From Phormidesmis sp. (lineage in GTDB: Bacteria; Cyanobacteriota; Cyanobacteriia; Leptolyngbyales; Leptolyngbyaceae): a stretch of 64,000 bases of DNA. Positions 1 to 64,000 of the stretch are shown here, one piece after another. Every line of letters begins with the position of its first letter. The first letter of the stretch is position 1. The stretch covers positions 2,336,001-2,400,000 of the forward strand of contig CBDFJR010000002.1 of NCBI GenBank assembly GCA_965248535.1, in the 5' to 3' direction. Made by a program: the position numbers and the translations under genes. Below the pieces are notes generated by a model. It had not been told where the DNA came from and searched no databases. It worked only from the letters and a program-made list of their open reading frames with translations.

Positions 1-120
1 AGAAGAACCGCTAGATGCACTGGTGATCGACGTTGCACAGCCCACTCAGTTGATTATAGAGACGATTCGATCGGCATTGGAGTGAATTACTTCTATTCAC
101 GCTAAAAGTTTAGGGACAGC

Positions 121-1953
121 CTACTGATATCCCGCAGCTTGCAGGGCAAATAAATGGGCATATCGACCTTCAGCTTTGACCAGATCTTCGTGGCTTCCTT
201 GTTCTAACACGGTGCCCACAGACAGCACTAAAATCCGGTCTGCCATGCGAACGGTGGAGAAACGGTGAGAGATCAAAATCGCCATCTGATCAGAGGTCAT
301 TTCTCGGAAGCGATCGAAGATTTGCACTTCTGATTCGGCATCCATGGCAGAGGTTGGCTCATCCAATACCAGAATATCGGCTCTCGTTCGCATAAAGGCG
401 CGAGAAAGGGCAATCTTTTGCCACTGACCGCCAGACAACTCTCGACCGCTCTTAAACCACCGACCTAGGCGCGTTTCAAACCCTTCGGGCATCTGCTCAA
501 TAAAGGGCAGCGCGTTGCCTTTTTCGGCGGCTTCAACCCAGCGATCGGGGTCTTCTAAATGCTTCACGTCGCCCACGCCCACGTTTTCACCCACTTTGAA
601 TTGGTATTGCATAAAGTTTTGAAAAATCACGCCGATGCGCTGCTGCAACACGTCTAAATTCCACACTTGCAAGTCCAATCCGTCGAGCAAGATGCGGCCC
701 GAACCGGGCGTGTAGAGTCGGGTGAGCAGCTTGATCAGCGTTGTTTTGCCTGACCCGTTTTCGCCCACGATCGCCAGCTTTTCTCCGGGCTTGAGGTGAA
801 AGGAGACGCGATCTAAAGCCAGGGTGTCATTGCCGGGATATTGAAAGGAGACATTCTCAAAGCGCAAGCCGTCACCGGGATGGGTGCCGCGATCGGCGTA
901 GCCTTTGGGTTGGGGAATCTCTTGTTCTAAAAACTCATAGAGATTGGAGAGATAGAGACTGTCTTCATACATCCCGCCGATGGAACTGAGAATCGAGGCA
1001 AAGGCGGTTTGTCCCTGACGAAACACAACGAGATACATGGTTAACTCACCGAGGGTAATGGCCCCGACAATTGTTTCGATCACGATCCAAATATAGGCGA
1101 GATAAAAAGCCGCAGTGCTTATGAGACTCAGCAAATAACTCCAGGTGCCTCGCCGAATGGTGAGTTTGCGATCTTCGCCATAGAGCCGATTAAAGATTGT
1201 GTTGTAGCGATCGAGCAGCATTTGCCCCAGTTGATAAAGCTTGACTTCCATCGCGGGGGCTTCATTGGCGATCAGGAATTCTAGATAATTTTGTTCACGG
1301 CTTTCGGGAGTGCGCCAGCGAAATAGCCGAAATGCTTCGCCTGCAAAGCGCGTCTCGGCCACAAATGCCGGAACAGCCGCCACCATCAGCACAATCACCG
1401 CCCAGATCGAGAAGTGAATCAACAGCCCGCCATAGGTGATCAGGGTCAGACTGTCTTGCACCAACCCAAAGGTGCGCCCGACGAGACTGAGCGGACGACT
1501 TGAGGCTTCGCGGCGTGCTCGCGTCATCTTGTCATAAAACTCTGAATCCTCGAAGTGAGGAAGATCGAGCGTTAGGGCTTTTTCTAAGATCAGGACGTTG
1601 ACTTTTTGCCCCAACAACACCCGCAGCAGCGATTGACACAGGGCTAATCCTTGTTTGCTGCCTGCCAGAATTGCGACAACGAAGGCTTCTAAGCCTAAGT
1701 AATGCAGGGCAGTCCATTGGTCTGAGGGGAGCTTCGATCGTGACGCAATCACCACGCTATCGACAATCAGCTTGCCCGCGTAGGCGACGACTGCGGGTAA
1801 TAATCCGGCAATCAGGGTGAGGACGGCTATGAAAAGGGTGAGACGACGATCGGTGCTCCACACTAGGGCGATCGCCCGTCCGCAATATTGAAAGATGGAG
1901 AGAGATTGAGAAACGCCTCGTAAATAGCGTTTGAATGGTGATGTCTGATTCAT
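121..1953 (-). CDS. ABC transporter, fused permease/ATP-binding protein
   Basis: N-terminal TM helices; Walker A GENGSGKT, signature LSGGQWQ, Walker B LVLDEPT, SHR switch. Confidence 0.93.
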   Translation of the reverse strand: MNQTSPFKRYLRGVSQSLSIFQYCGRAIALVWSTDRRLTLFIAVLTLIAGLLPAVVAYAGKLIVDSVVIASRSKLPSDQWTALHYLGLEAFVVAILAGSKQGLALCQSLLRVLLGQKVNVLILEKALTLDLPHFEDSEFYDKMTRARREASSRPLSLVGRTFGLVQDSLTLITYGGLLIHFSIWAVIVLMVAAVPAFVAETRFAGEAFRLFRWRTPESREQNYLEFLIANEAPAMEVKLYQLGQMLLDRYNTIFNRLYGEDRKLTIRRGTWSYLLSLISTAAFYLAYIWIVIETIVGAITLGELTMYLVVFRQGQTAFASILSSIGGMYEDSLYLSNLYEFLEQEIPQPKGYADRGTHPGDGLRFENVSFQYPGNDTLALDRVSFHLKPGEKLAIVGENGSGKTTLIKLLTRLYTPGSGRILLDGLDLQVWNLDVLQQRIGVIFQNFMQYQFKVGENVGVGDVKHLEDPDRWVEAAEKGNALPFIEQMPEGFETRLGRWFKSGRELSGGQWQKIALSRAFMRTRADILVLDEPTSAMDAESEVQIFDRFREMTSDQMAILISHRFSTVRMADRILVLSVGTVLEQGSHEDLVKAEGRYAHLFALQAAGYQ

Positions 1954-2002
1954 CTTTTAACGATAGCGTTCTAGACGAATTCATCGCATCTTTGCTTTTG
2001 GG

Positions 2003-4242
2003 CTAGGAGTCGGGATTGGGGTTGAGGAGCACTTGGAAGCGATCGTCTTGCCGAATGCCATCAAAATCTGAGTCTGTTTTTGCCATCTCTCGGCACTCGG
2101 AATATAAGTTGATGGCTTGTTGTAGGGTGGCAATGGCTAAATCAACGTTCTTCTGCAACCCATAACAGCAGGCTTTGTTGTAATGCGTCCTGGCATCATT
2201 TGGCTTGAGCGAGATCGCCCGATCGTAGCTAGCGATCGCGTTCGTCGTTGCGTCCTAAGCTTTGTCAGACAAGCGCCACGCCGCGGTTGTTCCACGCTTC
2301 GTGATAGTCCGGCTTGAATTCCAGGGCTTTGTCATAACTCGCGATCGCGTCGTCGTTGCGTCCTAAGGCAGACAGCGCCACGCCGCGGTTGTACCACGCT
2401 TCGTGATTGTCCTGCTTGAATTCCAGGGCTTTGTCATAACTCGCGATCGCGTCTTCTTTGCGTCCTAAGTCAGACAGCGCCACGCCGCGGTTGTACCACG
2501 CTTCGTGATAGTCCTGCTTGAATTCCAGGGCTTTGTCATAACTCGCGATCGCGTCGTCGTTGCGTCCTAAGGCAGACAGCGCCACGCCGCGGTTGTACCA
2601 CGCTTCGTGCTTGTCCGGCTTGAATTCCAGGGCTTTGTCATAACTCGCGATCGCGTCGTCGTTGCGTCCTAACGCCGCGGTTGTTCCACGCAGACAGCGC
2701 TTTGTCACTCGCGATGCCGCGGTTGTGTACCACGCTTCGTGATCGTCCTGCTTGAATTCCAGGGCTTTGTCATAACTCGCGATCGCGTCGTCGTTGCGTC
2801 CTAAGGCAGACAGCGCCATGCCGCGGTTGTACCACGCTTCGTGATCGTCCCGCTTGAATTCCAGGGCTTTGTCATAACTCGCGATCGCGTCTTCATACCG
2901 ACTCAGGTTGTATAGTGCATTGCCACAGTCAAAACACTCAGCAGCTACCGGATAGGTGGGATCTTGTTTTGCCATTCGACCCAGTTGTTTCAAGATCGCA
3001 GGCACATAGCGCCCCACATCCACCGCGCCCGTTTTCTTCATCTCAATCTGCCCATCCTGTGGCTTCAAGATCTGCTCTGTGGTCATCAAATAGTCCAAGA
3101 CGCGCCGTAACTGCCATTCTTGCCGCCAGCGCCGCACCCCACGCCCCGGCAACAAGCGTTTTGTTGTGGCTTCTAACATCGGTGGCGTTAACCAAAGATT
3201 TAAGCTCCGCAATAGCTCCACCGCATCATAGGCATACACCGCTAACGGATAGCGCTCCACTGCCTTTTTATACTTCTGTCGCCACGTCTCATCCAGCCTA
3301 GGCGAAAACTCCTGATTATTCACCGCCAAACCGCGATTTTGGGCAGTGCCCAAATTCAGTGTGATATTCCGAAACGTGCCGTCATTTCGCCTCGCAATCT
3401 GCCCATACTCCTCCGAGACTCCCCGCAACCCTGCCGCTGCCACGCAGTCTGTCAACAAACTGACAACGGCACCCTCAGACGGCTCCACCAACGAGTAGGG
3501 GTGAAACTGCTGCCAAAACGATCGATACTTCTCCCACTGGAGCTTATCTCGCGGCGATGTGTCCCCCGGCTTATCTGGCTCACGCTCATTTCGCGCCATC
3601 GCAATCACCCGCACATAGCCCAACTTGCCCTGATCTTCAAAATACTTCAACAGTCGCGGCAACCGTTCCTGCACTGGCTCCCGCAGGGGTCGCGCCACCT
3701 CTTCCAGCGCTTTAGGATGACTCTTATAATGAATGCCCGTATACATCCAGCGATTCAGATCATCTAAAAAAAACAGCAGCTTATCGTCAGGGCTAATCTC
3801 ACTGGGGAATTCCTTTGGCACATCTAGCCATTCCCCCGGTCGATCCGCCAGCTTCAGCACCGTCCAGCCCTCCCGGTTGAGCACCTCTGCCAAGTGAGCC
3901 GCTTCCCGCGTCTTGCCCAAGCCCGACTTGCCCAAAATCAAGACCCAGTTCTTTTCACTAAAGGCAATCTCTAGCTCATTACGGATATTGCGATCGGGCT
4001 GGCGCTCTTGATAAGGAATCTTGTAATCAGCCTAGAGCGTTATTTTCATCACCGCCCATGATTTCCTTCAGCAAGTCAGGGGTGTGAGGTTTGAACACCT
4101 TAAACGGGAAGTCGCCAGACGGAAGTTGGCGGAGGCGCTTTGTCTTGCGACGCGCTTCTAACCATTTGGTAGTCCCTAAGATTCCACCTGCGATGGTTCC
4201 GATCAGAGCAAGAATCTTAGTAATGTCGTCAAAATTCGGCAT
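2003..4242 (-). pseudogene. Membrane-anchored P-loop NTPase + TPR-repeat protein, split by frameshifts (possibly assembly errors)
   Basis: ORF 4027-4242 (TM helix) joins 2265-3941 (GKSGLGKT, FFLDD, TPRs) by removing one base near 4030; TPR tail ...YNKACCYGLQ...DFDGIRQDDRF continues in another frame to TAG at 2003-2005. Confidence 0.75.
2200..2920 (-). repeat. Near-identical 102-bp tandem repeats encoding 34-aa TPR units
   Basis: Unit HEAWYNRGVALSALGRNDDAIASYDKALEFKxD repeated about 6 times; copies near 2240-2270 and 2670-2730 are scrambled. Confidence 0.9.
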
Positions 4243-4400
4243 CGTCTACAGGAGTTGAGCAACTTGCTCACAATTCTACTGCGGAAGATTCAAGAAATCG
4301 GAGGTCTGATATCGGATCAGGTCAGGTTGGTCTGCGAGAACTTGCCCGATCGAAGCTCAGAATCTGCAAAGCCACAACGCGATCGCTGAGTTTTATTAAA

Positions 4401-4565
4401 TAGACCTCATGCATGAATAGAAATCTAGAGTAAGCTGCGCTGCGTTGAGTTCGGCTTGTGCCCCCTAAATCCCCATTCTGGGGGACTTTGAGCCAAATTC
4501 TGATTTCAAAGTCCCTCAGTCGTGGAGGATTTAGAGGGCGTTCATAGATTCGTGCAGGAGGTCTA
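4401..4565. mobile_element. MITE-like cyanobacterial repeat element
   Basis: 18-bp terminal inverted repeats tagacctcatgcatgaat (4401-4418) / attcgtgcaggaggtcta (4548-4565), 2 mismatches, TA at both ends; internal long palindrome ccccctaaatccccattctgggggactttga ... tcaaagtccctcagtcgtggaggatttagagggc. Confidence 0.7.
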
Positions 4566-4567
4566 AT

Positions 4568-5485
4568 CTACGATCCTAATCCGCGCTGCACTCGGTAGTT
4601 AGCCACTAACCGCGCTTCAGAACCCGGCTCGATCGTCACGACATCATCCGCCGCATTTGCGGTTTCGACACAAATTAAGCGCTGATAGTCGGCATCATCT
4701 AAATCCGCCATACCTGCGGCGATGTCCACCCAAGGATTCCAGACGATCGCGGTTTTGCTGCCTTGAGCCGTGATGCAAATGCGGCGATCAAATACAGGAT
4801 CAGCAATAACGAGTTCTGCTGCTGTCACCTGGGTGTAGACGCGATCGACTTCTTGGGCGATCGTCACGGCACCAGCTTGCGTTTTTTCCACGCCCCCGTC
4901 GGTTTTATCTAAAAAGCTCACGCCGTCGAGACCCAAGACTTGCACTTGAGCAATGTCACCGACCTGAAAGTAAGTATGCAGCGCTTGCGTCAGGGTGAAG
5001 GGTGCATCTCCTTGATTGCGCGTGATCAATTCCACAGTCAAGCTTTCCCCGATCGTCACCCCTAAAGTCAACTCAAAGGCGTGAGGCCAGATGGCTTGAG
5101 TCTCTGGTGTGTCTGACAGACCCAGCACCACTTGGCTATCACCCTCGGCAGTGATCAGCGATCGCACCATAGTCCACATCCGATTGCGGACAAACCCATG
5201 GGCAGCGCGACCTAACCCTTCTGGATCAGCACCAAACCACGGCCAACAGATGGGAATGCCGCCCTTGATGGCTTTACCTGTTTGGTAATAGGCTTTTTCG
5301 CTCAAGAACATCACATCTTGGGTTTCAGATTTGGGCTGAAACGACAGCACTTGTCCAGAGTAGAGTGAGATCACAGCAGTGGCTTTGGCGTGGTTAACCT
5401 CGATGAACGGGAAGCCACCTTTGCCTTCAACAAACGTGATCCGATCGGTCAGACCGTGGTCGGTGTTTAGCTGTGCGATGTCCAT
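4568..5485 (-). CDS. D-hexose-6-phosphate mutarotase (aldose 1-epimerase family)
   Basis: GGIPICWPWFG, HGFVR, ALHTYF, VWNPW and CVE motifs. Confidence 0.9.
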   Translation of the reverse strand: MDIAQLNTDHGLTDRITFVEGKGGFPFIEVNHAKATAVISLYSGQVLSFQPKSETQDVMFLSEKAYYQTGKAIKGGIPICWPWFGADPEGLGRAAHGFVRNRMWTMVRSLITAEGDSQVVLGLSDTPETQAIWPHAFELTLGVTIGESLTVELITRNQGDAPFTLTQALHTYFQVGDIAQVQVLGLDGVSFLDKTDGGVEKTQAGAVTIAQEVDRVYTQVTAAELVIADPVFDRRICITAQGSKTAIVWNPWVDIAAGMADLDDADYQRLICVETANAADDVVTIEPGSEARLVANYRVQRGLGS

Positions 5486-5879
5486 AGTGTTTGCCTACTC
5501 AGATTAGTCAAATTGATTCCGCACTCCAATCTACCGTCTAACTTGACCCAAGTAATAGAAGCTCTATCACTTGTTTTTGAATCTACGGCCCCAGTTTTAC
5601 CGAACCCATAACAGCCTGAGATTCTTTAATAGTTGCAAATTTCTCTAGGAAATCGGAGGTCTACCAAGGACTAGGCAGATGAAGTCAGGTCTGCGAGAAC
5701 TTGCGCGATCGCGACGGTCTACCAACAAACGCAACGGTTTGGAGTCTTTGAAACGATGGTAGGTCGAGATCCTGCGAATTTTGAGCAACCGTTTCAGACA
5801 GTCGCACCTTGCAATCGACGGTAGTGGTCGAGCGGGTGATGGCGGGAAACGCAAAAAAGGGAGCAAGGTCACATGGCGG

Positions 5880-6189
5880 TCTAGGAAATACCTTCTTTAA
5901 ATCTGCACCGATGTAGTCGTGAACCAATTTGTCGCGCATCCCTGCCATCAGCCGCCAGGGAATTGGTAGGATAGCGGATTTAAAAGTGCATAACACCCTG
6001 CAAGGATCTGTGGCGGAATGATTTTTTGGTAGCTTCACCCACGATTTCTAAGGCGCGAATGACAGCATAGTGAGTCCGTTTGTCTTGCTCAAAGGTGACA
6101 AAATCTATGCCCACCACAAACTGCATCGCGTCATCTGCATAGTTCACAATGTCTTGAAGGTAGTCTTGACTAGTGCGAGGTGGGGTCAT
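5880..6189 (-). pseudogene. HepT-like (DUF86, HEPN) ribonuclease toxin, interrupted
   Basis: N-half ...AVIRALEIVGEATKK (5980-6189) and C-half IPWRLMAGMRDKLVHDY (RX4H) lie in different frames with intervening sequence; C-terminus degenerate. Confidence 0.75.
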
Positions 6190-6539
6190 AGGGGCAAGAC
6201 CTCTTGAAGAATGCGATCGCCAATTTTAGGCTTGAGCGCACCTTTCTCGACTAGATCAACTTTGATGTGCAGTTCATCGCTCAGTTCATATTCCAGGGCA
6301 ATGAACTGGAGCAGGGTCAAGGGGCGATGGTCAAACTCAATCAGCAGATCAAGGTCACTGTCAGGAGTTTGTTCGCCGCGTCTATAGGAACCAAACACGC
6401 CTAGCGAAATCACTCCATAGCGATCGCGCAACTCTGGCAGCATCGCTTTCAAGGTTTGGATGATGCGCTCTAACGGCTCTCCTTTCTCTGAGGAAGAGAG
6501 ACTAGGGTTTCCTAGGTTAGTCGAAGGGGTAAAAGTCAT
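6186..6539 (-). CDS. MntA-type minimal nucleotidyltransferase antitoxin
   Basis: FGSYRRGEQTPDSDLDLL motif; stop overlaps start of the HEPN gene. Confidence 0.88.
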   Translation of the reverse strand: MTFTPSTNLGNPSLSSSEKGEPLERIIQTLKAMLPELRDRYGVISLGVFGSYRRGEQTPDSDLDLLIEFDHRPLTLLQFIALEYELSDELHIKVDLVEKGALKPKIGDRILQEVLPL

Positions 6540-6560
6540 AGGACGCTATGCGTTGGCATT

Positions 6561-6630
6561 GAGAGAAGACCTGCCCAAAATTTTATCGCCAATTCAGAAC
6601 ATAGTCGCGAGTCAGACGGCGATCGGGGCA
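6561..6630. repeat. ~70-bp direct repeat, copy 1 (copy 2 at 7336-7406)
   Basis: gagagaagacctgcccaaaattttatcgccaatt...gagtcagacggcgatcggggca; 3 substitutions and 1 indel between copies. Confidence 0.95.
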
Positions 6631-6638
6631 GTGAGAGG

Positions 6639-7043
6639 TTAGGGAGTGATGAGTTGTAGGGCTGGAAAGTAGGTACGGTAGCGATTGACATCTCTGGTGA
6701 GTAGCGGCATTCCGGTAACGGCAGCGTGAGCACCAATGTAGAAGTCGGGCAGCGGCGATCGCCGCTCTCCCCCACGGCGGCGGTGCTCAAGAAAGCTTTG
6801 CCCTGCCAAAAAAGCAGCCTCGTAGGGTAAGGGGTCGCGCCGGAAGAAGTCGTTAGGCAAAACAGCTTCGAGTTCTTCGACCTGGTTAAACCCGATCGAA
6901 ATTTCGGCATAGATCAAGGGGTTGATCACGAGAATTCCCCGATCGGCATACTCAACAAGCCTCTGGGCTGACCACTCAAACCACTGGAGGTCTTCAGTCA
7001 ACACATCCAGAATGACGTTGCTATCGACCAAAACATCTGTCAT
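6639..7043 (-). CDS. VapC-family PIN toxin
   Basis: VLVDSNVILD, YAE, PDFYIGAHA, LLTRD PIN acidic motifs. Confidence 0.9.
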   Translation of the reverse strand: MTDVLVDSNVILDVLTEDLQWFEWSAQRLVEYADRGILVINPLIYAEISIGFNQVEELEAVLPNDFFRRDPLPYEAAFLAGQSFLEHRRRGGERRSPLPDFYIGAHAAVTGMPLLTRDVNRYRTYFPALQLITP

Positions 7044-7270
7044 AGATCATCACGAGTTAGCTGCATGATGTCTTGAGTGCTTAGGCGATTGGTGGCTTTG
7101 CCTCGCATCGCTGCAAGCAAGCTAAAACCCCGATGTTCAGCCTCCTTTTTACGAAGCTGAAGGGTTTCGCCCACAACTTCAATCTCGATCTCCGTCCCAG
7201 GCAATAATCCAAGCTGCTGTTGAATGTCGGGGGGAATGGTGATTTGTCCTTGTGAGTTGATTTGGCTCAT
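7040..7270 (-). CDS. AbrB/MazE/SpoVT-family antitoxin
   Basis: INSQGQITIPPDIQQQLGLLPG motif; 4-nt overlap with the PIN gene. Confidence 0.9.
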   Translation of the reverse strand: MSQINSQGQITIPPDIQQQLGLLPGTEIEIEVVGETLQLRKKEAEHRGFSLLAAMRGKATNRLSTQDIMQLTRDDL

Positions 7271-7335
7271 AGATCAACGACCTTCTGAAGAATCCGTTCG
7301 TCGATTCGTGGCTTCAGCGCTGTTTTCATGACTAG
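7267..7335 (-). pseudogene. 3' remnant of a second MntA nucleotidyltransferase gene
   Basis: Translates LVMKTALKPRIDERILQKVVDL*, homologous to the end of 6186-6539 (LVEKGALKPKIGDRILQEVLPL*). Confidence 0.75.
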
Positions 7336-7406
7336 GAGAGAAGACCTGCCCAAAATTTTATCGCCAATTTAGAAGATAGTGGCGAGTCAGACGGCGATCG
7401 GGGGCA
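7336..7406. repeat. ~70-bp direct repeat, copy 2
   Basis: Matches 6561-6630. Confidence 0.95.
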
Positions 7407-7523
7407 AATCGCTCCGCGAAGCTTTGAAGGATCGTCCCGCCCATTGGGAACCCTCAACCTATGCAGCCGCCTACCTTCATCCGAAACCAGTAGGTCGTAT
7501 CAACCCAAAAGAACCTTCACCCG

Positions 7524-8012
7524 ATGCCATACCAAAATATCTCCGCCAAACTCACCGACACCGATCTTCAAGACATCAAAACCGCCTTAGCGACGATCGA
7601 GACCAAACTGCCCTTCCTGATTCATCTCACGGTCGAAGAACGCCGCAAACTGTTCAAAATGGGCAACAAAAGTCTCGCCTTTGTCAACAACAGCCTCACT
7701 GCTGCCCAGTCTAACCCCGACATTTTGCCCGCCAGCTTTGACCTTGACGAATTTAGCAGTGACTATCAGCTTGCCGCCACCCTCTCCGAAGTCCATCTCA
7801 GACTGCAACAACTCACCGAAAAAGTAGACGACACCCTGATGGCCGTCAGCAGCGAAGCCATGACTAGCAGCCTCACCGTCTATGAGTACGTCAAAACCGC
7901 CGCCAAAAAGACCCCCGGACTGAAAGCGATCGCCGAGCAACTCAGCGAACGGTTCAAAGCCTCCCGCTCAAAGGCTGCCAAAGTAGACCCTATCTCCACC
8001 TCTGGCTCGTGA
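7524..8012 (+). CDS. Hypothetical all-helical protein (162 aa)
   Basis: Clean ORF with natural amphipathic helical composition (LTVEERRKLFKMG, VDDT, YEYVK). Confidence 0.8.
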   Translation: MPYQNISAKLTDTDLQDIKTALATIETKLPFLIHLTVEERRKLFKMGNKSLAFVNNSLTAAQSNPDILPASFDLDEFSSDYQLAATLSEVHLRLQQLTEKVDDTLMAVSSEAMTSSLTVYEYVKTAAKKTPGLKAIAEQLSERFKASRSKAAKVDPISTSGS

Positions 8013-8043
8013 GCTTATCGATCAGAGATCACAACTCATCCAT

Positions 8044-8295
8044 GAAGGAGAGCCTCTCGTCTACGAGTCTTGACGTTACTCTGACGAGTCTTGACATCTT
8101 CCTCCCAAGTCTTTAGGGGTCTCCTGCAAGCCTTTTAGCGTCTCTCGTGAGTGTTTGATGGTCTCTTCCGACTCTTTGCATCTAGGTCACGAGGAGTTGT
8201 ATTAGGTTGACGAGTCTCTACACCTCATTGATGAGTCTTTGCATCTCGATCGCAGAGGGTTGCATCTCCCCCGCGAGTTCTTTAGTGTCCTCATC
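8044..8295. repeat. Degenerate 21-nt-period tandem array
   Basis: GAGTCTT-like core at 8065, 8086, 8107, 8128, 8149, 8170, 8212, 8233, 8275. Confidence 0.8.
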
Positions 8296-8450
8296 ACGGC
8301 AATGAATGATTTCGTCTCAGATCTCCTCTCGATCTTGCAGTCAAGGAACTCGCAGTTGGAGCGATCGCCCTGCGCTCAACAAGCGGAATGTGATTCAGAC
8401 CCCTTTGATTTGTGGAAGCGTTAGGGCAAGACTTGTTCTGCCCTCTGATC

Positions 8451-8483
8451 AAAAAAAGGACGGAAATGAATGATTCCCGTCCT
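8451..8483 (-). terminator. Intrinsic terminator of ahcY
   Basis: aggacgg/ccgtcct stem followed by a T-run on the minus strand. Confidence 0.75.
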
Positions 8484-8517
8484 CACATATCAGAACTTTT
8501 TGACGACAAACTGATCC

Positions 8518-9807
<1,290 letters not shown>

Positions 9808-10341
9808 TTAAATACTTCGATGGTGAACTGAGAGGAGTCAAAAACTCCCCTAAAAAAAGTGCTTGCAATCTTCAGACCAAATCCTACCCAAGGTTAAACA
9901 GTTTTCATTCCTGCAGAGGCTTCTGTTACCAATCCAACTGTGATCAACCCAGGGATAGCCGCGAAAGAAACCGCCGCTATGGATTCTCTAGACATAGCCC
10001 GATCGCTTTCAGTCTGGCTAATTCCTGTGAAAGCTGGGCTTGCCGAGAGAGTGTCTTTGCTCTATAGGTTTACCGAGTTTCTGCAATAAGTCAAGTCAAA
10101 CTGAGGCGATTTGCTGAGGGATGCGAGTCTCCCCGATTAAATCTCTTCTAAGAATTAAGCAGTTTTGACCGCGATCGCCGCCCTTCAGACTAAAGTACAG
10201 ATTTACTATAATTGAAGCGATCGCTGGTTCAAAAAGATCGCCAATCCTCCCTCAGAATGACCCCATTCGTAGTGTCTATGAACTACAATAGAGTTAAGCG
10301 ATTTTTCCTCACTTCTGACCACTCCAGCATTCATCCTCACT

Positions 10342-10719
10342 ATGCAAACGGGTCGATTCTTTTCACTAGGCAAAGGACGAGTCGGACAATATCTTTCTCC
10401 TAGAGTTTTAGTAGTGAAAACTCCGTTTCAAAAAGCTGTCAAGCTTCGAGAGACTTGCTACTTTGGCTTTGACAAATTAAGCCAAGCTCAAAAATTTGCC
10501 CAATCTCTCGCGAGGTCTGGCTATTTATTTCAACTCCAACAAAGCGAACTGCTGACCCAGTTTCCTCACGAAATCAAACTCTCTGGCAGCCCTGGCATCG
10601 CCAAGACTCTCGCCTATTGGGATCGGTTAGATCAAAAGCAACTGACCTCTGACAAGTGCCGTTCTGCTTCTCGTCAATTGGCTCAACCCGATCGAGCGAT
10701 CGCGCCCCTTGCCGCATAG
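10342..10719 (+). CDS. Hypothetical protein
   Basis: 125-aa ORF, first of a co-directional cluster. Confidence 0.65.
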   Translation: MQTGRFFSLGKGRVGQYLSPRVLVVKTPFQKAVKLRETCYFGFDKLSQAQKFAQSLARSGYLFQLQQSELLTQFPHEIKLSGSPGIAKTLAYWDRLDQKQLTSDKCRSASRQLAQPDRAIAPLAA

Positions 10720-10796
10720 CCATTCCTCCAATTTGCGAGTTGTCGTTGACGTGCATATTCACTACAATAGTACAAACGATTCAAGTTCTTCCCCCT

Positions 10797-11048
10797 ATGA
10801 CGAAACACTACATTCTCAACCTCGACCCCACCGCTAAATACGAATGGGATCGGTGCTCTCTGCGTGACCCCATCACCGCCGATCGTCCCGCTTTGGCTGA
10901 CTTGATTGCCGAAGCCATTGGCGAGCAGCCCGGCTCTTATCTCGTCGCCGTCAAGATCGAAGTCAATGTTTTAGAGCAGGCTCCCGCCCACGCCCACGAG
11001 TTGCCCACCCGCACAGCCCTACCCCAACTGCAAGAATTGGCTGCTTAG
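10797..11048 (+). CDS. Hypothetical protein (83 aa)
   Basis: ATG at 10797 (MTKHYILNL...) preferred over the longer track start that overlaps the previous gene. Confidence 0.65.
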   Translation: MTKHYILNLDPTAKYEWDRCSLRDPITADRPALADLIAEAIGEQPGSYLVAVKIEVNVLEQAPAHAHELPTRTALPQLQELAA

Positions 11049-11136
11049 AGAGCACGCAATAATCTCTGTTTTGTCGTTCGTAGTCTCAGTCTGTGGTGAC
11101 TGGTTTGGCTACTGGCTACTCACACCCTTTTGAGGA

Positions 11137-11520
11137 ATGTCAGGTATGAAACTTCGTTTAGGTCAATATCCCGCCGCGATCGCGCAAGCCGCCCAACACG
11201 TCAACGAGCTAGAGCAAAATATCGCAGAGATTCGTCAACATCTGGCTCGGCTCGAAGGCAATGCCGATATGGTCGTCGCCTTTGAAACGGCTCTTAAAAA
11301 TGACAACCAGCGCAAAGCTCGCCGTTTTGAGGTGCTGCAAGTCAACCAAGAATATTCTCGTGCGATCGACGCTCTCAACCGCGCCGCTACCGAAAAAGCC
11401 AACGCTCTAGCACACTTAGAACACTTGCGAAATGAGTTTAGCGTCGCCAAGCTCGAAACCCGACTGACGATCGCCCAACAGCTAACAGGTCTAGAGTCTC
11501 GTGAACTGGTCGGGTTATAA
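11137..11520 (+). CDS. Hypothetical coiled-coil protein
   Basis: Heptad-rich ORF with GAGGA upstream; start may be 11146. Confidence 0.75.
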   Translation: MSGMKLRLGQYPAAIAQAAQHVNELEQNIAEIRQHLARLEGNADMVVAFETALKNDNQRKARRFEVLQVNQEYSRAIDALNRAATEKANALAHLEHLRNEFSVAKLETRLTIAQQLTGLESRELVGL

Positions 11521-11541
11521 AAACCCCAGGTTAAATCATCT

Positions 11542-11576
11542 AAAGCAGTAGTGCCGATCGGGCCTACTGCTTTTTT
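11542..11576 (+). terminator. Intrinsic terminator
   Basis: aaagcagtag/ctactgcttt stem plus T-run. Confidence 0.75.
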
Positions 11577-11701
11577 ATAGCGCAGGTTTATAGCGTCAGA
11601 CTTCTTATAAAATCTGCTCAAAAAAAAGACCTTCACGTTAAGCGGAGGTCAATAAATTGATTCAAGTTCTTGATCAAAGACTATTAGAAATTGGCACCTT
11701 T

Positions 11702-12073
11702 ATGCAAGAACAAATGGTAGATGTGATTCGTGAGTTGATGAAAACCCAGGGCATGAGCATTCGCAAAATCTCTGCCGAAATCGCGAGAGAACATGGGGGC
11801 AGCGCTTTGGGCTACACCCAGCAGATCAGCCGCATTTTGAACGATCCAGGTTACGATCCAAATTTTTCAACCGTTGAGAAAATTTTGACGGCGCTGAAAT
11901 GTTCGCTTTGGCAAACCAATCAAACCACGGATCTCAAACTTGTAGAAACTCGGCTTGATCGACTAGGCGACGATGTAGCCGAGATCAAATCGACGATCGC
12001 TGATCTCCACTACGCCCTATCAGAGATCAGCGATCGCTTAGAATTTTCAAACCTTACGACTCCTGAATCTTGA
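11702..12073 (+). CDS. XRE-like HTH regulator with C-terminal coiled coil
   Basis: GMSIRKIS...QQISRILND...PNFSTVEKIL pattern. Confidence 0.75.
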   Translation: MQEQMVDVIRELMKTQGMSIRKISAEIAREHGGSALGYTQQISRILNDPGYDPNFSTVEKILTALKCSLWQTNQTTDLKLVETRLDRLGDDVAEIKSTIADLHYALSEISDRLEFSNLTTPES

Positions 12074-12116
12074 CCAAGAGTGATAGAATTTCCCCTGTAT
12101 TGGCACACAACGCCCC

Positions 12117-12494
12117 ATGAGAATTCTGATTACGCCCCAAGAGCTTGAGCAATATCGAGCCGATCTCGCAGACCATCCTGCTGCTTTAGAGTCCCTGAGA
12201 GTCGTTGAAGACTGTGATGGCGATTTAGAAGACGCGGCGATCGCTCTAGCCATTCGCGCTGGGCAAGAACCTGACACCAGCGATCGCTGGCTCGAAGGCT
12301 TGGCCAAACGCTGGCGACACATTCTCTGCCACGCCGACTTAAAAGAGCAGCTAGAAGATGGGCTAACAGGGGCTGTGGTAGACGCGATCGCGGCAGACAC
12401 CGAGATTCCGACCAGACTTGTCACCCCGGTTGCCATCTATGTTCTCAAAACGGGAGTTCAAGGTTTTTGTCAGCCTCTAGCCGAAAAGTTGTAA
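12117..12494 (+). CDS. Hypothetical protein
   Basis: Clean 125-aa ORF (EDCDGDLEDAA motif). Confidence 0.75.
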   Translation: MRILITPQELEQYRADLADHPAALESLRVVEDCDGDLEDAAIALAIRAGQEPDTSDRWLEGLAKRWRHILCHADLKEQLEDGLTGAVVDAIAADTEIPTRLVTPVAIYVLKTGVQGFCQPLAEKL

Positions 12495-12623
12495 CCATTC
12501 ATCACAATCTCAGAAATTAGCGGCCGTCTACAATTTCGCCGTTACAATAAATCACGAACACGGGGCAAACATTTCGAGATGCGTTGAACTGCATCGAACT
12601 TTTGTGAGTGGACTAAGGCGACT

Positions 12624-13484
12624 ATGAAAAGAGAACTGAGACGGATCGAAGAGACATTGCACCAGATTGATCGGAAAACGCCCGCTTTATCAATGACAGG
12701 CGACAGTCAGGCTCCGTCTCGCTCTGGTTCGTCGTCTGCTGCACTCAAGCCCGTGTCTTTTGAGTTGCAGCCCAAGACCGCAAAAGTCAGCTCTGCTAAA
12801 GTCACGGCGTTGTCCCAACCTGCGTCGATCGAGACTCACTCGGCGATCGTCAAGCAGCTTTCGCCTGCGATCATTGACCCGGCTCCGTCGGCCATCCCTT
12901 CAGAATCACCCAAAGTTTTTGTTCAACCGTTTTCGGTCGAAGAGACTGGGGCAAAAGCGCCCAATCTGCCTAAGCTCAAGGCCCCCAGTTTTAGCAGCCA
13001 TCGGCATGGGGCAAACCCGGCTCTAGCGACTAATCTGCTCTACGAAATGCAAACGATCGTTGAAGGGTGGCAAACTGAGCTACACCAAATTTTGCGGCAA
13101 ATTCAAGATCTGTACTTAGAAGGGCCAATCGTTGATGGCTGGCTCGAATCTCACTCTCGCGAACCAGAGGTTGACTCGTCAGTGCTGCGCCATGCTGAAG
13201 TCGATCGCCTGATGGATTATGTAGAAGAAATCTGCTCAACGCCCAATCAGCCAATAGCCTGTGAGTCACCCCGCACGGGCTATCGGCTCTGTGGTCTTAA
13301 CCCTGACGGGCAGCTTTGGTCTTATCCCTGCCCGTCTGAGCAAGTGGCCAGTCTGAGTCTAGCGATCGCTCGTCATCAAAAACTTCGTCAGCTTTTAGGA
13401 CGCAAGCAAGATTTAGAAACTCGCCTCAATCATCTCGCGCAAACCCTCGTCATCATGCACAGTCACCTCAAAGAACAGAGTTGA
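12624..13484 (+). CDS. Hypothetical protein
   Basis: 286-aa ORF; disordered N-half, ordered C-half (LYLEGPIVDGWLES, YRLCGL). Confidence 0.8.
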   Translation: MKRELRRIEETLHQIDRKTPALSMTGDSQAPSRSGSSSAALKPVSFELQPKTAKVSSAKVTALSQPASIETHSAIVKQLSPAIIDPAPSAIPSESPKVFVQPFSVEETGAKAPNLPKLKAPSFSSHRHGANPALATNLLYEMQTIVEGWQTELHQILRQIQDLYLEGPIVDGWLESHSREPEVDSSVLRHAEVDRLMDYVEEICSTPNQPIACESPRTGYRLCGLNPDGQLWSYPCPSEQVASLSLAIARHQKLRQLLGRKQDLETRLNHLAQTLVIMHSHLKEQS

Positions 13485-13608
13485 ACCCGTCCCCGGAGAT
13501 CTAACTTCATCTCAACTTTACCCAGAATTCTACGGATCTTAATTTTACGGCTGTGTGTTGTGATGTAAGCAAATGACGAGCGGCGAATTCTTTTGCGGAA
13601 ATTAAATC

Positions 13609-14547
13609 ATGCCTGAACCTCAGGTGTCTGCCATTATTTGCACCCACAACCGAGAACGCTATTTAGGAGCCGCGATCGACAGTCTGCTCTCCCAAACCTT
13701 CGCCGATTTTGAAGTGGTGGTGGTTGATAATGCCTCTAGCGATCGCACCCACGAGGTTGTAGAGTCCCGCTTGAGCGATTCTCGCGCCTGCGCTATGTTT
13801 ACGAGCCAGTCACAGGTCTCTCAGTGGCCCGCAACACCGGAGCCAACCCACGCCAAAAGTGGCATCCTGGCTTACTTAGATGACGATGCGATCGCCAGCC
13901 CTCACTGGCTGCAAACGCTGTGGAACGCCTACCAGTCCAATCAAAAACTCGCGATCGCAGGCGGCAAAGTCACCCTGATTTGGGCCGAGGGCATGGTCGC
14001 TCCGGTCTGGCTCTCAGACGGGTTAGCCGGAAATTTAGGCGCTTATGACTTAGGCGCTGCCGTGCTTTATATCGATCGCCCCGGCCTCACCCCCAGAGGC
14101 TTAAACTATGCCGTTCGCCGAACGTTTTTAGAACAAATTGGCGGTTTTGACCCAAATCTGGGTCGAGTCGGCAGAAATCTTCTGTCTAACGAAGAACTGC
14201 ACATGACAAATCTGGCTCTGCAAACCGGGTGGCAAGTGGCCTATCTACCAGACGCGCTCGTTGCTCACCACGTCTCCCCCGATCGCGTCAGGCGAAGCTG
14301 GTTTTTGAGTCGTGGCTGGTGGCAAGGCATCAGCGAGTGTTATCGAGAACAAATTGCGGGCGAAGCAGGGGTGGGGCAATTTCAACGAGGCGGAGAGCGA
14401 CTGCTGCGGGGACTCTATAAATCAGTCAAATTCGCGGCAGATCCCGCTCAACGGTTTGAAAACCTGGTCTACAGCTATGGTCAAATCGGTTATCTCAGCA
14501 AAGCTGCCCAAGGGCTGATGTCGGCAAAAGCTTTGACTCGATCGTAG
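13609..14547 (+). CDS. Family 2 glycosyltransferase
   Basis: IICTHNR, VVDNAS, YLDDD motifs; 13783-13850 is read in a shifted frame (expected LRYVYEPVTGLSVARNTG is in another frame). Confidence 0.9.
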   Translation: MPEPQVSAIICTHNRERYLGAAIDSLLSQTFADFEVVVVDNASSDRTHEVVESRLSDSRACAMFTSQSQVSQWPATPEPTHAKSGILAYLDDDAIASPHWLQTLWNAYQSNQKLAIAGGKVTLIWAEGMVAPVWLSDGLAGNLGAYDLGAAVLYIDRPGLTPRGLNYAVRRTFLEQIGGFDPNLGRVGRNLLSNEELHMTNLALQTGWQVAYLPDALVAHHVSPDRVRRSWFLSRGWWQGISECYREQIAGEAGVGQFQRGGERLLRGLYKSVKFAADPAQRFENLVYSYGQIGYLSKAAQGLMSAKALTRS

Positions 14548-14762
14548 AAAAAACTCCCGCGATCGCATCCCAACCGATTTGCCCAGCCAAAACTTAAGAA
14601 ACCCCGTAAATTAGACTTGATTAATTTTCTCGACTAAGATCTATGGAACTATAATTTTTAAGCTCGATCGGTCTTTCCTGAATGCGTCTTTCCTAACCTT
14701 CTCAGGTTTCACTAGTGCACTTTTCGGCTACAGCTTTCTACCCACTCTCGACGCGATTTGCC

Positions 14763-16259
14763 ATGAATGCGATTCAGGTTTCTGACAACCCCGCGCCCCA
14801 GGCAGCTAATTCAGTCCGGTTGCTCATCCAAGATGCTTATAACCAAGGGGCCACTGCTCTCTATTTGCAGATTGGTCGCACGCCGTTTTATCGCATTCAC
14901 GGCAAACTGATCTCGCAAGACCATTTGCCCATTCTCACCCCCGATCGCTTCAGTCACTATGTGCAAGAGGTGCTAACCCCCGACCAACTCAAACACTACC
15001 GAGAAGCTCAAAAGCTCGATACCAGTGCTCAAATTCCGGGCTTTATGCAAGCGCGAGTCAACTGCGGGCCAACGACGCAGGGCGTGCAGACTATGAGTTT
15101 AAGCTCGATCGTCCTCGACCTGCCCAGTGAGCTAGAGCGCCAAGGCACCATCCGCTCTATGGTTGATGATGCCTGCAAAAAAGGAGCTTCTGACATTCAC
15201 CTACAGGTGGGTGAGGTGCCCCGCTATCGCATTCAGGGGCACATTCGACTGCAAGAGCAATATGGAGTCATTACGCCACAACAGTTTGAAGAGTTTTTGT
15301 CAGAAGTCTTGTCAGCCGAACAAACCGAGCAGTTTCGTAAACGACAGGAGCTAGATACCGCCATTTTCTATAAAGAATTGGTGCGTTGTCGAGTCAACTG
15401 TGCCCAGTCGGTGATGGGCGGCGTAATGGTGCTGCGATTAATTTCTCTAGAAGTGCCGACGATCGCCAAAATCGGGCTGCCAGACATCTTGAGCAAATTA
15501 GCAGAAGAGCGGCAGGGCTTAATCTTAGTCACCGGGCCGGTCAACTCTGGTAAGTCCACCACTTTGGCGGCAATGCTGCGTCACGTCAATGACTCTCTAG
15601 CGCGCAAGATTGTGACGATCGAAGACCCGATCGAATATGTCCACACCTCCAACCAGTGTTTAATCACTCAGCGAGAAGTCGGGCTGCACACCCAAGAATT
15701 TAAGGAAGCCCTGCGGGCCGCCTTGCGACAAGATCCCGACATTATTTTGATCGGAGAAATGCGCGATCGTGAAACCGTTGACACGGCCATCCGAGCCGCT
15801 TTAACTGGGCACTTAGTTTTAGGCACGCTGCACACAAAAGGCACGGTGAATGCCGTCAAGCGATTGCTCAACTTTTATTCGCCTGAAGAACAAGATATCG
15901 TCAGAATGCAGATCGTAGAAGGGCTGCGGGCAGTTATCGGTCAAGCCCTAGTGCCGACCGTTAAAGGAGGACGGGTCGCAGCTTTAGAAATTATGCTCAA
16001 CACCGATACAATTCGTGACTATCTGCAACGAGGCATCATTGATGAAATTTATCAATTGATGGAGGAGGGCAAAGATGGCTCTCAAACCCTCAATCAGGCG
16101 CTCTTTGACCTCTATGAAGGAGGAATAGTCAGTCAGAGCGATGCCTTATCAGTCGCGCTCAACCCTGAAGATCTCGGCTACATGATCAAAAACTATACCC
16201 GTCGCTCTAGTCGCTCAGGCTTGATGACGACCGAATATTTTAATAAGACTCCGACTTGA
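14763..16259 (+). CDS. PilT/PilU-family type IV pilus ATPase with duplicated N-terminal domain
   Basis: GPVNSGKST, TIEDPIE, LRQDPD, GEMRD, TGHLVLGTLH; two copies of the GA(S/T)xxxL...PxxRIxG N-domain; no AIRNLIRE motif. Confidence 0.9.
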   Translation: MNAIQVSDNPAPQAANSVRLLIQDAYNQGATALYLQIGRTPFYRIHGKLISQDHLPILTPDRFSHYVQEVLTPDQLKHYREAQKLDTSAQIPGFMQARVNCGPTTQGVQTMSLSSIVLDLPSELERQGTIRSMVDDACKKGASDIHLQVGEVPRYRIQGHIRLQEQYGVITPQQFEEFLSEVLSAEQTEQFRKRQELDTAIFYKELVRCRVNCAQSVMGGVMVLRLISLEVPTIAKIGLPDILSKLAEERQGLILVTGPVNSGKSTTLAAMLRHVNDSLARKIVTIEDPIEYVHTSNQCLITQREVGLHTQEFKEALRAALRQDPDIILIGEMRDRETVDTAIRAALTGHLVLGTLHTKGTVNAVKRLLNFYSPEEQDIVRMQIVEGLRAVIGQALVPTVKGGRVAALEIMLNTDTIRDYLQRGIIDEIYQLMEEGKDGSQTLNQALFDLYEGGIVSQSDALSVALNPEDLGYMIKNYTRRSSRSGLMTTEYFNKTPT

Positions 16260-16305
16260 AGCGATTAGCGCTTTTGAGCGTCCCGTTTTGAGATCACCGA
16301 TCGAG

Positions 16306-16332
16306 GAGGCATAACCCCTATGCCTCTTTTTT
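16306..16332 (+). terminator. Intrinsic terminator
   Basis: gaggcata/tatgcctc stem plus T-run. Confidence 0.75.
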
Positions 16333-16713
16333 ATGGCCGCTTCAAGAATGGCTCAAAGTTCTATCAGGCTGTCGCTTCAGCCAATTCTTAAGGTTTGAGA
16401 GATTGGATTTCTTTGCTCATACACTATTAAGGAATGTGAAGAAGTAGATAAGTGTGTGCTCAAAGATACAAAAGCGCCATCTTAGCCGACTTTAACCCTG
16501 ATGAATAGCGGAATCTGGGGCATCTCCGACGATAAATTACACCAAAAGTTAAAACATTCTGTTGCTTAAGTTCATCTAACTTAACAAACTAGGGTAATAT
16601 AGGGCGGTAGGTACAAATTCTTACAGCTTCACTTAGTTCCTACTGAATCCGTTAAAAAACGGTGCTTTACATCGAACAGAACTCTCTCCCTTCATCCCTA
16701 CATTTTTGTTCTC

Positions 16714-18321
16714 ATGGTGAGTACTCAATTTCCTTGGTTAACGACCATCACTCTGTTGCCCCTGGCAGCGTCTCTCTTCATCCCAATCATTCCCGACAAA
16801 CAAGGTAAAACCGTTCGCTGGTATGCTCTTGGCGTTGGTTTAGTCGATCTGGCACTGATGATTTATGCCTTCTGGCAGCATTACGACTTTCAAAATCCTG
16901 GCTTTCAGTTAGCTGAAACCTACGCCTGGGTGCCTCAAATTGCAATCAACTGGTCGTTGGCGATCGACGGTCTCTCAATGCCGCTAGTCGTCTTAACAGG
17001 GTTAGTGACAACGCTCTCACTTTTGGCCGGGTGGAAGGTCACCGAAAAACCTCGTCTGTTTTATTTTCTAATGCTGGCGATGTATAGCGCTCAACTGGGC
17101 GTGTTTTGCGCCCAAGACATGATCCAGTTTTTCCTAATGTGGGAAATTGAACTGGTTCCGGTCTATATCTTGATCGCGATTTGGGGTGGGCCCAAGCGTC
17201 AATATGCCGCGACTAAATTTATTCTCTATACCGCGATCGGGTCTATTTTTATCTTGATTGCGGCGCTAGCAATGGCTTTCTTTGGCGATCATGTGACATT
17301 TAACATGACTGAGCTAGGGCTGAAAGACTATTCGCTAACCTTTGAGCTATTGGCTTACGCTGGCTTTTTGATCGCCTTTGGGGTCAAACTGCCGATTTTC
17401 CCCTTTCACACTTGGCTGCCCGATGCTCACGGCGAAGCGTCTGCTCCCGTCTCAATGATTTTGGCAGGCGTTTTGCTCAAAATGGGTGGCTATGCGCTGA
17501 TTCGCATCAATATGGAGATGCTGCCCGACGCTCACGTTTTCTTCGCCCCCATGCTGGCCATCTTGGGAATCGTCAACATTATTTATGGGGCGCTGGCTTC
17601 CTTTGCCCAACGCAATCTTAAGCGGCGCATGGCTTACTCCTCGATTTCGCACATGGGGTTTGTGATTTTAGGTCTGGCCTCATTCACCGAGCTTGGGACG
17701 AGTGGCGCAGTGCTGCAAATGGTGTCTCACGGTTTGATTGCGGCGGCGCTGTTCTTCTTGGCGGGGATCACCTACGATCGTACCCACACGCTCAACCTCG
17801 ACGACATGGGCGGACTGGCGAAGAAAATGCCGACGGTGTTTGCGCTGTTTACAGTTGGGTCGATGGCATCCCTGGCGCTCCCCGGCATGAGCGGGTTTGT
17901 GGGAGAGTTGGCAGTGTTTTTAGGATTCACAACGAGTGATGCTTACAACTCAACCTTCAAGGCTGTCGTCATTCTATTATCGGCAGTTGGGCTGATTGTC
18001 ACCCCGATTTATCTGCTGTCAATGCTGCGAGAAGTGTTTTATGGTCAAGAAGGCAAGGCAGGCGCAGGAAAATTTTTGCCTGATGCGAAGCCTCGTGAGT
18101 CATTCATCGCGGCTTGTTTGCTGATTCCGGTGATCGCGATCGGGTTATATCCCAAGCTAATCACTCAAACCTACGATGTGAAGACCGTTCAGATCGCTGC
18201 CCACGTTCGGCATTCGATTCCTCTGGTTGCTGGCAAGCCCTTGGATGATCTGCCTCACTTCTCGATTGCGCCTACTTTTTCAAACTCTGTAACGAGTGAG
18301 CTTCTAGGAATCGTGAAGTAA
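16714..18321 (+). CDS. ndhD: NAD(P)H-quinone oxidoreductase subunit 4 (NdhD2-like)
   Basis: FPWLT start, [47 protein letters not shown]; paralogue assignment by recollection only. Confidence 0.95.
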
Positions 18322-18340
18322 CCGTCTATCAGTTCAAACT

Positions 18341-18376
18341 AAAAGCTTGGAGGTCAGGTGTCTCCAAGCTTTTTTA
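18341..18376. terminator. Bidirectional intrinsic terminator between convergent genes
   Basis: aaaagcttggag/ctccaagctttt stem with A- and T-runs. Confidence 0.8.
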
Positions 18377-18398
18377 GTGGGTTGAAATCACAGCCCCT

Positions 18399-19067
18399 TT
18401 ACGCGGGGTCTACTAACTTTTGCAGCGACAACGTAGCGGATTGACTGACGTTAGAGTTGGAGTCTTTCTCTAAATACTTCAGGGCAGCAATGCTTTTCTC
18501 GCTGGGCAACTGACCTAACGCCTCAGCGAGTCGTTGCCGCACCAACCAATCTTCAGACTGAGCAAACCGGAGGATTTGATCGACTGCATCCACGGCTTTG
18601 ATTTCACCAAGCGCGGCGATCGCGGCCTGCTGCAACACCACTTCATCACTGTCCAACGCTTGAACCAACACGTCTCTAGCACGAGGATCTTTGAGGTTGC
18701 CCAGTGCCACTGCCGCGCTAAATCTCACTAACCAATCTGTATCTTCATAAAACGCTCTGACGAGTGGCTCAAGCGCTCGAATATCTTCGAGATAGCCCAG
18801 GGCACCTGCGGCATCAGCCCGAATGCCATAGTCTTTCTCAGACTCTAAAAGCTTAACCAGGATGGGATAGCACTCTTCGGTGGGCTTGAGTCCTAACGCA
18901 AAGACGGCCATTGAGCGAATTTGTAGACTCTGATCGTTCAGCACTTTTTTAATCAACGGCACAGCATCTTCGGCAGAGACATTTCTCAGAGAAGCCAACG
19001 CTATCATGCGATCGCGAGAGTTTTCGCTGTCTAGTTGGCTCGAAATTTGCTCTAGGCTGAGACTCAT
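18399..19067 (-). CDS. PBS lyase HEAT-like repeat protein (NblB/CpcE-like)
   Basis: Repeated xVRxxAAxALG units. Confidence 0.88.
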   Translation of the reverse strand: MSLSLEQISSQLDSENSRDRMIALASLRNVSAEDAVPLIKKVLNDQSLQIRSMAVFALGLKPTEECYPILVKLLESEKDYGIRADAAGALGYLEDIRALEPLVRAFYEDTDWLVRFSAAVALGNLKDPRARDVLVQALDSDEVVLQQAAIAALGEIKAVDAVDQILRFAQSEDWLVRQRLAEALGQLPSEKSIAALKYLEKDSNSNVSQSATLSLQKLVDPA

Positions 19068-19120
19068 AGTTTTCACAAATCTTTATATTCTTACGTCTAT
19101 TGTAAGCAACGCTAGGGCGG

Positions 19121-19330
19121 TTGATCAATCTTCTCGACACCAACCCCGGTAGCTACGCCAGTCTGGGCGACGCTCAAGTTGTCGATCGCCTTGCCAATCT
19201 CACCGATTCATCCGTCTCAAGTTGCGCGATCGTCCAAGGAGAATAGATTGACCTAGCTGCACGATCGAAACAGCATTAATCAACCCTTACGCTCATTCAA
19301 CATTTTCTCACTGGCATTCAATCCACGATC
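19121..19330 (+). pseudogene. Decayed VapC/PIN toxin N-terminal half
   Basis: LLDTN...VVDRLANL...SCAIVQGE*IDLAARSKQH* with two stops. Confidence 0.55.
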
Positions 19331-19409
19331 GGACTGCTGATGCGCTAACGTTGTTCCGATTTTCTTTCTACGAAATTTTCCCAATTTCTCCTCTAAATTC
19401 CTAAAGTGC

Positions 19410-19748
19410 TCAAACCCAAAACAGCGGATTGGGATAAAGCAGGATAGCAAGAAGACCGTCCATAAGCCAGTCATTAGAAAGGGTAGCGATCGAGCCATCA
19501 GCCGTGATGGGGGGCGGCAATGGTTTGAAGAAGTTAATCACTAGGGCCAGCCCGGCGGCGATCGCCATTGCCCCTAACCCAACTGAGAGCCAAACGAGGC
19601 TATCGTTTTGGGCTTTGAGTTGCTCGAATAGTTGCAGGGGCACTAATTGGTAGTTGATGCCCTGGTTGGTGACGATCGGAAAGTCTGTCTGAGGTCTGGG
19701 GGGCGGTGGATTCCACGGAATCACTCTAGGCTTTGTGATTTGGTTCAT
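19410..19748 (-). CDS. Hypothetical membrane protein
   Basis: 112-aa ORF with a TM helix (LVWLSVGLGAMAIAAGLALVINFF). Confidence 0.55.
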   Translation of the reverse strand: MNQITKPRVIPWNPPPPRPQTDFPIVTNQGINYQLVPLQLFEQLKAQNDSLVWLSVGLGAMAIAAGLALVINFFKPLPPPITADGSIATLSNDWLMDGLLAILLYPNPLFWV

Positions 19749-19773
19749 AATTTTGGGTGAGATGATTTAGACA

Positions 19774-19822
19774 AAAAAGGACGATCGCTTCCCGGCTAGT
19801 GGGGAGGCGATCGCCCTTTTTT
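19774..19822. terminator. Bidirectional terminator-like hairpin
   Basis: aaaaaaggacgatcgctt...aggcgatcgccctttttt. Confidence 0.6.
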
Positions 19823-19926
19823 AATTAGATGCAGCGATTGAATAGACAATGTAATTCTCCATAGGTGGTTTAAGTCTTCTGTGAAGCATCCAGGGAGAGT
19901 GAGCGCTCTGCCCTGGTTTTGAGTTT

Positions 19927-20181
19927 TTAGCGACATACCTCCCGGCGATGCCCGACGGCGACGACTGTGACGACTAGAACTTCGTCGTAGATTTCGTAGA
20001 TGACTCGGTAGCCACGAACGCGAATGCGGTAGGCATCTTCTGCTGACATTTTCTTCACACCCATTGGTCTAGGTGTTGTGGAGAGGCAGTCAACAGCCTC
20101 TCGAATCTCAAGTTGGATGTCTGATGGCAACTTTTTGAGTTGCCGTCGAGCAGATGAAGAGAACTCAGTCCGATAGGTCAT
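19927..20181 (-). CDS. RelE/ParE-family toxin
   Basis: ARRQLKKLP, PRPMGVKKM, YRIRVRGYRVIY, VGHRREV. Confidence 0.9.
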   Translation of the reverse strand: MTYRTEFSSSARRQLKKLPSDIQLEIREAVDCLSTTPRPMGVKKMSAEDAYRIRVRGYRVIYEIYDEVLVVTVVAVGHRREVCR

Positions 20182-20492
20182 TGGGGCAGCCCTAGCTCTT
20201 GCTTGACTTGCTCCCAAGGAATGGTGCCTTCTCGTTTCATTTCTTCACGAGCGGCGTGAAGGGCTTCAAGGTCTTCTTGCAGTTCGAGTGCTTCTTGTTC
20301 TCGCTGACGAGTGACGAATTCAATAAAGTGGAGAGCTTTTTCCTCTATCGGCTCTGAGTCTACTTCGGGTTGTTCTTGCTGTCGGCGGTGATTGAGGTAT
20401 AGAACAAAGTCTAAAACCTCGTACTGCACTTGCTCTGGTGTCTGTTTGAGTTCTTCAAGAAGCTCATTCAGAATGAGTTGTGTGATGTCCAT
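20178..20492 (-). CDS. Cognate antitoxin (DUF2281-like N-terminus)
   Basis: EVLDFVLYL and TIPWEQVKQELGL motifs; acidic; 4-nt overlap with the toxin. Confidence 0.75.
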   Translation of the reverse strand: MDITQLILNELLEELKQTPEQVQYEVLDFVLYLNHRRQQEQPEVDSEPIEEKALHFIEFVTRQREQEALELQEDLEALHAAREEMKREGTIPWEQVKQELGLPQ

Positions 20493-20635
20493 GTTTTGAC
20501 GGGGTTGTAATGGATATCTTCATTGTCTGACATGATTGGGGTGTCCTTTTGACGGGACGGGTCAGGGTCTATGACACGCTGACTTAAAAGTTTTTACCTC
20601 CTAATGAATCGTTGATAGCGCTGAAGTGTGATGGG

Positions 20636-20911
20636 TCACGCCTCAGCGCTTTTATTTTGCTCCTCCATATCGTCTGGGATGCCTGCTACATCAATCCCCA
20701 TATCCATACAAAGTTGCTTTAGAGGTAAGCGCAGAGATCGCGCTAACAAGACAGCACGATCAAGCCGTGGAAGGAACTTTCCAGTCTCCCAGTCGTAGAT
20801 GTTGCGTTCAGAGACACCAACATCTCTACCCACCTGAACCCTTGTCTTGCCTAGCTCTTCCCTACGTTTTCTCAATGGGGATTTCTCCTGAGAGTTACCT
20901 TTGTCAACCAT
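20636..20911 (-). CDS. XRE-family HTH repressor
   Basis: LRKRREELGKTRVQVGRDVGVSERNIYDWETG...PRL. Confidence 0.88.
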   Translation of the reverse strand: MVDKGNSQEKSPLRKRREELGKTRVQVGRDVGVSERNIYDWETGKFLPRLDRAVLLARSLRLPLKQLCMDMGIDVAGIPDDMEEQNKSAEA

Positions 20912-20915
20912 AACG

Positions 20916-20985
20916 TGAGGTGTACTTCATGAGGCATACCTCATTTTTAATCGAATCGCACGAAAAAACATGAGGTATGCCTCAT
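20916..20985. promoter_or_regulatory. Three palindromic operators TGAGG-N4-CCTCA
   Basis: 20916-20929 (imperfect), 20930-20943, 20971-20984, directly upstream of the XRE gene. Confidence 0.8.
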
Positions 20986-21132
20986 CTTGTGGGGTAAATA
21001 ACATCCACACGGGGCAGATTTGCCGTCCTCCCCGTGTGGCTAAAACTCATGATCCACGAGAATCACCCATCTGAGGAACCCAACCCCTCAGACCCCTTAC
21101 CGTGATTCCCTCTCGCACCCGGAGGCTTATCG

Positions 21133-21306
21133 ATGACCCAAGACGAAATGACCGTTTTAGAAGCAGACCATCAAGACCACGACGAACTCAAAGACAGAAT
21201 CGTGACTCTCTTTGAGCAACTGCCGCCCGATCGACAAGAAGCCCTGCTAGACGAGCTACAGCAAATCTTTGACCTCTGCGTTGAAGAGTCAGAAGAAGAA
21301 GAATGA
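21133..21306 (+). CDS. Small highly acidic protein (57 aa), below the ORF-track cutoff
   Basis: GGAGG at 21121; MTQDEMTVLEADHQDHDELKDRIVTLFEQLPPDRQEALLDELQQIFDLCVEESEEEE. Confidence 0.7.
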   Translation: MTQDEMTVLEADHQDHDELKDRIVTLFEQLPPDRQEALLDELQQIFDLCVEESEEEE

Positions 21307-21405
21307 CCACAAAAAAGCGATCGCGCTGCCGTCTGGGGAGTGCGAACAGCCTCGCTGCACGGGACGTGTGCGCCCAATGACTTTTGTTTTTAACGATCGA
21401 AAAAA

Positions 21406-21612
21406 CTATGCAGCTTGAAAAACTTTCGGCTCTGGTAGAGATTTGCCCATCGCCTGATACTGCTCTACCAAACTTTCTAGAACCTCCTGAGCATTCTGAA
21501 ATGCCTCCTCATAGGTATCGCCGTGAGTGTGGGCGTATGGGCCAAACTCAGGCAGGCTCACCACAAATGCCTGATCGACTTCAGACCACTGAATCAAGAT
21601 TGTGTATTTCAT
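21406..21612 (-). CDS. hicB: HicB-family antitoxin
   Basis: FVVSLPEF...THGDTYEEAFQNAQEVL...LPEP. Confidence 0.9.
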   Translation of the reverse strand: MKYTILIQWSEVDQAFVVSLPEFGPYAHTHGDTYEEAFQNAQEVLESLVEQYQAMGKSLPEPKVFQAA

Positions 21613-21836
21613 TCTTCCGATTCCTCCTTTTTCAACCTCTCCAGGTCAGCAAGAGCATCCATCACATCTTCCTCTTGATAGGGTTTAGCGTCCGCCCCAT
21701 CCTTACCAGAAATCGTAATCGGGTAGGGAAGCAATGGGTGATACCACATCGTGTGGCTACCCTTCCCTCTCCCCGGCTGGTAGACAAAGCCCACTTTTTT
21801 CACCAGCTTTTTTAACTCTCTGACCTTTTTGGGCAT
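21609..21836 (-). CDS. hicA: HicA-family toxin
   Basis: GKGSH motif, WYHP; 4-nt overlap with hicB. Confidence 0.9.
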   Translation of the reverse strand: MPKKVRELKKLVKKVGFVYQPGRGKGSHTMWYHPLLPYPITISGKDGADAKPYQEEDVMDALADLERLKKEESEE

Positions 21837-21946
21837 TCACTCGCACTCACGACTAGGCCCATTATCCCAACAAAAAAGCGATCGCCCGTTAGTCCTGGAG
21901 CGATCGCCTATTCATTAATCAAATTCATACAACCAAAGGTTAACCC

Positions 21947-22159
21947 ATGACCCAACTCACGGCCCAACTTCTGCTGCTCACGTCAGACCAAAAAGTCCAA
22001 CTCATTCACGCCCTGACTGAGCAAATCAGCTATCCCTCTGCCCACAAGCCCCTGGGCTTTCACGTCGATCGCCTGCCAGCGCCGCTAGAACCTCAGATCG
22101 CAACCCTGTCACCTGAGCAGAAGAAAGCCCTGATTCGCACGATCGTCAATCACATTTAA
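21947..22159 (+). CDS. Hypothetical protein with internal duplication
   Basis: LTSDQKVQLIHAL / LSPEQKKALIRTI. Confidence 0.6.
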   Translation: MTQLTAQLLLLTSDQKVQLIHALTEQISYPSAHKPLGFHVDRLPAPLEPQIATLSPEQKKALIRTIVNHI

Positions 22160-22252
22160 AAGCCAAAGGGCAGACCGCTAGCTACGGACTGCCCCTTTTT
22201 AAGGCTAAAGGTTGCCTTTTCTTTCTCTTGTCCATAAAACCTTGCCATCCCC

Positions 22253-22722
22253 ATGAATCCTAGCGTAAAAACACCCAAAACCCAACACCACCATAGACTG
22301 ACCGTTAAAGATGTCATTCAAGACTATCAAAATGGTCTACTCACAGCCAAAGGAGCCATCTTCTATATCGTGGCCGCTAGCCGCAAATTAGGAGAAGCCG
22401 TCAGAGTTAGCTCAAAAACGAGACTTTTTTTCTCACGAACGAGACGACAAACCGTCAGAACCCTTGCCCGATATCGGGTCTGGATTGCCTCTATCTCTAC
22501 AGTCTTTACAATCTTTCTCTCTCTACAGAGAGCGATCGAGAGAGAGACAAAAATGCTGACGCAAAACAGGAGATCGAAGCCACCCACAAAGCCTGGTTAA
22601 TCGCAAAAGCGGAAAGTCTCCCAGTTCGGCCCACCTTCTTAGAGCAGTGGGTCAGAAAGCAAGCTGCGTTAGAAGCCAAGATGTACGTTAAAAAATACGT
22701 GCAGCCGAGTTTGTTTGAGTGA
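22253..22722 (+). pseudogene. Fragmented mobile-element gene (possible replication protein remnant)
   Basis: Plausible N-terminus, then a frame change; tail ...KAWLIAKAESLPVRPTFLEQWVRKQ in another frame. Confidence 0.35.
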
Positions 22723-22760
22723 TGGCAAAAAAACGAAACATCAAGCCATCATGATTACTC

Positions 22761-23015
22761 GTGCTGTGGCAAAAATACACGATCTTTCAAGCGGCCCAGC
22801 TTGCCCCATCCACGATCGTTCGCGACTACCACAAAGTAGAGCGGCAAATTGAGAAGATGCCCTCCCACCTCGAAACCTCTATTCAGATTCGAGATTGGCT
22901 CATTGACCATCTCGCTGGTGAAACGGTTCGTCGTCTGATCATGCAGAACACTCCCCACATCACCTGGAAACACTATGCAAGCCGCAGCCGAAACATTGAA
23001 CTTCCAGAGTTTTGA
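22761..23015 (+). pseudogene. Internally deleted tyrosine integrase remnant
   Basis: Core-binding-like segment (STIVRDY...IRDWL...TVRR) fused directly to a C-terminal tail NTPHITWKHYA...IELPEF; catalytic R-H-R region absent; lies near the tRNA att fragment. Confidence 0.6.
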
Positions 23016-23210
23016 GCTACTGCTCAGTCCGCAGAAGTGCTACGCAGAAAGGCTGATTCTACCGTTGCCACTGTGACAGTTTGGGAACGAGAGAATCAGC
23101 CTTTCAGAGCATTCCCGATCGGCGATTAAGTCCAAAATTAGTCCACTTGAAAAATATGGCTTCAAGTGGACAGTTTCTTGCTTTCTTGAAAGATTAAAGA
23201 CTGTGAGAGA

Positions 23211-23257
23211 TGCCAGGAACGAGACTTGAACTCGTGACACGAGGATTTTCAGTCCTC
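23211..23257 (-). tRNA. 3' fragment of tRNA-Phe(GAA): att site, not an intact tRNA
   Basis: Minus strand gaggactgaaaatcctcgtgtcacgagttcaagtctcgttcctggca gives anticodon arm, T arm and acceptor 3' strand; D arm and 5' acceptor strand missing. Confidence 0.9.
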
Positions 23258-23361
23258 GATACAATGCTGCTGTGCGGTCGTTTTAGCCTTTGGTCTTCGG
23301 CTTTCCCCCAATTTTCCCCCAATGCCCAAATGAGCCAGCTTTGTCAAAGAATCATGACATT

Positions 23362-24057
23362 CTAGGGCAGTTTCCAGCCTCTGATTTCTGCGAGTGCAGA
23401 AGCAACTTCTGCGTCGCTCACTTTTGGCAGTCGATTTGTGATGTAATCTTTCTCCAAACCTGTGGTTTGGCTAAATTCTGTCTCGATACCGTCGAGGAGT
23501 TGAGGTGCGATCGTGCTCATTTGCCAATCTCGATCCCAAAAGATGCGATCGGCAAGTTCGTCAATAATTTCTTCCCACAAGTTGAGGTTGGTGGAGCGCT
23601 CACTGAATTCAGCCTCTTCTTCACGTTCGCCATACTCAGTCACGGCATCTCGCCATCGGGGACGAACAAACTCCTCAAACGCTTTCCAAATCAATCGACG
23701 AAAATAGTACTTAATCGCTGTCTCGTCCTCATGCCAATCGTCTTCCTCAGAAATTTCTTCCTCTACACGCATTTGGAGGTAAGCGAAGGGGAAATAAGCA
23801 CCTGCTTCAAGGACATTGTTGAGTTCGGGGGCTTCGACTTCAGGTTTTAGAAGAGCGGACAGGCAAATGTGGAGAATAATAATTTTTTGACCAGGATTTG
23901 CGAAATCGAAGATGCGATCGCCGGTTTTTACGTCCAATCCGCCTTCACCATCATCCATGAGTTCGATGTAGTCGATCGCAGATTGCACTGCCGTTAAATA
24001 AACTTCCGCTTCGACACCCTCAAGAACGCGCATCCCTGCATTTGTGTGCCAAGTCAT
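23362..24057 (-). CDS. Hypothetical acidic protein
   Basis: Clean 231-aa ORF (LADRIFWDRDW). Confidence 0.75.
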   Translation of the reverse strand: MTWHTNAGMRVLEGVEAEVYLTAVQSAIDYIELMDDGEGGLDVKTGDRIFDFANPGQKIIILHICLSALLKPEVEAPELNNVLEAGAYFPFAYLQMRVEEEISEEDDWHEDETAIKYYFRRLIWKAFEEFVRPRWRDAVTEYGEREEEAEFSERSTNLNLWEEIIDELADRIFWDRDWQMSTIAPQLLDGIETEFSQTTGLEKDYITNRLPKVSDAEVASALAEIRGWKLP

Positions 24058-24108
24058 AATCGTGTGAGTTGTCCCATAGCCTTTGTTGTACCTTTGAATG
24101 TAGGTCGG

Positions 24109-24315
24109 TCAGCTTTTGAAATCTCTGTCATGTTTGGGTGAGCGATTGCTCTCATTGGTCTCAGCTTGGAGGTCAATCACAACGGGCTTTCTCACTACTT
24201 CAGGTGCATCAATCCTGCTGGCAGCACGTTCCGCTTCCAGATCTCGATCGGTGTTTTTGGGCGAACGAATTACGTCTGGGGTTTTCGGATCAGGTTGTTG
24301 TGTCTCTTCGCTCAT
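24109..24315 (-). CDS. Small hydrophilic hypothetical protein
   Basis: GGAG RBS; RSPKxxRD motif twice. Confidence 0.55.
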   Translation of the reverse strand: MSEETQQPDPKTPDVIRSPKNTDRDLEAERAASRIDAPEVVRKPVVIDLQAETNESNRSPKHDRDFKS

Positions 24316-24404
24316 CGTGAATCTCCTAATGATTTTGAAAGCATAGGGCGTTAAACTTCTGATGCTTTCAACTCTACCGCTCCCAGTGCCTTTAAGGTTG
24401 TTCT

Positions 24405-24960
24405 TTAGGCTGGGGTCAAGCTGATCGCGCCTGTAATGTTCATACCTTCATAGAGGCGATTGACTCTGAGGATTTTCAGACATTCTCCAGCGTCAGCATC
24501 CCACATTCTGATGGTGCCGTCTTTACTGCAACTAGCGACTGTTTGTCCATTAGGACTAAAGGCGATCGATGCCAGGCAGTTGCTATGAGATTCCAGGGCA
24601 GTCAAACATTGTCCCGATCGTAGATCACAGAGCCGCCCTGTGTGGTCATCACCACTGCTCGCGAGGGCTTGTCCATCGGGGCTAACGTTGACTAACCAGA
24701 CTTGGTGGGTATGCTCCTGAAATGTCTTCGGGCATTGCCTGGTGTAGACATCCTACAACCGCACCGTTTTATCTTCACTGCCCGTAGCGAAGATATGACC
24801 ATCGGGACTAAACACAACTGTCCAAACTTTAGTCTTGTACTTCGGTAGCGTTCTCGTGCTGTCACCTGTGTGGAGATTCTAGAATGTTACTGTTTGGTTG
24901 TCATTTCCCGTAACCAACGTTTTGCCATCAGGACTCAAGGCTGTGGACAACACCCAGTAG
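24405..24960 (-). pseudogene. Decayed WD40-repeat C-terminus (STAND/NB-ARC-WD40 type)
   Basis: FSPDG/FSPNG...SxDxT repeats with several in-frame stops; ends LYEGMNITGA. Confidence 0.8.
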
Positions 24961-25878
24961 ATATGCGTAGAGATGATTTGTTAGAACGCATCCATAGCAC
25001 AATTGCCAAACCTTGAGAAGCGCTTAATGAATACCAACAAGCCCGAACAGAATTCCTATTTTTGGGAGACACTCAACGAGCAGCCGTTCTCGATCGTCGG
25101 ATCGGCAAATTAGAAACACAGTAAATTCCACAAATTTATTTTCTAATTATTGTCAGAAATAACACTCTGAACAGAATCATGCATTGACAATGCCGTAGAA
25201 GTGAAGACATTTTATGGTTGATATAGATTGCATAAACTATGAAGATATATTCTGTGTGTTGACCCAGTGCTGAATACAGTTAAAACATCTTTGTAATCAC
25301 AAAATCTCTTGTTTTATCAGTCTGTTTTTGAGACTAAATCACCAAATCTGTGCTTCAGCTTCAGCCTTAATTTGACTTTCACCGAGCGCTCCGCCGCAGT
25401 TCGGCTTAATTTCTGCGATTTTTTGAAGCAATACATTCAATCAGACTGAGATTATGAAGAAATTCTGTAGGGGGTTGATTTATAATTCAAACTTCACTAA
25501 AAAGAGAAGAAGCATCTTCCACTCAATTCATCCTTTTGTAGTTCTAAATACCAAAACCTAGCTGTTACTCATTTCTATTTCTGGGTGTGTTTACAGATTA
25601 ATAGTTTGAAGGAATTGTGCGTTTAGTGTAACTACACAGCAACCGCTAATTAGGTCAGTTTTGAAAGATTTCTCTGGATCAATCACGTAATTTCTAGAGC
25701 CGAGACGACCTTCTCACATTGATTTTTAGCCTTTTTTAGAACTCATTGAGTTCACTCGTTACCCTTCGTAGCCCATTGAAGAGATGACCCGATCCTCAGA
25801 CGATTCGTGCATCTCGCCGCTAGTATTTTCAGATCAGAAAACTACCTGAGTGAGCTTTAGCCTTACCGAAGGAGGAAT

Positions 25879-26466
25879 ATGCCGTCACCGATCTCGCGAA
25901 CGTTTAAGCGTCGAGTTCAGACACCATTGCATCTTGGTGCAGTTCCAAAGTTTCGTCTGCTTGTAACTTCAATTCTCATCTCTGTGAGCATTCTGCTTAT
26001 GAATGTGATCGTGAACCCAGCTACGATCGCGCTTGCAGGATTTATCATTCTGGGTTACGTCGCTGTTGCACTGATTGTGATTAATTCGCTACCTGAACTG
26101 TTGAGATTCTTACGCTCTCGACTGTGGTTCAGCGTTTTTCTCGGTGAAATTTTCTTTGCCATCATTACTATTCCTGCGAACGCTGCAATCTTTGACACTG
26201 CCGAAAGATATACGAGTGGAATTTTTGGGCAATACATTGATGGCAGCATGATCACCCTCATTTTTGGGTTCCTGAGAATCAGTTCTTTTATCATGGGAGC
26301 CGCATTTGTGATGCTGGCATTAGAGAAAGCAAGACATGGTGAGAACTGGCAACCGTTTGCTTGGAATGCGTTTGCCGTCTTGATGGTCGTTGTGCTAGTC
26401 GAGGGGATGTCTACACTATTTCTTTCCACAACCGCCGCAACGCCCTCTGCATCCCCTAGACCTTAA
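25879..26466 (+). CDS. T4SS membrane protein (pilin/VirB2-like by position)
   Basis: AAGGAGG RBS; hydrophobic; first gene of the tra operon. Confidence 0.6.
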   Translation: MPSPISRTFKRRVQTPLHLGAVPKFRLLVTSILISVSILLMNVIVNPATIALAGFIILGYVAVALIVINSLPELLRFLRSRLWFSVFLGEIFFAIITIPANAAIFDTAERYTSGIFGQYIDGSMITLIFGFLRISSFIMGAAFVMLALEKARHGENWQPFAWNAFAVLMVVVLVEGMSTLFLSTTAATPSASPRP

Positions 26467-26481
26467 GAGCGTCAAAGAGAG

Positions 26482-26823
26482 GTGAATGTGTCTGACTCTC
26501 GAAAGTTTCGTCGCGTCAATCCTAGTTTGGGTAGTCATCCCAGTTTTGGTCCGATTCCCGTGGGACAGTTGTTCCCGGTGGGCATTAGCATTGGGGTCTC
26601 TTACCTGATTTTTGAGATGTTGCTGGGCTGGGGACTAACTTGGGTCGCTTTATCGGCTCTTTGGTCAGCGAGTTCTTGGTGGATTTTGACGGGGGACAAG
26701 AATTGGAAATTGCTAAATAAATTCGTCACGGTTCCACAGTGGACGTGCAAATTTCGGTCATATCAACGATTGTTAGGAGCGTCTCATGCCAAACAAGCTC
26801 GGAACCGAAAAGCTGATTTTTAA
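26482..26823 (+). CDS. VirB3-like T4SS membrane protein
   Basis: Two TM helices; FRRVNPSLG, WWILTG; overlaps the ATPase gene. Confidence 0.6.
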   Translation: MNVSDSRKFRRVNPSLGSHPSFGPIPVGQLFPVGISIGVSYLIFEMLLGWGLTWVALSALWSASSWWILTGDKNWKLLNKFVTVPQWTCKFRSYQRLLGASHAKQARNRKADF

Positions 26824-29587
26824 GCCGTTTGAAGATGAATCGGATTTGGAATGTCTATTCTCTCTATTGCTGGGAGAAAGAAGGATTGGGGGATGCCTGC
26901 TGCGACAGGGGCGAGACCGCTTCTGCTTGCGATTTGCTTTTCGGATCTCTAGTATTCACACCTTCTTGTCTGATGAGCAGATTGAAGCGACGCTGTTACG
27001 GTTGGAGGAAGGATTGCGAGGACTGCCAGAAGGGGAAAGCCTGCGGATTCATTTCCGATCGTTTGCCAGTGACTCTGAGCGACAACAAGAACTTGAAGCA
27101 CTAGCCGAAGCCTCATCGATTCCTGAACTTCAGTTTCTATTGTTCAGCCAGCAGCGCTATACCCGTGAATTGAGTGAACAAGGATTCCGTCAACCCAAGG
27201 AGATTTTGCTCTTTGCAACGTTCACTATCGAACCTGGAAAAGCTACGACAGCCGACACGATCGAGCGCATGATCGCTTCACTTGTGGAATCCTACGAGGC
27301 TTTCAAAGGGCGAAAATCGCAATTGGAGGAAGTTCGGTATCAGCACGTTCTGACTCAGGGCTTTAAAGCGGGGTATCTGCATTGGGAACAACAACTCAAC
27401 ACACGGATGGGATTAGGAGCCGTTCCGTTAACCGTTGAGGAGTTGTGGCAAGTGATTTGGTCAGAGTTTAACTGTTCTGCGCCTCCACCTATTCCTCAAT
27501 GCTTGGTGTTGAGTGAGAGCGAAGAGGGGTTGGTTCTGAATGAGGAAGTCAATGATTCATTTCATGCGGCGACGGTGGCGATTCGAGGGGAACGAGGGCA
27601 GCGATCGACTCCCAAGGGCGATCGGGAATGGGCGTATGTGAAAGATCGGTTCGTGGGGGTGATGACCTTTGATGCGAAGCCTGGGGGCTTTGCCAGCCAT
27701 GAGCATCAGTTGTACTACCTATGGAAAGCCATCAGCCAATTTTCAGATTGCGAGATTGTGTGTGAAATTAGTCGCGCTGATGAACATTCAACTCGTGCGA
27801 GTTTGCAGCTATTGACCCGGCAAAATCTCACGCTAACCGAACGTGCGAGTACCAAAAACAATCTGGATGTCGTGGCACAACTGAAAGCCCAAGGCGGAGC
27901 CGAAGCCCAAGCCAAGATTTGGCAAGGAGCAGCGCCGATTTGGTTTGCAGGAGTGGTGCTCATTCATCGCACCAGTCCAGAAGCATTGGATGAAGCTTGT
28001 CAAAAGCTAAGTAATTGCTTTGGAAGTGGAGAACTGAATCGAGAGCGAGAAATCGCTTGGAAGATTTGGCTGCAAACGCTGCCGATTACTTGGCATCGTT
28101 TGTTGGATGGGCGACGGCAACTGTATTTCACGGATGAGGTGGTTGGGCTGTTGCCATTGGCTTGCACGAGAGCGATCGACGCAGAAGGGATGGAATTCAT
28201 CTCGCGTGAAGGTGGAATGCCCGTCTATCTTGATTTTGTCACTCAGCATCGCAGCGCTGCCTTGCTGGGGCAGACTCGCATCGGGAAATCTGCTGTCAGT
28301 TCTGGCATGATTACTACGGCTATGGCATACGGATTTAGTGTGGTTGGATTAGACTACGCCCGTGAGGATGGCACGACTACGCTAACTGATTTGGTCAATA
28401 GCTTCGGAGAGGCTGGAGCATGGTTCGATGTCGGAACTTCAACCAACAATCTGTTTGAAATGCTGGATTTAAGAGCGCTCTCCCTCGATCAACAAGACAC
28501 CCGGAAGAACAGCTACTTGGCGTTTCTGGTTCGGGCGTTAGAAGTGATGGTGATGGGAGCCACCAGCGATCAACGATTAGGGAAACGCATTCATGCCATC
28601 TTGTGGAAAGGATTGTCTGCTTTCTTCGCTGATTCAGACATTCAACATCGCTATGATGCGGCTTACGATCAAGGCTTTGGCAGTTTTGCATGGCAGCGGA
28701 TGCCAACAATCATAGATTTTCTAGAGCTTTTAGAACGGTTTGATTTTTCTGGCTTAATCTCGGTTGGCAGCATTGCAGAAGCCTTGGCGGAAATTCGATT
28801 GCAGTTATTGTCTTGGGTGCAAAGCCCGGTGGGGAGGGCGATCGCGCAACCCAGTAATGTACGATCGGATGCTCAATTGATGATCTATGCCTTGCGAAAT
28901 CTAACCAATGACGATGAAGCCGCTGTTTTAGCGTTGTCGGCTCAGGCGTTGGCTCTAAGGCGTGCGCTAGAGTGTCCGAATAGCCTGCTGATTATCGATG
29001 AGAGTTCGGTACTCTACAAGTACGATGGCATTTCTCAAATCATTGGGCAAATCTGCGCCACAGGTGGCAAAGCGGGAATTCGGACGCTGATTATCAGCCA
29101 AGATCCTGATGCAATTTATAACTCTGCGGCAGGACAACAGATCCTTCAAAATCTGACTGTGCGCTTGATTGGCGCGATTCAAGGGTCAGCCGTTGAATCT
29201 TGTTGCCGAATTTTTGGGTACGATCGCTCCGTTTTGCTTCCCAACACTGACGAGAGCTTTTTGCCCGATCGTGCTCGGCTTTGCTCCCATTGGTTGATGG
29301 ATGTGGATGGACGATTGCAGCAGTGCGATTACTATCCATCTCCCGAATTGCTGGCAGCCGTAGCTAGTAATGTTCCAGAACAACAGGCACGATCGCGAGT
29401 CATGGCACAGTTTGCAAATAAGTTCGAGGGGTGGTCAGTGTTCGCCCAGCAATACACGGCTGCTTTACGCTCTGGTCAATCTCTACAGACGTTAGGGAGA
29501 AGCCCTCAGTTAAAAGTTTTGAGCAACTTGCCAACGCCTGAAGATACATCGGATCTAATAGTTTCTGAAATGCAGGAGGTGACGTAA
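26786..29587 (+). CDS. VirB4-like T4SS ATPase
   Basis: 933 aa, C-terminal Walker A GQTRIGKS, Walker B LLIIDE, ISQ. Confidence 0.85.
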   Translation: MPNKLGTEKLIFKPFEDESDLECLFSLLLGERRIGGCLLRQGRDRFCLRFAFRISSIHTFLSDEQIEATLLRLEEGLRGLPEGESLRIHFRSFASDSERQQELEALAEASSIPELQFLLFSQQRYTRELSEQGFRQPKEILLFATFTIEPGKATTADTIERMIASLVESYEAFKGRKSQLEEVRYQHVLTQGFKAGYLHWEQQLNTRMGLGAVPLTVEELWQVIWSEFNCSAPPPIPQCLVLSESEEGLVLNEEVNDSFHAATVAIRGERGQRSTPKGDREWAYVKDRFVGVMTFDAKPGGFASHEHQLYYLWKAISQFSDCEIVCEISRADEHSTRASLQLLTRQNLTLTERASTKNNLDVVAQLKAQGGAEAQAKIWQGAAPIWFAGVVLIHRTSPEALDEACQKLSNCFGSGELNREREIAWKIWLQTLPITWHRLLDGRRQLYFTDEVVGLLPLACTRAIDAEGMEFISREGGMPVYLDFVTQHRSAALLGQTRIGKSAVSSGMITTAMAYGFSVVGLDYAREDGTTTLTDLVNSFGEAGAWFDVGTSTNNLFEMLDLRALSLDQQDTRKNSYLAFLVRALEVMVMGATSDQRLGKRIHAILWKGLSAFFADSDIQHRYDAAYDQGFGSFAWQRMPTIIDFLELLERFDFSGLISVGSIAEALAEIRLQLLSWVQSPVGRAIAQPSNVRSDAQLMIYALRNLTNDDEAAVLALSAQALALRRALECPNSLLIIDESSVLYKYDGISQIIGQICATGGKAGIRTLIISQDPDAIYNSAAGQQILQNLTVRLIGAIQGSAVESCCRIFGYDRSVLLPNTDESFLPDRARLCSHWLMDVDGRLQQCDYYPSPELLAAVASNVPEQQARSRVMAQFANKFEGWSVFAQQYTAALRSGQSLQTLGRSPQLKVLSNLPTPEDTSDLIVSEMQEVT

Positions 29588-30628
29588 ATGGTCATTAAGC
29601 GGAAACGCAAGCATCAGTTTCTTCAAATTGGAATAGGCGGGGCTGCGATCGCCTCTCTCGCCCTCTCGTCTTTGGCAGTCGCCTCGCTACTGCCCGGAAC
29701 TCCTAATATCTTTGGTGCGCTCAATCAAGTTAAGGATAATTCGCTCAATTCTATTCTGAACGGTGGAAGTAATTCGCCTTGGTCTGAGAAGATTCCTGTG
29801 GTTTCGACGCAATCTCCTGGGGTTAATTCAGGCAATTTGTGGGGGAGAAATGCACCTTGGTCAGAGGGAATTCCTGGACAAGCTGAACGGATTGCAAGTA
29901 ACTATCTGCTCTGTCAGTTGGTCGGTGATTTCGGATCGCTTCCCATTTCGATTCCAGGGCTTCCGGTGAGCCAGTGTGCTTCTCAGAGTCAAAGTGCGAC
30001 CACAACCCAATCGGGTGACGTGATTGTACCAACAGAAAGCGCAGGAACTCCAATTGCAACGATCGGGACACTCGGACCTAATCCCTTTGAGATTCGGGGA
30101 GAACAGCCCGGACCTCCTAAAACGGCTTCGGCTTACGATGCTCTAACTCTTAGCCCGATCGTGCGGCAGCGTGATTTGTCAAATCTCTATGATCAAACGC
30201 TGTCTCGCTCAACGGCTGCGCCGATGGTCGGCAAAACGGGAACGCAGTGGATGACTAACTCTGTTCAAAGCACTAGCCAGGTGATTGAGAACTCTCAGAA
30301 ATCCGCAAAAGCAATTCATCAGTTAGCAGAAGCGTCTAAATCTCTGTCTGTCACTCAGAATGTGATGAAGAATGCTGCACAGATGCAAGATTTAACGGCA
30401 TTGCTGCTGGTAGATCAAGCAGTGATTAACGGAAAAGTTCATGCGTCGTTATTGGGAGTGCAGCAAGAACAAGCCATGCTGCTGCTCAATCAAGCGAATC
30501 TCGGCGAAGGTATTGATGAAATGAATCGGCGACAGCGATCGGATCGGTTGATCGAAGCATCTGCGGCTGCTCGATCTCCGCTCTACATTCCTGGTTTATA
30601 TCCTTCGGAATCCCAAGGAGGACAGTAA
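29588..30628 (+). CDS. Secreted T4SS-associated protein
   Basis: Signal-like N-terminus, helical C-half; operonic. Confidence 0.7.
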   Translation: MVIKRKRKHQFLQIGIGGAAIASLALSSLAVASLLPGTPNIFGALNQVKDNSLNSILNGGSNSPWSEKIPVVSTQSPGVNSGNLWGRNAPWSEGIPGQAERIASNYLLCQLVGDFGSLPISIPGLPVSQCASQSQSATTTQSGDVIVPTESAGTPIATIGTLGPNPFEIRGEQPGPPKTASAYDALTLSPIVRQRDLSNLYDQTLSRSTAAPMVGKTGTQWMTNSVQSTSQVIENSQKSAKAIHQLAEASKSLSVTQNVMKNAAQMQDLTALLLVDQAVINGKVHASLLGVQQEQAMLLLNQANLGEGIDEMNRRQRSDRLIEASAAARSPLYIPGLYPSESQGGQ

Positions 30629-30630
30629 TT

Positions 30631-31755
30631 GTGCATTACGACCTGGTTATCGCTGCTGTAGGCGGCAGTGATTTTGTTGGTGATAGTCTACGTTCAAGCA
30701 AAGATATTTCCGCAGCATGGCAGCAAAACTGGCAAATCATCTTTGAAAAACCGAGTGGCTTGTATCAAAGCCTCAATTACTTTGCCACTTTAATTGCGGT
30801 AGGTGCCTTTTTGTTTTTTGTGGTGGTTTGGACACGAGAGATGATTACAACGGGACTTCTACCTTCTTTAGATCGCCTCATGTGGGTCATTTTGGTCATG
30901 CTGCTGCTGTGGCAGAACGGATTTTGGCTATCCAAGTTAACGCTTGGAATTCACAAGATGATTGAGGGAGAGTCACAGAAAATCTTGAGTATCCAGATGG
31001 GTGAACTCAAAATGGGCGATGCCTTGCAGGATGTCGTATTAACGGCTGATGCTAAAAACACGATCCGCGCTTTGTATGGAGAATGTCAATCGAAAACAGG
31101 ACAGGCGCAAATTGATTGCTTCAACAAAGCAACGGATCAGGCACAAGTGATCATTGATCAGTATGAGAAAGGTTGGGGTAAAGGAACGCTAAATGGGCTT
31201 CGCCGCTGGTTCGATAGTGTCGTCAAAATTCGTGAGGATCTAAAGAAAAAAGCAGGAGAACCGGAAGCTGTTGCTAACGCCGACCCGTTTGTTTTGCTCC
31301 ATGCTGGCATTATTGCAACAACTGACACCGCTCAACAGGCTGCTGCACGACAAACGCTCAAGGGTTGGCAGTGGGCGTTCGCGAATCTGATTGAGGCATC
31401 TCTGCTGTTGACTGCCCTGACCGGACCTGTCGCGATCGCTGGGTCACTTCTCCCGATCGGGACTCGTCCCATTTGGGCATGGCTTACGGGACTGTTCTCC
31501 TTGGGCATGGCAAAAATCTACTACAACATCGTGGTCGGCTTAATCGCAACTGTGATCGTGAATGCTCAAGCTCAGAATGAGAGCGATTTTGGTTTTGTTG
31601 TACTGTTATCAATTCTCGCGCCTGTGCTGTCTGTGGCGCTTGCAGCAGGTGGCGGATTAGCGGTTTACCGCGGACTGAGCAACGGAGTCATCCAAATCAT
31701 TTCGACCGGGTGGCAAGTCGCTCGACAAGCCGCTGGAATTGCACTCAAGCTTTGA
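30631..31755 (+). CDS. VirB6-like polytopic membrane protein
   Basis: Multiple TM helices, LTALTGPVAIAGSLLP. Confidence 0.7.
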   Translation: MHYDLVIAAVGGSDFVGDSLRSSKDISAAWQQNWQIIFEKPSGLYQSLNYFATLIAVGAFLFFVVVWTREMITTGLLPSLDRLMWVILVMLLLWQNGFWLSKLTLGIHKMIEGESQKILSIQMGELKMGDALQDVVLTADAKNTIRALYGECQSKTGQAQIDCFNKATDQAQVIIDQYEKGWGKGTLNGLRRWFDSVVKIREDLKKKAGEPEAVANADPFVLLHAGIIATTDTAQQAAARQTLKGWQWAFANLIEASLLLTALTGPVAIAGSLLPIGTRPIWAWLTGLFSLGMAKIYYNIVVGLIATVIVNAQAQNESDFGFVVLLSILAPVLSVALAAGGGLAVYRGLSNGVIQIISTGWQVARQAAGIALKL

Positions 31756-31770
31756 TCATGAGGACAATGT

Positions 31771-32544
31771 ATGCAGATTTCTGAATTACGGCGACGGCTG
31801 AAGCGGTTGCCTGTTGACGAAAGTGATATTTTACCGATCGCGTTTGTTGGGTTGGTATTTGGAGAAGTGATTTTGGCGATCGGGTTAGTTTGGGTGGGTC
31901 ATTCTGTGGCTCAAATTGCAAATAAACCTGCTCCAACTTTAGTGCAGCGAGTGGATGGGCAAGCCTTTGCAGTTCGGGCTGCCGATCGTGAGTATCGAGA
32001 ACCTGAAGTGATTCGGCAACTGATTCACGAATGGGTTTCTTTTACGTATACGTGGTCTGGAAAACTTCCTTCAGCAAACGCCAAAGAAAAAGGTCAATCC
32101 CTGGCAGATGAGGGAATACAGCTCAAAAATGGGCGCGTCCCAACGGTTGCATGGCAAGCTTCTTTTCTGCTAGCAAGTGATGCAAAATCTAACTTTCGAG
32201 AAGCATTTCTGGAGGAGCTGACCAAGATTCCAGGGGCAGATGGTGTTTTCTCTGGCTCAACCAAAACGGTGATGGTCATTCAACACGTTTCTGATCCACA
32301 GTTGCTGGCAGGGGAAACGGGACGTTGGCAAGTTGATGTTGTCGCGAACTTGATTCTCTTCGATCGTGCCCATCCTGCCGGAAATACGATTCCTTGGAAC
32401 AATTCGTACATTGTCAGATCTGTTGATCCGCCTCAAACACCACTCCCTGATAAAGCCTCTGACTATCAGAAAATCATTTATCAACTCCGCCAACGTGGAT
32501 TAGAGATTGAAAACATTGTCCCCTTTCAGGAGCGAAAGTCATGA
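31771..32544 (+). CDS. VirB8-like T4SS protein
   Basis: Single TM then PAPTLVQ and an alpha/beta domain; operonic. Confidence 0.6.
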   Translation: MQISELRRRLKRLPVDESDILPIAFVGLVFGEVILAIGLVWVGHSVAQIANKPAPTLVQRVDGQAFAVRAADREYREPEVIRQLIHEWVSFTYTWSGKLPSANAKEKGQSLADEGIQLKNGRVPTVAWQASFLLASDAKSNFREAFLEELTKIPGADGVFSGSTKTVMVIQHVSDPQLLAGETGRWQVDVVANLILFDRAHPAGNTIPWNNSYIVRSVDPPQTPLPDKASDYQKIIYQLRQRGLEIENIVPFQERKS

Positions 32545-34898
32545 GTTCAAATGGAAGTGATCCGCAATCTCAAAAGCCACCCACTGAGGATTTGAAACGA
32601 TGGGCGAGAGTTCCGCAACCGTCTCAATCATTGGTTACAGAGAGCGAGTTTACGCCAGAAAAAGCAAGACAACCTCGCCCGCTGTCAGGACATCCTGTGA
32701 TTAAAATCGCTCTAGTGAGCGGACTGACGCTGCCGATTTTTGCACTGGCAGGGACGATGATGAATGCGAATCGTCCGACTCCACAGGCTGCTACTTCACC
32801 CAACGTTCCACCTTCTCCAAACGCCACAGATGAAACCTCAGATGCAAAAACGATCGCGGCACAGCGAGAAGCACTAGGACAAACGCAAGCAAATTATGCG
32901 CTAAAAGAACAACAAGATCGGCTTAAACAGCAGCCACCCTTAAGTCAGGAGACACCAAAGGGTCTTCCAACTGTAAAAACACCCGCAAAGCCAGAAACTC
33001 GTAAGGTCGCTCCTGTAGAACCTGTTGCCTCTCCTCAGCCCATCAGTTACACGCCCTCGGCTCCCGTTGTACAGCGCATTCAGTCTCCACCTCGGATATC
33101 TGCACCTGTTCCCATTACGCCGTCGGCTTCTGCATCTCGTGAGTCAGAACAAGACACCTACGATCGCTACATTGCTCTGACACAAATGGGCAGTTATGGA
33201 CAAATAGCGGCTGAGAAGGAAGCAGTTTCCGCCTCGGATTCGGCTGCGGAGCCTGAAATTTCTGTTGAGCCAACCACGATCGAGACATCATCAAATCTTG
33301 CACCATCAGGAGTAGACACTCAAGAAGAAGCTGCAATCTTACAAGAACAGCCTCAGAAAAGTATCCTGGCATCCACAAAAACTGAGGGAATTCTTGCTAC
33401 GCCAATCATTTTGGATGAGAAAACAAAATCTGGTGAAAAAGCGCAGCAGGGACAGTTCACCATTCAAATTACTGCGCCACTCAAGGCTCAAGATAACTCG
33501 ATCGCGCTACCAGAAGGCACTCAACTCATTGCTGAAGTGGATTCGATGTCTGACAGTGGATTGGTGAAATTGAACGTCGAGTCGGCGATCGTCATTCAAG
33601 ACGGACAATCCCTTGAAATTAAAATCCCGCCTGAAGCCATTCAAATCACAGGGCATAGGGGGCAACCGCTGATTGCAAAGTCGTATGGAGATAAAGTGAT
33701 CGCGGCGATGAATAGAAAGATGGCTCTGTTAGGTGCATTGAGTAAAGCCTCAGAACAATTCACTCGCCCAAGTTCTTCAAGCATCATCAGCAATAATTCA
33801 AGTGTTATTTCTAGCGTTCAAAACTCAAACCCTAACTTACTGGCTGGTATTCTTCAAGGGGGATCAGAAGCATTGCTCAATTCAATGACCCAACGGAATC
33901 AACGCGCACTTCAAGAAGCTTCTCAACAGTCCAACATTCGGTTTTTACCCGCTGGAAGCTCTGTTGATATCTACATTAATCAATCTGTGTCTATTCCTGT
34001 AGTTTTAACTACTGCATTAACTCAGCCATCTAATCTGATCCGAGATATTGATCATCCTGATAAAAACGATTTGTCTGAGATTAAACAAGACACTGAGATC
34101 CAATCTTTAAAAAGCAGAATTACTCCTGAAACTACTTCTCCAGCGATACCACCACTTGATCGAACAATAGAGCCAAAATCAGTATCCACCCCTGAATGGT
34201 CAAAGTCCTATGAGACTGAAACATCTTCTGAGCGTCAGTTTAATCGCACTCAGCTTAATCGTCCCAACTGCAACACAAGCAGCCTCACCTGTGAAAATGA
34301 TCACCATCGAGCAAGCACGAGGACGATCAAGCCAGTTACCCACCCTTCTCGCACCCTTCTCGTTTGGATCGGCTCCGGGACAAATCTGAGCTTTATTCCA
34401 ACTGGAGAGACGATCCAACGAGTTTGGCTCGATGATCCCAGTCGGATTACTCTGGATTTTGATGCGCCTCTGTGTCAAGGCGGAGATGGTCGATCGTGCG
34501 GCAAAGCTTCGACATCCGTAATCCATTTGCGGCGAATTCGCCCTTTGAATTGGGCTGGATTGCCGCAAGCCTCTTCTACCCTACTCACGGTGATCACTGA
34601 AGGTTCGGCAGGGCGACAGATTTATCAGTTTCGGGTCGCTTATGGCTCTGGTACTCCGCAATACAGCACGTTGGAAGTTCGAGGAAATAGTGGCGGTTCT
34701 GTTCGCTTAAGTCATGTAGAGCGCGGATTGCAAGTTGCGATCGCGAAAGGATTAGTCAACTCTAACGCTCGAATGATTGCAAAAGTGAATCAATTCTTAA
34801 CGCTCTCACGAACCGGAATGGAAGTCTCAGCAGCCGCCCAAAAAAGTGGAGTGTCGCTAAAGCTGGTGAACAAACTCGCAGAACTTGGAACTCGCTAA
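32541..34898 (+). CDS. TrbI/VirB10-like protein with extra C-terminal domain
   Basis: TM, Pro-rich linker, ALPEGTQLIA and LPAGSSVDIYIN motifs; further domain after about aa 590. Confidence 0.75.
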   Translation: MSSNGSDPQSQKPPTEDLKRWARVPQPSQSLVTESEFTPEKARQPRPLSGHPVIKIALVSGLTLPIFALAGTMMNANRPTPQAATSPNVPPSPNATDETSDAKTIAAQREALGQTQANYALKEQQDRLKQQPPLSQETPKGLPTVKTPAKPETRKVAPVEPVASPQPISYTPSAPVVQRIQSPPRISAPVPITPSASASRESEQDTYDRYIALTQMGSYGQIAAEKEAVSASDSAAEPEISVEPTTIETSSNLAPSGVDTQEEAAILQEQPQKSILASTKTEGILATPIILDEKTKSGEKAQQGQFTIQITAPLKAQDNSIALPEGTQLIAEVDSMSDSGLVKLNVESAIVIQDGQSLEIKIPPEAIQITGHRGQPLIAKSYGDKVIAAMNRKMALLGALSKASEQFTRPSSSSIISNNSSVISSVQNSNPNLLAGILQGGSEALLNSMTQRNQRALQEASQQSNIRFLPAGSSVDIYINQSVSIPVVLTTALTQPSNLIRDIDHPDKNDLSEIKQDTEIQSLKSRITPETTSPAIPPLDRTIEPKSVSTPEWSKSYETETSSERQFNRTQLNRPNCNTSSLTCENDHHRASTRTIKPVTHPSRTLLVWIGSGTNLSFIPTGETIQRVWLDDPSRITLDFDAPLCQGGDGRSCGKASTSVIHLRRIRPLNWAGLPQASSTLLTVITEGSAGRQIYQFRVAYGSGTPQYSTLEVRGNSGGSVRLSHVERGLQVAIAKGLVNSNARMIAKVNQFLTLSRTGMEVSAAAQKSGVSLKLVNKLAELGTR

Positions 34899-34932
34899 TT
34901 CTTTCTTCGCTGAGTTAACTTTTGATCGACTC

Positions 34933-37197
34933 ATGCGCCATAAAACTAAACGTAGAATTCTGGGTTTATTTCTCACTGGACTTTGTTTGATTTTTGGACT
35001 GGGGGTGATAACGATCGCAAGCTTAAACCGAGTGAATGCCCAACAAATACAGCCCAGTAGTTTTGTTCCAACGCAAGCTTATACTCAGGGCAATTTAACG
35101 ACCTCTGTCCCCGACTGGAATCAGGTCACGTTTGCATCGCTCCCACCCATCAATCAAGGTACAGAATTCGTGCTTCCGAATGGGGTATCGGGCGATGACC
35201 TTTCGCGCAGCATTCAAGCGGGCATGACCCCGGACCAGTATCTCAAACTCGGAGATTTTCAAGACAGTTTATATCTGCAAAATCTAACGCTACAAAGAGT
35301 TTCATCCGTTTCTCAAGCTCACTACGATTTATCGCAAGTTGCACTGGAAAGCTTTGATCTGGTTCGAGAGCAGACCCTCGGCAGCATTGTGCAGTCAATT
35401 CCCGGACTCGGTGATTTCTCAATTGAGCAAGTCCCGCCGATCAAAGCTCTACTCAAGCAATCTCAGTTAGAGCTACCCGGAAAAACCGTGAATGGAGTCT
35501 TGCAGTTAAACCCAAACTTGAAGAATTTGAAGCTCGGCTCTATCAACCTAAGCCAATTTAGTATTACTGATATTCCTAGATTGAAGGATGTTCCGCTAGA
35601 GAATTTACAGCACTGGCAGAATAGTTTAATTGCCGATGTTCCGGGTCTGAAAGATACTCCGTTCAGCAAGTTTCCGGCTTCTTTGGTTGCAGCAGGTGCG
35701 ATCGGGGTTGTCGATATTGCTTATGGAGAAAAAGAGAGCGATCGTACCAACACAACTAGCGGCAGCGATGTCCAAGGCTTTCAAGTCCCATGCCAGCAAA
35801 ACTGTGCCTACGCCGAACTCACAGGGGCACAAGCACTTCACGGAAAACAATGGATTTCTGGCAAATACCAAAAAGTGAAAGGGGGACACGGACCCTTGGC
35901 AGCCGTGAATGGTGGACAAGAGCCAGCGGGGAGACATCCTTATGGAGAGGCATTCAAAGTCGTGATTTGGGATGTAGTGGAATCAGAAGGGCGAGTCGAT
36001 ACGGCACTTTTCTTTCGGATCTGTCATCGCGTTCTCGGAGTCGGAAAAACTTGCACACCCTATTTCATCGGACCTATCCCATTCATGAGCTATCACGAAA
36101 GCAATTCTATTCTGGTCGGATTACTCGATAGCAAAGGAGGTGCCACAACCGGGGCTTCGATTCCCCAAGAAGTCTTGGAAAAAGCGAAAGCCGCAGGGGT
36201 GTCGTTGTCAGATGGAGAGCCTAATTTTTCGGATAGTTCGCTGTGCGGAACTGGGCTTGGAGGCGTGGATTTAGGGGCGTTGGCAGGCGGCATCAGCGGT
36301 ATTGAAGGCGGTTACAGTTCCGCAGGCTATTACGACCCAGAAGCAGGCGGAAGAGGATTAGGACGCTATCAGTACATGACATTTCGCAGTGACACTCGAT
36401 CGCTGATTTCTAAACATCCAGGTGGTGCTGATTTTCTCCGTCGAGCCGACATTAATGATAATTCGTCCGCATATCGAGCCGCGTTAGAACGAGAATTACC
36501 TACCTATTTCACTCAAGCGGATCAAGATGCGCTGTTCAAACAAGACCAAACGAATAACATCCGGGTTGCAATGCGACAAATTGATCCGACGACAGGACAA
36601 CCATTTGCAGGAACGCGCTTAATTGAGCGGTTGGGTCAAATTCACTTTGGTGGGGCAAACTCCACGATCGACGGCAGCAGTTCAGATATTCACGGTCGCC
36701 TCAGCCTCTACAACTACGGAAAAGAACTCGCTCAAAATTATCAAACTGCCTTCAAGAGAAGCGGTAAAGCCCCTTGTGCGGAAGATGGGAAAGCCACGGG
36801 CAAGATGATCTACCCCGAAGGAGCCAACGCGCCCATTCCAGAAGGCGGGTATTTTGGAGCCGATCGAGGCGATCATTCTCACGCAGGTCTTGACTTCTCT
36901 GTGCCAATGGGAACACCGATCAAAGCCGCAGATGGGGGAACTGTCGAGTTCGCCGATCGGACTGATCCCGATGGCTATGGAACACTGATTATCATCAATC
37001 ATGGCAATGGACTGAAAACCTACTACGGACATCCCAGTCGCATCCACGTCAAGGCAGGTCAGAAGGTCTCTCAAGGACAAGTCATTGCAGGAGTCGGCGC
37101 AGAAGGTGATTCAACAGGTGCTCACCTTCATTTTGAAGTTCGGCGCAATGGAACCCCGGTTGATCCGATGCCATATTTACAGCGAGGGAACCGTTGA
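34933..37197 (+). CDS. Cell-wall hydrolase with C-terminal M23 peptidase
   Basis: HAGLD, YYGH and HLH zinc motifs; central IEGGY...GRYQY lysozyme-like segment. Confidence 0.88.
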   Translation: MRHKTKRRILGLFLTGLCLIFGLGVITIASLNRVNAQQIQPSSFVPTQAYTQGNLTTSVPDWNQVTFASLPPINQGTEFVLPNGVSGDDLSRSIQAGMTPDQYLKLGDFQDSLYLQNLTLQRVSSVSQAHYDLSQVALESFDLVREQTLGSIVQSIPGLGDFSIEQVPPIKALLKQSQLELPGKTVNGVLQLNPNLKNLKLGSINLSQFSITDIPRLKDVPLENLQHWQNSLIADVPGLKDTPFSKFPASLVAAGAIGVVDIAYGEKESDRTNTTSGSDVQGFQVPCQQNCAYAELTGAQALHGKQWISGKYQKVKGGHGPLAAVNGGQEPAGRHPYGEAFKVVIWDVVESEGRVDTALFFRICHRVLGVGKTCTPYFIGPIPFMSYHESNSILVGLLDSKGGATTGASIPQEVLEKAKAAGVSLSDGEPNFSDSSLCGTGLGGVDLGALAGGISGIEGGYSSAGYYDPEAGGRGLGRYQYMTFRSDTRSLISKHPGGADFLRRADINDNSSAYRAALERELPTYFTQADQDALFKQDQTNNIRVAMRQIDPTTGQPFAGTRLIERLGQIHFGGANSTIDGSSSDIHGRLSLYNYGKELAQNYQTAFKRSGKAPCAEDGKATGKMIYPEGANAPIPEGGYFGADRGDHSHAGLDFSVPMGTPIKAADGGTVEFADRTDPDGYGTLIIINHGNGLKTYYGHPSRIHVKAGQKVSQGQVIAGVGAEGDSTGAHLHFEVRRNGTPVDPMPYLQRGNR

Positions 37198-37790
37198 TGA
37201 ACAATCGTCACTGGCTACTGCTCGGACTGTTTTTAGCGATCGCACTTCTGGTTGTTCTCACAAAGCCTTTGGCGACCTCGTTCTACAACACGATTAATTT
37301 TTTGGATGCACACGCGATCGAGATGGGAACCAAACCACAACCCGTTCGTGGCGCGAAAATTTCATCTCAAGTGTTGACCTGTGTTCCAAACGAGGGAGCA
37401 AAGTACGAATTGCTGGGAACCCTTCGAGATCGTGACACCACGTATCATCTTCTCTCGATTTACGAGTATGCCGATGAAGATCCAAAAGAACGATGGGATG
37501 TGCTGATTCAGCACGATCAGGCAGGGTGCTTACTGCTCCATCATCTCGGTTCCGGGCTAAAGCCGTTGAGTGCTTATATGCCCTTAGAAATTGCTCAACA
37601 GCTTGAGCTTCAGCGTTATCAGCATTGGATTGAAAAAGCAGGCGGAACAGAGAAATTTCAGAGCGTGTTTAGCAGCCAGTTCTCTGATTCGGGTGTGCCT
37701 CGTTATCTCTCAGCAGAGCAAGTCTGGGCTTTGACGCAGTTGAACATTCAGCTTCCGCAAACTTACAAAATTCTCAACTCTAACCCTTAA
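37194..37790 (+). CDS. Hypothetical exported protein
   Basis: N-terminal hydrophobic helix; operonic. Confidence 0.7.
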   Translation: MMNNRHWLLLGLFLAIALLVVLTKPLATSFYNTINFLDAHAIEMGTKPQPVRGAKISSQVLTCVPNEGAKYELLGTLRDRDTTYHLLSIYEYADEDPKERWDVLIQHDQAGCLLLHHLGSGLKPLSAYMPLEIAQQLELQRYQHWIEKAGGTEKFQSVFSSQFSDSGVPRYLSAEQVWALTQLNIQLPQTYKILNSNP

Positions 37791-37804
37791 TTTAGTTAAA
37801 CCTT

Positions 37805-38350
37805 ATGTATCAGAAGTTTCGATATCTTCGTATTCATACTTTGGCATTCACAGCATTGTTTTTAATTTGTGCTTGTAATCCCGCGATCGCTGAAAGCAAA
37901 AGCCAGTGGACTTATTTATCACAAGCTAACCTGCCTAGCTTGCAGAAACAGTTACAGCAAAAATACACTAACAATGCTATTCCCATAGACGTGGGAAGAA
38001 TGCGAGTTTTGGCGATCGAACAGAACAATAAATCTCTCTACTTGATTGATACTCGTGTTTCTCTGGAGCCAAATCGAAGGCAATTGAACCCAACGTGTGG
38101 AGCAGCGGGATGCTCGATCATGGGCTATCTCCAAACCGGAAAGAGCTACCAAGAGGTTCTATCCATTTACCTCGATCCTGTTCCACCTCCAGGAAAATCA
38201 CTCATTGAGCCAACAGCAACCCTTCAAAACGGGCTTCCCTGCTTGAACTTCAATCAGCGCAAAATTAAAACCAGGCAAACCGAAGTTGTGCAGTGGTGTT
38301 ACGACGGACAACGCTACCAATTCGTAAATTCAACTCTCCAGCAGCAATGA
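37805..38350 (+). CDS. Hypothetical exported protein / lipoprotein
   Basis: Signal peptide with Cys; CGAAGC motif. Confidence 0.7.
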   Translation: MYQKFRYLRIHTLAFTALFLICACNPAIAESKSQWTYLSQANLPSLQKQLQQKYTNNAIPIDVGRMRVLAIEQNNKSLYLIDTRVSLEPNRRQLNPTCGAAGCSIMGYLQTGKSYQEVLSIYLDPVPPPGKSLIEPTATLQNGLPCLNFNQRKIKTRQTEVVQWCYDGQRYQFVNSTLQQQ

Positions 38351-40218
38351 GCAAACCTCCCCAAACTGTTCAATCTGGTTCCCATCCACTTCAAGATTTG
38401 AGCAACAGCACGACCGGGCTACTCAAATCTGAAGTGGGGTTGATGCTGCTGGTGTGTGCGGCGTTTCTGGTTTTCATGTCGATATTTGATGGTCAAAATA
38501 AAGGCAAGCTGGCACAAGGGCGATTTGGTGGACGTTGGGAGAAATGGTCAGCCGTGCGCCTAGCGAATCGACAAATTCGAGAGCAGGCGCATAATCAAGT
38601 AACGCTCTGGGCTGGAACGCCGAGAGAACTACGCATCGAAGCACCCAGGTTAAGACGATTTTGGGCAGAAACTAGGACGCTACTTTTAGACTCGCCACCC
38701 ACCCTGCATCTTGCTCATGCTCAACAAGGCATCATCGTTTGTGGTGCGCCAAACGCTGGTAAAACTTACAGCGTTATTGATCCGTGTATTCGCGCTGCCG
38801 TTCATCAAGGTATTCCCTGTGTCATTTACGATTACAAGGACGATCAGCTTAAAGCTCATGCAGCTTACGCCGCTGCTCAAGGCTATGAGGTAGCTGTATT
38901 TGCTCCAGGCTATGCCTACAGCAGCGTGATCAACCCACTGGATTTTCTCAGGGACGATGGCGATTCATTGATGGCGCGGCAGTTAGCGATTACGATTAAC
39001 CGCAACGCGCAACGCTTCTCTGGTGGAAAAGAAGACCCATTTTTTGCAGAAGCAGGCGAAAAACTTGTGGAAGGGTGCTTTCTGTTAGCAAAAAGTACAC
39101 CGTATCCCGATATGGTGATGGCATATTCGATTCTTGGGTTGTCAAAGTTAGAAGCACGACTGCAATTTGCCAAAGAGCAAGGGCGATTAGATGAGTTTAT
39201 CGAGGCGAGTTTCCAGCAGTTGTTGCAGTCGGCGGAATCTGAAAAAACGGTGGCTGGAATTCTAGCCACGGCTGAACGCGCGATCGGGTCTTTTGTCCGT
39301 CGTGATTTGCTTCCTAGCTTTCTGGGCAAATCCAGCATCTCGCTCGATATGCAGGGCAAGCAAATGCTGTTTCTACAAGTGGATTTACAGAAGCAGGATG
39401 TCGTCGCACCTCTGATCGCCGCAGTGTTGCATCTTGTGATCATGCACAATTTCTCAGGCATTCGGAAAAAACCGTTATTAGTTTCCCTTGATGAAGTTCG
39501 GACCGTTTATCTTCCCGATCTGCCCAAGTGGGTGAATGCGTTTCGCTCCTTTGGGTTTGTTCCACTGATTGGCTATCAAAACTTTGCCCAAATTCAGGAG
39601 ATTTATGGGCGTGATGCCTCAAAAGCGTTGTTTGCGGGGTGTGGAACAAAGGTGTTTTTCAATCCCAGAGATGAAGAAACGGCGCGAATGGTTTCTCACT
39701 ATCTGGGTGAGGAAGAAGTCTTGTTAAAAACACGATCGCGCAGCTACGGACGCAACGGTAGTTCGAGTCAATCTGAACAGTACCACAAACGCCCACTGCT
39801 GACGGTTGAACAACTTCTCAAGTTTGATCAGGGTGAATGTGTCGTGGTCAATCCTGGCTACAAAGGCTCTGGAGAAGCTTCCGTTCCACTGCGGACTAAA
39901 ATCAAGCTTCCAAAACAGGACGATGTGACTCAGCGAAGAAGTGAGGAACTCTGGAAGCTCGTACAACAAAGATTAGAGAAACGAACATCTAGTCATAGTC
40001 AAGATCATCAAGCACTGCGTGAAGCGCTACAGATTCGTCGAGCAATGGCAGAACGGCTATTTCCATTGCCGTTTAAGGAAACAGAGGATGAGTTTGATAC
40101 GGATACTTCGCCAGAACCTAGTTTCGACTCAAGAACAGATCCGCCAAACGTTAACGTTCCCGCACCTATCAACATTTCTACTCCTGTGATCACAGATGAT
40201 CTCAAGGAGTTTGTCTAA
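38347..40218 (+). CDS. Type IV coupling protein (VirD4/TraD-like)
   Basis: GAPNAGKT, YDYK, INPLD, SLDE, QNFAQIQEIYG. Confidence 0.9.
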   Translation: MSKPPQTVQSGSHPLQDLSNSTTGLLKSEVGLMLLVCAAFLVFMSIFDGQNKGKLAQGRFGGRWEKWSAVRLANRQIREQAHNQVTLWAGTPRELRIEAPRLRRFWAETRTLLLDSPPTLHLAHAQQGIIVCGAPNAGKTYSVIDPCIRAAVHQGIPCVIYDYKDDQLKAHAAYAAAQGYEVAVFAPGYAYSSVINPLDFLRDDGDSLMARQLAITINRNAQRFSGGKEDPFFAEAGEKLVEGCFLLAKSTPYPDMVMAYSILGLSKLEARLQFAKEQGRLDEFIEASFQQLLQSAESEKTVAGILATAERAIGSFVRRDLLPSFLGKSSISLDMQGKQMLFLQVDLQKQDVVAPLIAAVLHLVIMHNFSGIRKKPLLVSLDEVRTVYLPDLPKWVNAFRSFGFVPLIGYQNFAQIQEIYGRDASKALFAGCGTKVFFNPRDEETARMVSHYLGEEEVLLKTRSRSYGRNGSSSQSEQYHKRPLLTVEQLLKFDQGECVVVNPGYKGSGEASVPLRTKIKLPKQDDVTQRRSEELWKLVQQRLEKRTSSHSQDHQALREALQIRRAMAERLFPLPFKETEDEFDTDTSPEPSFDSRTDPPNVNVPAPINISTPVITDDLKEFV

Positions 40219-40243
40219 CTGTTGTATTTAGAGTCATAAATCT

Positions 40244-40657
40244 ATGTCACAAATTTTGCTTACGCCTCAACAAACCGAGTTGTTATTGAGAACTTGGGAA
40301 TTGTCCGAGTCTGCGATCGCCGTCCTCATTCACGAACCCGAACTCGTAGTGCATTTAGAAGAGATGCGATCGCGCCCTCCATTTCCACCAGGCTACGTGC
40401 CCGATGTCATTGAGGAATTATTCGATGACCTTCCGTATCGCCGTTGGGAATTGGGTCGTTCGCGACCAATCTATGAGCGTCAATGTTCCCCAGATTATGA
40501 GCCACCGTTCGTAGAGTACAGCTTTGACAATGAGACGGCATTGTTTCATGTGCAGGGAGAAATCATCGTGAATCGTGTCGCGGCGATCACTGCGTGGAGC
40601 GAAGCTAGCGTGGATTATGCAAACCGTTTAGATTGGCTAACGCCACAGGAGATCTAA
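40244..40657 (+). CDS. Hypothetical protein
   Basis: Clean ORF in the operon. Confidence 0.65.
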   Translation: MSQILLTPQQTELLLRTWELSESAIAVLIHEPELVVHLEEMRSRPPFPPGYVPDVIEELFDDLPYRRWELGRSRPIYERQCSPDYEPPFVEYSFDNETALFHVQGEIIVNRVAAITAWSEASVDYANRLDWLTPQEI

Positions 40658-40658
40658 A

Positions 40659-42335
40659 ATGATTCATTCAACTGTGAGTCCGAGTGATGCAGATGCTGCT
40701 CAACGTCAAGTCGATCAACTGTTCAGCATTCTGCAACAAATGCTCCAGGACACGATGCAATGGCTTGCCGCTCGAAGTCAGCAACCACTTAAGCAAGAGG
40801 GCGTATTGCGGATTTGGATGGGAAATGGAAAAGACAATCGCATCCTACGCCAAGTTTACGGTCCGATGGCGAATGGCAAAAATCGTAATGACCTCACGCC
40901 TGAACGATTACGATCGCTGCTCAATGCCCTTCAAGAACCCGTGACTGAAGGGGCTGACCTGGCTCGATATGCTAAACGGAACCCTGCGATCGAGATCAAA
41001 ATCGACGATGTAACCCTATTTCGTCAGGAACGGGATGGCGTTGTTACGGTCAATCAGATCCAGCAACAGATTCAGAATGCGCCGACTCAATTACAACCCT
41101 CACCCCCACAAGTAGAGCCGTCTGAAGTCTCAGATCAACCGTTGCCGTCCTCCGAACAAGTGCAGCAAATCGCTCATGTTGCTCGACAGCTCATGAATCC
41201 CTTGGGCGAATCAGAGTCTCCATTGCTGACGAAGGCTGGATTCGGCGACTTCACCTTGGAGTATGACGTAGAAACCGATGTGTCGACGATTTCTAAAGGA
41301 CAGCAAGCGATCGTGCGGGATCACGCCGGACAACTTGAGAACTTAGGGGTGATGGTGGCAGATTCAGAAGTCTTCCGATCGCTGGGTGAACGAATGCTGA
41401 GAACGTCCGCTATTCAGCCATCAGAGCGTAAACAACAAGAAGATATTCAAGATCGATCAGGTCGGCAAATACTAGAAGTAGTTCCAAGATCACAAAACAC
41501 ATCATCTTCTGAGATCGCTAGAGTAGCAGACCGACAAATTGCACAACTTCCAAATCAACAACTTCGGCAATTCCTCCAGCGAATGGTTCAAGGAACGGCA
41601 ACCTGGCTCAATCAGGCGTTGTATGATTGGCAGCTTAAGACGATCGCGCATACGGCACTGCAAGCCTTTCAGCGAGGCTACGATCGCACCGCCGAGGAAT
41701 CCTATCGAGTTGGAGAATTTACCGTCAGTCGGCAACCAGAGAATCAGTTTGAAATCAGCGATCGGGCGGGTGCCGTGATGCAATTTCAAACGGCATCCGG
41801 CAGAGTTAAGCCGATATCCATTGGCAATTCGCTTCGAGAAGTTTCAGGCGATCGCACCACCCAACCTTTCATCCACAACGCGATCGTTCAGCTTTCTTCC
41901 AATGTGCCGCAAGGACTACCTGAAGCGGATTTCGCCTTCCGGGTGAGTGAAGCAGAACAAACGATTCGAGATTTTTTAGCATACACGAAGACTTCGGTGT
42001 GGGACTACGATCGAGGCAAATTTCGACTCGAAATGGTGAATAACCAAGTGCTAATCACCTCAAAACAGGATGGACGCGGACAAATTCATGGAGCCGCAAA
42101 AGTCATGCAGAAAAACAACCGAGAGAAATTGGTTCCGCAACCGACTCGACTCACCTGGAAAGACCTGGAACATATCAATCACATTCGAGACAGATTGAGA
42201 GTCAGGATTGAAGCTGACCAAGCCCAAAGCCCGACAAAGCACCCTGTCCCCATTCAACCCACGTCCCAGAAACCCAAACCGCGTCAAGTTTCACAACCAT
42301 CCCGATGGCAGCCCAAACGAGTTGAGCTAGAGTAA
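40659..42335 (+). CDS. Hypothetical element-borne protein (558 aa)
   Basis: Long ORF ending in a basic tail ...PKRVELE. Confidence 0.75.
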   Translation: MIHSTVSPSDADAAQRQVDQLFSILQQMLQDTMQWLAARSQQPLKQEGVLRIWMGNGKDNRILRQVYGPMANGKNRNDLTPERLRSLLNALQEPVTEGADLARYAKRNPAIEIKIDDVTLFRQERDGVVTVNQIQQQIQNAPTQLQPSPPQVEPSEVSDQPLPSSEQVQQIAHVARQLMNPLGESESPLLTKAGFGDFTLEYDVETDVSTISKGQQAIVRDHAGQLENLGVMVADSEVFRSLGERMLRTSAIQPSERKQQEDIQDRSGRQILEVVPRSQNTSSSEIARVADRQIAQLPNQQLRQFLQRMVQGTATWLNQALYDWQLKTIAHTALQAFQRGYDRTAEESYRVGEFTVSRQPENQFEISDRAGAVMQFQTASGRVKPISIGNSLREVSGDRTTQPFIHNAIVQLSSNVPQGLPEADFAFRVSEAEQTIRDFLAYTKTSVWDYDRGKFRLEMVNNQVLITSKQDGRGQIHGAAKVMQKNNREKLVPQPTRLTWKDLEHINHIRDRLRVRIEADQAQSPTKHPVPIQPTSQKPKPRQVSQPSRWQPKRVELE

Positions 42336-42364
42336 CACTGAAGCAGTGAACGGAGGGATTTCCG

Positions 42365-42829
42365 ATGGCACGCTGGGAGTTTGAGCAATGGCACGCGGCA
42401 CAGGCTGCAAGAGAGATGGCGAGAAATCCCTTTCCGCTATTGATTGTCGGGATTTTGGCTACAATCTTTTCGGCTGCACCAATGGGGAACCGGGAACAAA
42501 CGCCGACTCCAGAGGAATATGTGAATCGTGCTGAATCCTGTCAGGTGGGTCTAACGTGCGATGGGGCACTGAATGATGTCCAGCAAGCGATCGAGCTTGA
42601 TCCAAAATTGGCACGAGCTTACGTGATTCGAGCCAGTTGGACATTAAAGCGACACGGTTTAGTTCAGTCTGCTCTGCAAGATTATCGAAAAGCCCGATCG
42701 CTCTATCAGGAACAACAGCAGGATTTTGAAGCGGGTGAAATCAGCCGTCGGGCAATCTCGCAACTTGAGCGAGGAGAAGCCCTCGCCTGCTTACCCACGA
42801 ATCCGATAAAACCCTTTGATTGTCTGTAG
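42365..42829 (+). CDS. TPR-containing membrane-anchored protein
   Basis: ALNDVQQAIELDPKLARAYVIRA; GGAGG RBS. Confidence 0.75.
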   Translation: MARWEFEQWHAAQAAREMARNPFPLLIVGILATIFSAAPMGNREQTPTPEEYVNRAESCQVGLTCDGALNDVQQAIELDPKLARAYVIRASWTLKRHGLVQSALQDYRKARSLYQEQQQDFEAGEISRRAISQLERGEALACLPTNPIKPFDCL

Positions 42830-42879
42830 AAATCGCTGGTTTGGATCATTTCTATTGGCAGAGCGAGATCGCACCGACT

Positions 42880-43095
42880 TCATCTCGATCGCTTGTTGTT
42901 AGTGAGTGTGTTAATGAGAGTAGCGATCGCACGAATTAAACCTGCCGTAGCGTTGATGGGCTTTTCGGTAGTGCCGAGAAATAGAGTCAGGACGAGCACC
43001 CAGGAGAGCGGATTGGTTGGGTCAATCGGAATCTGGGGCAAAGTCGTGGGGAGTTGAGGCTCGATCGATTGAATGGGTTGGTGGGAGTTTGACAT
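42880..43095 (-). CDS. Small membrane protein (71 aa), divergent from the CHAT-TPR gene
   Basis: ATG at 43095; PLSWVLVLTLFLG hydrophobic helix then an amphipathic helix. Confidence 0.55.
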   Translation of the reverse strand: MSNSHQPIQSIEPQLPTTLPQIPIDPTNPLSWVLVLTLFLGTTEKPINATAGLIRAIATLINTLTNNKRSR

Positions 43096-43230
43096 GATTG
43101 AGAACCTTTTGAATTTCGACACTTCAAGGCTATGAGGACTGAGCGCGACAAAAAATACCCAACTGATCGAAGGTTTGTGGATTATGGTAGAAACTACGTA
43201 GAAGATTGATACTTGTGAGACAGTGTGCTT

Positions 43231-44850
43231 ATGGAATGGGTGGAATTTCTGGAGGAGGTGGCAACAGAACACGAACTCTCCACTGATCAGAAGCAAGCTT
43301 TCATTGCACGGTTTGACCTTAAGAATTCTGCCAAGACCGAGAAACAGATTGCGAACCAAACGAAAGACAGCGAGGGTAACGATCTCTTCGCGGGAGAGGC
43401 TGCGTTCAAGAAGCTGATGACCCAGGTGTATCGCAAGCTACAACCGCTTTGTCCAGAACTGGAAACCTCATCGCGAGGAAAACAGCCGAAGCTAAAAGCT
43501 TTCTTGCAGGCAAAGTTTAAGCAGCGTCAGTCGATTCCAGATCCGCCCATTCCTAGAAGTAGCTCAGAAGCGATTCCTGAATCCTCCACACTTGAGTTGC
43601 CCCCGCTCAGAAATCAACAGAATATACCAGGCAATGGGCAGGGAATCCAGATCAACGACGCACAAGCGCCAGTCATAGCTGGTGCTAATCCAGTGGTGAA
43701 CATACATCTACGTGAGGGTAGGGCTGACACTTATAAAAAGACAATTTTGATGTTAGCAGCTAGTCCTGAAAGCGCTACAAAGCCACGATGGAGAGAAGAA
43801 CTCAAAAAAATTAGGGGCGCGGTAGATAGAGCTAAAAGCGATGGAAGATTTGAAGTACAAGACAGGTCTTATATAGGCTCATCCGATCTGTCTGAGGAGC
43901 TAACAAAGCTCACACCTTTTGTTATTCACATTTCTGGATGTGTAGATGGAGTCGAGAGGCTATTTCTCAAAGATACTGGTCAAAATATTGACAATAGTAG
44001 CCGAAAGGAATTGATAGGTGATCTGTTCAAGGAGCACGTAGAGGCAAAGAAAATAGATTGTGTCATTCTGAGCGGCTGCTACCTAGAAGAACAGACTAGA
44101 GAAATTGTTCAGCATATTAACTTCGTAATTGGAATTACTGCTGATCTCGAAGAAGTACACGCTGTCCAATTTCTAAATGAATTCTATTATCAGCTAGCTT
44201 CAGGTCGAGAAATAGAGGCTTCATATCGTCTCGGTTATAACCTTATTAAAAGAGAAGGTTGTTCTGAAGAACTTTCCTTACCCCGACTTTTTACTAAAAA
44301 TGATGAGGTAAGACGTAGAGATTTAGAAAAAGAGTTAGATATTTGCCTTAAGCAGATAGAGAAGGATCCGAGCAATGTACAACTCCGGAAGAAGAAAGCC
44401 AGTCTATTAACAGATTTAGGTCGTATAGATGAAGTAGACGATGCCTATGAAAAAGTATCTTCACTTGATCCTGAAAACCCTAGCATTCGAGTTCAACAAG
44501 GAGATGCGCTAGAGCAATTAGGAGATCATAAGAAAGCAAATGCTGCTTATGAAAAAGCCCTTGAGCTAGACGAGAAAGATTACAAAGTTTGGTGGAAAAA
44601 GGCTAGAGTACTTGTCAAAGCTGGAAAGAATATGGAGGCTGGAGAATGTTACAAAAACGCTCTCTCGCTTCTGCCGCCTTCGCCAGACAATTATGTAATC
44701 TGTAGAGAATATGGTAATGCGTTAGGCAGACTGGAGCAATTTTACGAAAGTATACTGCTATACCAAACATCGCTGTGCTTACAGCCTAACTACCGCATTG
44801 CTAATCATGACAAGAAGCAGGTATACAAAAAAATCTACGCCAAAAAATGA
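43231..44850 (+). CDS. HTH-like N-domain + CHAT (caspase-like) domain + TPR protein; candidate retron partner
   Basis: TILMLAASP, EELKKI, VIHISGC, VILSGCY, FVIG, FLNEFYYQLASG CHAT pattern; about 4-5 C-terminal TPRs. Confidence 0.8.
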   Translation: MEWVEFLEEVATEHELSTDQKQAFIARFDLKNSAKTEKQIANQTKDSEGNDLFAGEAAFKKLMTQVYRKLQPLCPELETSSRGKQPKLKAFLQAKFKQRQSIPDPPIPRSSSEAIPESSTLELPPLRNQQNIPGNGQGIQINDAQAPVIAGANPVVNIHLREGRADTYKKTILMLAASPESATKPRWREELKKIRGAVDRAKSDGRFEVQDRSYIGSSDLSEELTKLTPFVIHISGCVDGVERLFLKDTGQNIDNSSRKELIGDLFKEHVEAKKIDCVILSGCYLEEQTREIVQHINFVIGITADLEEVHAVQFLNEFYYQLASGREIEASYRLGYNLIKREGCSEELSLPRLFTKNDEVRRRDLEKELDICLKQIEKDPSNVQLRKKKASLLTDLGRIDEVDDAYEKVSSLDPENPSIRVQQGDALEQLGDHKKANAAYEKALELDEKDYKVWWKKARVLVKAGKNMEAGECYKNALSLLPPSPDNYVICREYGNALGRLEQFYESILLYQTSLCLQPNYRIANHDKKQVYKKIYAKK

Positions 44851-44880
44851 TAATGTTTACGTAGTGAGGTACTATCTACG

Positions 44881-45101
44881 GTAGAGCATCTGTAGAAACT
44901 ATTAATTTCCATTGACTAAGTGCGATGGTGTATTCCGAAGAAAACTATAGCCCCCACAGTTTAAAGTTCAAAGGGGTGCTACCCTTGTGTAGTGAGCTAC
45001 CACGGGTTAGGCAGAGAACGTAAATACGTTCTACAGATGTTCTGTTTCTTGTAAGAAAGAATCATTCAGTGGCTCTTCGCGAAAAGTTCCTGACTAGTTT
45101 T
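44881..45101 (+). ncRNA. Putative retron msr-msd RNA region
   Basis: Non-coding gap just upstream of the RT, with 15-bp inverted repeat 44883-44897/45029-45043, short IR 44941-44947/45095-45101 and several stem-loops; boundaries uncertain. Confidence 0.65.
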
Positions 45102-46221
45102 GAAAATGTACATTCGCGGGTCTGAAGTCAGCTCAACGCTATTTCTATGTCAGAGCTGTGATGAGCTGAGAAAACTTTTTTTCGATCTCAAAGAACCAAG
45201 AGACGTAGCTGACCTCCTAGAAGTTTCTTATGGTAAGTTGATTTATCATATCTCAAGACTCCCTGAAAACAGGAGGTATGTAGATTTTTCAATCCTCAAA
45301 AAGTCGGGAAAATCTCGAATAATATCAGCTCCTTGTACACCATTGAAAATTTTACAGAGAAAGCTGAGTCAAGTTCTTTATAGTGTCTATGAACCGAAAG
45401 TGACCGTACATGGTTTTGTGCCTGCTAGAAGCATTTTGACAAATGCAGAACAGCACGTACACAAAAGGTTTATACTAAACATTGATTTAAAAGATTTTTT
45501 TCATAGTATCCATTTTGGACGAGTCCGAGGGATATTTACGAAGCCACCTTACAATCTTTCCAGCGAAGTTTCCACGACCTTGGCTAAAATTTGTTGCTAT
45601 TTGGGAAGGCTACCGCAAGGCGCTCCAACATCGCCAATCGTTTCTAATATGATCTGTGCGCGCATGGATAGCGAACTGCGAAAGTTGGCGCAAGAATTCA
45701 AATGCACATGCTACACAAGATATGCTGACGATATAACCTTCTCTACAACTCTATCAAAATTTCCAGGCGAACTAGCATATACAGAAATAGAGGTTGATAC
45801 GGATGTATCAAAAATTGCTTTAGGAGCAAGACTGAGATTGATAATTCAAAATAATGGTTTTGAAGTTAATGAGAGTAAGGTTCGACTACAGTACAAGAAT
45901 CAACATCAGGAAGTCACAGGCTTAACTGTTAATAAATTTCCTAATGTGAAACGGAGTTTTGTACGCGAAATTAGCTCCATGCTTTATGCCTGGGACAAAT
46001 TTGGATTAGAATCGACAGAGCAAAGATACCACGCTAAGTATGCTCAGGATATCGATAAATCTGGTCATAAACCCCCTCCGTTTAAAGAGATTCCTTCATT
46101 TGAGGAGGTATTGCGAGGAAAGATTAATTTTCTCGGTATGGTTAGAGGCAAAGATAACGAAATTTATCGCACGTACTCAGAATGGTTTCGTGCGCTTTCA
46201 AAAAGAGAGTCGGCTAATTAG
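45100..46221 (+). CDS. Retron-type reverse transcriptase (Ec67-like RT, no fused effector)
   Basis: KKSG..R.I.AP, HGF, region X NAEQH, DLKDFF, LPQGAPTSP, YTRYADD, region Y VTG; start may be ATG 45106. Confidence 0.93.
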   Translation: MKMYIRGSEVSSTLFLCQSCDELRKLFFDLKEPRDVADLLEVSYGKLIYHISRLPENRRYVDFSILKKSGKSRIISAPCTPLKILQRKLSQVLYSVYEPKVTVHGFVPARSILTNAEQHVHKRFILNIDLKDFFHSIHFGRVRGIFTKPPYNLSSEVSTTLAKICCYLGRLPQGAPTSPIVSNMICARMDSELRKLAQEFKCTCYTRYADDITFSTTLSKFPGELAYTEIEVDTDVSKIALGARLRLIIQNNGFEVNESKVRLQYKNQHQEVTGLTVNKFPNVKRSFVREISSMLYAWDKFGLESTEQRYHAKYAQDIDKSGHKPPPFKEIPSFEEVLRGKINFLGMVRGKDNEIYRTYSEWFRALSKRESAN

Positions 46222-46259
46222 TAGTTGCAGCTTAACCTAGCATGACAGCGAGCTAGGCA

Positions 46260-46437
46260 ATTTTCTGCACATTAGACAAAAACTGCTAGCTACTACCTCT
46301 CCTAGATCGCTATCCTCAATACCATCTCTCACCGCAATCGCGCCACGCTGTATCCCACAATCGTACATCTCGGCGGAACCGCAGCCGTCCGAGGCATGGT
46401 CGATGCCATGCGCGAAGTCTGCAACCAGTGGAAGTAA
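46260..46437 (+). pseudogene. 3' remnant of a helical-repeat protein gene (repeat copy 1: 46360-46437)
   Basis: ...NRATLYPTIVHLGGTAAVRGMVDAMREVCNQWK*, with an upstream in-frame stop. Confidence 0.6.
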
Positions 46438-46487
46438 TGATAGAACGTTCAAGCAGGCTAAAATACAAACACTTTTCGAGGTGAATC

Positions 46488-46766
46488 ATGATTGAAATCA
46501 CGATCGAGGAAATCTCAGAAGATCTGTCCGCCTATCTACAGCGAGTTCAGGCAGGAGAAAGCTTTGTCGTGTTGCAAGCAGGAACCCCCGTTGCCCAAGT
46601 TGTGCCACCGCAGCCGAAAGTGAAATCGGATCGGGGAAAAGATTTTCTAGAATCCCTAGCCAAATTTCAAGAGGAGATGCTTGCTGAAGGGATTGATCTC
46701 GACCCCGACGAGATCTTTAAAGATGTCAGAGATCGCACTCCTGCCCCCGAACGTCCGAGGTGGTAG
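46488..46766 (+). CDS. Phd/YefM-family antitoxin
   Basis: LSAYLQRVQAGESFVV...PVAQVVP; GAGG RBS. Confidence 0.88.
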   Translation: MIEITIEEISEDLSAYLQRVQAGESFVVLQAGTPVAQVVPPQPKVKSDRGKDFLESLAKFQEEMLAEGIDLDPDEIFKDVRDRTPAPERPRW

Positions 46767-47182
46767 ACTTGCGCTTTCTTCTTGACACGAACACGATCTC
46801 AGAACTATTCAGGCTTCAGCCCAACTCATCTATTGCAACAAAATACGCGCAAAATATCGATGATATTGCGATCGCATCTGTGACCTGGCATGAGCTACTT
46901 TACGGCTTTCATCGTTTACCAACTTCTCGAAGAAAAGAAGAATTGGGCTTCTTCCTGCGTCAGATTATCCGCCCCAACGTTTCGATCCTAGATTATGGTG
47001 AGGACGAAGCAGAGTGGTTCGCAAGTGAGCGGGCAAGGCTCACCGGAACGGGACGAATGCCTTCGTATGCAGACGGGCAAATTGCAGCAATCGCTGCTGT
47101 CCACAATCTTATTCTCGTCACTAGAAATGTTTCTGATTATTCTGATTTTTCAGGGTTAGCGATCGAGAACTGGTTTGAATGA
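46760..47182 (+). CDS. VapC-family PIN toxin
   Basis: LLDTNTISE, WHE, DGQIAAIA, LVTRNVSD. Confidence 0.92.
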   Translation: MVDLRFLLDTNTISELFRLQPNSSIATKYAQNIDDIAIASVTWHELLYGFHRLPTSRRKEELGFFLRQIIRPNVSILDYGEDEAEWFASERARLTGTGRMPSYADGQIAAIAAVHNLILVTRNVSDYSDFSGLAIENWFE

Positions 47183-47339
47183 TTTTGCAGCGATCGCTGG
47201 ATGACATGAAAGATCTTTTGCGATCGCAGTAGTACCGATCAGGTTGACTTGGCTTGTCTAGTCACTCTACTTCGCAATTACTGAAAGCGACAGCAACTCC
47301 TTGGTCTCAAACCCGAATAAAAACAGCGGCTCATTCAAC

Positions 47340-47471
47340 TCCTCAACATTGCCTATTTTTGACTCACTCATCGCAGCCACCGCAATTCACTGGGGACTAC
47401 GCCTAGTCACTCGCAACGAAGAAGACTTCGACAGAACGGGACTCACGATTATGAGTCCGTTTAACCTTTAA
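47340..47471 (+). pseudogene. VapC C-terminal remnant
   Basis: PIFDSLIAATAIHWGLRLVTRNEEDFDRTGLTIMSPF. Confidence 0.75.
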
Positions 47472-47475
47472 CTTG

Positions 47476-47553
47476 ATCGTACATCTCGGTGGAGAAGCCG
47501 CCATCAGAAGCATGGTCGATGCCATGCGCGACATCTGCCAACAATGGAAGTAG
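47476..47553 (+). repeat. 78-bp repeat copy 2 (homologous to 46360-46437)
   Basis: IVHLGGEAAIRSMVDAMRDICQQWK*; 22-nt identical core gcatggtcgatgccatgcgcga. Confidence 0.9.
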
Positions 47554-47677
47554 AAGATTTTGAATTTGAGGATGATTGAAAGAGATCCACCCTAACCGTT
47601 CCAATTAGTTCTGCCGAATTCTGAAGGATCGTGCCCTTCGCTATAATTCAAGCATGGCAATTGTGGGATGAAGATCA

Positions 47678-48058
47678 ATGCAAGCCTCCACCGAGCAACT
47701 CTTAAAAGCAATTGAGCAACTGCCTCAGCAGGAGTTGGATGCGTTCGTTGAGCAAGTTCTAAAACTTCGCGCTCAACGACAAGTTCCCCACCTACCGCAA
47801 CTAGAGTCCGAGCTATTGCTCAAAATTAACTATAGTCTTCCGACTTCATTGCGAACCAGATTTGGCGAACTCGTCGCCAAGCGGCAAGAACTCACCATCA
47901 CCGACGCAGAACTCGCAGAACTCATTGAGATCACCGACGCAAGTGAGCAACTCAATGCTGAAAGAATTGCAGCGATCTCTGAGTTAGCAAAATTAAGACA
48001 TCAAACTCTAGACCAGGTAATGCAAGATTTAGGAATTCACCCTCCTGCCTGTGTCTAA
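47678..48058 (+). CDS. Antitoxin-like helical protein coupled to an HNH gene
   Basis: ESELLLKIN...ELAKLR...VMQDLGI; overlaps the HNH start. Confidence 0.7.
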   Translation: MQASTEQLLKAIEQLPQQELDAFVEQVLKLRAQRQVPHLPQLESELLLKINYSLPTSLRTRFGELVAKRQELTITDAELAELIEITDASEQLNAERIAAISELAKLRHQTLDQVMQDLGIHPPACV

Positions 48059-48500
48059 CGATCGTGTCACAGCAGAACAGCGTCGGATCGTCATTGCCAG
48101 AGCCAAGCAATGCTGCGAATATTGCTACAGTTAGGTAAAATTTGCAACAGACTCATTTTCCGTAGAACACATCCTTCCGCGTAACAAAGGTGGAGCGACT
48201 GTCCTGGATAATCTGGCGTTATCTTGTCAAGGCTGCAATAACTTCAAGCACGTCAAAACGGAAGCACTTGGTCCTCCCAGGGAACAGGTTGTGCCTCTCT
48301 TTCACCCTCAACAACAAATCTGGCGAGAGCATTTTGTCTGGAATGACGACTATACCTTGGTGATTGGAATCACACCCATAGGACGGATCACGGTAAACGA
48401 ACTGAGGCTAAATCGGGCTGGACTAATGAATCTTCGCCGCGTTCTTTTTGCAACGAGTGAGCATCCGCCTCTTGATTCGCTTCCTCTGTCTGACTTATAA
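48051..48500 (+). pseudogene. HNH endonuclease with a premature stop
   Basis: CEYC...EHILP...NLALSCQGCN; in-frame TAG at 48132-48134. Confidence 0.85.
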
Positions 48501-48539
48501 CGTCGATCGTGATGGCAACTTTTGAGACGCGGATCGAAC

Positions 48540-50285
48540 CTACCGCAGTTTCTGCCGGGTTTTCTGGCGCTGTCGTTGTTGAGCTTGATGTCTTCGAGAA
48601 GTGCGCTCCGGTTGATACGCTGCCTGAACTGTCAGTTTGATATAGGCATTCGTCTTATCATCTCCTTGAACCTCTCGCATCCACTGAACATACGGACTTT
48701 GCTGGAGCAGTTGATTGACGGCTTGCCGAAGTTCTCGTGAGGGTAACTTTTCTCGTTTTCCGTCTGAAATTGCCAGTCGCACCACTTTCTCATCCTGCTT
48801 AACGGGATTAGATTCGTTGATGCGACCGCAGTAATCCTGCCAATTTAGAATTATTTGTGGGGGTTGCTTTGCGTTGGCGGGAGAGGCTGACTGCTTTGGG
48901 GTGGCAGATATCGCAGCATCAGGACGACCGTGCAAGCCGTCGAGATTGCGTACATTGTCAGGAATCCGCAAATTCTGACCCATCCGGGCTTGATCGGAAT
49001 CGGCTGGCGGAGTTGATTCACTGATTCGGTTAGCTGCTTGACTTGTTTCTGCTGCTGTTGGCTCTGAATTGCTGACTGCTTGATGGCTTGCCGACTTTGA
49101 GTTTTGATTTCGGCAAGGTCTTGGTTGAGTTTGGTGTTTGTGGTTTGGAGAGACGCGATCGCTGCTTTGAGATCCTTAAGGATTTGCTGAGATATCGGCA
49201 GACTCTCCTGAAGTTCCTCCAAAATCAGATTCATCTGCGGTGTGATCGTCTCGTTCTGTTGCTGAAAGCTGAATAGATGCTGATATAGATTCTCTAGTTG
49301 AGTTTGAATCTGAGATTGATGGGTCTCCAATTGAGGTTGTAGCTGCCCCTCTGGAGTCAGATTCCTCACTGATTCCACTAAGGTTTGAATGGGTTTCAGC
49401 TTCGGTTCGAGTTGCTGAAGGAGTTCCAGATTGTCGATCAAGGTCTGAAGCGATTGAGTCGTTGGGACTGAGTTCTGTTTTTCTAATTTCGATTTGGCAG
49501 CTTGTCTCATTGCGTCGCTCATAATTTTCTCCTAGTTGGAATTGGACACGGTTCCAGGTATAGCGTTTGCCGAGTTTGTAGCCTGGGAAGGCGATGCCAT
49601 TAAGCTTGTAAGAAATGCCTGCGTTGCCTGTATTGACTTGGCGTAATCGGCTCTCGACTCCATAGTTCGCAAGGCGTTGTCTGAAGTCGTCTAAATCGGT
49701 TGAGGTTGAGAGTACATCGTCGATCGCGACTTGTAGCCGCACCCGAACACTCGGTTCTCCCGTCTGATGAAATTGGCGAACTTCATTCACCGTTGGCGCT
49801 GTTACGTCAGTTTCCCAACTCGACGGCACGGACTGAAGTTGGTAGTCCTGCTCTAGTTTGCGAAGCACGAGTTGCGCTTGGCGATAGTCGAGCCAGCCGT
49901 TGACCATCGTGCCGTCGAGCCGCGATCGGGCAATCACCAAATGCACATGATCGTGTTGTGTATCGGTGTGTCTGACCATCACGAATTGGTTGTTGTCAAA
50001 GCCCATTTCGATCAGGTAGTCTTTGGCGATCGCGTTCCACGTTTCCGCTTCTAGATTTCGCCCAACCTCAACGCTCAGACTGGTGTGGCAGACCACAACT
50101 TGGGCGAGATTGCGGGGCGATCGCCTTTGTTGACGTTGTACCGAGAGATTGAATTCAGCGACTAATTCTGAAAGAGCGATGCCTTCCATGTTGCCGCCGA
50201 TACGCTCGGCTCCGGTCTTGCTCAAGACATAGCGGAGACACCCGTAGAAATCCTGCCCTTTGGTGATTTTGGCAAGCATAGTCAA
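48540..50285 (-). CDS. MOBP-type relaxase; single premature TAA at 49176-49178
   Basis: N-terminal Tyr region, HTSLS, HTDTQHDHVHLV; ORFs 49176-50285 and 48540-48983 share a frame with only that stop between them. Confidence 0.85.
48851..49522 (-). CDS. Coiled-coil + TM mobilization accessory protein nested in the relaxase gene
   Basis: AGGAG RBS, 223-aa Q/L-rich heptads, C-terminal TM helix. Confidence 0.8.
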   Translation of the reverse strand: MSDAMRQAAKSKLEKQNSVPTTQSLQTLIDNLELLQQLEPKLKPIQTLVESVRNLTPEGQLQPQLETHQSQIQTQLENLYQHLFSFQQQNETITPQMNLILEELQESLPISQQILKDLKAAIASLQTTNTKLNQDLAEIKTQSRQAIKQSAIQSQQQQKQVKQLTESVNQLRQPIPIKPGWVRICGFLTMYAISTACTVVLMLRYLPPQSSQPLPPTQSNPHK

Positions 50286-50668
50286 GGATGGTTGGATGTT
50301 TTCAGCACGCTTTGATGATGCAGTCCTGATTCTGTGGAGCAGACTCCCGCGATTTCAGCACGAACTTGATGAAGCAGAGTCATCAAGTCATTGAGAAATT
50401 GAAGGGTTTCAGCATCCGTTTGCAGTTGGGTCAGGGTGTCCCCAACTTTTCCGAGTTGTTGGTACGTCTCGATCGCAACGTCCGTCACCACAGGCATTGA
50501 TGGATCGTGAAAGCAGGCGTAGCGGACGTATCGGCTGAGAGGTCATTCCAGCACTTCGTGAGCTAGGGCTTCAAGCTGAGAGCGCTCTTGGAGTGAGAGA
50601 CGAACTTCCACTCGACAGCGGGGCAGAGTGCCGGGGCGAGGCGAAATTTGATCAAAATTTCCGGACAC
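50282..50668 (-). pseudogene. MobC-like ribbon-helix-helix relaxosome protein, frameshifted
   Basis: RVEVRLSLQERSQLEALA...SRYVRYAC...YQQLGKVG across frames; overlaps the relaxase start. Confidence 0.7.
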
Positions 50669-50669
50669 G

Positions 50670-50830
50670 GCATTTGCTTGTTTGTGAAAAGCACGGTACT
50701 ATATCAGCATATCACCCGCCAACACGTTGTGGTGATGCCAAATCTAGAAATGATCTACGCTAAATATCAGCATCTACCCTTCAACCCTTGACCGCATCAT
50801 TGCTACGGCTCTATAAGAAGAGGCAAAACG
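50670..50830. promoter_or_regulatory. Candidate oriT / parC / divergent promoter region
   Basis: Between mobC and parM; direct repeat atatcagcat (50701, 50764) and hairpin 50711-50736. Confidence 0.45.
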
Positions 50831-50831
50831 A

Positions 50832-51921
50832 ATGATCGTGACTTCAATTGACTTGGGTAGCTCTTTAACGAAGAGCTTTTACTTAGACCACGGAATGCCT
50901 TGTCCATTAGTGATGGAACCCGAAATTGCTTCAGTGCAGCCTGAATTGCTCGATCGCTACCAGTCTGTGAACCAAGATGCCTATCCCGAAAAAGTGGCTT
51001 GGGTGCAGCTAGACGATGAAATTGCAGCCGTGGGACAACTTGCTCAAAATTTCGCAGGCGATATGGGATTGGTCGAGCGCAAAGAGCGACGCGCCATTCA
51101 CAAGATTCTGGCGGTTTTAGGATCAGTTCAAGAGCGACTTCAACTGAGTGAGCGCACTCCTGCAATCTTGTCCGTGATGTTGCCTGTGACGGAGTTTAGC
51201 GATCGCAGAAAACTCCAGTCCTCAATTCAGGAAGCTGCTGCGAATTTCACGTTTCGCGGAAAAGCCTTGTCGATCGAGTTCCAAAAGCTGCAAATCCTGC
51301 CTGAAGGGTTTGGCTTGTTCCTAACCTTACGGGCGGAACTGATCAAACAGCAGATTAATCCCAGGAATCGAAATATCTTGGTTCTGATGTTGGGACACCG
51401 AAACCTGAGCCTCTTGATTTTTCAGAATGGCGTTTTGCAGGACACCTCTCGCAGTGACGGTCCCGGATTCTTCAACGCGGTGAAAATTGCGGCATCGCTT
51501 CAAGGACTATCCGAAGGAACGCCACATCTTAACCGAAGCGATCGCAATGAATCACGCCAGCCTGCGAGTTGCAGGACAGCTAATGCCGATTAACCTTAAA
51601 GCGACCAATCTTGCCGCACGAGAAGGATACTGGAAACAGGTCAAAACCTATTTAGAAAACCATCTTCCCGGTGGTGAGTATGATGTGATCGTGGCAGGTG
51701 GAGCCGGGACAGTGATTGAGACTGAACTCAACACGCTGTTTCAGCAGATGGATTTACCAGGACGGCTGAGTTTTGGAGAAGGACTGAAGTATCAGCTTCA
51801 AGCGCTTTTGCAAGACAATCCTGACCTCCGCTCCCAACCCTCTTTGATCGCTCGTATGGCGGATTCTTACGCGGTGTTTGGGTCAACTTGGGCAGCTTAC
51901 CAAACCACAAACGCGGCTTGA
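50832..51921 (+). CDS. ParM/StbA-family actin-like ATPase, split by one frameshift near 51530
   Basis: SIDLGSSLTK, LPEGFG, MLGHRN, VAGGAG motifs over two frames. Confidence 0.85.
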
Positions 51922-51937
51922 TTTGAGGAGATAAACC

Positions 51938-52378
51938 ATGCCAAGACGACCTGCGGACAAAAGCCAACTCAGTCCCAATTCAAAAGAGCGCGTCAGGTTT
52001 ACCTTTGAACCCGATCGCAACTCTCCCAATGGGATTTTGCTGTCTTGGATCTTGCACAAAGCTTACGATGGCAAAGAGAAAATGATGGCAGCAGGTCGCT
52101 CATTCTGGTTGCCCTTCGCGTATCAAGCAAGTGGCAAATACTCCAAAGCTGAACTTCGAGCCGTGGCAAACGAGTCCATCTGGCGACTGGAAGAACAGAT
52201 TCGATTCTTGCGTGAGAACTTTGAAATCGAAGCGCCGAGTCGAACTCCAACAGCACCCACGTCTCAGTCTCAGTCTGCTGACCCTGAACCTGAGAACGAC
52301 CCGAATCAATTTTTTGGGGATTTGGATCTTACGATCGAGGACGATATGTTGGGTAGCCTGGATGATGCAATGGGGTAG
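51938..52378 (+). CDS. Putative ParR-like adaptor
   Basis: Small gene right after parM, GAGGAG RBS, basic N-terminus and acidic tail. Confidence 0.55.
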   Translation: MPRRPADKSQLSPNSKERVRFTFEPDRNSPNGILLSWILHKAYDGKEKMMAAGRSFWLPFAYQASGKYSKAELRAVANESIWRLEEQIRFLRENFEIEAPSRTPTAPTSQSQSADPEPENDPNQFFGDLDLTIEDDMLGSLDDAMG

Positions 52379-52390
52379 AAGGAGGGAGTC

Positions 52391-53200
52391 ATGGCAAGAC
52401 CCAAAAAACAACAGATGGACAGCGATGGCGATGGGCTGACCGACCAAGAAGAACTTCTGGCAGGCACCAATCCTAATAGTAGTGATACCGATGGGGATGG
52501 TGTGGACGATGCAACGGAAATGAACACGGGAAACCCCACGGTTCCTCGTGAACCGGAAACGGACAAGGCTCGACAGATGCGAGAACAGTATCTGTCATTT
52601 GCCAAGTCTGTTCTCGGCAATGCCATGCTGAACTACACAGATTTGTATCAGCGCTATTTGGGCAATGCTGCGGGGGCACGATCGCTCGATCAATCCGTCG
52701 CGATCGCCGCCCTTAAATCTGGACTCGACCCAAAAACCACGATTCAACTCCTTGCCCAAGGACCGATCACGCAAGTCCAAACTCGCAGCCTCACGCCTGA
52801 TGCGAGAAAGGCGGCACTTCCCGGCATTCTCAAATACACTCAATCGACAGTCGATCAAGCCCAACGTCAGCGCTATGTTGAATACGCCAACACCGTCACC
52901 GGACGGCAATGGTCATACCCGGATCTGTATCGGGAATATGTCGGCAGTGATTTGACCGCAATTCAGCTCGATCAGAAAATTGCGGCGGCAGCGCTCAATT
53001 CAGGGGAGTCTGCTCAATCGGTGACTGAACTTCTCCATCAGGGTCCCTACTCACAGTTTCAAGTGGGTGTGAAGCAAGTCAATCTTGCAACCATCCAGCA
53101 ATATGGCAAGGGCACGGTGGCTCAAGTACAAGATATTCAGGGAATGCGATCTCAATCACCAGAACGTACTCGACAACGCCCGAAAGATTTAGAGCGGTAA
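52391..53200 (+). CDS. Protein with DxDGDG Ca-binding-like repeats and a tandemly duplicated helical domain
   Basis: DSDGDGLTD/DTDGDGVDD; YTDLYQRY..LDQ..AALKSG..LLAQGP repeated as YPDLYREY..LDQ..AALNSG..LLHQGP. Confidence 0.8.
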   Translation: MARPKKQQMDSDGDGLTDQEELLAGTNPNSSDTDGDGVDDATEMNTGNPTVPREPETDKARQMREQYLSFAKSVLGNAMLNYTDLYQRYLGNAAGARSLDQSVAIAALKSGLDPKTTIQLLAQGPITQVQTRSLTPDARKAALPGILKYTQSTVDQAQRQRYVEYANTVTGRQWSYPDLYREYVGSDLTAIQLDQKIAAAALNSGESAQSVTELLHQGPYSQFQVGVKQVNLATIQQYGKGTVAQVQDIQGMRSQSPERTRQRPKDLER

Positions 53201-53326
53201 CTGCTCTCTAAAAAGGTTTTGATGAATGACGCAATCTAAAAGCGGCTGAGAGATTTAGCGCTCGTTTCAGCCTGCGCGAAGTCTGTGCCCATCATCCGAA
53301 CGCTTTAAACTATTGAGAGGTCACTC

Positions 53327-56300
53327 ATGACCGATCCATCTCTGTTGATTTCAGCCTTTGAAGACTGGTTCAGGGCGGGAAAGGGGTTTGACACGATCGT
53401 GCAAGCGAGACGGTTTGCGTCAGCATTTTTGGGGCAGCCTGTTTTACCTGGAACCGCTCAAGCCAAGATTGTGGACGAGAGTATTGAACAGGCACTGATA
53501 CGAGTGGCGCAATTGCTGATTCAGCCTGACTCGGAACAAACCTACGATCGCTTAGTCGAACTCTATCAACGTCAGCCGACGCTGGGCACTCGTTCATCGA
53601 CCAGCGTTTTACAACAGGCATACAGTACGCCACTCCCGATCGCATCTCTAGCGGCGACTTTGGTGGGCATCAATTCTCAAACAACCGTTTATGAACCATC
53701 TGCGGGAAATGGTGCGTTATTACTGCACACAAACCCCGCAAATGTCACCGCCAACGAACTTAATCCAGCACGAGCGAATGATTTGCGGCGGCAAGGCTAC
53801 ACGGTGACGCAAGAGAATGCGGCGAACTATTTGCCATCGCAATTGCATGATGTTGTGATCATGAATCCGCCATTCGGATCATTATCTGATGAACGTGGGG
53901 TGCAACGATTTCACACAGGGCAGTATCTCACAACTCAGATTGATCATGCGATCGCCCTGAATGCTCTCAAGGCAATGAAACCCGATGGCAAAGCTGTATT
54001 GATTCTGGGTGGAAAATTGGGGATGGATGAAGACCGAAGATCCGATCGCTACAACAGCAGAGAAAGTCGTGCGTTCTACTACACCCTCTACAACGCTTAC
54101 AACGTTACTGAACATATTTCGATTTGGGGCGATCTCTACCGTAAGCAAGGGGCAGGGTTTCCGATTGATTTAATTCTGATTTCAGGACGGGGAAAGGCAG
54201 AACGCTTGCTCCCTGCTGCTGATGTCCCGCGCATCTACAAATCGTTCACCGAGTTAAAGGAGCTTCTTTATGCCGCTGTACTTCGACAGCCCGAACGTCT
54301 GGAGTCCATTGCCCGACCAATCCCTAACAGCAGTCTTGGCAGCGATTCAAGTCCCGACAAACCAGACTCAAATCGAGAACTGGGAGGGATACTTGGGACG
54401 GTTGGCGAACCGAGTGGAATGGATGATTCAGCAGGAAGCGGATCTGAATCAAGCTTGCCGAATGATTCACCGCTATCTGAACGAGGCACACCTGGATCAT
54501 CAGATTTGGAATCCGCCCGACCCGGAGGAAGACCCCCAACAGTGGGCAGAGGCGATCACGATTTACAATCCCGAACTCCGACTGCGGATGTCGATGAGGG
54601 CGACTTGGGACTTTCCACTATTGGCGATCGACAACCCCGACATCATCCAACTCATTCAAGACACCCCACTAGAAGTTTGGCTGCAACACATGACGTATTA
54701 GCAATTCCTGAAGACATCAGCGAGGAAACCGTTATGTCCGACCAAGACCAAGATATTCAACGACAGGTTGCCTACACACCGCATAGTCAAGGCACTCCGG
54801 CAGGAACACTCGTTCCGGTCAACATGAAAACCGCGACCCACAATGCTCTAAATTCACTGGCAAGGCAAGTTGGCTCCCTTGATGAGTATGTTGCCGAGAA
54901 GTTGGCGTATGGCACACCCGCAGACTTGCACAAATATCTGACGGCAGAACAAATCGATGCCGTTGCGTTGGCAATCAGCAATATCGAAAAGGGTTCAGGC
55001 TTCATCATTGGCGATCAAACTGGAGTAGGGAAAGGTCGCGTCGTTGCTAGCCTGATTCGATATGCCAAGCTCTCTGGACAAACGCCGATTTTCATTACTA
55101 AAAAGCCGGATCTCTATGCCGATATGATGCGGGATCTGGCAGACGTGGACTTGGGCAACTTCAAGCCCTTTATGACTAATGAAAGTCTTCGCATTCCACT
55201 GCCTGAAGGCGGACAACTTCGCACAGGCGCGAGTACGCATCAGCAGGAAATGCGATCGCTGCTTCAGTCTGGTAACCTCGGCAGCTACGACGGCATCTTT
55301 ACGACTTACTACCAATTGCAGGCAGTCGGCGGAGAAGAACCAGAGCGCCGGGATTTTCTCCGTCGGTTTGCGAATAATGCGATTTTGTTGCTGGATGAGA
55401 GTCACATGGCGGGTGGGTCGATCAGCGATCGGGGAGATAGCAAAGTTTCCAATCGGGCTGACTTTACAAGAGAGTTGATTGAGCGATCGCAAGGCGTTCT
55501 CTACTCCAGTGCGACGTATGCCAAAAATCCGCAGGTGATGACGCTCTACAGCAAAACCAATATGCGGCTGGCAGTCGGGCACATGGAAACGCTGGTATCG
55601 CTAATTCAGAAGATGGGCGTTCCTGGACAGCAGGCACTCGCTACGATGCTGACCGAGGAAGGTCAATACATTCGGCGAGAGCGCTCCTACGAAGGAATTC
55701 GCTTTACAGCAGAGGCAACAGGGGTCGATCGTGAAGTCGCTGAAAACGCCGCTGCAATTATGAGTTCGATTATGGATTTTGATCGAGTCAAACAGGCGGC
55801 GGTCAAGGCGATGAACAAAGAATTGAAACGCGAAGCCAAAGCGTTTAAGCGAGATACTGCGATCGGAGAAGCAGGCGCAAAAAGCATTGAATTTGCCTCA
55901 CTGATGCACAATCTGATTGATCAGATGTTACTCTCCCTCAAAGCTGAAGCTACCGTTCAAAAATCGCTCGAACTGCTTCGCAACGGTGAAAAACCCGTGA
56001 TTACGGTTGCCAACACAATGGGCAGCTTTATCGGCAACTATGCGGCTGCACATGGCATCAAACCTGGCGATGCCCTTGACCTCGATTTTGGTGCAATGTT
56101 GAGTCGATATTTAGAGCGATCGCGAGAAGTCATCATCAAAGATGCTTACGGGATTCGCCAATACAATCACACTCGGATGGATGGCTCGTCCTGCTATCGA
56201 TTAAGTGATGAAGAATTAGGTTTAGACGGGGTTGCAGCCTTTGAGGATGCGATCGGACGGATTCAAGAAACGGACTTTTCTGCCCTGCCGATTTCCCCGA

Positions 56301-59300
56301 TCGACTACATCGAAAATCGACTTCAGCAATCGGGCTATCAAGTCAGTGAAGTGACGGGACGAGAGCATCAAATCGAGTATTTGCCGGATGGAGGGCAATT
56401 CTACCAGGCGAGATCGCAAGCGGATCGGAGTACCAGAGCCGCGATCGAGAACGTTAAAGCCTTCAATCAGGGTCGCTTCGATGTGATGGTACTCAATCAA
56501 GCCGGATCAACCGGAATTTCGCTTCACGCCTCCGAGAAGTTTCTCGATCAACGTCCGCGCCATATGGTCGTCGCTCAAGCCGAGCGCAACATTGATGACT
56601 TCATGCAAATGTTGGGGCGGATTCACCGACATGGGCAAGTGGCGTTGCCCAGCTACACGCTTCTCTGTGCGGATATCCCAGCCGAGAAACGTCCTGGTGC
56701 AGTGTTAGCAAAGAAAATGGCATTGCTGAATGCCAATACAACTGCCGCGAGATCGAGCAGCATTTCGCTCAATAACGTCCCAGACTTCATGAATGAGTAT
56801 GGAGATGCGGTCGTGAGTGAGATCATGATCAACAATCCTGAGCTACACGCTCGATTAGGCAGTCCGCTCAAGTTTTTAGATGATGGCGATGAGCCAGAAG
56901 CCGCCATTCGCAAAGTGACGGGCAGAATTCCACTGTTACCGATCGCCGATCAAGAATCCCTTTACGATTTGATTGAGCGTGAGTACGTCGAGTATGTCGA
57001 GCGTCAAGAAGCAATGGGAGAATCCATTCTTGAAGCTCAATCGCTAGATTTTGATGCCCGCACGATCGCTCGAATGGAAGTGGTTGCCGCAGATGCTGGC
57101 ATCACCAGCCAATTTACGAGTCCGGTGTATCTTGATGTGGTAGATGTTAAAACCCTACGAAAGCCTCTGACGACCCAAGAAGCCGTCAATTTTGTCCGGC
57201 GATATCTCGACCAACCAGAAGTGGGTGAGTCGTTCAACTTATATGAAATTCGTCCACAGATTAAGCAAGCAGCAACCGATTTAGCAACCGAGCAGATTCA
57301 GGCTTTACGCCGTTCTACCGAAGACTATCGCGCTAAATTTCAAATTCGAGTGCCACCTAAGCAAGGCGAAGCAGAAAGCGAAACTCAACTGAGAACGAGT
57401 AAAGCGATCGACAAGTTCAATACTCGACTGGATCAACAATTGAACCATGTTCGGCAAACGCTCGACTCCTTCCCAGCCGGAACGCCCGTCCGAATCGCGA
57501 CGGCAAACGAGAGCGTGTTTTATGGGGTTACGGCACGAGTGTGGAACACTGATGTCAAAGGCAATCCGACAGCTCCAGGAAATTGGAAAATTCAATTTCT
57601 TTTAGCTGATCCGGCGAAGGAATTGACGATTCCATTGTCCAAAGTGAATTTGAGTGCCTCGAATGCTATTTCAGTCGTTCCTAAAGAATACGATTTCTTC
57701 GACGAGCCAATCTACGAAGTCTTTGACCAACGCCAACGAAAGAACCGAGAAGAACGCCAGATTTTTACCGGAAACACCCTTCGAGCGATCGAGAAGTTTC
57801 ACGGCAAGATGATCAACTACACCAACACTCAAGGAATAACCTGCCAAGGCGTTCTCACCCCACCCGGATTTGACATTGAAAAAGCACTCGAACGAGAACC
57901 CGTTCAGATGACGGCTCCTCAAGATGTCATCCGCTTTTTGTTTGAAGTCACGCAGCGTAGTGGGCAACTCAAAACCCCGGATGAACTGCTGATAGTCCGG
58001 GCGCAACGCAGACGGGACGGGAATGGCATCCTACTCCAAACGCCCAAAGCCAAAGAAGAAGGCGGACAATACTTTCTCGACAAGCAGTTAATGGAAGCAG
58101 CCGGAGGCGGTGAATTCTTCTCAGTCGGCAAGAAGATGATCCTCATTGTTCCACCCGAACGGATTGAGTCCGTGATTCAGTTTCTCAACGCTAGAGATCT
58201 TTCACTATCCGCTTTCGAGCAACGCCAAAAAGCTCGCGACATGCTGGGCATCGAGCTTCCTTCGCTCCAGTTGATTGAGCAAAATCAGTTCGAGGCGAAA
58301 GCGGACTATGTTCCCTTTGTGCAACCCGTTAACACTCAAGTGATTTCGTCGCTTGAACAAGCATTTCAGGCAGATATTCCTTCGAGTTTTGTGGAGGAAG
58401 CAGAGAGCAACTCTGAAGTAACCATAGGACAGGCATCCTACGAAGTCGAGCCAACGCTTGAAGCGATCTCTGAAGCTGAAATACCAATTTCGGAAGAAAG
58501 TGCCCCGATCGAGCTAATCTCACCAGACAACTCCCTTCCCGCAAGTACTACCAGTCCTGCTTCTCAAGCATTTTGGGCATCGCGATTTGAAACCTTATCC
58601 GATGAACTTAAACGCCTATTGCAACCTGCTCAAATCATAGAGATTCTGACTCAACCCGATCCACGTTCCACGATCGCTCAGTTGCAGGACTCCCAACCAA
58701 TTTTCGCTACCGTCTACCAAGAATTAGCAGACCTCTACACCACTGCCACCATGAATCTTCCACAAGCAATTCCAGCCCCGTCACAGCAGTTACTACAATC
58801 TCCACTCACAGAACTTCAAACACAACTAATCACAGAACTCGAACAAATCCCCAATGCTTGGGCACTCACGCCAGTAGATGCTCATAAAGCATCTTATCGA
58901 ACAAGCTGGCAAACGGAAAGCCCACTATCAAGAGATGAGTTGACGAATGAAATTAGGAACGGTGCAAGCGGCTATGGACTCCGAACTGGAAGCGTCTCTG
59001 GCGGCATTGTGGCGATCGACCTCGACGGAGTCTCAGCCCACGCCAAAATGCTCGAACTCTCCGGCGGAACCGACCTTCCTGAAACTGTTTCCTTTACATC
59101 AGGACGAGTCGGTAGAGCGCAACATCTATTTCTCGTTCCACAAGAGCTATGGTCGCTGATCAAGTCTCGCAAAATCCCGACAGGCATGAAGGGCAAAGAC
59201 GGAAAGAAAGAACACGTCGAACTCCGCTGGCAAGGATTGCAGTCAGTCTTGCCACCGTCTGCACATCCCACCACCGGGCAATATCGCTGGTTGAGGTCAC

Positions 59301-60346
59301 CCCAAGAGACTGAGATTACCACAGTCCCCAATTGGGTGATCGACCGAATGCTTGTGGAAACAAAACCTGTATCTGTTGAGCAGATTCCCTCATTTGCTCA
59401 CCCTCCCATTCAGGTCAATTGGACAGATCGGGATTGGGCACTGAGCTATCTGACCGCACTACAGCCTCATCGGGCAGAGGATCGCGAGAGTTGGCTAAAA
59501 GTCGGGATGGCATTACACAGTGTCAGTCCCAATCTATTCTTGGAGTGGGATCGCTGGAGTACCCAAAGCCAAAAATATCGACCTGGCGAGTGTGAATACG
59601 TTTGGAATCGCTTTCAAGAGAATGGCGGGATTACGATCGCGACTCTCGGCGCATGGGCAAAAGCAGACGGATGGCGCTTTCCCATCGAATCGCAGCCGCA
59701 GGTAGAACTAATCTCCGAAATAACCAGCTCGGTGCAGCCCTACCAGCAATCAACTCATCAGCATAATCCGCAGCCAACGGAGTGGGTAGCCCAGTCAGAC
59801 GCTCATCATCCCTGTCTTCAGGAATTTAAGCGATGGTATTTCGAGGCGCGAGAGATCGGTCGCTCTCAGAAATACCTTGATCGGATTCAAGCATTAGCTG
59901 AAGACTTCAAAGCAAAAACGTCAGCCGCAACCACAGACCCAACCATTCGGAATTCCGATGTTTCGCTCTCAGCGGCAGCACTGACCCACCTGACCCAAGA
60001 CGCAGAGAGCTATCATACCAAGCTTGAACAGTTTGCCAAAGACGCAAAGACCATTCTCAAATACAAAGGAACAGCAGTTCTGGTAGACGGCAAGACGACT
60101 TATCAATATTCCTCTCGCAAACCCGATTATCAACTGTTCTATCACGGCACTCAAAAACGCATCATGGTCAAGAAAGCAGGGCAAACGCTGTTAGATCACC
60201 AAGGCGGAAAAATTCAACCTGCTCAGAAAGCGATCGGGGCTGAGGATTTTGAATGCTTTTACAAAGAAGCCAATCGCCTCCGCGAACAAGCAAAGCAACC
60301 GCCAACCTCACTTAAGCTGGCTCGATCGAGCGAACAGGAGCGATAA
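53327..60346 (+). CDS. Giant N6-methyltransferase + strawberry-notch-type SF2 helicase + Prim-Pol + PriCT-2 protein
   Basis: EPSAGNG and NPPF; GDQTGVGKGR, LLDESH, SAT, QMLGRIHRHGQ; AIDLDG and VLPPSAHP; WLKVGMALH...WDRWS. Confidence 0.9.
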   Translation: MTDPSLLISAFEDWFRAGKGFDTIVQARRFASAFLGQPVLPGTAQAKIVDESIEQALIRVAQLLIQPDSEQTYDRLVELYQRQPTLGTRSSTSVLQQAYSTPLPIASLAATLVGINSQTTVYEPSAGNGALLLHTNPANVTANELNPARANDLRRQGYTVTQENAANYLPSQLHDVVIMNPPFGSLSDERGVQRFHTGQYLTTQIDHAIALNALKAMKPDGKAVLILGGKLGMDEDRRSDRYNSRESRAFYYTLYNAYNVTEHISIWGDLYRKQGAGFPIDLILISGRGKAERLLPAADVPRIYKSFTELKELLYAAVLRQPERLESIARPIPNSSLGSDSSPDKPDSNRELGGILGTVGEPSGMDDSAGSGSESSLPNDSPLSERGTPGSSDLESARPGGRPPTVGRGDHDLQSRTPTADVDEGDLGLSTIGDRQPRHHPTHSRHPTRSLAATHDVLAIPEDISEETVMSDQDQDIQRQVAYTPHSQGTPAGTLVPVNMKTATHNALNSLARQVGSLDEYVAEKLAYGTPADLHKYLTAEQIDAVALAISNIEKGSGFIIGDQTGVGKGRVVASLIRYAKLSGQTPIFITKKPDLYADMMRDLADVDLGNFKPFMTNESLRIPLPEGGQLRTGASTHQQEMRSLLQSGNLGSYDGIFTTYYQLQAVGGEEPERRDFLRRFANNAILLLDESHMAGGSISDRGDSKVSNRADFTRELIERSQGVLYSSATYAKNPQVMTLYSKTNMRLAVGHMETLVSLIQKMGVPGQQALATMLTEEGQYIRRERSYEGIRFTAEATGVDREVAENAAAIMSSIMDFDRVKQAAVKAMNKELKREAKAFKRDTAIGEAGAKSIEFASLMHNLIDQMLLSLKAEATVQKSLELLRNGEKPVITVANTMGSFIGNYAAAHGIKPGDALDLDFGAMLSRYLERSREVIIKDAYGIRQYNHTRMDGSSCYRLSDEELGLDGVAAFEDAIGRIQETDFSALPISPIDYIENRLQQSGYQVSEVTGREHQIEYLPDGGQFYQARSQADRSTRAAIENVKAFNQGRFDVMVLNQAGSTGISLHASEKFLDQRPRHMVVAQAERNIDDFMQMLGRIHRHGQVALPSYTLLCADIPAEKRPGAVLAKKMALLNANTTAARSSSISLNNVPDFMNEYGDAVVSEIMINNPELHARLGSPLKFLDDGDEPEAAIRKVTGRIPLLPIADQESLYDLIEREYVEYVERQEAMGESILEAQSLDFDARTIARMEVVAADAGITSQFTSPVYLDVVDVKTLRKPLTTQEAVNFVRRYLDQPEVGESFNLYEIRPQIKQAATDLATEQIQALRRSTEDYRAKFQIRVPPKQGEAESETQLRTSKAIDKFNTRLDQQLNHVRQTLDSFPAGTPVRIATANESVFYGVTARVWNTDVKGNPTAPGNWKIQFLLADPAKELTIPLSKVNLSASNAISVVPKEYDFFDEPIYEVFDQRQRKNREERQIFTGNTLRAIEKFHGKMINYTNTQGITCQGVLTPPGFDIEKALEREPVQMTAPQDVIRFLFEVTQRSGQLKTPDELLIVRAQRRRDGNGILLQTPKAKEEGGQYFLDKQLMEAAGGGEFFSVGKKMILIVPPERIESVIQFLNARDLSLSAFEQRQKARDMLGIELPSLQLIEQNQFEAKADYVPFVQPVNTQVISSLEQAFQADIPSSFVEEAESNSEVTIGQASYEVEPTLEAISEAEIPISEESAPIELISPDNSLPASTTSPASQAFWASRFETLSDELKRLLQPAQIIEILTQPDPRSTIAQLQDSQPIFATVYQELADLYTTATMNLPQAIPAPSQQLLQSPLTELQTQLITELEQIPNAWALTPVDAHKASYRTSWQTESPLSRDELTNEIRNGASGYGLRTGSVSGGIVAIDLDGVSAHAKMLELSGGTDLPETVSFTSGRVGRAQHLFLVPQELWSLIKSRKIPTGMKGKDGKKEHVELRWQGLQSVLPPSAHPTTGQYRWLRSPQETEITTVPNWVIDRMLVETKPVSVEQIPSFAHPPIQVNWTDRDWALSYLTALQPHRAEDRESWLKVGMALHSVSPNLFLEWDRWSTQSQKYRPGECEYVWNRFQENGGITIATLGAWAKADGWRFPIESQPQVELISEITSSVQPYQQSTHQHNPQPTEWVAQSDAHHPCLQEFKRWYFEAREIGRSQKYLDRIQALAEDFKAKTSAATTDPTIRNSDVSLSAAALTHLTQDAESYHTKLEQFAKDAKTILKYKGTAVLVDGKTTYQYSSRKPDYQLFYHGTQKRIMVKKAGQTLLDHQGGKIQPAQKAIGAEDFECFYKEANRLREQAKQPPTSLKLARSSEQER
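54270..54701 (+). CDS. Nested alternative-frame gene (143 aa) inside the giant ORF linker
   Basis: AAGGAG 7 nt before ATG; globular composition while the host frame is S/P/G/D-rich. Confidence 0.6.
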   Translation: MPLYFDSPNVWSPLPDQSLTAVLAAIQVPTNQTQIENWEGYLGRLANRVEWMIQQEADLNQACRMIHRYLNEAHLDHQIWNPPDPEEDPQQWAEAITIYNPELRLRMSMRATWDFPLLAIDNPDIIQLIQDTPLEVWLQHMTY

Positions 60347-60441
60347 CGGGATGACAGGGCTGTGAGCTATATGAAGAGAGGTGGTGTCGCTTTGAGCGCC
60401 TTCTAGGATTCTTGGCGTTATTGAGATAATAGACCCAAAGC

Positions 60442-61176
60442 CTATTGAACAATTGCAGCAACATCAGAATGATTCACCAAGCATCCATCTTCCATGTAGA
60501 TGATGCGATCGGCAATATCAAGAATCCGGTTGTCGTGGGTGACAAGCAAAATGGTGCTACCTTGCTCTTTTGCTAATTGTTGCATGATGTCCACCACATC
60601 GCGACCCGATTGCTTATCGAGTGCTGCTGTTGGCTCGTCTGCCAGAATAATTTTAGGTTGACTCACCAAGGCACGAGCGATCGCCACTCGCTGTTTTTGT
60701 CCGCCCGACAAATTACTTGGATAGTAGCTCATTCGATCCTCCAAGCCCACGGCGGTCAGAACAGCCCGAATCCGAGTATCTGCCTCGGCTACTGTTACAT
60801 CATGAATTTCTAACGCCATTTCAACATTCTGATACGCCGTGAGGAAGCTCAATAGATTATGCGCTTGAAAAATATAGCCAATATCACGACGGGCGAGGGT
60901 CATCTGCTCTTTGCTGGCATTGAGTAATTCGTGTCCTAAGATGCTTAACTGCCCGTCCTGAATCGATCGTAAGCTTCCCATGAGCGTTAACAATGTGGTT
61001 TTACCAGAACCCGATGGTCCGGTCATGATCAGGATTTCGCCCCGATCGATGTGCAGATTAATATCAAACAAGACCTGTTTTTGGAGTGACCCTTGACCGT
61101 AGTAATGATTGAGATGGGTGATGGAGATAGCAGGCTCAGAAGGGACAACAGCATTTATTTCTCGCGATCTGGACAT
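60442..61176 (-). CDS. devA: DevA-family ABC exporter ATP-binding subunit
   Basis: GPSGSGKT, LSGGQKQR, LADEPT, VTHDNRI. Confidence 0.88.
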   Translation of the reverse strand: MSRSREINAVVPSEPAISITHLNHYYGQGSLQKQVLFDINLHIDRGEILIMTGPSGSGKTTLLTLMGSLRSIQDGQLSILGHELLNASKEQMTLARRDIGYIFQAHNLLSFLTAYQNVEMALEIHDVTVAEADTRIRAVLTAVGLEDRMSYYPSNLSGGQKQRVAIARALVSQPKIILADEPTAALDKQSGRDVVDIMQQLAKEQGSTILLVTHDNRILDIADRIIYMEDGCLVNHSDVAAIVQ

Positions 61177-61185
61177 ACTCGACTC

Positions 61186-62358
61186 CTAAAAGATATCGGC
61201 AGGGTCAGCGGTTTGTAGCTTACGGACTGCCATTGCCGCAGAGAACGAACTCATAATTGCAGTGAGAATGAAAACAAACACAATTCGCCCTAAATCCATC
61301 GCCATTGGTAGCATGGTGGCAATATTGGTGATCCGATAAATGCCCAAGGCGATTAAGGTGCCAGGGATGAATCCAAGTGCTGCTAAAATCAGAGACTCTT
61401 GAAACACGACAACGAGCAGATAGCGATCGCGAAATCCCATCGCCTTGAGCGTGGCATATTCGGGCAAATGATCCGTCACATCGCTGTAGAGAATCTGATA
61501 GACGATCACTGCACCGACAATAAAAGCAATCACCACACCCAAATCAAAGGTATAGCCTACAGGCGTGCTGGCGTTCCAAAAGGCGACTTCTGCTTTCGCG
61601 TAGTCTTCTCGCGTCATGACTTTGACATCATTGGGCAAGCGAGATCGCAACTCTGCCAAAACCGTTTGAACCTCTGCACCCGGTTTTAGTTTGATGACTC
61701 CAACATCAATCAGTCCACCTTGACGAAAATTAGCCATGCGTAAAAAGTTGACATCGCTCGTCACCAAGTAAGCATTAATGCCAAATGTTGGACTCAGTTT
61801 GAACAATCCCCGGACTTGCACTTGACGCTCATTGATTTCGGTTGTGATTGACTCTCCTGCTTCAAACCGTTGAGCGATCGCTCCAAATTCTTGACGAGAG
61901 CCTGAATTAAACAGGACTGTATCGGGTTCGCGCAGTTTCGCACGGTTGGCTTCTACACCAGGAACATTCATCACTTGATGTTCTGGGTTAATGCCGATCG
62001 CGTAAATATCCCAAATCTCTTTGTTCTCAGGATTGCGCCACTGAATCGCATTGAGATAGACCGGACTGACCGATGCAACGCCCGTTACGCCTGCTGCCTG
62101 ATAGAGTCGGCGCTCGGTAAATCGATCAAGGGAAATCAGCGATCGCGATCGCCCACTCAGCATGACCAGTTCACCGTTCAGACTGTTGTGAAACTCGACT
62201 GCACTACTAAACAACGCGCCTCGAAAGCCCATTTGCAAAAACATCAGCACATCGGCAAAGCTAATGCCCGCGATCGCGACGATCAAACGCGCTCGTTCTT
62301 TCCGTAACTGAAGCCAGGATAGAAACAGTGGTTTCTTTTTCTGCGCCATTTTAGTCAT
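61186..62358 (-). CDS. devC: DevC-family ABC exporter permease
   Basis: AIAGISFADVLMFLQMG, YQILYSDV..HLPEYATLKAMG, ADPADIF. Confidence 0.9.
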   Translation of the reverse strand: MTKMAQKKKPLFLSWLQLRKERARLIVAIAGISFADVLMFLQMGFRGALFSSAVEFHNSLNGELVMLSGRSRSLISLDRFTERRLYQAAGVTGVASVSPVYLNAIQWRNPENKEIWDIYAIGINPEHQVMNVPGVEANRAKLREPDTVLFNSGSRQEFGAIAQRFEAGESITTEINERQVQVRGLFKLSPTFGINAYLVTSDVNFLRMANFRQGGLIDVGVIKLKPGAEVQTVLAELRSRLPNDVKVMTREDYAKAEVAFWNASTPVGYTFDLGVVIAFIVGAVIVYQILYSDVTDHLPEYATLKAMGFRDRYLLVVVFQESLILAALGFIPGTLIALGIYRITNIATMLPMAMDLGRIVFVFILTAIMSSFSAAMAVRKLQTADPADIF

Positions 62359-62367
62359 GCAATTTCC

Positions 62368-63561
62368 TCAAGATTTGACATTCAGCAAAACTTGAACACT
62401 CAAATTTGTTAAACCTGAAACTCTCCGACTCGATGGCTCATCCAATAGCACTTTCACTTCCACGACCCGCGCATCAAACTGAGCGGCTGGATCGGTATTG
62501 AGAACATCTTGTTTGTTAATCTCCAGTCCGACTTCGACCACTTTGCCGCGCAGCACATCCGAAAACGCATTATTTTTGCTGGTGACGGTTGCCGTCTGCC
62601 CTGCTCGAATGCGGCTAACATCCAATTCGTAAACTTCGGCGACTGCGACCATTTTCTGAGTTTGCCCCAGGCTGATGATGCCTTGAGTTCCGACTAACTC
62701 TCCAGGACGAGTCTGGATTTTGAGAACTTGTCCATCTTGAGGCGATCGCACCGTTGCCAAATTCAACTCTGCCTGTGCCCTTGCTATACTCGCCTGTGCT
62801 TGTGCGACTTGCGATCGTGCCACCTTCACATCGACCGGACGCACTTCTGAAACTTGGTCGAGTGTCGCTTGCGCCTCAGCCACCTGCTTCTGTCGCGATA
62901 ACTGAATTCGGCTCAGATTCGCTCGTGCCTCGTTGAGTTGTTGCCGCACAGTATCAGCGGTCAATTGCTTCCCGTCGCGCAACGAAGCAGAAACGGCTCC
63001 ATCGGTGTAAAGCGTTTGATAGCGCCGCTCTTCAAGTTCTGCGTTGCGAAGTTCGGCTTGCAGACGGGCGATCGTGGCTTCTTGAGCAATGGTTTCAGTT
63101 TGGAGTTCAACCTGTTGGCGATCGACGACTCGCGCCTGTGCCCGAACTTCTCCTGATTTTGCACCTGCTTCTACTTGCTCCAGCCGAGCTTGAGCGACTT
63201 TTAACTGCTCTTGTGCTTCCTGAAAAGCTGCCTGCCGACGCTCATAGGTATCTAAAACTGCAACAACATCGCCTTCGCGAATTTGCTGACCGTGGCTCAC
63301 TCTGAGCGTTTCCACTCGCGCACCCTCGGAGGATATAGGCGCAAACACTTGAATGACTTCGCCCTCTGGCTCCAATCGCCCCAGAGCCGAGACTGTCTCG
63401 ATCGTGGGCGCAGTAGTGACAGCTATCGAGGGCTGAATCGGGCGGTTGAGCCAGACTCGATAAGCAGCACTCCGCCGCCGACTAGCAAGAGACAGCCAAC
63501 CCCAAGCATTGCGCTTCAAGTAGGGCGATCGCCATTTAGCGCCCCAACTAACATTGTTCAT
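62368..63561 (-). CDS. devB: DevB/HlyD-family membrane fusion protein
   Basis: VSALGRLEPEGEVI, coiled coil, DARVVEVKV; TM anchor lies in a shifted frame near 63465-63510. Confidence 0.88.
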   Translation of the reverse strand: MNNVSWGAKWRSPYLKRNAWGWLSLASRRRSAAYRVWLNRPIQPSIAVTTAPTIETVSALGRLEPEGEVIQVFAPISSEGARVETLRVSHGQQIREGDVVAVLDTYERRQAAFQEAQEQLKVAQARLEQVEAGAKSGEVRAQARVVDRQQVELQTETIAQEATIARLQAELRNAELEERRYQTLYTDGAVSASLRDGKQLTADTVRQQLNEARANLSRIQLSRQKQVAEAQATLDQVSEVRPVDVKVARSQVAQAQASIARAQAELNLATVRSPQDGQVLKIQTRPGELVGTQGIISLGQTQKMVAVAEVYELDVSRIRAGQTATVTSKNNAFSDVLRGKVVEVGLEINKQDVLNTDPAAQFDARVVEVKVLLDEPSSRRVSGLTNLSVQVLLNVKS

Positions 63562-63593
63562 ATCCGGCTCCCTTTGTGGTTAACTCCAAATGG

Positions 63594-64000
63594 TTAAATC
63601 CAACGCCGCACACTTGTCTTGTAGCGCAAGTATTCATCACCAAATTTTTGCTCTAAATAATGCTCTTCGCGATTGATCACGCCGTTTTGCACCACAATCA
63701 TCAGCGGAAGCAGAAGCAACAGCCCCCAGAGTGCATTAAAAAGCAGCGAGATACCAATGTAAAGCAGCGTCAAGGATAAGTAAATCGGGTTGCGGCTGAA
63801 ACTAAACGCTCCGTTGGAGACAATCGCTGTTGTTGGTTGAGAAGGATTAACGGCTGTCTGTGCGCGGCGCATTGCACGAAAAGCTGAGATTGCGACCAAA
63901 GCTGCGCCGACCAGTATGACTACGCTGGATGCGATCGCAATCAATCGCGGCAGCAACGGAACCGGAAAAATAGACTGAAGCAAGAGTCCGATCGTGAGTG
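63594..64000 (-). CDS. Isoprenylcysteine carboxyl / phospholipid methyltransferase family membrane protein (5' end outside window)
   Basis: SRNPIY, REEHYLEQKFGDEYLRYK..VRRWI. Confidence 0.85.
   Translation of the reverse strand, partial: LTIGLLLQSIFPVPLLPRLIAIASSVVILVGAALVAISAFRAMRRAQTAVNPSQPTTAIVSNGAFSFSRNPIYLSLTLLYIGISLLFNALWGLLLLLPLMIVVQNGVINREEHYLEQKFGDEYLRYKTSVRRWI

What the first reader, a model, noticed from the sequence alone, without database searches (positions are those of the whole stretch)
43231..46221. Candidate new retron system: HTH-like/CHAT/TPR protein + ncRNA + stand-alone retron RT
Seen: a co-directional unit of a ~540-aa CHAT-TPR gene, a structured 250-nt gap and a 373-aa RT with retron motifs NAxxH, YADD and VTG, inserted in the conjugative element next to TA modules. 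Established: retrons are RT + msr-msd + effector anti-phage systems, and RTs resembling Ec67 often carry a fused effector. This RT stops right after the thumb and is followed only by a gene remnant. Inference: the upstream caspase-like/TPR protein is the separate effector or sensor. I do not recall a CHAT-TPR effector among the described retron types.
Basis: partly seen in the sequence, partly recalled or inferred. Interest (0 to 1): 0.9.

Follow-up and report, generated by a model that had tools for sequence, protein, structure and literature searches.

The report
Retron with pseudo-caspase TPR partner
A cyanobacterial mobile element carries a retron (reverse transcriptase plus its structured RNA) wired to a separate modular protein with a dead caspase-like domain and a TPR tail, a pairing that recurs in related cyanobacteria and that I did not find described among retron types.

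Summary
Gene A (43231-44850, 539-541 aa), a 249-nt gap and a complete stand-alone retron RT (45106-46221; NAEQH, YADD, VTG) lie co-directionally between a T4SS coupling protein and a relaxase, beside a Phd/PIN pair. The RT scores best against PADLOC type XI, then XII and I-C, but matches only their RT part. All 120 listed homologues (53-100% identity) are 325-448 aa, so it is not truncated. The gap holds a retron-like ncRNA: 15-bp a1/a2 repeats, a 5-bp extension helix and an msr hairpin. About 89-91% of cells pair, against 34-55% in slid controls, and the model found the RNA upstream of the RT in 15 of 15 untrained loci. Gene A's middle domain has a caspase/CHAT fold (SAVED-CHAT, E 1.8e-9). 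The catalytic His survives in only 2 of 37 family members, against 29 of 29 non-retron paralogues. Gene A then ncRNA then RT recurs in all six other sequence-distinct loci with room, in differing flanks. Partner N-termini swap (HTH-like, EAD4, trypsin, active CHAT); sister lineages use Schlafen-TPR partners. Best reading: a new two-gene variant of type XI-like retrons, with the TPR as the coupling module. Function is untested.

The parts
43231..44850 (+). Gene A: modular retron partner, 539 aa from ATG 43231 or 541 aa from GTG 43225
   Evidence: ORF. There are 36 strong homologues (E <= 7.6e-75) sharing the core at aa 171-541. It lies directly upstream of the RT in the six other sequence-distinct loci that have room.
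43231..43560 (+). N-terminal helical domain, HTH-like; this is the variable module position
   Evidence: No Pfam hit. The Atlas lead is HTH_VMAP-M9, score 0.87 with 184 shared features. AF2 pLDDT 82.5. The best VIA-align matches are LuxR/GerE/NarL and sigma region 4 HTH domains, Z 5-6, rmsd 2.4-2.7 over about 64 aa. Foldseek gave nothing at E <= 0.001. The same module occurs in 8 of 36 homologues; the others carry EAD4, trypsin or an active CHAT here.
43735..44310 (+). Pseudo-CHAT domain (caspase fold), aa 171-362
   Evidence: AF2 pLDDT 90.1. Foldseek hits: SAVED-CHAT 8tl0 at E 1.8e-9 and TM 0.74, then caspase-6 and MALT1. His column: H in 2 of 37 family members, and the window has C. Cys column: C in 35 of 37. 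Of the non-retron cyanobacterial paralogues, 29 of 29 keep both residues.
44311..44850 (+). C-terminal TPR module ending in the PNYRxAxxxKK..Y tail (aa 363-541, plus the stop codon)
   Evidence: Pfam TPR families at E down to 6e-13. It is colinear end to end (26-28% identity, E 1e-18 to 2e-21) with the TPR module of the Schlafen-TPR partners in L006 and L007, including the same C-terminal tail.
44883..45043 (+). Retron-type ncRNA (candidate msr-msd), 161 nt
   Evidence: Covariance model R1 scores 124.9 bits here. Fold z is -3.74. Rfam has no match.
44883..44897 (+). a1 inverted repeat (AGAGCATCTGTAGAA)
   Evidence: Pairs with 45029-45043: 15 bp including one G-U. The 12 modelled pairs all show double changes across 18 sequences, and 11 of 12 do so across 16 untrained sequences.
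44899..44903 (+). 5' arm of the extension helix (CTATT)
   Evidence: Pairs with AATAC at 45023-45027. In untrained loci this helix is 94.9% paired, with double changes in 3 of 5 pairs. In the window the outermost pair is a C-C mismatch.
44909..44928 (+). Conserved msr hairpin (CCATTG, 8-nt loop, CGATGG)
   Evidence: 97-98% of cells pair, and A-U to G-C swaps occur in 7 of 17 sequences at one pair.
44929..45022 (+). Variable central region with hairpins (candidate msd template)
   Evidence: Sequence and length vary between loci. In the window it is predicted to form hairpins. Its assignment as msd rests on position only.
45023..45027 (+). 3' arm of the extension helix (AATAC)
45029..45043 (+). 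a2 inverted repeat (TTCTACAGATGTTCT)
45106..46221 (+). Stand-alone retron reverse transcriptase, 371 aa from ATG 45106 or 373 aa from TTG 45100
   Evidence: RVT_1. PADLOC RT-Protease_XI at 5.5e-134 covers model positions 5-324 of 510. The NAxxH, YADD and VTG motifs are invariant. It is the only copy of this family in the genome.

Best explanation
This is a complete, horizontally carried retron of the clade that includes types XI, XII and I-C. In this lineage the effector function sits not on the RT's C-terminus but on a separate protein encoded just upstream.

Shown here:
- The RT is whole and carries the retron motifs.
- A covarying, a1/a2-flanked ncRNA lies between the two genes.
- The pair plus the RNA travels as a unit through different genomic contexts.
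- The partner has a constant core, a caspase-fold domain without the catalytic His followed by a dedicated TPR module, and a swappable N-terminus.

Inferred:
- The RT copies the central part of the ncRNA into msDNA.
- The RT-msDNA complex is held by the partner's TPR module. This is the one module shared with the Schlafen-TPR partners of sister lineages.
- The complex keeps the partner quiet until a phage disturbs the msDNA or the RT.
- Release, or oligomerisation through the pseudo-caspase scaffold, then switches on whatever sits at the N-terminus. In relatives that is a trypsin or CHAT protease, or an EAD4/EAD10 adaptor that recruits an effector.
- In this window the N-terminus is an HTH-like helical domain. 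It may bind DNA or dock a factor encoded elsewhere.

The expected outcome is abortive infection or growth arrest.
For: RT identity. PADLOC retron models score XI 445.9 bits, XII 420 and I-C 394.9, all matching only their RT part. The NAxxH, YADD and VTG motifs are invariant in 40 homologues.

Not truncated. The best 120 homologues are 325-448 aa.

ncRNA.
- A 15-bp a1/a2 repeat.
- Model R1 gave 18 hits in 87 sources (828 kb). Seventeen lie just upstream of an RT on its strand. The 18th, in L083, lies just downstream of gene A and is cut by the contig end.
- 15 of 15 untrained loci gave hits (16 in all), all just upstream of the RT on its strand.
- 90.8% and 88.6% of cells pair, against 34-55% with slid partners. 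19 of 20 and 15 of 20 pairs show double changes.
- The extra helix is 94.9% paired.

Coupling.
- Gene A, ncRNA and RT occur in the same order in the window, L002, L081, L082, L084/85, L086 and L087. L083 is cut at the ncRNA.
- Only these two genes are shared between loci. The flanks hold PurT, ChpXY, DnaJ or TnpB.
- 19 of 36 gene A homologues have the same longest-contig length as a listed RT homologue, an indirect sign.
- Pairwise identities of RT and gene A correlate, r 0.92 over 15 pairs and 0.72 without the near-identical pair. The pairs are not independent.
- The coupled RTs form one clade with SH-aLRT 100.

Partner anatomy. CHAT fold. His lost, 2 of 37 against 29 of 29. N-termini among 36 homologues: 8 HTH-like, 6 EAD4, 8 trypsin, 3 full CHAT, 11 short or unassigned. 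L081 has Trypsin_2 plus EAD10, with a Trypco1 ORF upstream.

TPR as the constant. Schlafen-TPR partners stand upstream of sister RTs in L006, L007, L149 and L151, with a colinear TPR module and the same tail. Relatives fuse Schlafen, trypsin, TIR, Mrr or HisKin-conflict domains directly to the RT.

Mobile and defence context..
Against: No experiment stands behind any functional step; msDNA, binding, toxicity and defence are all unshown.

- The window's partner has no recognisable enzymatic domain: the N-terminus has no Pfam family and the CHAT-like domain lacks His. What does the killing here is unknown.
- No paralogue of the N-terminal domain was found elsewhere in the genome that could serve as a docking partner.
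- The branching G of the msr could not be assigned. Where most relatives have G in AAGTAT, the window has C (44899), as do L015 and L153. The outer pair of the window's extension helix is a mismatch.
- The partner family is small and rare. None of 400 other sampled cyanobacterial genomes has an orthologue, and about 34 of the 150 best representatives cover the core.
- Many equally close stand-alone RTs lack any TPR partner and instead have a downstream ORF of no known family. The TPR coupling is therefore lineage-specific.
- Several close RT homologues on long contigs (P0003, P0004, P0006) have no listed gene A homologue of matching contig length. That search scored only the 7999 best candidates.
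- The tree is a quick search with SH-aLRT only and a midpoint root.
Confidence: 0.68

Rival explanations
1. The roles are reversed. The TPR module is the phage sensor, binding a phage protein as TPR sensors do in STAND/Avs-type systems (recalled, not tested). The RT-msDNA is then the downstream effector or amplifier, rather than the guard that restrains the partner.
For: TPR arrays are generic protein-binding surfaces. The partner evolves faster than the RT, 42-49% against 61-74% identity to the window, as sensors under arms-race selection often do. The window's partner lacks an enzymatic effector domain.
Against: The TPR module is the most conserved part of the partner. It keeps a fixed length and C-terminal tail even between the pCHAT-TPR and Schlafen-TPR families. 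That fits a constant internal ligand such as RT or msDNA better than a variable phage target. Relatives place classical effectors (trypsin, TIR, Schlafen, Mrr) on the RT or on the partner's N-terminus.
Confidence: 0.15
2. The unit is real as a family, but this copy is an effector-less or regulatory derivative. The HTH-like N-terminus would make the partner a DNA-binding regulator, for example of the conjugative element or of itself, and the locus would give no abortive-infection defence.
For: There is no enzymatic domain in the window's partner. The N-terminus weakly resembles LuxR and sigma-4 HTH domains. The window has C at a mostly conserved G and a mismatch in the extension helix. The unit lies inside a conjugative element.
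Against: The HTH-like variant is not a one-off. It occurs in 8 of 36 homologues at 39-83% overall identity, with intact frames, which implies selection. Both ORFs and all RT motifs are intact. The C variant of the RNA recurs in L015 and L153, with a compensating change in L153.
Confidence: 0.12
3. Gene A and the RT are unrelated neighbours: a stand-alone RT plus ncRNA retron that happens to sit beside one of the many cyanobacterial CHAT/TPR proteins.
For: CHAT-like domains of this kind are very common in cyanobacteria: 136 of 401 genomes match at E <= 1e-10. Many sister RTs work without a TPR neighbour.
Against: The same order and spacing recur in every sequence-distinct locus with room, in unrelated flanks. 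The partner family is otherwise not found in 400 genomes. Loss of His is specific to the RT-linked family. The two genes' identities correlate.
Confidence: 0.03
4. The RT is a decayed type XI retron that lost its fused protease, leaving the 'remnant' downstream.
For: The best PADLOC hit is RT-Protease_XI, matching only model positions 5-324 of 510. A non-coding stretch follows the RT.
Against: The best 120 homologues end at the same place, and the C-terminal residues are conserved. The downstream 46222-46487 has no protease or other Pfam signal and holds a dispersed 93-nt repeat.
Confidence: 0.02

Closest known systems
Type XI retron (Mestre et al. 2020, PMC7736814; passages read)
   Same: The RT belongs to the same neighbourhood: the best PADLOC model is RT-Protease_XI at 445.9 bits. 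In the quick tree the clade sits in a 23-row group that includes trypsin-fused RTs. Trypsin-like proteases also appear in this system, in 8 of 36 partner homologues.
   Different: Type XI is defined by a trypsin-like protease fused to the RT's C-terminus. Here the RT is stand-alone, and the protease, when present, sits at the N-terminus of a separate pseudo-CHAT-TPR protein. Type XI was reported without a recognisable ncRNA; here a covarying a1/a2 RNA is defined.
[quoted passage not shown]
   Same: The theme is the same: type XI-like RTs that lack the protease, pair with stand-alone accessory proteins, and have an a1/a2-flanked candidate ncRNA upstream of the RT.
   Different: Their accessory proteins are WYL-domain or DnaB_C-like proteins. 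The words TPR, CHAT, caspase, tetratricopeptide and cyanobacter do not occur in that text. No WYL or DnaB_C protein neighbours the window's RT. That paper's supplements were not examined.
Type XII (RT-TIR) and type I-C (RT-Toprim, Ec67/Eco2) retrons
   Same: They are the second and third best PADLOC and NCBIfam models. TIR-fused relatives appear in the same tree.
   Different: Those are single-protein fusions. NCBIfam scores fall below the curated cut-offs (360 against 600, 334.5 against 450) because the C-terminal domain is missing.
EAD-coupled conflict systems of multicellular bacteria (Kaur, Burroughs, Iyer, Aravind 2020, PMC7159879; passages read)
   Same: The same parts list appears in partner homologues: EAD4, EAD10, Trypco1, trypsin, CHAT and TPR. 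The logic is the same: a constant core with swappable or recruited effectors, mostly in filamentous cyanobacteria.
   Different: Those systems are built on NTPase cores (MoxR-vWA, GTPases, STAND), and the only RT link reported is to DGRs. The passages I saw describe no retron RT-ncRNA core. The window's own protein carries no recognised EAD.
SAVED-CHAT (PDB 8tl0) and the TPR-CHAT protease of type III-E CRISPR (Craspase; architecture recalled, not checked)
   Same: A caspase-fold CHAT domain used in nucleic-acid-triggered immunity. SAVED-CHAT is the best structural match.
   Different: Those CHAT domains are active proteases with a His-Cys dyad. Here His is replaced. The domain order is CHAT then TPR, and the partner is a retron RT rather than a cyclic-nucleotide sensor or a Cas effector.

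Membership tests
Retron (RT + msr-msd ncRNA + effector) | RT with the retron-specific NAxxH and VTG regions and a YADD catalytic box | tested here: met
   NAEQH at 115-119, YADD at 208-211 and VTG at 272-274. All are invariant in 40 homologues. The top PADLOC hits are retron RT models at E down to 5.5e-134.
Retron (RT + msr-msd ncRNA + effector) | Structured ncRNA directly upstream of the RT, closed by a1/a2 inverted repeats | tested here: met
   a1 at 44883-44897 and a2 at 45029-45043. Covariation: 90.8% and 88.6% of cells pair against 34-55% slid. 15 of 15 untrained loci have the RNA upstream of the RT.
Retron (RT + msr-msd ncRNA + effector) | Conserved accessory or effector gene or domain | tested here: met
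   Gene A lies upstream of the RT in the six other sequence-distinct loci with room, in differing flanks.
Retron (RT + msr-msd ncRNA + effector) | Production of branched msDNA primed from a 2'-OH of a conserved G | not testable with these tools
   The branching G could not be assigned from the alignment. No RNA run is listed for the organism.
Retron (RT + msr-msd ncRNA + effector) | Anti-phage defence phenotype | not testable with these tools
   Needs cloning and phage challenge.
Type XI retron (Mestre 2020) | RT of clade 8 | tested here: inconclusive
   The best model is RT-Protease_XI, and the RT groups with trypsin-fused RTs in a quick tree with 86% SH-aLRT. No reference clade-8 sequences were on hand to place it formally.
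Type XI retron (Mestre 2020) | Trypsin-like serine protease fused to the RT C-terminus | tested here: not met
   The RT ends 4 residues after the part aligned to model positions 5-324 of 510. Pfam finds only RVT_1. The best 120 homologues are 325-448 aa.
TXI_C2like / TXI_noncan_h (Toro 2026) | WYL-domain or DnaB_C accessory protein within two genes of the RT | tested here: not met
   The neighbours are gene A (TPR only by Pfam), a 154-aa ORF with weak TPR hits, Phd and PIN. There is no WYL or DnaB_C hit.
CHAT / caspase-like peptidase | Caspase-hemoglobinase fold | tested here: met
   AF2 pLDDT 90.1. Foldseek: SAVED-CHAT at E 1.8e-9 and TM 0.74, then caspase-6 and MALT1 at E around 1e-4.
CHAT / caspase-like peptidase | Catalytic His-Cys dyad | tested here: not met
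   The His column holds C in the window and H in only 2 of 37 family members. The Cys column holds C in 35 of 37. Of non-retron paralogues, 29 of 29 keep both.
CHAT / caspase-like peptidase | Match to Pfam PF12770 | tested here: not met
   No hit at E <= 0.1. Among homologues, PF12770 is recorded only for the three that carry an extra, active N-terminal CHAT.
EAD-coupled conflict systems (Kaur 2020) | Effector-associated domain on the core protein, with a cognate copy on an effector | tested here: inconclusive
   EAD4 occurs in 6 of 36 homologues and EAD10 in L081. The window's protein has none recognised, and no paralogue of its N-terminal domain is in the genome.

The most novel reading that the evidence does not exclude
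A retron lineage has evolved a dedicated TPR adaptor that plugs RT-msDNA surveillance into the modular, death-domain-like effector-recruitment network (EAD4, EAD10, Trypco1, trypsin, CHAT) of filamentous cyanobacteria. A catalytically dead caspase would serve as the proximity or oligomerisation scaffold, making this a bacterial counterpart of pseudo-caspase-regulated cell-death platforms, triggered by a reverse-transcribed DNA. The same TPR adaptor would carry Schlafen nucleases in sister lineages, giving a general 'retron-TPR' coupling principle in place of direct RT fusions.
Probability: 0.3. Interest if true: 0.8.

Novelty: new variant of a known kind. Interest (0 to 1): 0.66.

Why it matters
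Retron types are defined by what the RT-msDNA module is wired to, and the type XI neighbourhood is the least understood. It had no recognised ncRNA until 2026 and has no known mechanism.

This locus and its relatives offer three things:
- A well-supported ncRNA model for the cyanobacterial branch of that clade.
- A natural experiment in which the same RT-ncRNA core is coupled to effectors either by direct fusion (trypsin, TIR, Schlafen, Mrr) or through a separate TPR adaptor.
- A link between retrons and the EAD/Trypco/CHAT conflict systems described for multicellular bacteria.

If the TPR module proves to be the RT-msDNA docking site, it would be a portable handle for attaching chosen effectors to retrons. 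The pseudo-caspase would become a testable case of a dead protease acting as an immune scaffold in bacteria.

Tried and rejected
- Complex prediction (RT alignment A1 with gene A residues 363-541 of A2) never ran. The job was not sent on. One search gave no usable answer. There is therefore no computational test of RT-TPR binding.
- Rfam: no family matched the gap (the two hits at E 4.9-7.1 lie inside gene A and are chance).
- Promoter and terminator scan: counts were not above shuffles. One promoter-like site at 44807-44834 is only a lead.
- Foldseek on the N-terminal model: nothing at E <= 0.001.
- A word-based search with the N-terminus alone found only itself and P0122.
- Own-genome search for N-terminal paralogues: none.
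- Earlier scan notes: nothing by place or by sequence.
- Sequencing runs: no RNA holder is listed.
- The metagenome scan with the gene A alignment gave only 7 loci.
- The careful tree search was unfinished after 428 s, so the quick tree is reported.
- I considered that the G-to-C difference at 44899 disables the RNA. I rejected this as a firm claim because the same variant recurs in L015 and L153.
- Whole-system callers (DefenseFinder, PADLOC rules) were not available; only the PADLOC HMMs were scanned.
- Supplementary tables of Mestre 2020 and Toro 2026 were not opened. They could list these cyanobacterial RTs or their neighbours.


Full report
WHAT IS THERE. Gene A runs 43225/43231-44850 (+), 541 or 539 aa. 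The RT runs 45100/45106-46221 (+), 373 or 371 aa. Between them lie 249 nt (database forms P0121 of 539 aa and P0001 of 371 aa).

The RT has Pfam RVT_1 (E 9.8e-22). It carries NAEQH, YADD and VTG, all invariant in an alignment of 40 homologues. Gene A has TPR repeats at about aa 390-520 and no other HMM hit in Pfam, PADLOC or NCBIfam.

The unit sits between a TraG/VirD4-type coupling protein (38293-40218) and a MobA/VirD2 relaxase (49176-50285, minus strand). A Phd/PIN pair follows it at 46488-47182. G+C is 0.39-0.40 over 44001-46000, against 0.46-0.50 around it. It is therefore cargo of an integrated conjugative or mobilisable element in a cyanobacterium. The window is G000:C2:2336001-2400000 of a 5.03-Mb genome.

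THE RT IS A WHOLE, STAND-ALONE RETRON RT. Against PADLOC it scores best with RT-Protease_XI (445.9 bits), then RT-TIR_XII (420) and RT-Toprim_I-C (394.9). In each case only the RT part matches, for example model positions 5-324 of 510. NCBIfam gives Retron_TIR and Ec67-family hits below their cut-offs for the same reason.

A search among proteins of 205-653 aa gave 7994 hits. The best 120 have 53-100% identity and are 325-448 aa long, and those with a source name are cyanobacterial. Their C-terminal residues are conserved to the end. The RT is thus not a truncated fusion. The 266 nt after it have no Pfam signal. They contain a roughly 93-nt repeat with three more copies in the genome, one at window 47476-47552. 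The genome holds one RT of this family.

THE GAP ENCODES A RETRON-TYPE ncRNA. A 15-nt inverted repeat, 44883-44897 with 45029-45043, closes a 161-nt element. That element folds better than all 200 shuffles, z -3.74. Rfam has nothing.

Upstream regions of 12 RT loci share three things: the arms, whose sequences differ but stay complementary; a conserved hairpin (CCATTG/CGATGG, 44909-44928); and a variable centre. A covariance model built from them gave 18 hits in 87 sources (828 kb, both strands). Twelve were the training loci. The other six were L015, L011, L083, L026, L012 and L010. Five of those lie on the RT's strand just upstream of it. The sixth, in L083, follows gene A and is cut by the contig end.

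On 15 loci fetched later and never used in training, the model hit 15 of 15. There were 16 hits, with two in tandem in L148, and each lies just upstream of the RT. In the first set 90.8% of cells form pairs, against 34-55% with partners slid by 1-3 columns, and 19 of 20 pairs have changes on both sides. In the untrained set the figures are 88.6%, against 34-52%, and 15 of 20.

A further 5-bp helix (CTATT 44899-44903 with AATAC 45023-45027) is 94.9% paired in the untrained set. I could not assign the branching G. The window has C where most relatives have G, as do L015 and L153.

GENE A IS A THREE-PART PROTEIN WITH A DEAD CASPASE IN THE MIDDLE. Thirty-six homologues (E <= 7.6e-75) share a core of aa 171-541. 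An AF2 model of aa 168-362 has pLDDT 90.1.

At the catalytic His position, however, the family has H in only 2 of 37 members, and the window has C. The catalytic Cys is kept in 35 of 37. In 29 non-retron cyanobacterial paralogues of the same domain, 29 of 29 keep SGHG and NAC. I therefore call it a pseudo-CHAT.

The N-terminus of the window's protein (aa 1-112) has no family by HMM. The protein atlas points to HTH_VMAP-M9 with a score of 0.87, which is a lead only. Its AF2 model (pLDDT 82.5) finds nothing with Foldseek. With VIA-align it finds LuxR/GerE/NarL and sigma region 4 HTH domains at Z 5-6. That is below the level that excludes a common helical arrangement.

Across the 36 homologues the N-terminus varies:
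- 8 are HTH-like.
- 6 have EAD4.
- 8 have a trypsin domain with intact CAHV and GxSG motifs, as seen in the alignment.
- 3 have a full CHAT with HFDGHG and SACxSG.
- 11 are short or unassigned.

L081 has Trypsin_2 plus EAD10, and a Trypco1 ORF overlaps its start.

THE PAIR IS A CONSERVED, MOBILE UNIT. Gene A, ncRNA and RT occur in the same order in several places. These are L002 (Nodosilinea nodulosa PCC 7104) and the metagenome loci L081, L082, L084/L085 (identical scores), L086 and L087. L083 ends inside the ncRNA. Of the 7 metagenome loci found with gene A, 6 have the RT and the seventh is cut.

All-against-all BLAST of ORFs from these loci finds only gene A and the RT shared. The exceptions are a weak PIN match and a small ORF upstream of gene A shared by L002 and L085. 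The flanks hold PurT, ChpXY, DnaJ, a P-type ATPase or TnpB.

Indirectly, 19 of 36 gene A homologues have the same longest-contig length as a listed RT homologue. Pairwise identities of the two genes correlate, r 0.92 for 15 pairs and 0.72 without the near-identical pair; the pairs are not independent.

In a quick IQ-TREE of 81 RT domains the coupled RTs form a clade of 7 rows with SH-aLRT 100. That clade includes L001, whose upstream side is cut off. L086 was left out because its RT is cut, and L085 was left out as a duplicate of L084. The clade lies in a 23-row group (86%). That group holds trypsin-fused RTs (L014, L017, L018, L022), Schlafen-fused L008 and Mrr-fused L009. It also holds other cyanobacterial RTs. 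The careful search did not finish.

THE WIDER PATTERN. Of 51 C-terminal extensions of related RTs, 15 are trypsin, 6 TIR, 4 HisKin-conflict, 2 Schlafen AlbA_2 and 1 Mrr_cat; 23 have no Pfam hit.

In 401 sampled cyanobacterial genomes, 20 have an RT at E <= 1e-60. None but G000 has a gene A orthologue. The best other hit covers only the CHAT-like domain, at E 6.4e-28. Of 15 such RT loci fetched:
- 2 have an upstream Schlafen_AlbA_2-TPR gene (L149, L151), as do L006 and L007.
- 8 have a downstream ORF of 210-335 aa with no Pfam family.
- 3 have neither.
- 2 are longer fusions.

The TPR modules of gene A and of the Schlafen-TPR proteins align end to end at 26-28% identity and share the PNYRxAxxxKK..Y tail. 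An exhaustive profile search found about 34 representatives among the best 150 that cover the whole core in one stretch. None is fused to an RT.

HOW IT MOST LIKELY WORKS. Shown: a complete retron RT, a covarying a1/a2 ncRNA, a co-inherited partner, loss of the caspase His, and swapping of N-terminal modules.

Inferred: the RT makes msDNA from the central part of the RNA. The TPR module is the only part common to both kinds of partner. It docks on RT-msDNA and keeps the partner off. Phage interference with the msDNA or RT frees or clusters the partner through the pseudo-caspase scaffold, which activates the N-terminal module.

In the window that module is an HTH-like domain whose action is unknown. 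It could bind DNA or recruit another factor, but no cognate domain was found in the genome. The rivals are a sensor role for the TPR, an effector-less regulatory derivative, chance adjacency and a decayed type XI retron. They are weighed in their own sections.

WHAT IS KNOWN. Mestre et al. 2020 (passages) define type XI as a clade-8 RT fused to a trypsin-like protease, without a recognisable ncRNA. Toro 2026 (abstract, section 15 part 1, section 16) describes protease-less XI-like lineages with WYL or DnaB_C partners and candidate ncRNAs. The words TPR, CHAT, caspase, tetratricopeptide and cyanobacter are absent from its text. Kaur et al. 2020 (passages) describe EADs, trypsin and related modules on NTPase cores, and mention RTs only for DGRs.

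Five full-text searches found no paper that couples a retron RT to such a partner:
- retron with type XI, protease and TPR
- retron with tetratricopeptide, reverse transcriptase and cyanobacteria
- retron with CHAT
- retron with Schlafen
- retron with TPR

Passages were checked. Supplements were not examined, and subscription-only papers are outside the library.

VERDICT. This is a real, conserved, apparently undescribed two-gene variant of the type XI-like retrons. It fails the defining type XI feature, the fused protease, and the accessory signatures of the 2026 lineages, so I file it as a new variant of a known kind. Function is unproven. The window's own copy lacks an obvious enzymatic effector, which is the main open question.

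Noticed in passing
window 46341-46433 and 47476-47552: A roughly 93-nt dispersed repeat lies in the spacer after the RT and again just after a PIN-gene remnant. Two more copies (80-88% identity) lie elsewhere in the genome, at G000:C5:2184951-2185043 and C2:2201473-2201565.
   Followed up: partly
window 46488-47182 and 47301-47471: An intact Phd/YefM antitoxin and PIN toxin pair follows the retron directly. It is followed in turn by a 56-aa fragment matching only the C-terminal end of a PIN domain.
   Followed up: partly
window 38293-40218 and 49176-50285(-): A TraG/VirD4-type coupling protein and a MobA/VirD2 relaxase bracket the retron and the TA genes. Several large ORFs between them (for example 40659-42335, 558 aa) have no Pfam family.
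   Followed up: partly
L006:3727-4740, L007:3653-4735, L149:2706-3773, L151:3875-4963(-): A second two-gene architecture: a Schlafen AlbA_2 plus TPR protein directly upstream of the ncRNA and a stand-alone RT (50-53% identity to the window's RT). L008 and L043 fuse the same Schlafen domain to the RT itself.
   Followed up: partly
L139, L140, L143, L144, L146, L147, L148, L150; also L003-L005 (Nostoc): A third architecture: ncRNA, a stand-alone RT, then an abutting or overlapping downstream ORF of 210-335 aa with no Pfam family. This is a candidate unknown effector.
   Followed up: partly
L148:3689-3842(-) and 3984-4168(-): Two tandem copies of the ncRNA model lie upstream of one RT, at 70.9 and 56 bits.
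   Followed up: no
L081:79-405: A Trypco1 (trypsin-co-occurring domain 1) ORF overlaps the start of the trypsin-EAD10-pCHAT-TPR partner, making that relative a three-gene unit.
   Followed up: no
L002:2790-3224 and L085:2989-3408: Where gene A lacks a long N-terminus, a roughly 140-aa ORF of no known family abuts its start in both loci (32.5% identity over 120 aa). It may be a split-off N-terminal module.
   Followed up: no
L141 (G041:C1:451072-452121): This RT homologue carries an in-frame TAA and appears as two ORFs of 260 and 86 aa, so it is probably a broken copy. Its ncRNA still scores 83 bits.
   Followed up: no
L153:1336-3609(-), L049, L068, L074, L079, L009: Further RT fusions occur in the same family: RT-AAA_5 (757 aa), RT-HisKin-conflict (four Bacteroidota loci) and RT-Mrr_cat.
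   Followed up: no
window 42365-42829: A 154-aa ORF directly upstream of gene A has weak sub-threshold TPR hits. It is not shared with the other gene A loci.
   Followed up: partly

Follow-up and report, generated by a model that had tools for sequence, protein, structure and literature searches.

A retron, one of the bacterial devices against viruses, that may prime reverse transcription from an adenosine was identified in a 64,000-nucleotide stretch of Phormidesmis sp. DNA (the window, to which all coordinates refer). Judged from its sequence, the locus is a three-part retron made up of a partner gene, a non-coding RNA (ncRNA) with a single conserved fold and an unfused clade-8 reverse transcriptase (RT). 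As an explanation of the whole we consider it more probable than not that such a retron, with one fold and predicted priming at A44904, forms an RT-msDNA complex that restrains the partner protein. The priming guanosine is usually regarded as the single invariant base of the RNAs of retrons. The ncRNA lies in a gap of 251 nt between an open reading frame of 541 aa (43225–44850) and the RT of 373 aa (45100–46221), and the parts of the locus are the following.

43225–44850, forward strand: partner gene, 539–541 aa with an ATG at 43231, from the open reading frame call
44870–44875, forward strand: candidate −10 element, 7 nt before the left arm
44883–44897, forward strand: left arm of the a1/a2 stem (stem A), by covariation
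44900–44903, forward strand: left strand of the inner 4-bp extension, 97.5% of alignment cells paired and three of four pairs double-changed
44904, forward strand: predicted branch (priming) nucleotide A44904, the homologous position being G in most relatives
44909–44928, forward strand: conserved msr hairpin and probable RT recognition element, 99% of cells paired and three of six pairs double-changed
44929–44949, forward strand: conserved linker, from its conserved columns a probable region of RNA/DNA overlap and termination, also holding the left arm of pairing B (see below)
44950–45021, forward strand: predicted msd template, variable between relatives in the alignments, its DNA copy folding into two hairpins
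45022–45026, forward strand: A45022, opposite the predicted branch A, and the right strand of the inner stem (45023–45026)
45029–45043, forward strand: right arm of the a1/a2 stem, by covariation and shuffle test
45100–46221, forward strand: stand-alone retron RT, 373 aa from a TTG with an ATG at 45106, no fused effector

Comparison between relatives shows an ncRNA of about 44883–45043 that is closed by stem A and its 4-bp inner extension and contains a single msr hairpin, which is conserved, and an msd that varies. A preliminary description of the same DNA was right in calling the region a retron ncRNA, and the letters and coordinates that it gave for two long-range pairings, A and B, for a TAGC and for a set of hairpins were all found in place. 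Stem A consists of 15 pairs, one of them G-U (G44886-T45040), and is followed by an A and not by a G. B consists of 7 perfect pairs and is accompanied by TAGC at 44948–44951, while the named hairpins fold alone at −10.1, −9.8, −6.4, −6.8 and −0.8 kcal/mol, the last being barely stable. A and B had been taken for two competing architectures, but only A exceeds chance. When the 251-nt gap was shuffled 300 times by dinucleotides, no shuffle reached 15 pairs with one G-U or fewer, whereas 177 reached 7 perfect long-range pairs of the B kind. On a single molecule covering 44883–45101 the core pairs of A form with a probability of about 1.0 and those of B with a probability of 0.0, and forcing B on this molecule costs 8 kcal/mol. 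Covariation, proposed as a check of both folds, was present for A in the relatives and absent for B, whose pairs were 53.6% paired in 15 homologs as against 51.5% in shuffles, with the 3' side gapped, missing or unalignable in 7 of the 15 rows. The right arm of B is situated at the RT start, within a leader that is absent from a related locus (L004:1845–3050) where a deletion has removed the leader separating the ncRNA from the RT and the right arm of the a1/a2 stem overlaps the RT start. Since B is matched by 177 of 300 shuffles and does not covary, it is a chance pairing.

The preliminary model had B, with G44950 as the branch nucleotide, compete with A under a switch that promoter choice or read-through would set. 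An RNA starting after 44897 could indeed form B together with the hairpins at −42.5 kcal/mol, and part of B is kept in one relative (L001). Against this stand the shuffle-level pairing of B and its defective right arm in the homologs, as well as the candidate −10 element, which precedes arm A; the TAGC around G44950 is not conserved among homologs and no sign of a conformational switch was seen, so that we regard this model as very improbable indeed. The hairpins that had been described as msr-like sit in the predicted template (msd), and those described as msd-like either overlap the right arm of A or belong to the unconserved leader that L004 has lost. What survives of the proposed multi-hairpin msDNA is its hairpins as such, the DNA complement of 44936–45021 being predicted to fold at −10.4 kcal/mol with two of them, although the fold B on which the proposal was built is unsupported. 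A TTAGC-like motif at columns 44940–44945 was also considered as the branch site and rejected, its G being A, C or T in many homologs.

Stem A carried double changes in 12 of 14 pairs in a set of 15 ncRNAs (the window, 11 family and 3 sister loci) and in all 13 tested pairs in a set of 50 distinct ncRNAs. In the latter set, the three helices (stem A, inner stem and hairpin) were together 93% paired with 229 double-change cells. None of 500 shuffles reached this covariation, a test that is inflated by related sequences and that used a structure drawn from the same sequences; helices slid out of register paired at 37–53%. Given these slid controls and the fact that 19 of the 23 pairs covary, there is little doubt, on comparative grounds, that stem A, inner stem and hairpin are real. 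The inner stem has a probability of only about 0.16 in the window by RNAfold and was not predicted by RNAalifold. A GCCC/GGGC helix closing the msd was seen by eye only. The probable role of the linker was assigned in view of the AT-rich termination reported in PMC10849725. In 14 of the 15 family loci, and in 30 of 51 loci overall, a TAnnnT motif has its end 3–10 nt ahead of the left arm (counts without a shuffle control), and this position suggests that the ncRNA begins with arm A. A promoter scan returned 8 sites, as against 6.3 in shuffles, none of which lies before the ncRNA, and the candidate −10 element is absent from its list. No Rfam family matched in the window at gathering scores, and the covariance model built for the ncRNA found a single copy in its own genome.

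After an internal loop, the extended stem A ends in a purine facing a purine, 44904 opposite 45022. Among 46 cyanobacterial homologs this position pair is G·G in 36, A·A in 8 (window included) and U·G in 2, and neither A·G nor G·A occurs; in other words, 44 of 46 homologs carry the same purine at both positions. Scored by corrected mutual information, the pair comes 2nd among 8807 column pairs when the 15 family loci are used and 9th among 8030 when all 46 ncRNAs are. At the inner end of a1/a2, where a priming guanosine is sought, the window has A at the homologous site, and the A·A members contain no other G between stem and hairpin. An Ec67-family locus of E. coli (L160), whose protein matches Eco2 at E 4e-188 and which stands in for the Eco2 ncRNA as a homolog and not as Eco2 itself, has a 13-bp stem, then G703 opposite a G, then ATTT and a hairpin. 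Eco2 is reported to prime at G15 (PMC12916289), and a stem-end rule and a CAGA context of priming have been described (PMC6868368). Because A44904 falls on the same site as G703 of this locus, which matches Eco2 G15 as well as the stem-end rule and the CAGA context, we infer that it occupies the priming position and that the apparently missing G is best read as a branch adenosine. That the RT does prime from A44904 is, from this comparison, rated slightly better than an even call.

To account for A·A among the family members, three changes are needed on the best RT tree and equally on each of the 200 bootstrap trees. The AU test did not reject one common origin of A·A there (p=0.187), so the perfect purine match may rest on few events. 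RT columns that differ between A·A and G·G members are 135, 314 and 333, and at 135 the Ec67 RT has Glu, as do A-type Pseudomonas RTs. In published work the region of the priming G of Eco1 is sensitive to mutation (PMC11754653), and functional retrons are stated to prime "most frequently" at G, a base that has also been employed as an annotation filter for retron RNAs (PMC10849725).

Two further readings leave fold A in place. According to one, the purine·purine pair is a structural self-pair and priming occurs elsewhere, at A44905, at a G of the stem or hairpin, or at a processed 3' end. Symmetric A·A and G·G pairs can stand in for one another, A44905 is invariant in 46 of 46 homologs and thereby offers an alternative primer, two relatives have U·G, and Retron-Sen1 has been reported to be without an apparent priming G. 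The site nevertheless coincides with the G of the Ec67-family retron, G44895 is T in two relatives (L007 and L095) and the conserved Gs of the hairpin are paired; we judge this reading unlikely while giving it real weight. The other holds that the loci with A·A are in decay or fail to produce msDNA, the RT and ncRNA acting without a DNA product or being inactive. The partner in the window is without a catalytic effector, and decay does occur in the family, since the RT of one relative with G·G (L125) is interrupted by a stop. Open RT frames and partner genes are, on the other hand, kept in all 8 A·A members, both purines changed together, and the stems still covary among these members; we hold this reading to be improbable. 

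Group II introns branch from A. In its general form, our proposal would be that natural retrons can prime from the 2'-OH of adenosine, that the RT needs a matched purine·purine pair at the a1/a2 end and not G, and that this property has more than one origin within clade 8, namely in the cyanobacterial family and, judged by eye, among type XI retrons of Pseudomonas and some TIR retrons. The family would further constitute an undescribed modular type with a pseudo-caspase/TPR adaptor and exchangeable effectors. Taken together, we hold this proposal as evenly balanced between right and wrong. Five Pseudomonas type XI loci were seen with no G between stem and hairpin, being A·A in one alignment and A·G in another, so that the register is uncertain. 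Seven loci (L019, L042, L063, L087, L088, L155 and L156) are A-type by eye, and the stretch from the a1/a2 stem to the msr hairpin likewise has no G in L044, L050, L051, L054 and L057; these clade-8 loci include type XI, TIR-fused and other retrons. In L021 and L024 a C stands opposite A by eye.

The RT contains intact motifs in its translation (NAEQH at 115–119, YADD at 208–211 and VTG at 272–274), and its closest solved relative is the Ec67 RT (E 5.7e-59). The best PADLOC matches were RT-Protease_XI, RT-TIR_XII and RT-Toprim_I-C, all over the RT part only; these models belong to clade 8 as described by Mestre (PMC7736814). By these matches the enzyme is an unfused clade-8 RT of type XI-like character. 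The C-terminal trypsin-like protease fused to type XI RTs is absent, the protein stopping after the thumb and matching positions 5–324 of the 510-position profile, and a fused TIR or TOPRIM (types XII and I-C) is likewise absent, the matches falling below curated cut-offs and covering only the RT part.

Genome, metagenome and whole-genome searches gave 154 loci, 149 of them with an RT and 116 remaining after removal of duplicates. A pattern search for the RT contributed 5 metagenome loci and found it on 0 viral contigs. The window RT and 14 others form a clade with support 99/96 in a careful tree of 24 rows, and the order partner, ncRNA, RT is found in 15 of 15 of these loci. The RT of a further locus (L006, 1–327) was placed among the clade in a quick tree of 57 rows and had no ncRNA match in the roughly 320 nt upstream. 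Upstream of 51 of the 116 RTs, the ncRNA was detected by a sequence profile (E<0.01); of the other 65 loci, 64 were scanned with the covariance model, which added 21 ncRNAs. The ncRNAs of Pseudomonas type XI retrons match the same model. In the pair L125/L129, the RT of L125 has an internal stop.

The predicted structure of the partner (pLDDT 87) is composed of an N-terminal helical HTH-like domain, a disordered linker, a CHAT-fold domain and TPR repeats. Foldseek matched the caspase-like fold to SAVED-CHAT 8tl0 (E 1.2e-6), and an HTH_VMAP-M9 match to the N-terminal domain scored 0.87 and serves as a lead only. Of the 16 loci in the clade of the RT, 15 have the partner gene upstream of the RT, a comparison which shows that this gene travels with the RT. 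All five full-length partner matches in genome searches have an RT downstream, an undercount in that 4, 11 or 41 candidates were scored per genome. A total of 59 partner homologs were collected among proteins of 203–648 residues, of which 54 were aligned and 5 left out as short or near-duplicate; most of the 59 come without genomic context, and their RT link is assumed. The catalytic His of CHAT is found in 4 of 54 homologs and the Cys in 53 of 54. The partner in the window has its His replaced and lacks the His-Cys dyad of an active CHAT protease, and five other CHAT-like genes from three of the same genomes keep the His. The N-terminus is variable between homologs, being trypsin in 23 of 54 and also TIR, EAD4 or CHAT, and HTH-like in the window. 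The window's N-terminal domain has no evident catalytic site, and its output may be DNA binding or the recruitment of another effector. A Trypco1 gene is located upstream in L003 and L005. The partner of L090 (844 aa) has at its N-terminus an additional CHAT domain, in which both catalytic motifs are present, ahead of the pseudo-CHAT/TPR part, and the homologs P0052 and P0055 likewise start with a CHAT domain. Schlafen (AlbA_2)-TPR partners without CHAT are found upstream in sister retrons L092, L108:201–1268, L110 and L153, called by Pfam in L108 and by eye in the other three, and two of the Schlafen-TPR sister retrons have U opposite G at the branch site.

In the mechanism that we propose, the RNA would probably start at the left arm from its own promoter. 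The RT would prime from the 2'-OH of A44904, opposite A45022, and copy from T45021 back to about 44935–44949, giving a predicted msDNA of 70–85 nt with two hairpins. The RT-msDNA complex would then bind the partner through its constant pseudo-CHAT/TPR part and keep the exchangeable N-terminal effector inactive; this variable domain would be set free once a phage attacks the msDNA. This restraint of the partner is proposed by analogy to the caging of the Eco2 nuclease by msDNA, and on that analogy we lean towards it by a narrow measure. The Eco2 msDNA pairs between subunits instead of forming its predicted hairpin.

Retron-Eco2 (Ec67), type I-C1 of clade 8, is among the closest known systems, with the closest solved RT and an Ec67-family ncRNA that has the same stem-end site. 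It differs in its fused TOPRIM nuclease and branch G, where the present locus has an unfused RT, a separate partner gene and an A·A site. Types XI (RT-trypsin) and XII (RT-TIR) (PMC7736814) resemble the family in that trypsin and TIR recur as partner N-termini in the relatives; in those types they are fused C-terminally to the RT, whereas here the effector domain is part of a distinct pseudo-CHAT/TPR protein encoded upstream. Toro described in 2026 (PMC13712802) type XI-like lineages that lack the protease and have WYL or DnaB_C proteins as partners. The main text of that paper treats WYL/DnaB_C accessories and is without TPR, CHAT, cyanobacteria or branching, and one cyanobacterial type XI row of its supplement has a TPR_16 neighbour on which no comment is made. 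No WYL or DnaB_C gene (TXI_C2like / TXI_noncan_h) was found within two genes of the window RT, the Pfam matches of the neighbours being TPR, Phd and PIN only. The EAD/VMAP conflict systems of multicellular bacteria (Kaur et al. 2020, PMC7159879) likewise employ, in cyanobacteria, swappable EAD4, trypsin with Trypco1, TIR and caspase-fold modules. These systems, as presented there, centre on MoxR-vWA or GTPases, and RTs are tied there to diversity-generating retroelements and not to retrons. The clade-8 rows of Khan hold no cyanobacterium. In the literature searched, which also takes in PMC8632793 and PMC12956279, neither a CHAT/TPR retron nor adenosine priming was found; subscription papers, such as the older Inouye mutagenesis, and supplements may bear on this. 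The locus is, within that literature, a clade-8 retron variant not found before, whose modular partner is encoded separately and whose branch nucleotide is predicted to be an adenosine.

A double swap of G·G to A·A would be a direct test of how retron RTs pick the priming 2'-OH. If adenosine priming is true, annotation based on G misses A-type retrons that could be recovered, and A-type RT-ncRNA pairs may serve as orthogonal pairs in editing tools. The relocation of clade-8 effectors (trypsin, TIR) to a separate TPR adaptor bears on effector exchange among retrons.

A larger sister lineage (L008–L014, L096, L099–L107, L130–L148 and L157, the last being plasmid pAQ5 of PCC 7002) consists of unfused cyanobacterial clade-8 RTs with the same ncRNA, all G·G, and mostly with a downstream ORF of about 260–330 aa. 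The downstream ORFs tested had no PADLOC or Pfam match, and those of L009 and pAQ5 are dissimilar to each other. The lineage possibly comprises further undescribed types.

The retron is situated inside an apparent integrated conjugative element (38293–52378), flanked by a gene for a VirD4/TraG-like coupling protein (38293–40218) and a relaxase gene (49176–50285, minus strand). A Phd-PIN toxin-antitoxin pair (46488–47182) and an actin-like gene (50832–51593) are nearby, and the GC content falls to 39% at 44001–46000. Upstream of the partner gene is a small TPR-like ORF (42365–42829) that is also present in the genome of L001 (L089, 154 aa). Among the sequencing runs listed for the stretch there was none of RNA, and two runs match it without differences and may be its source.
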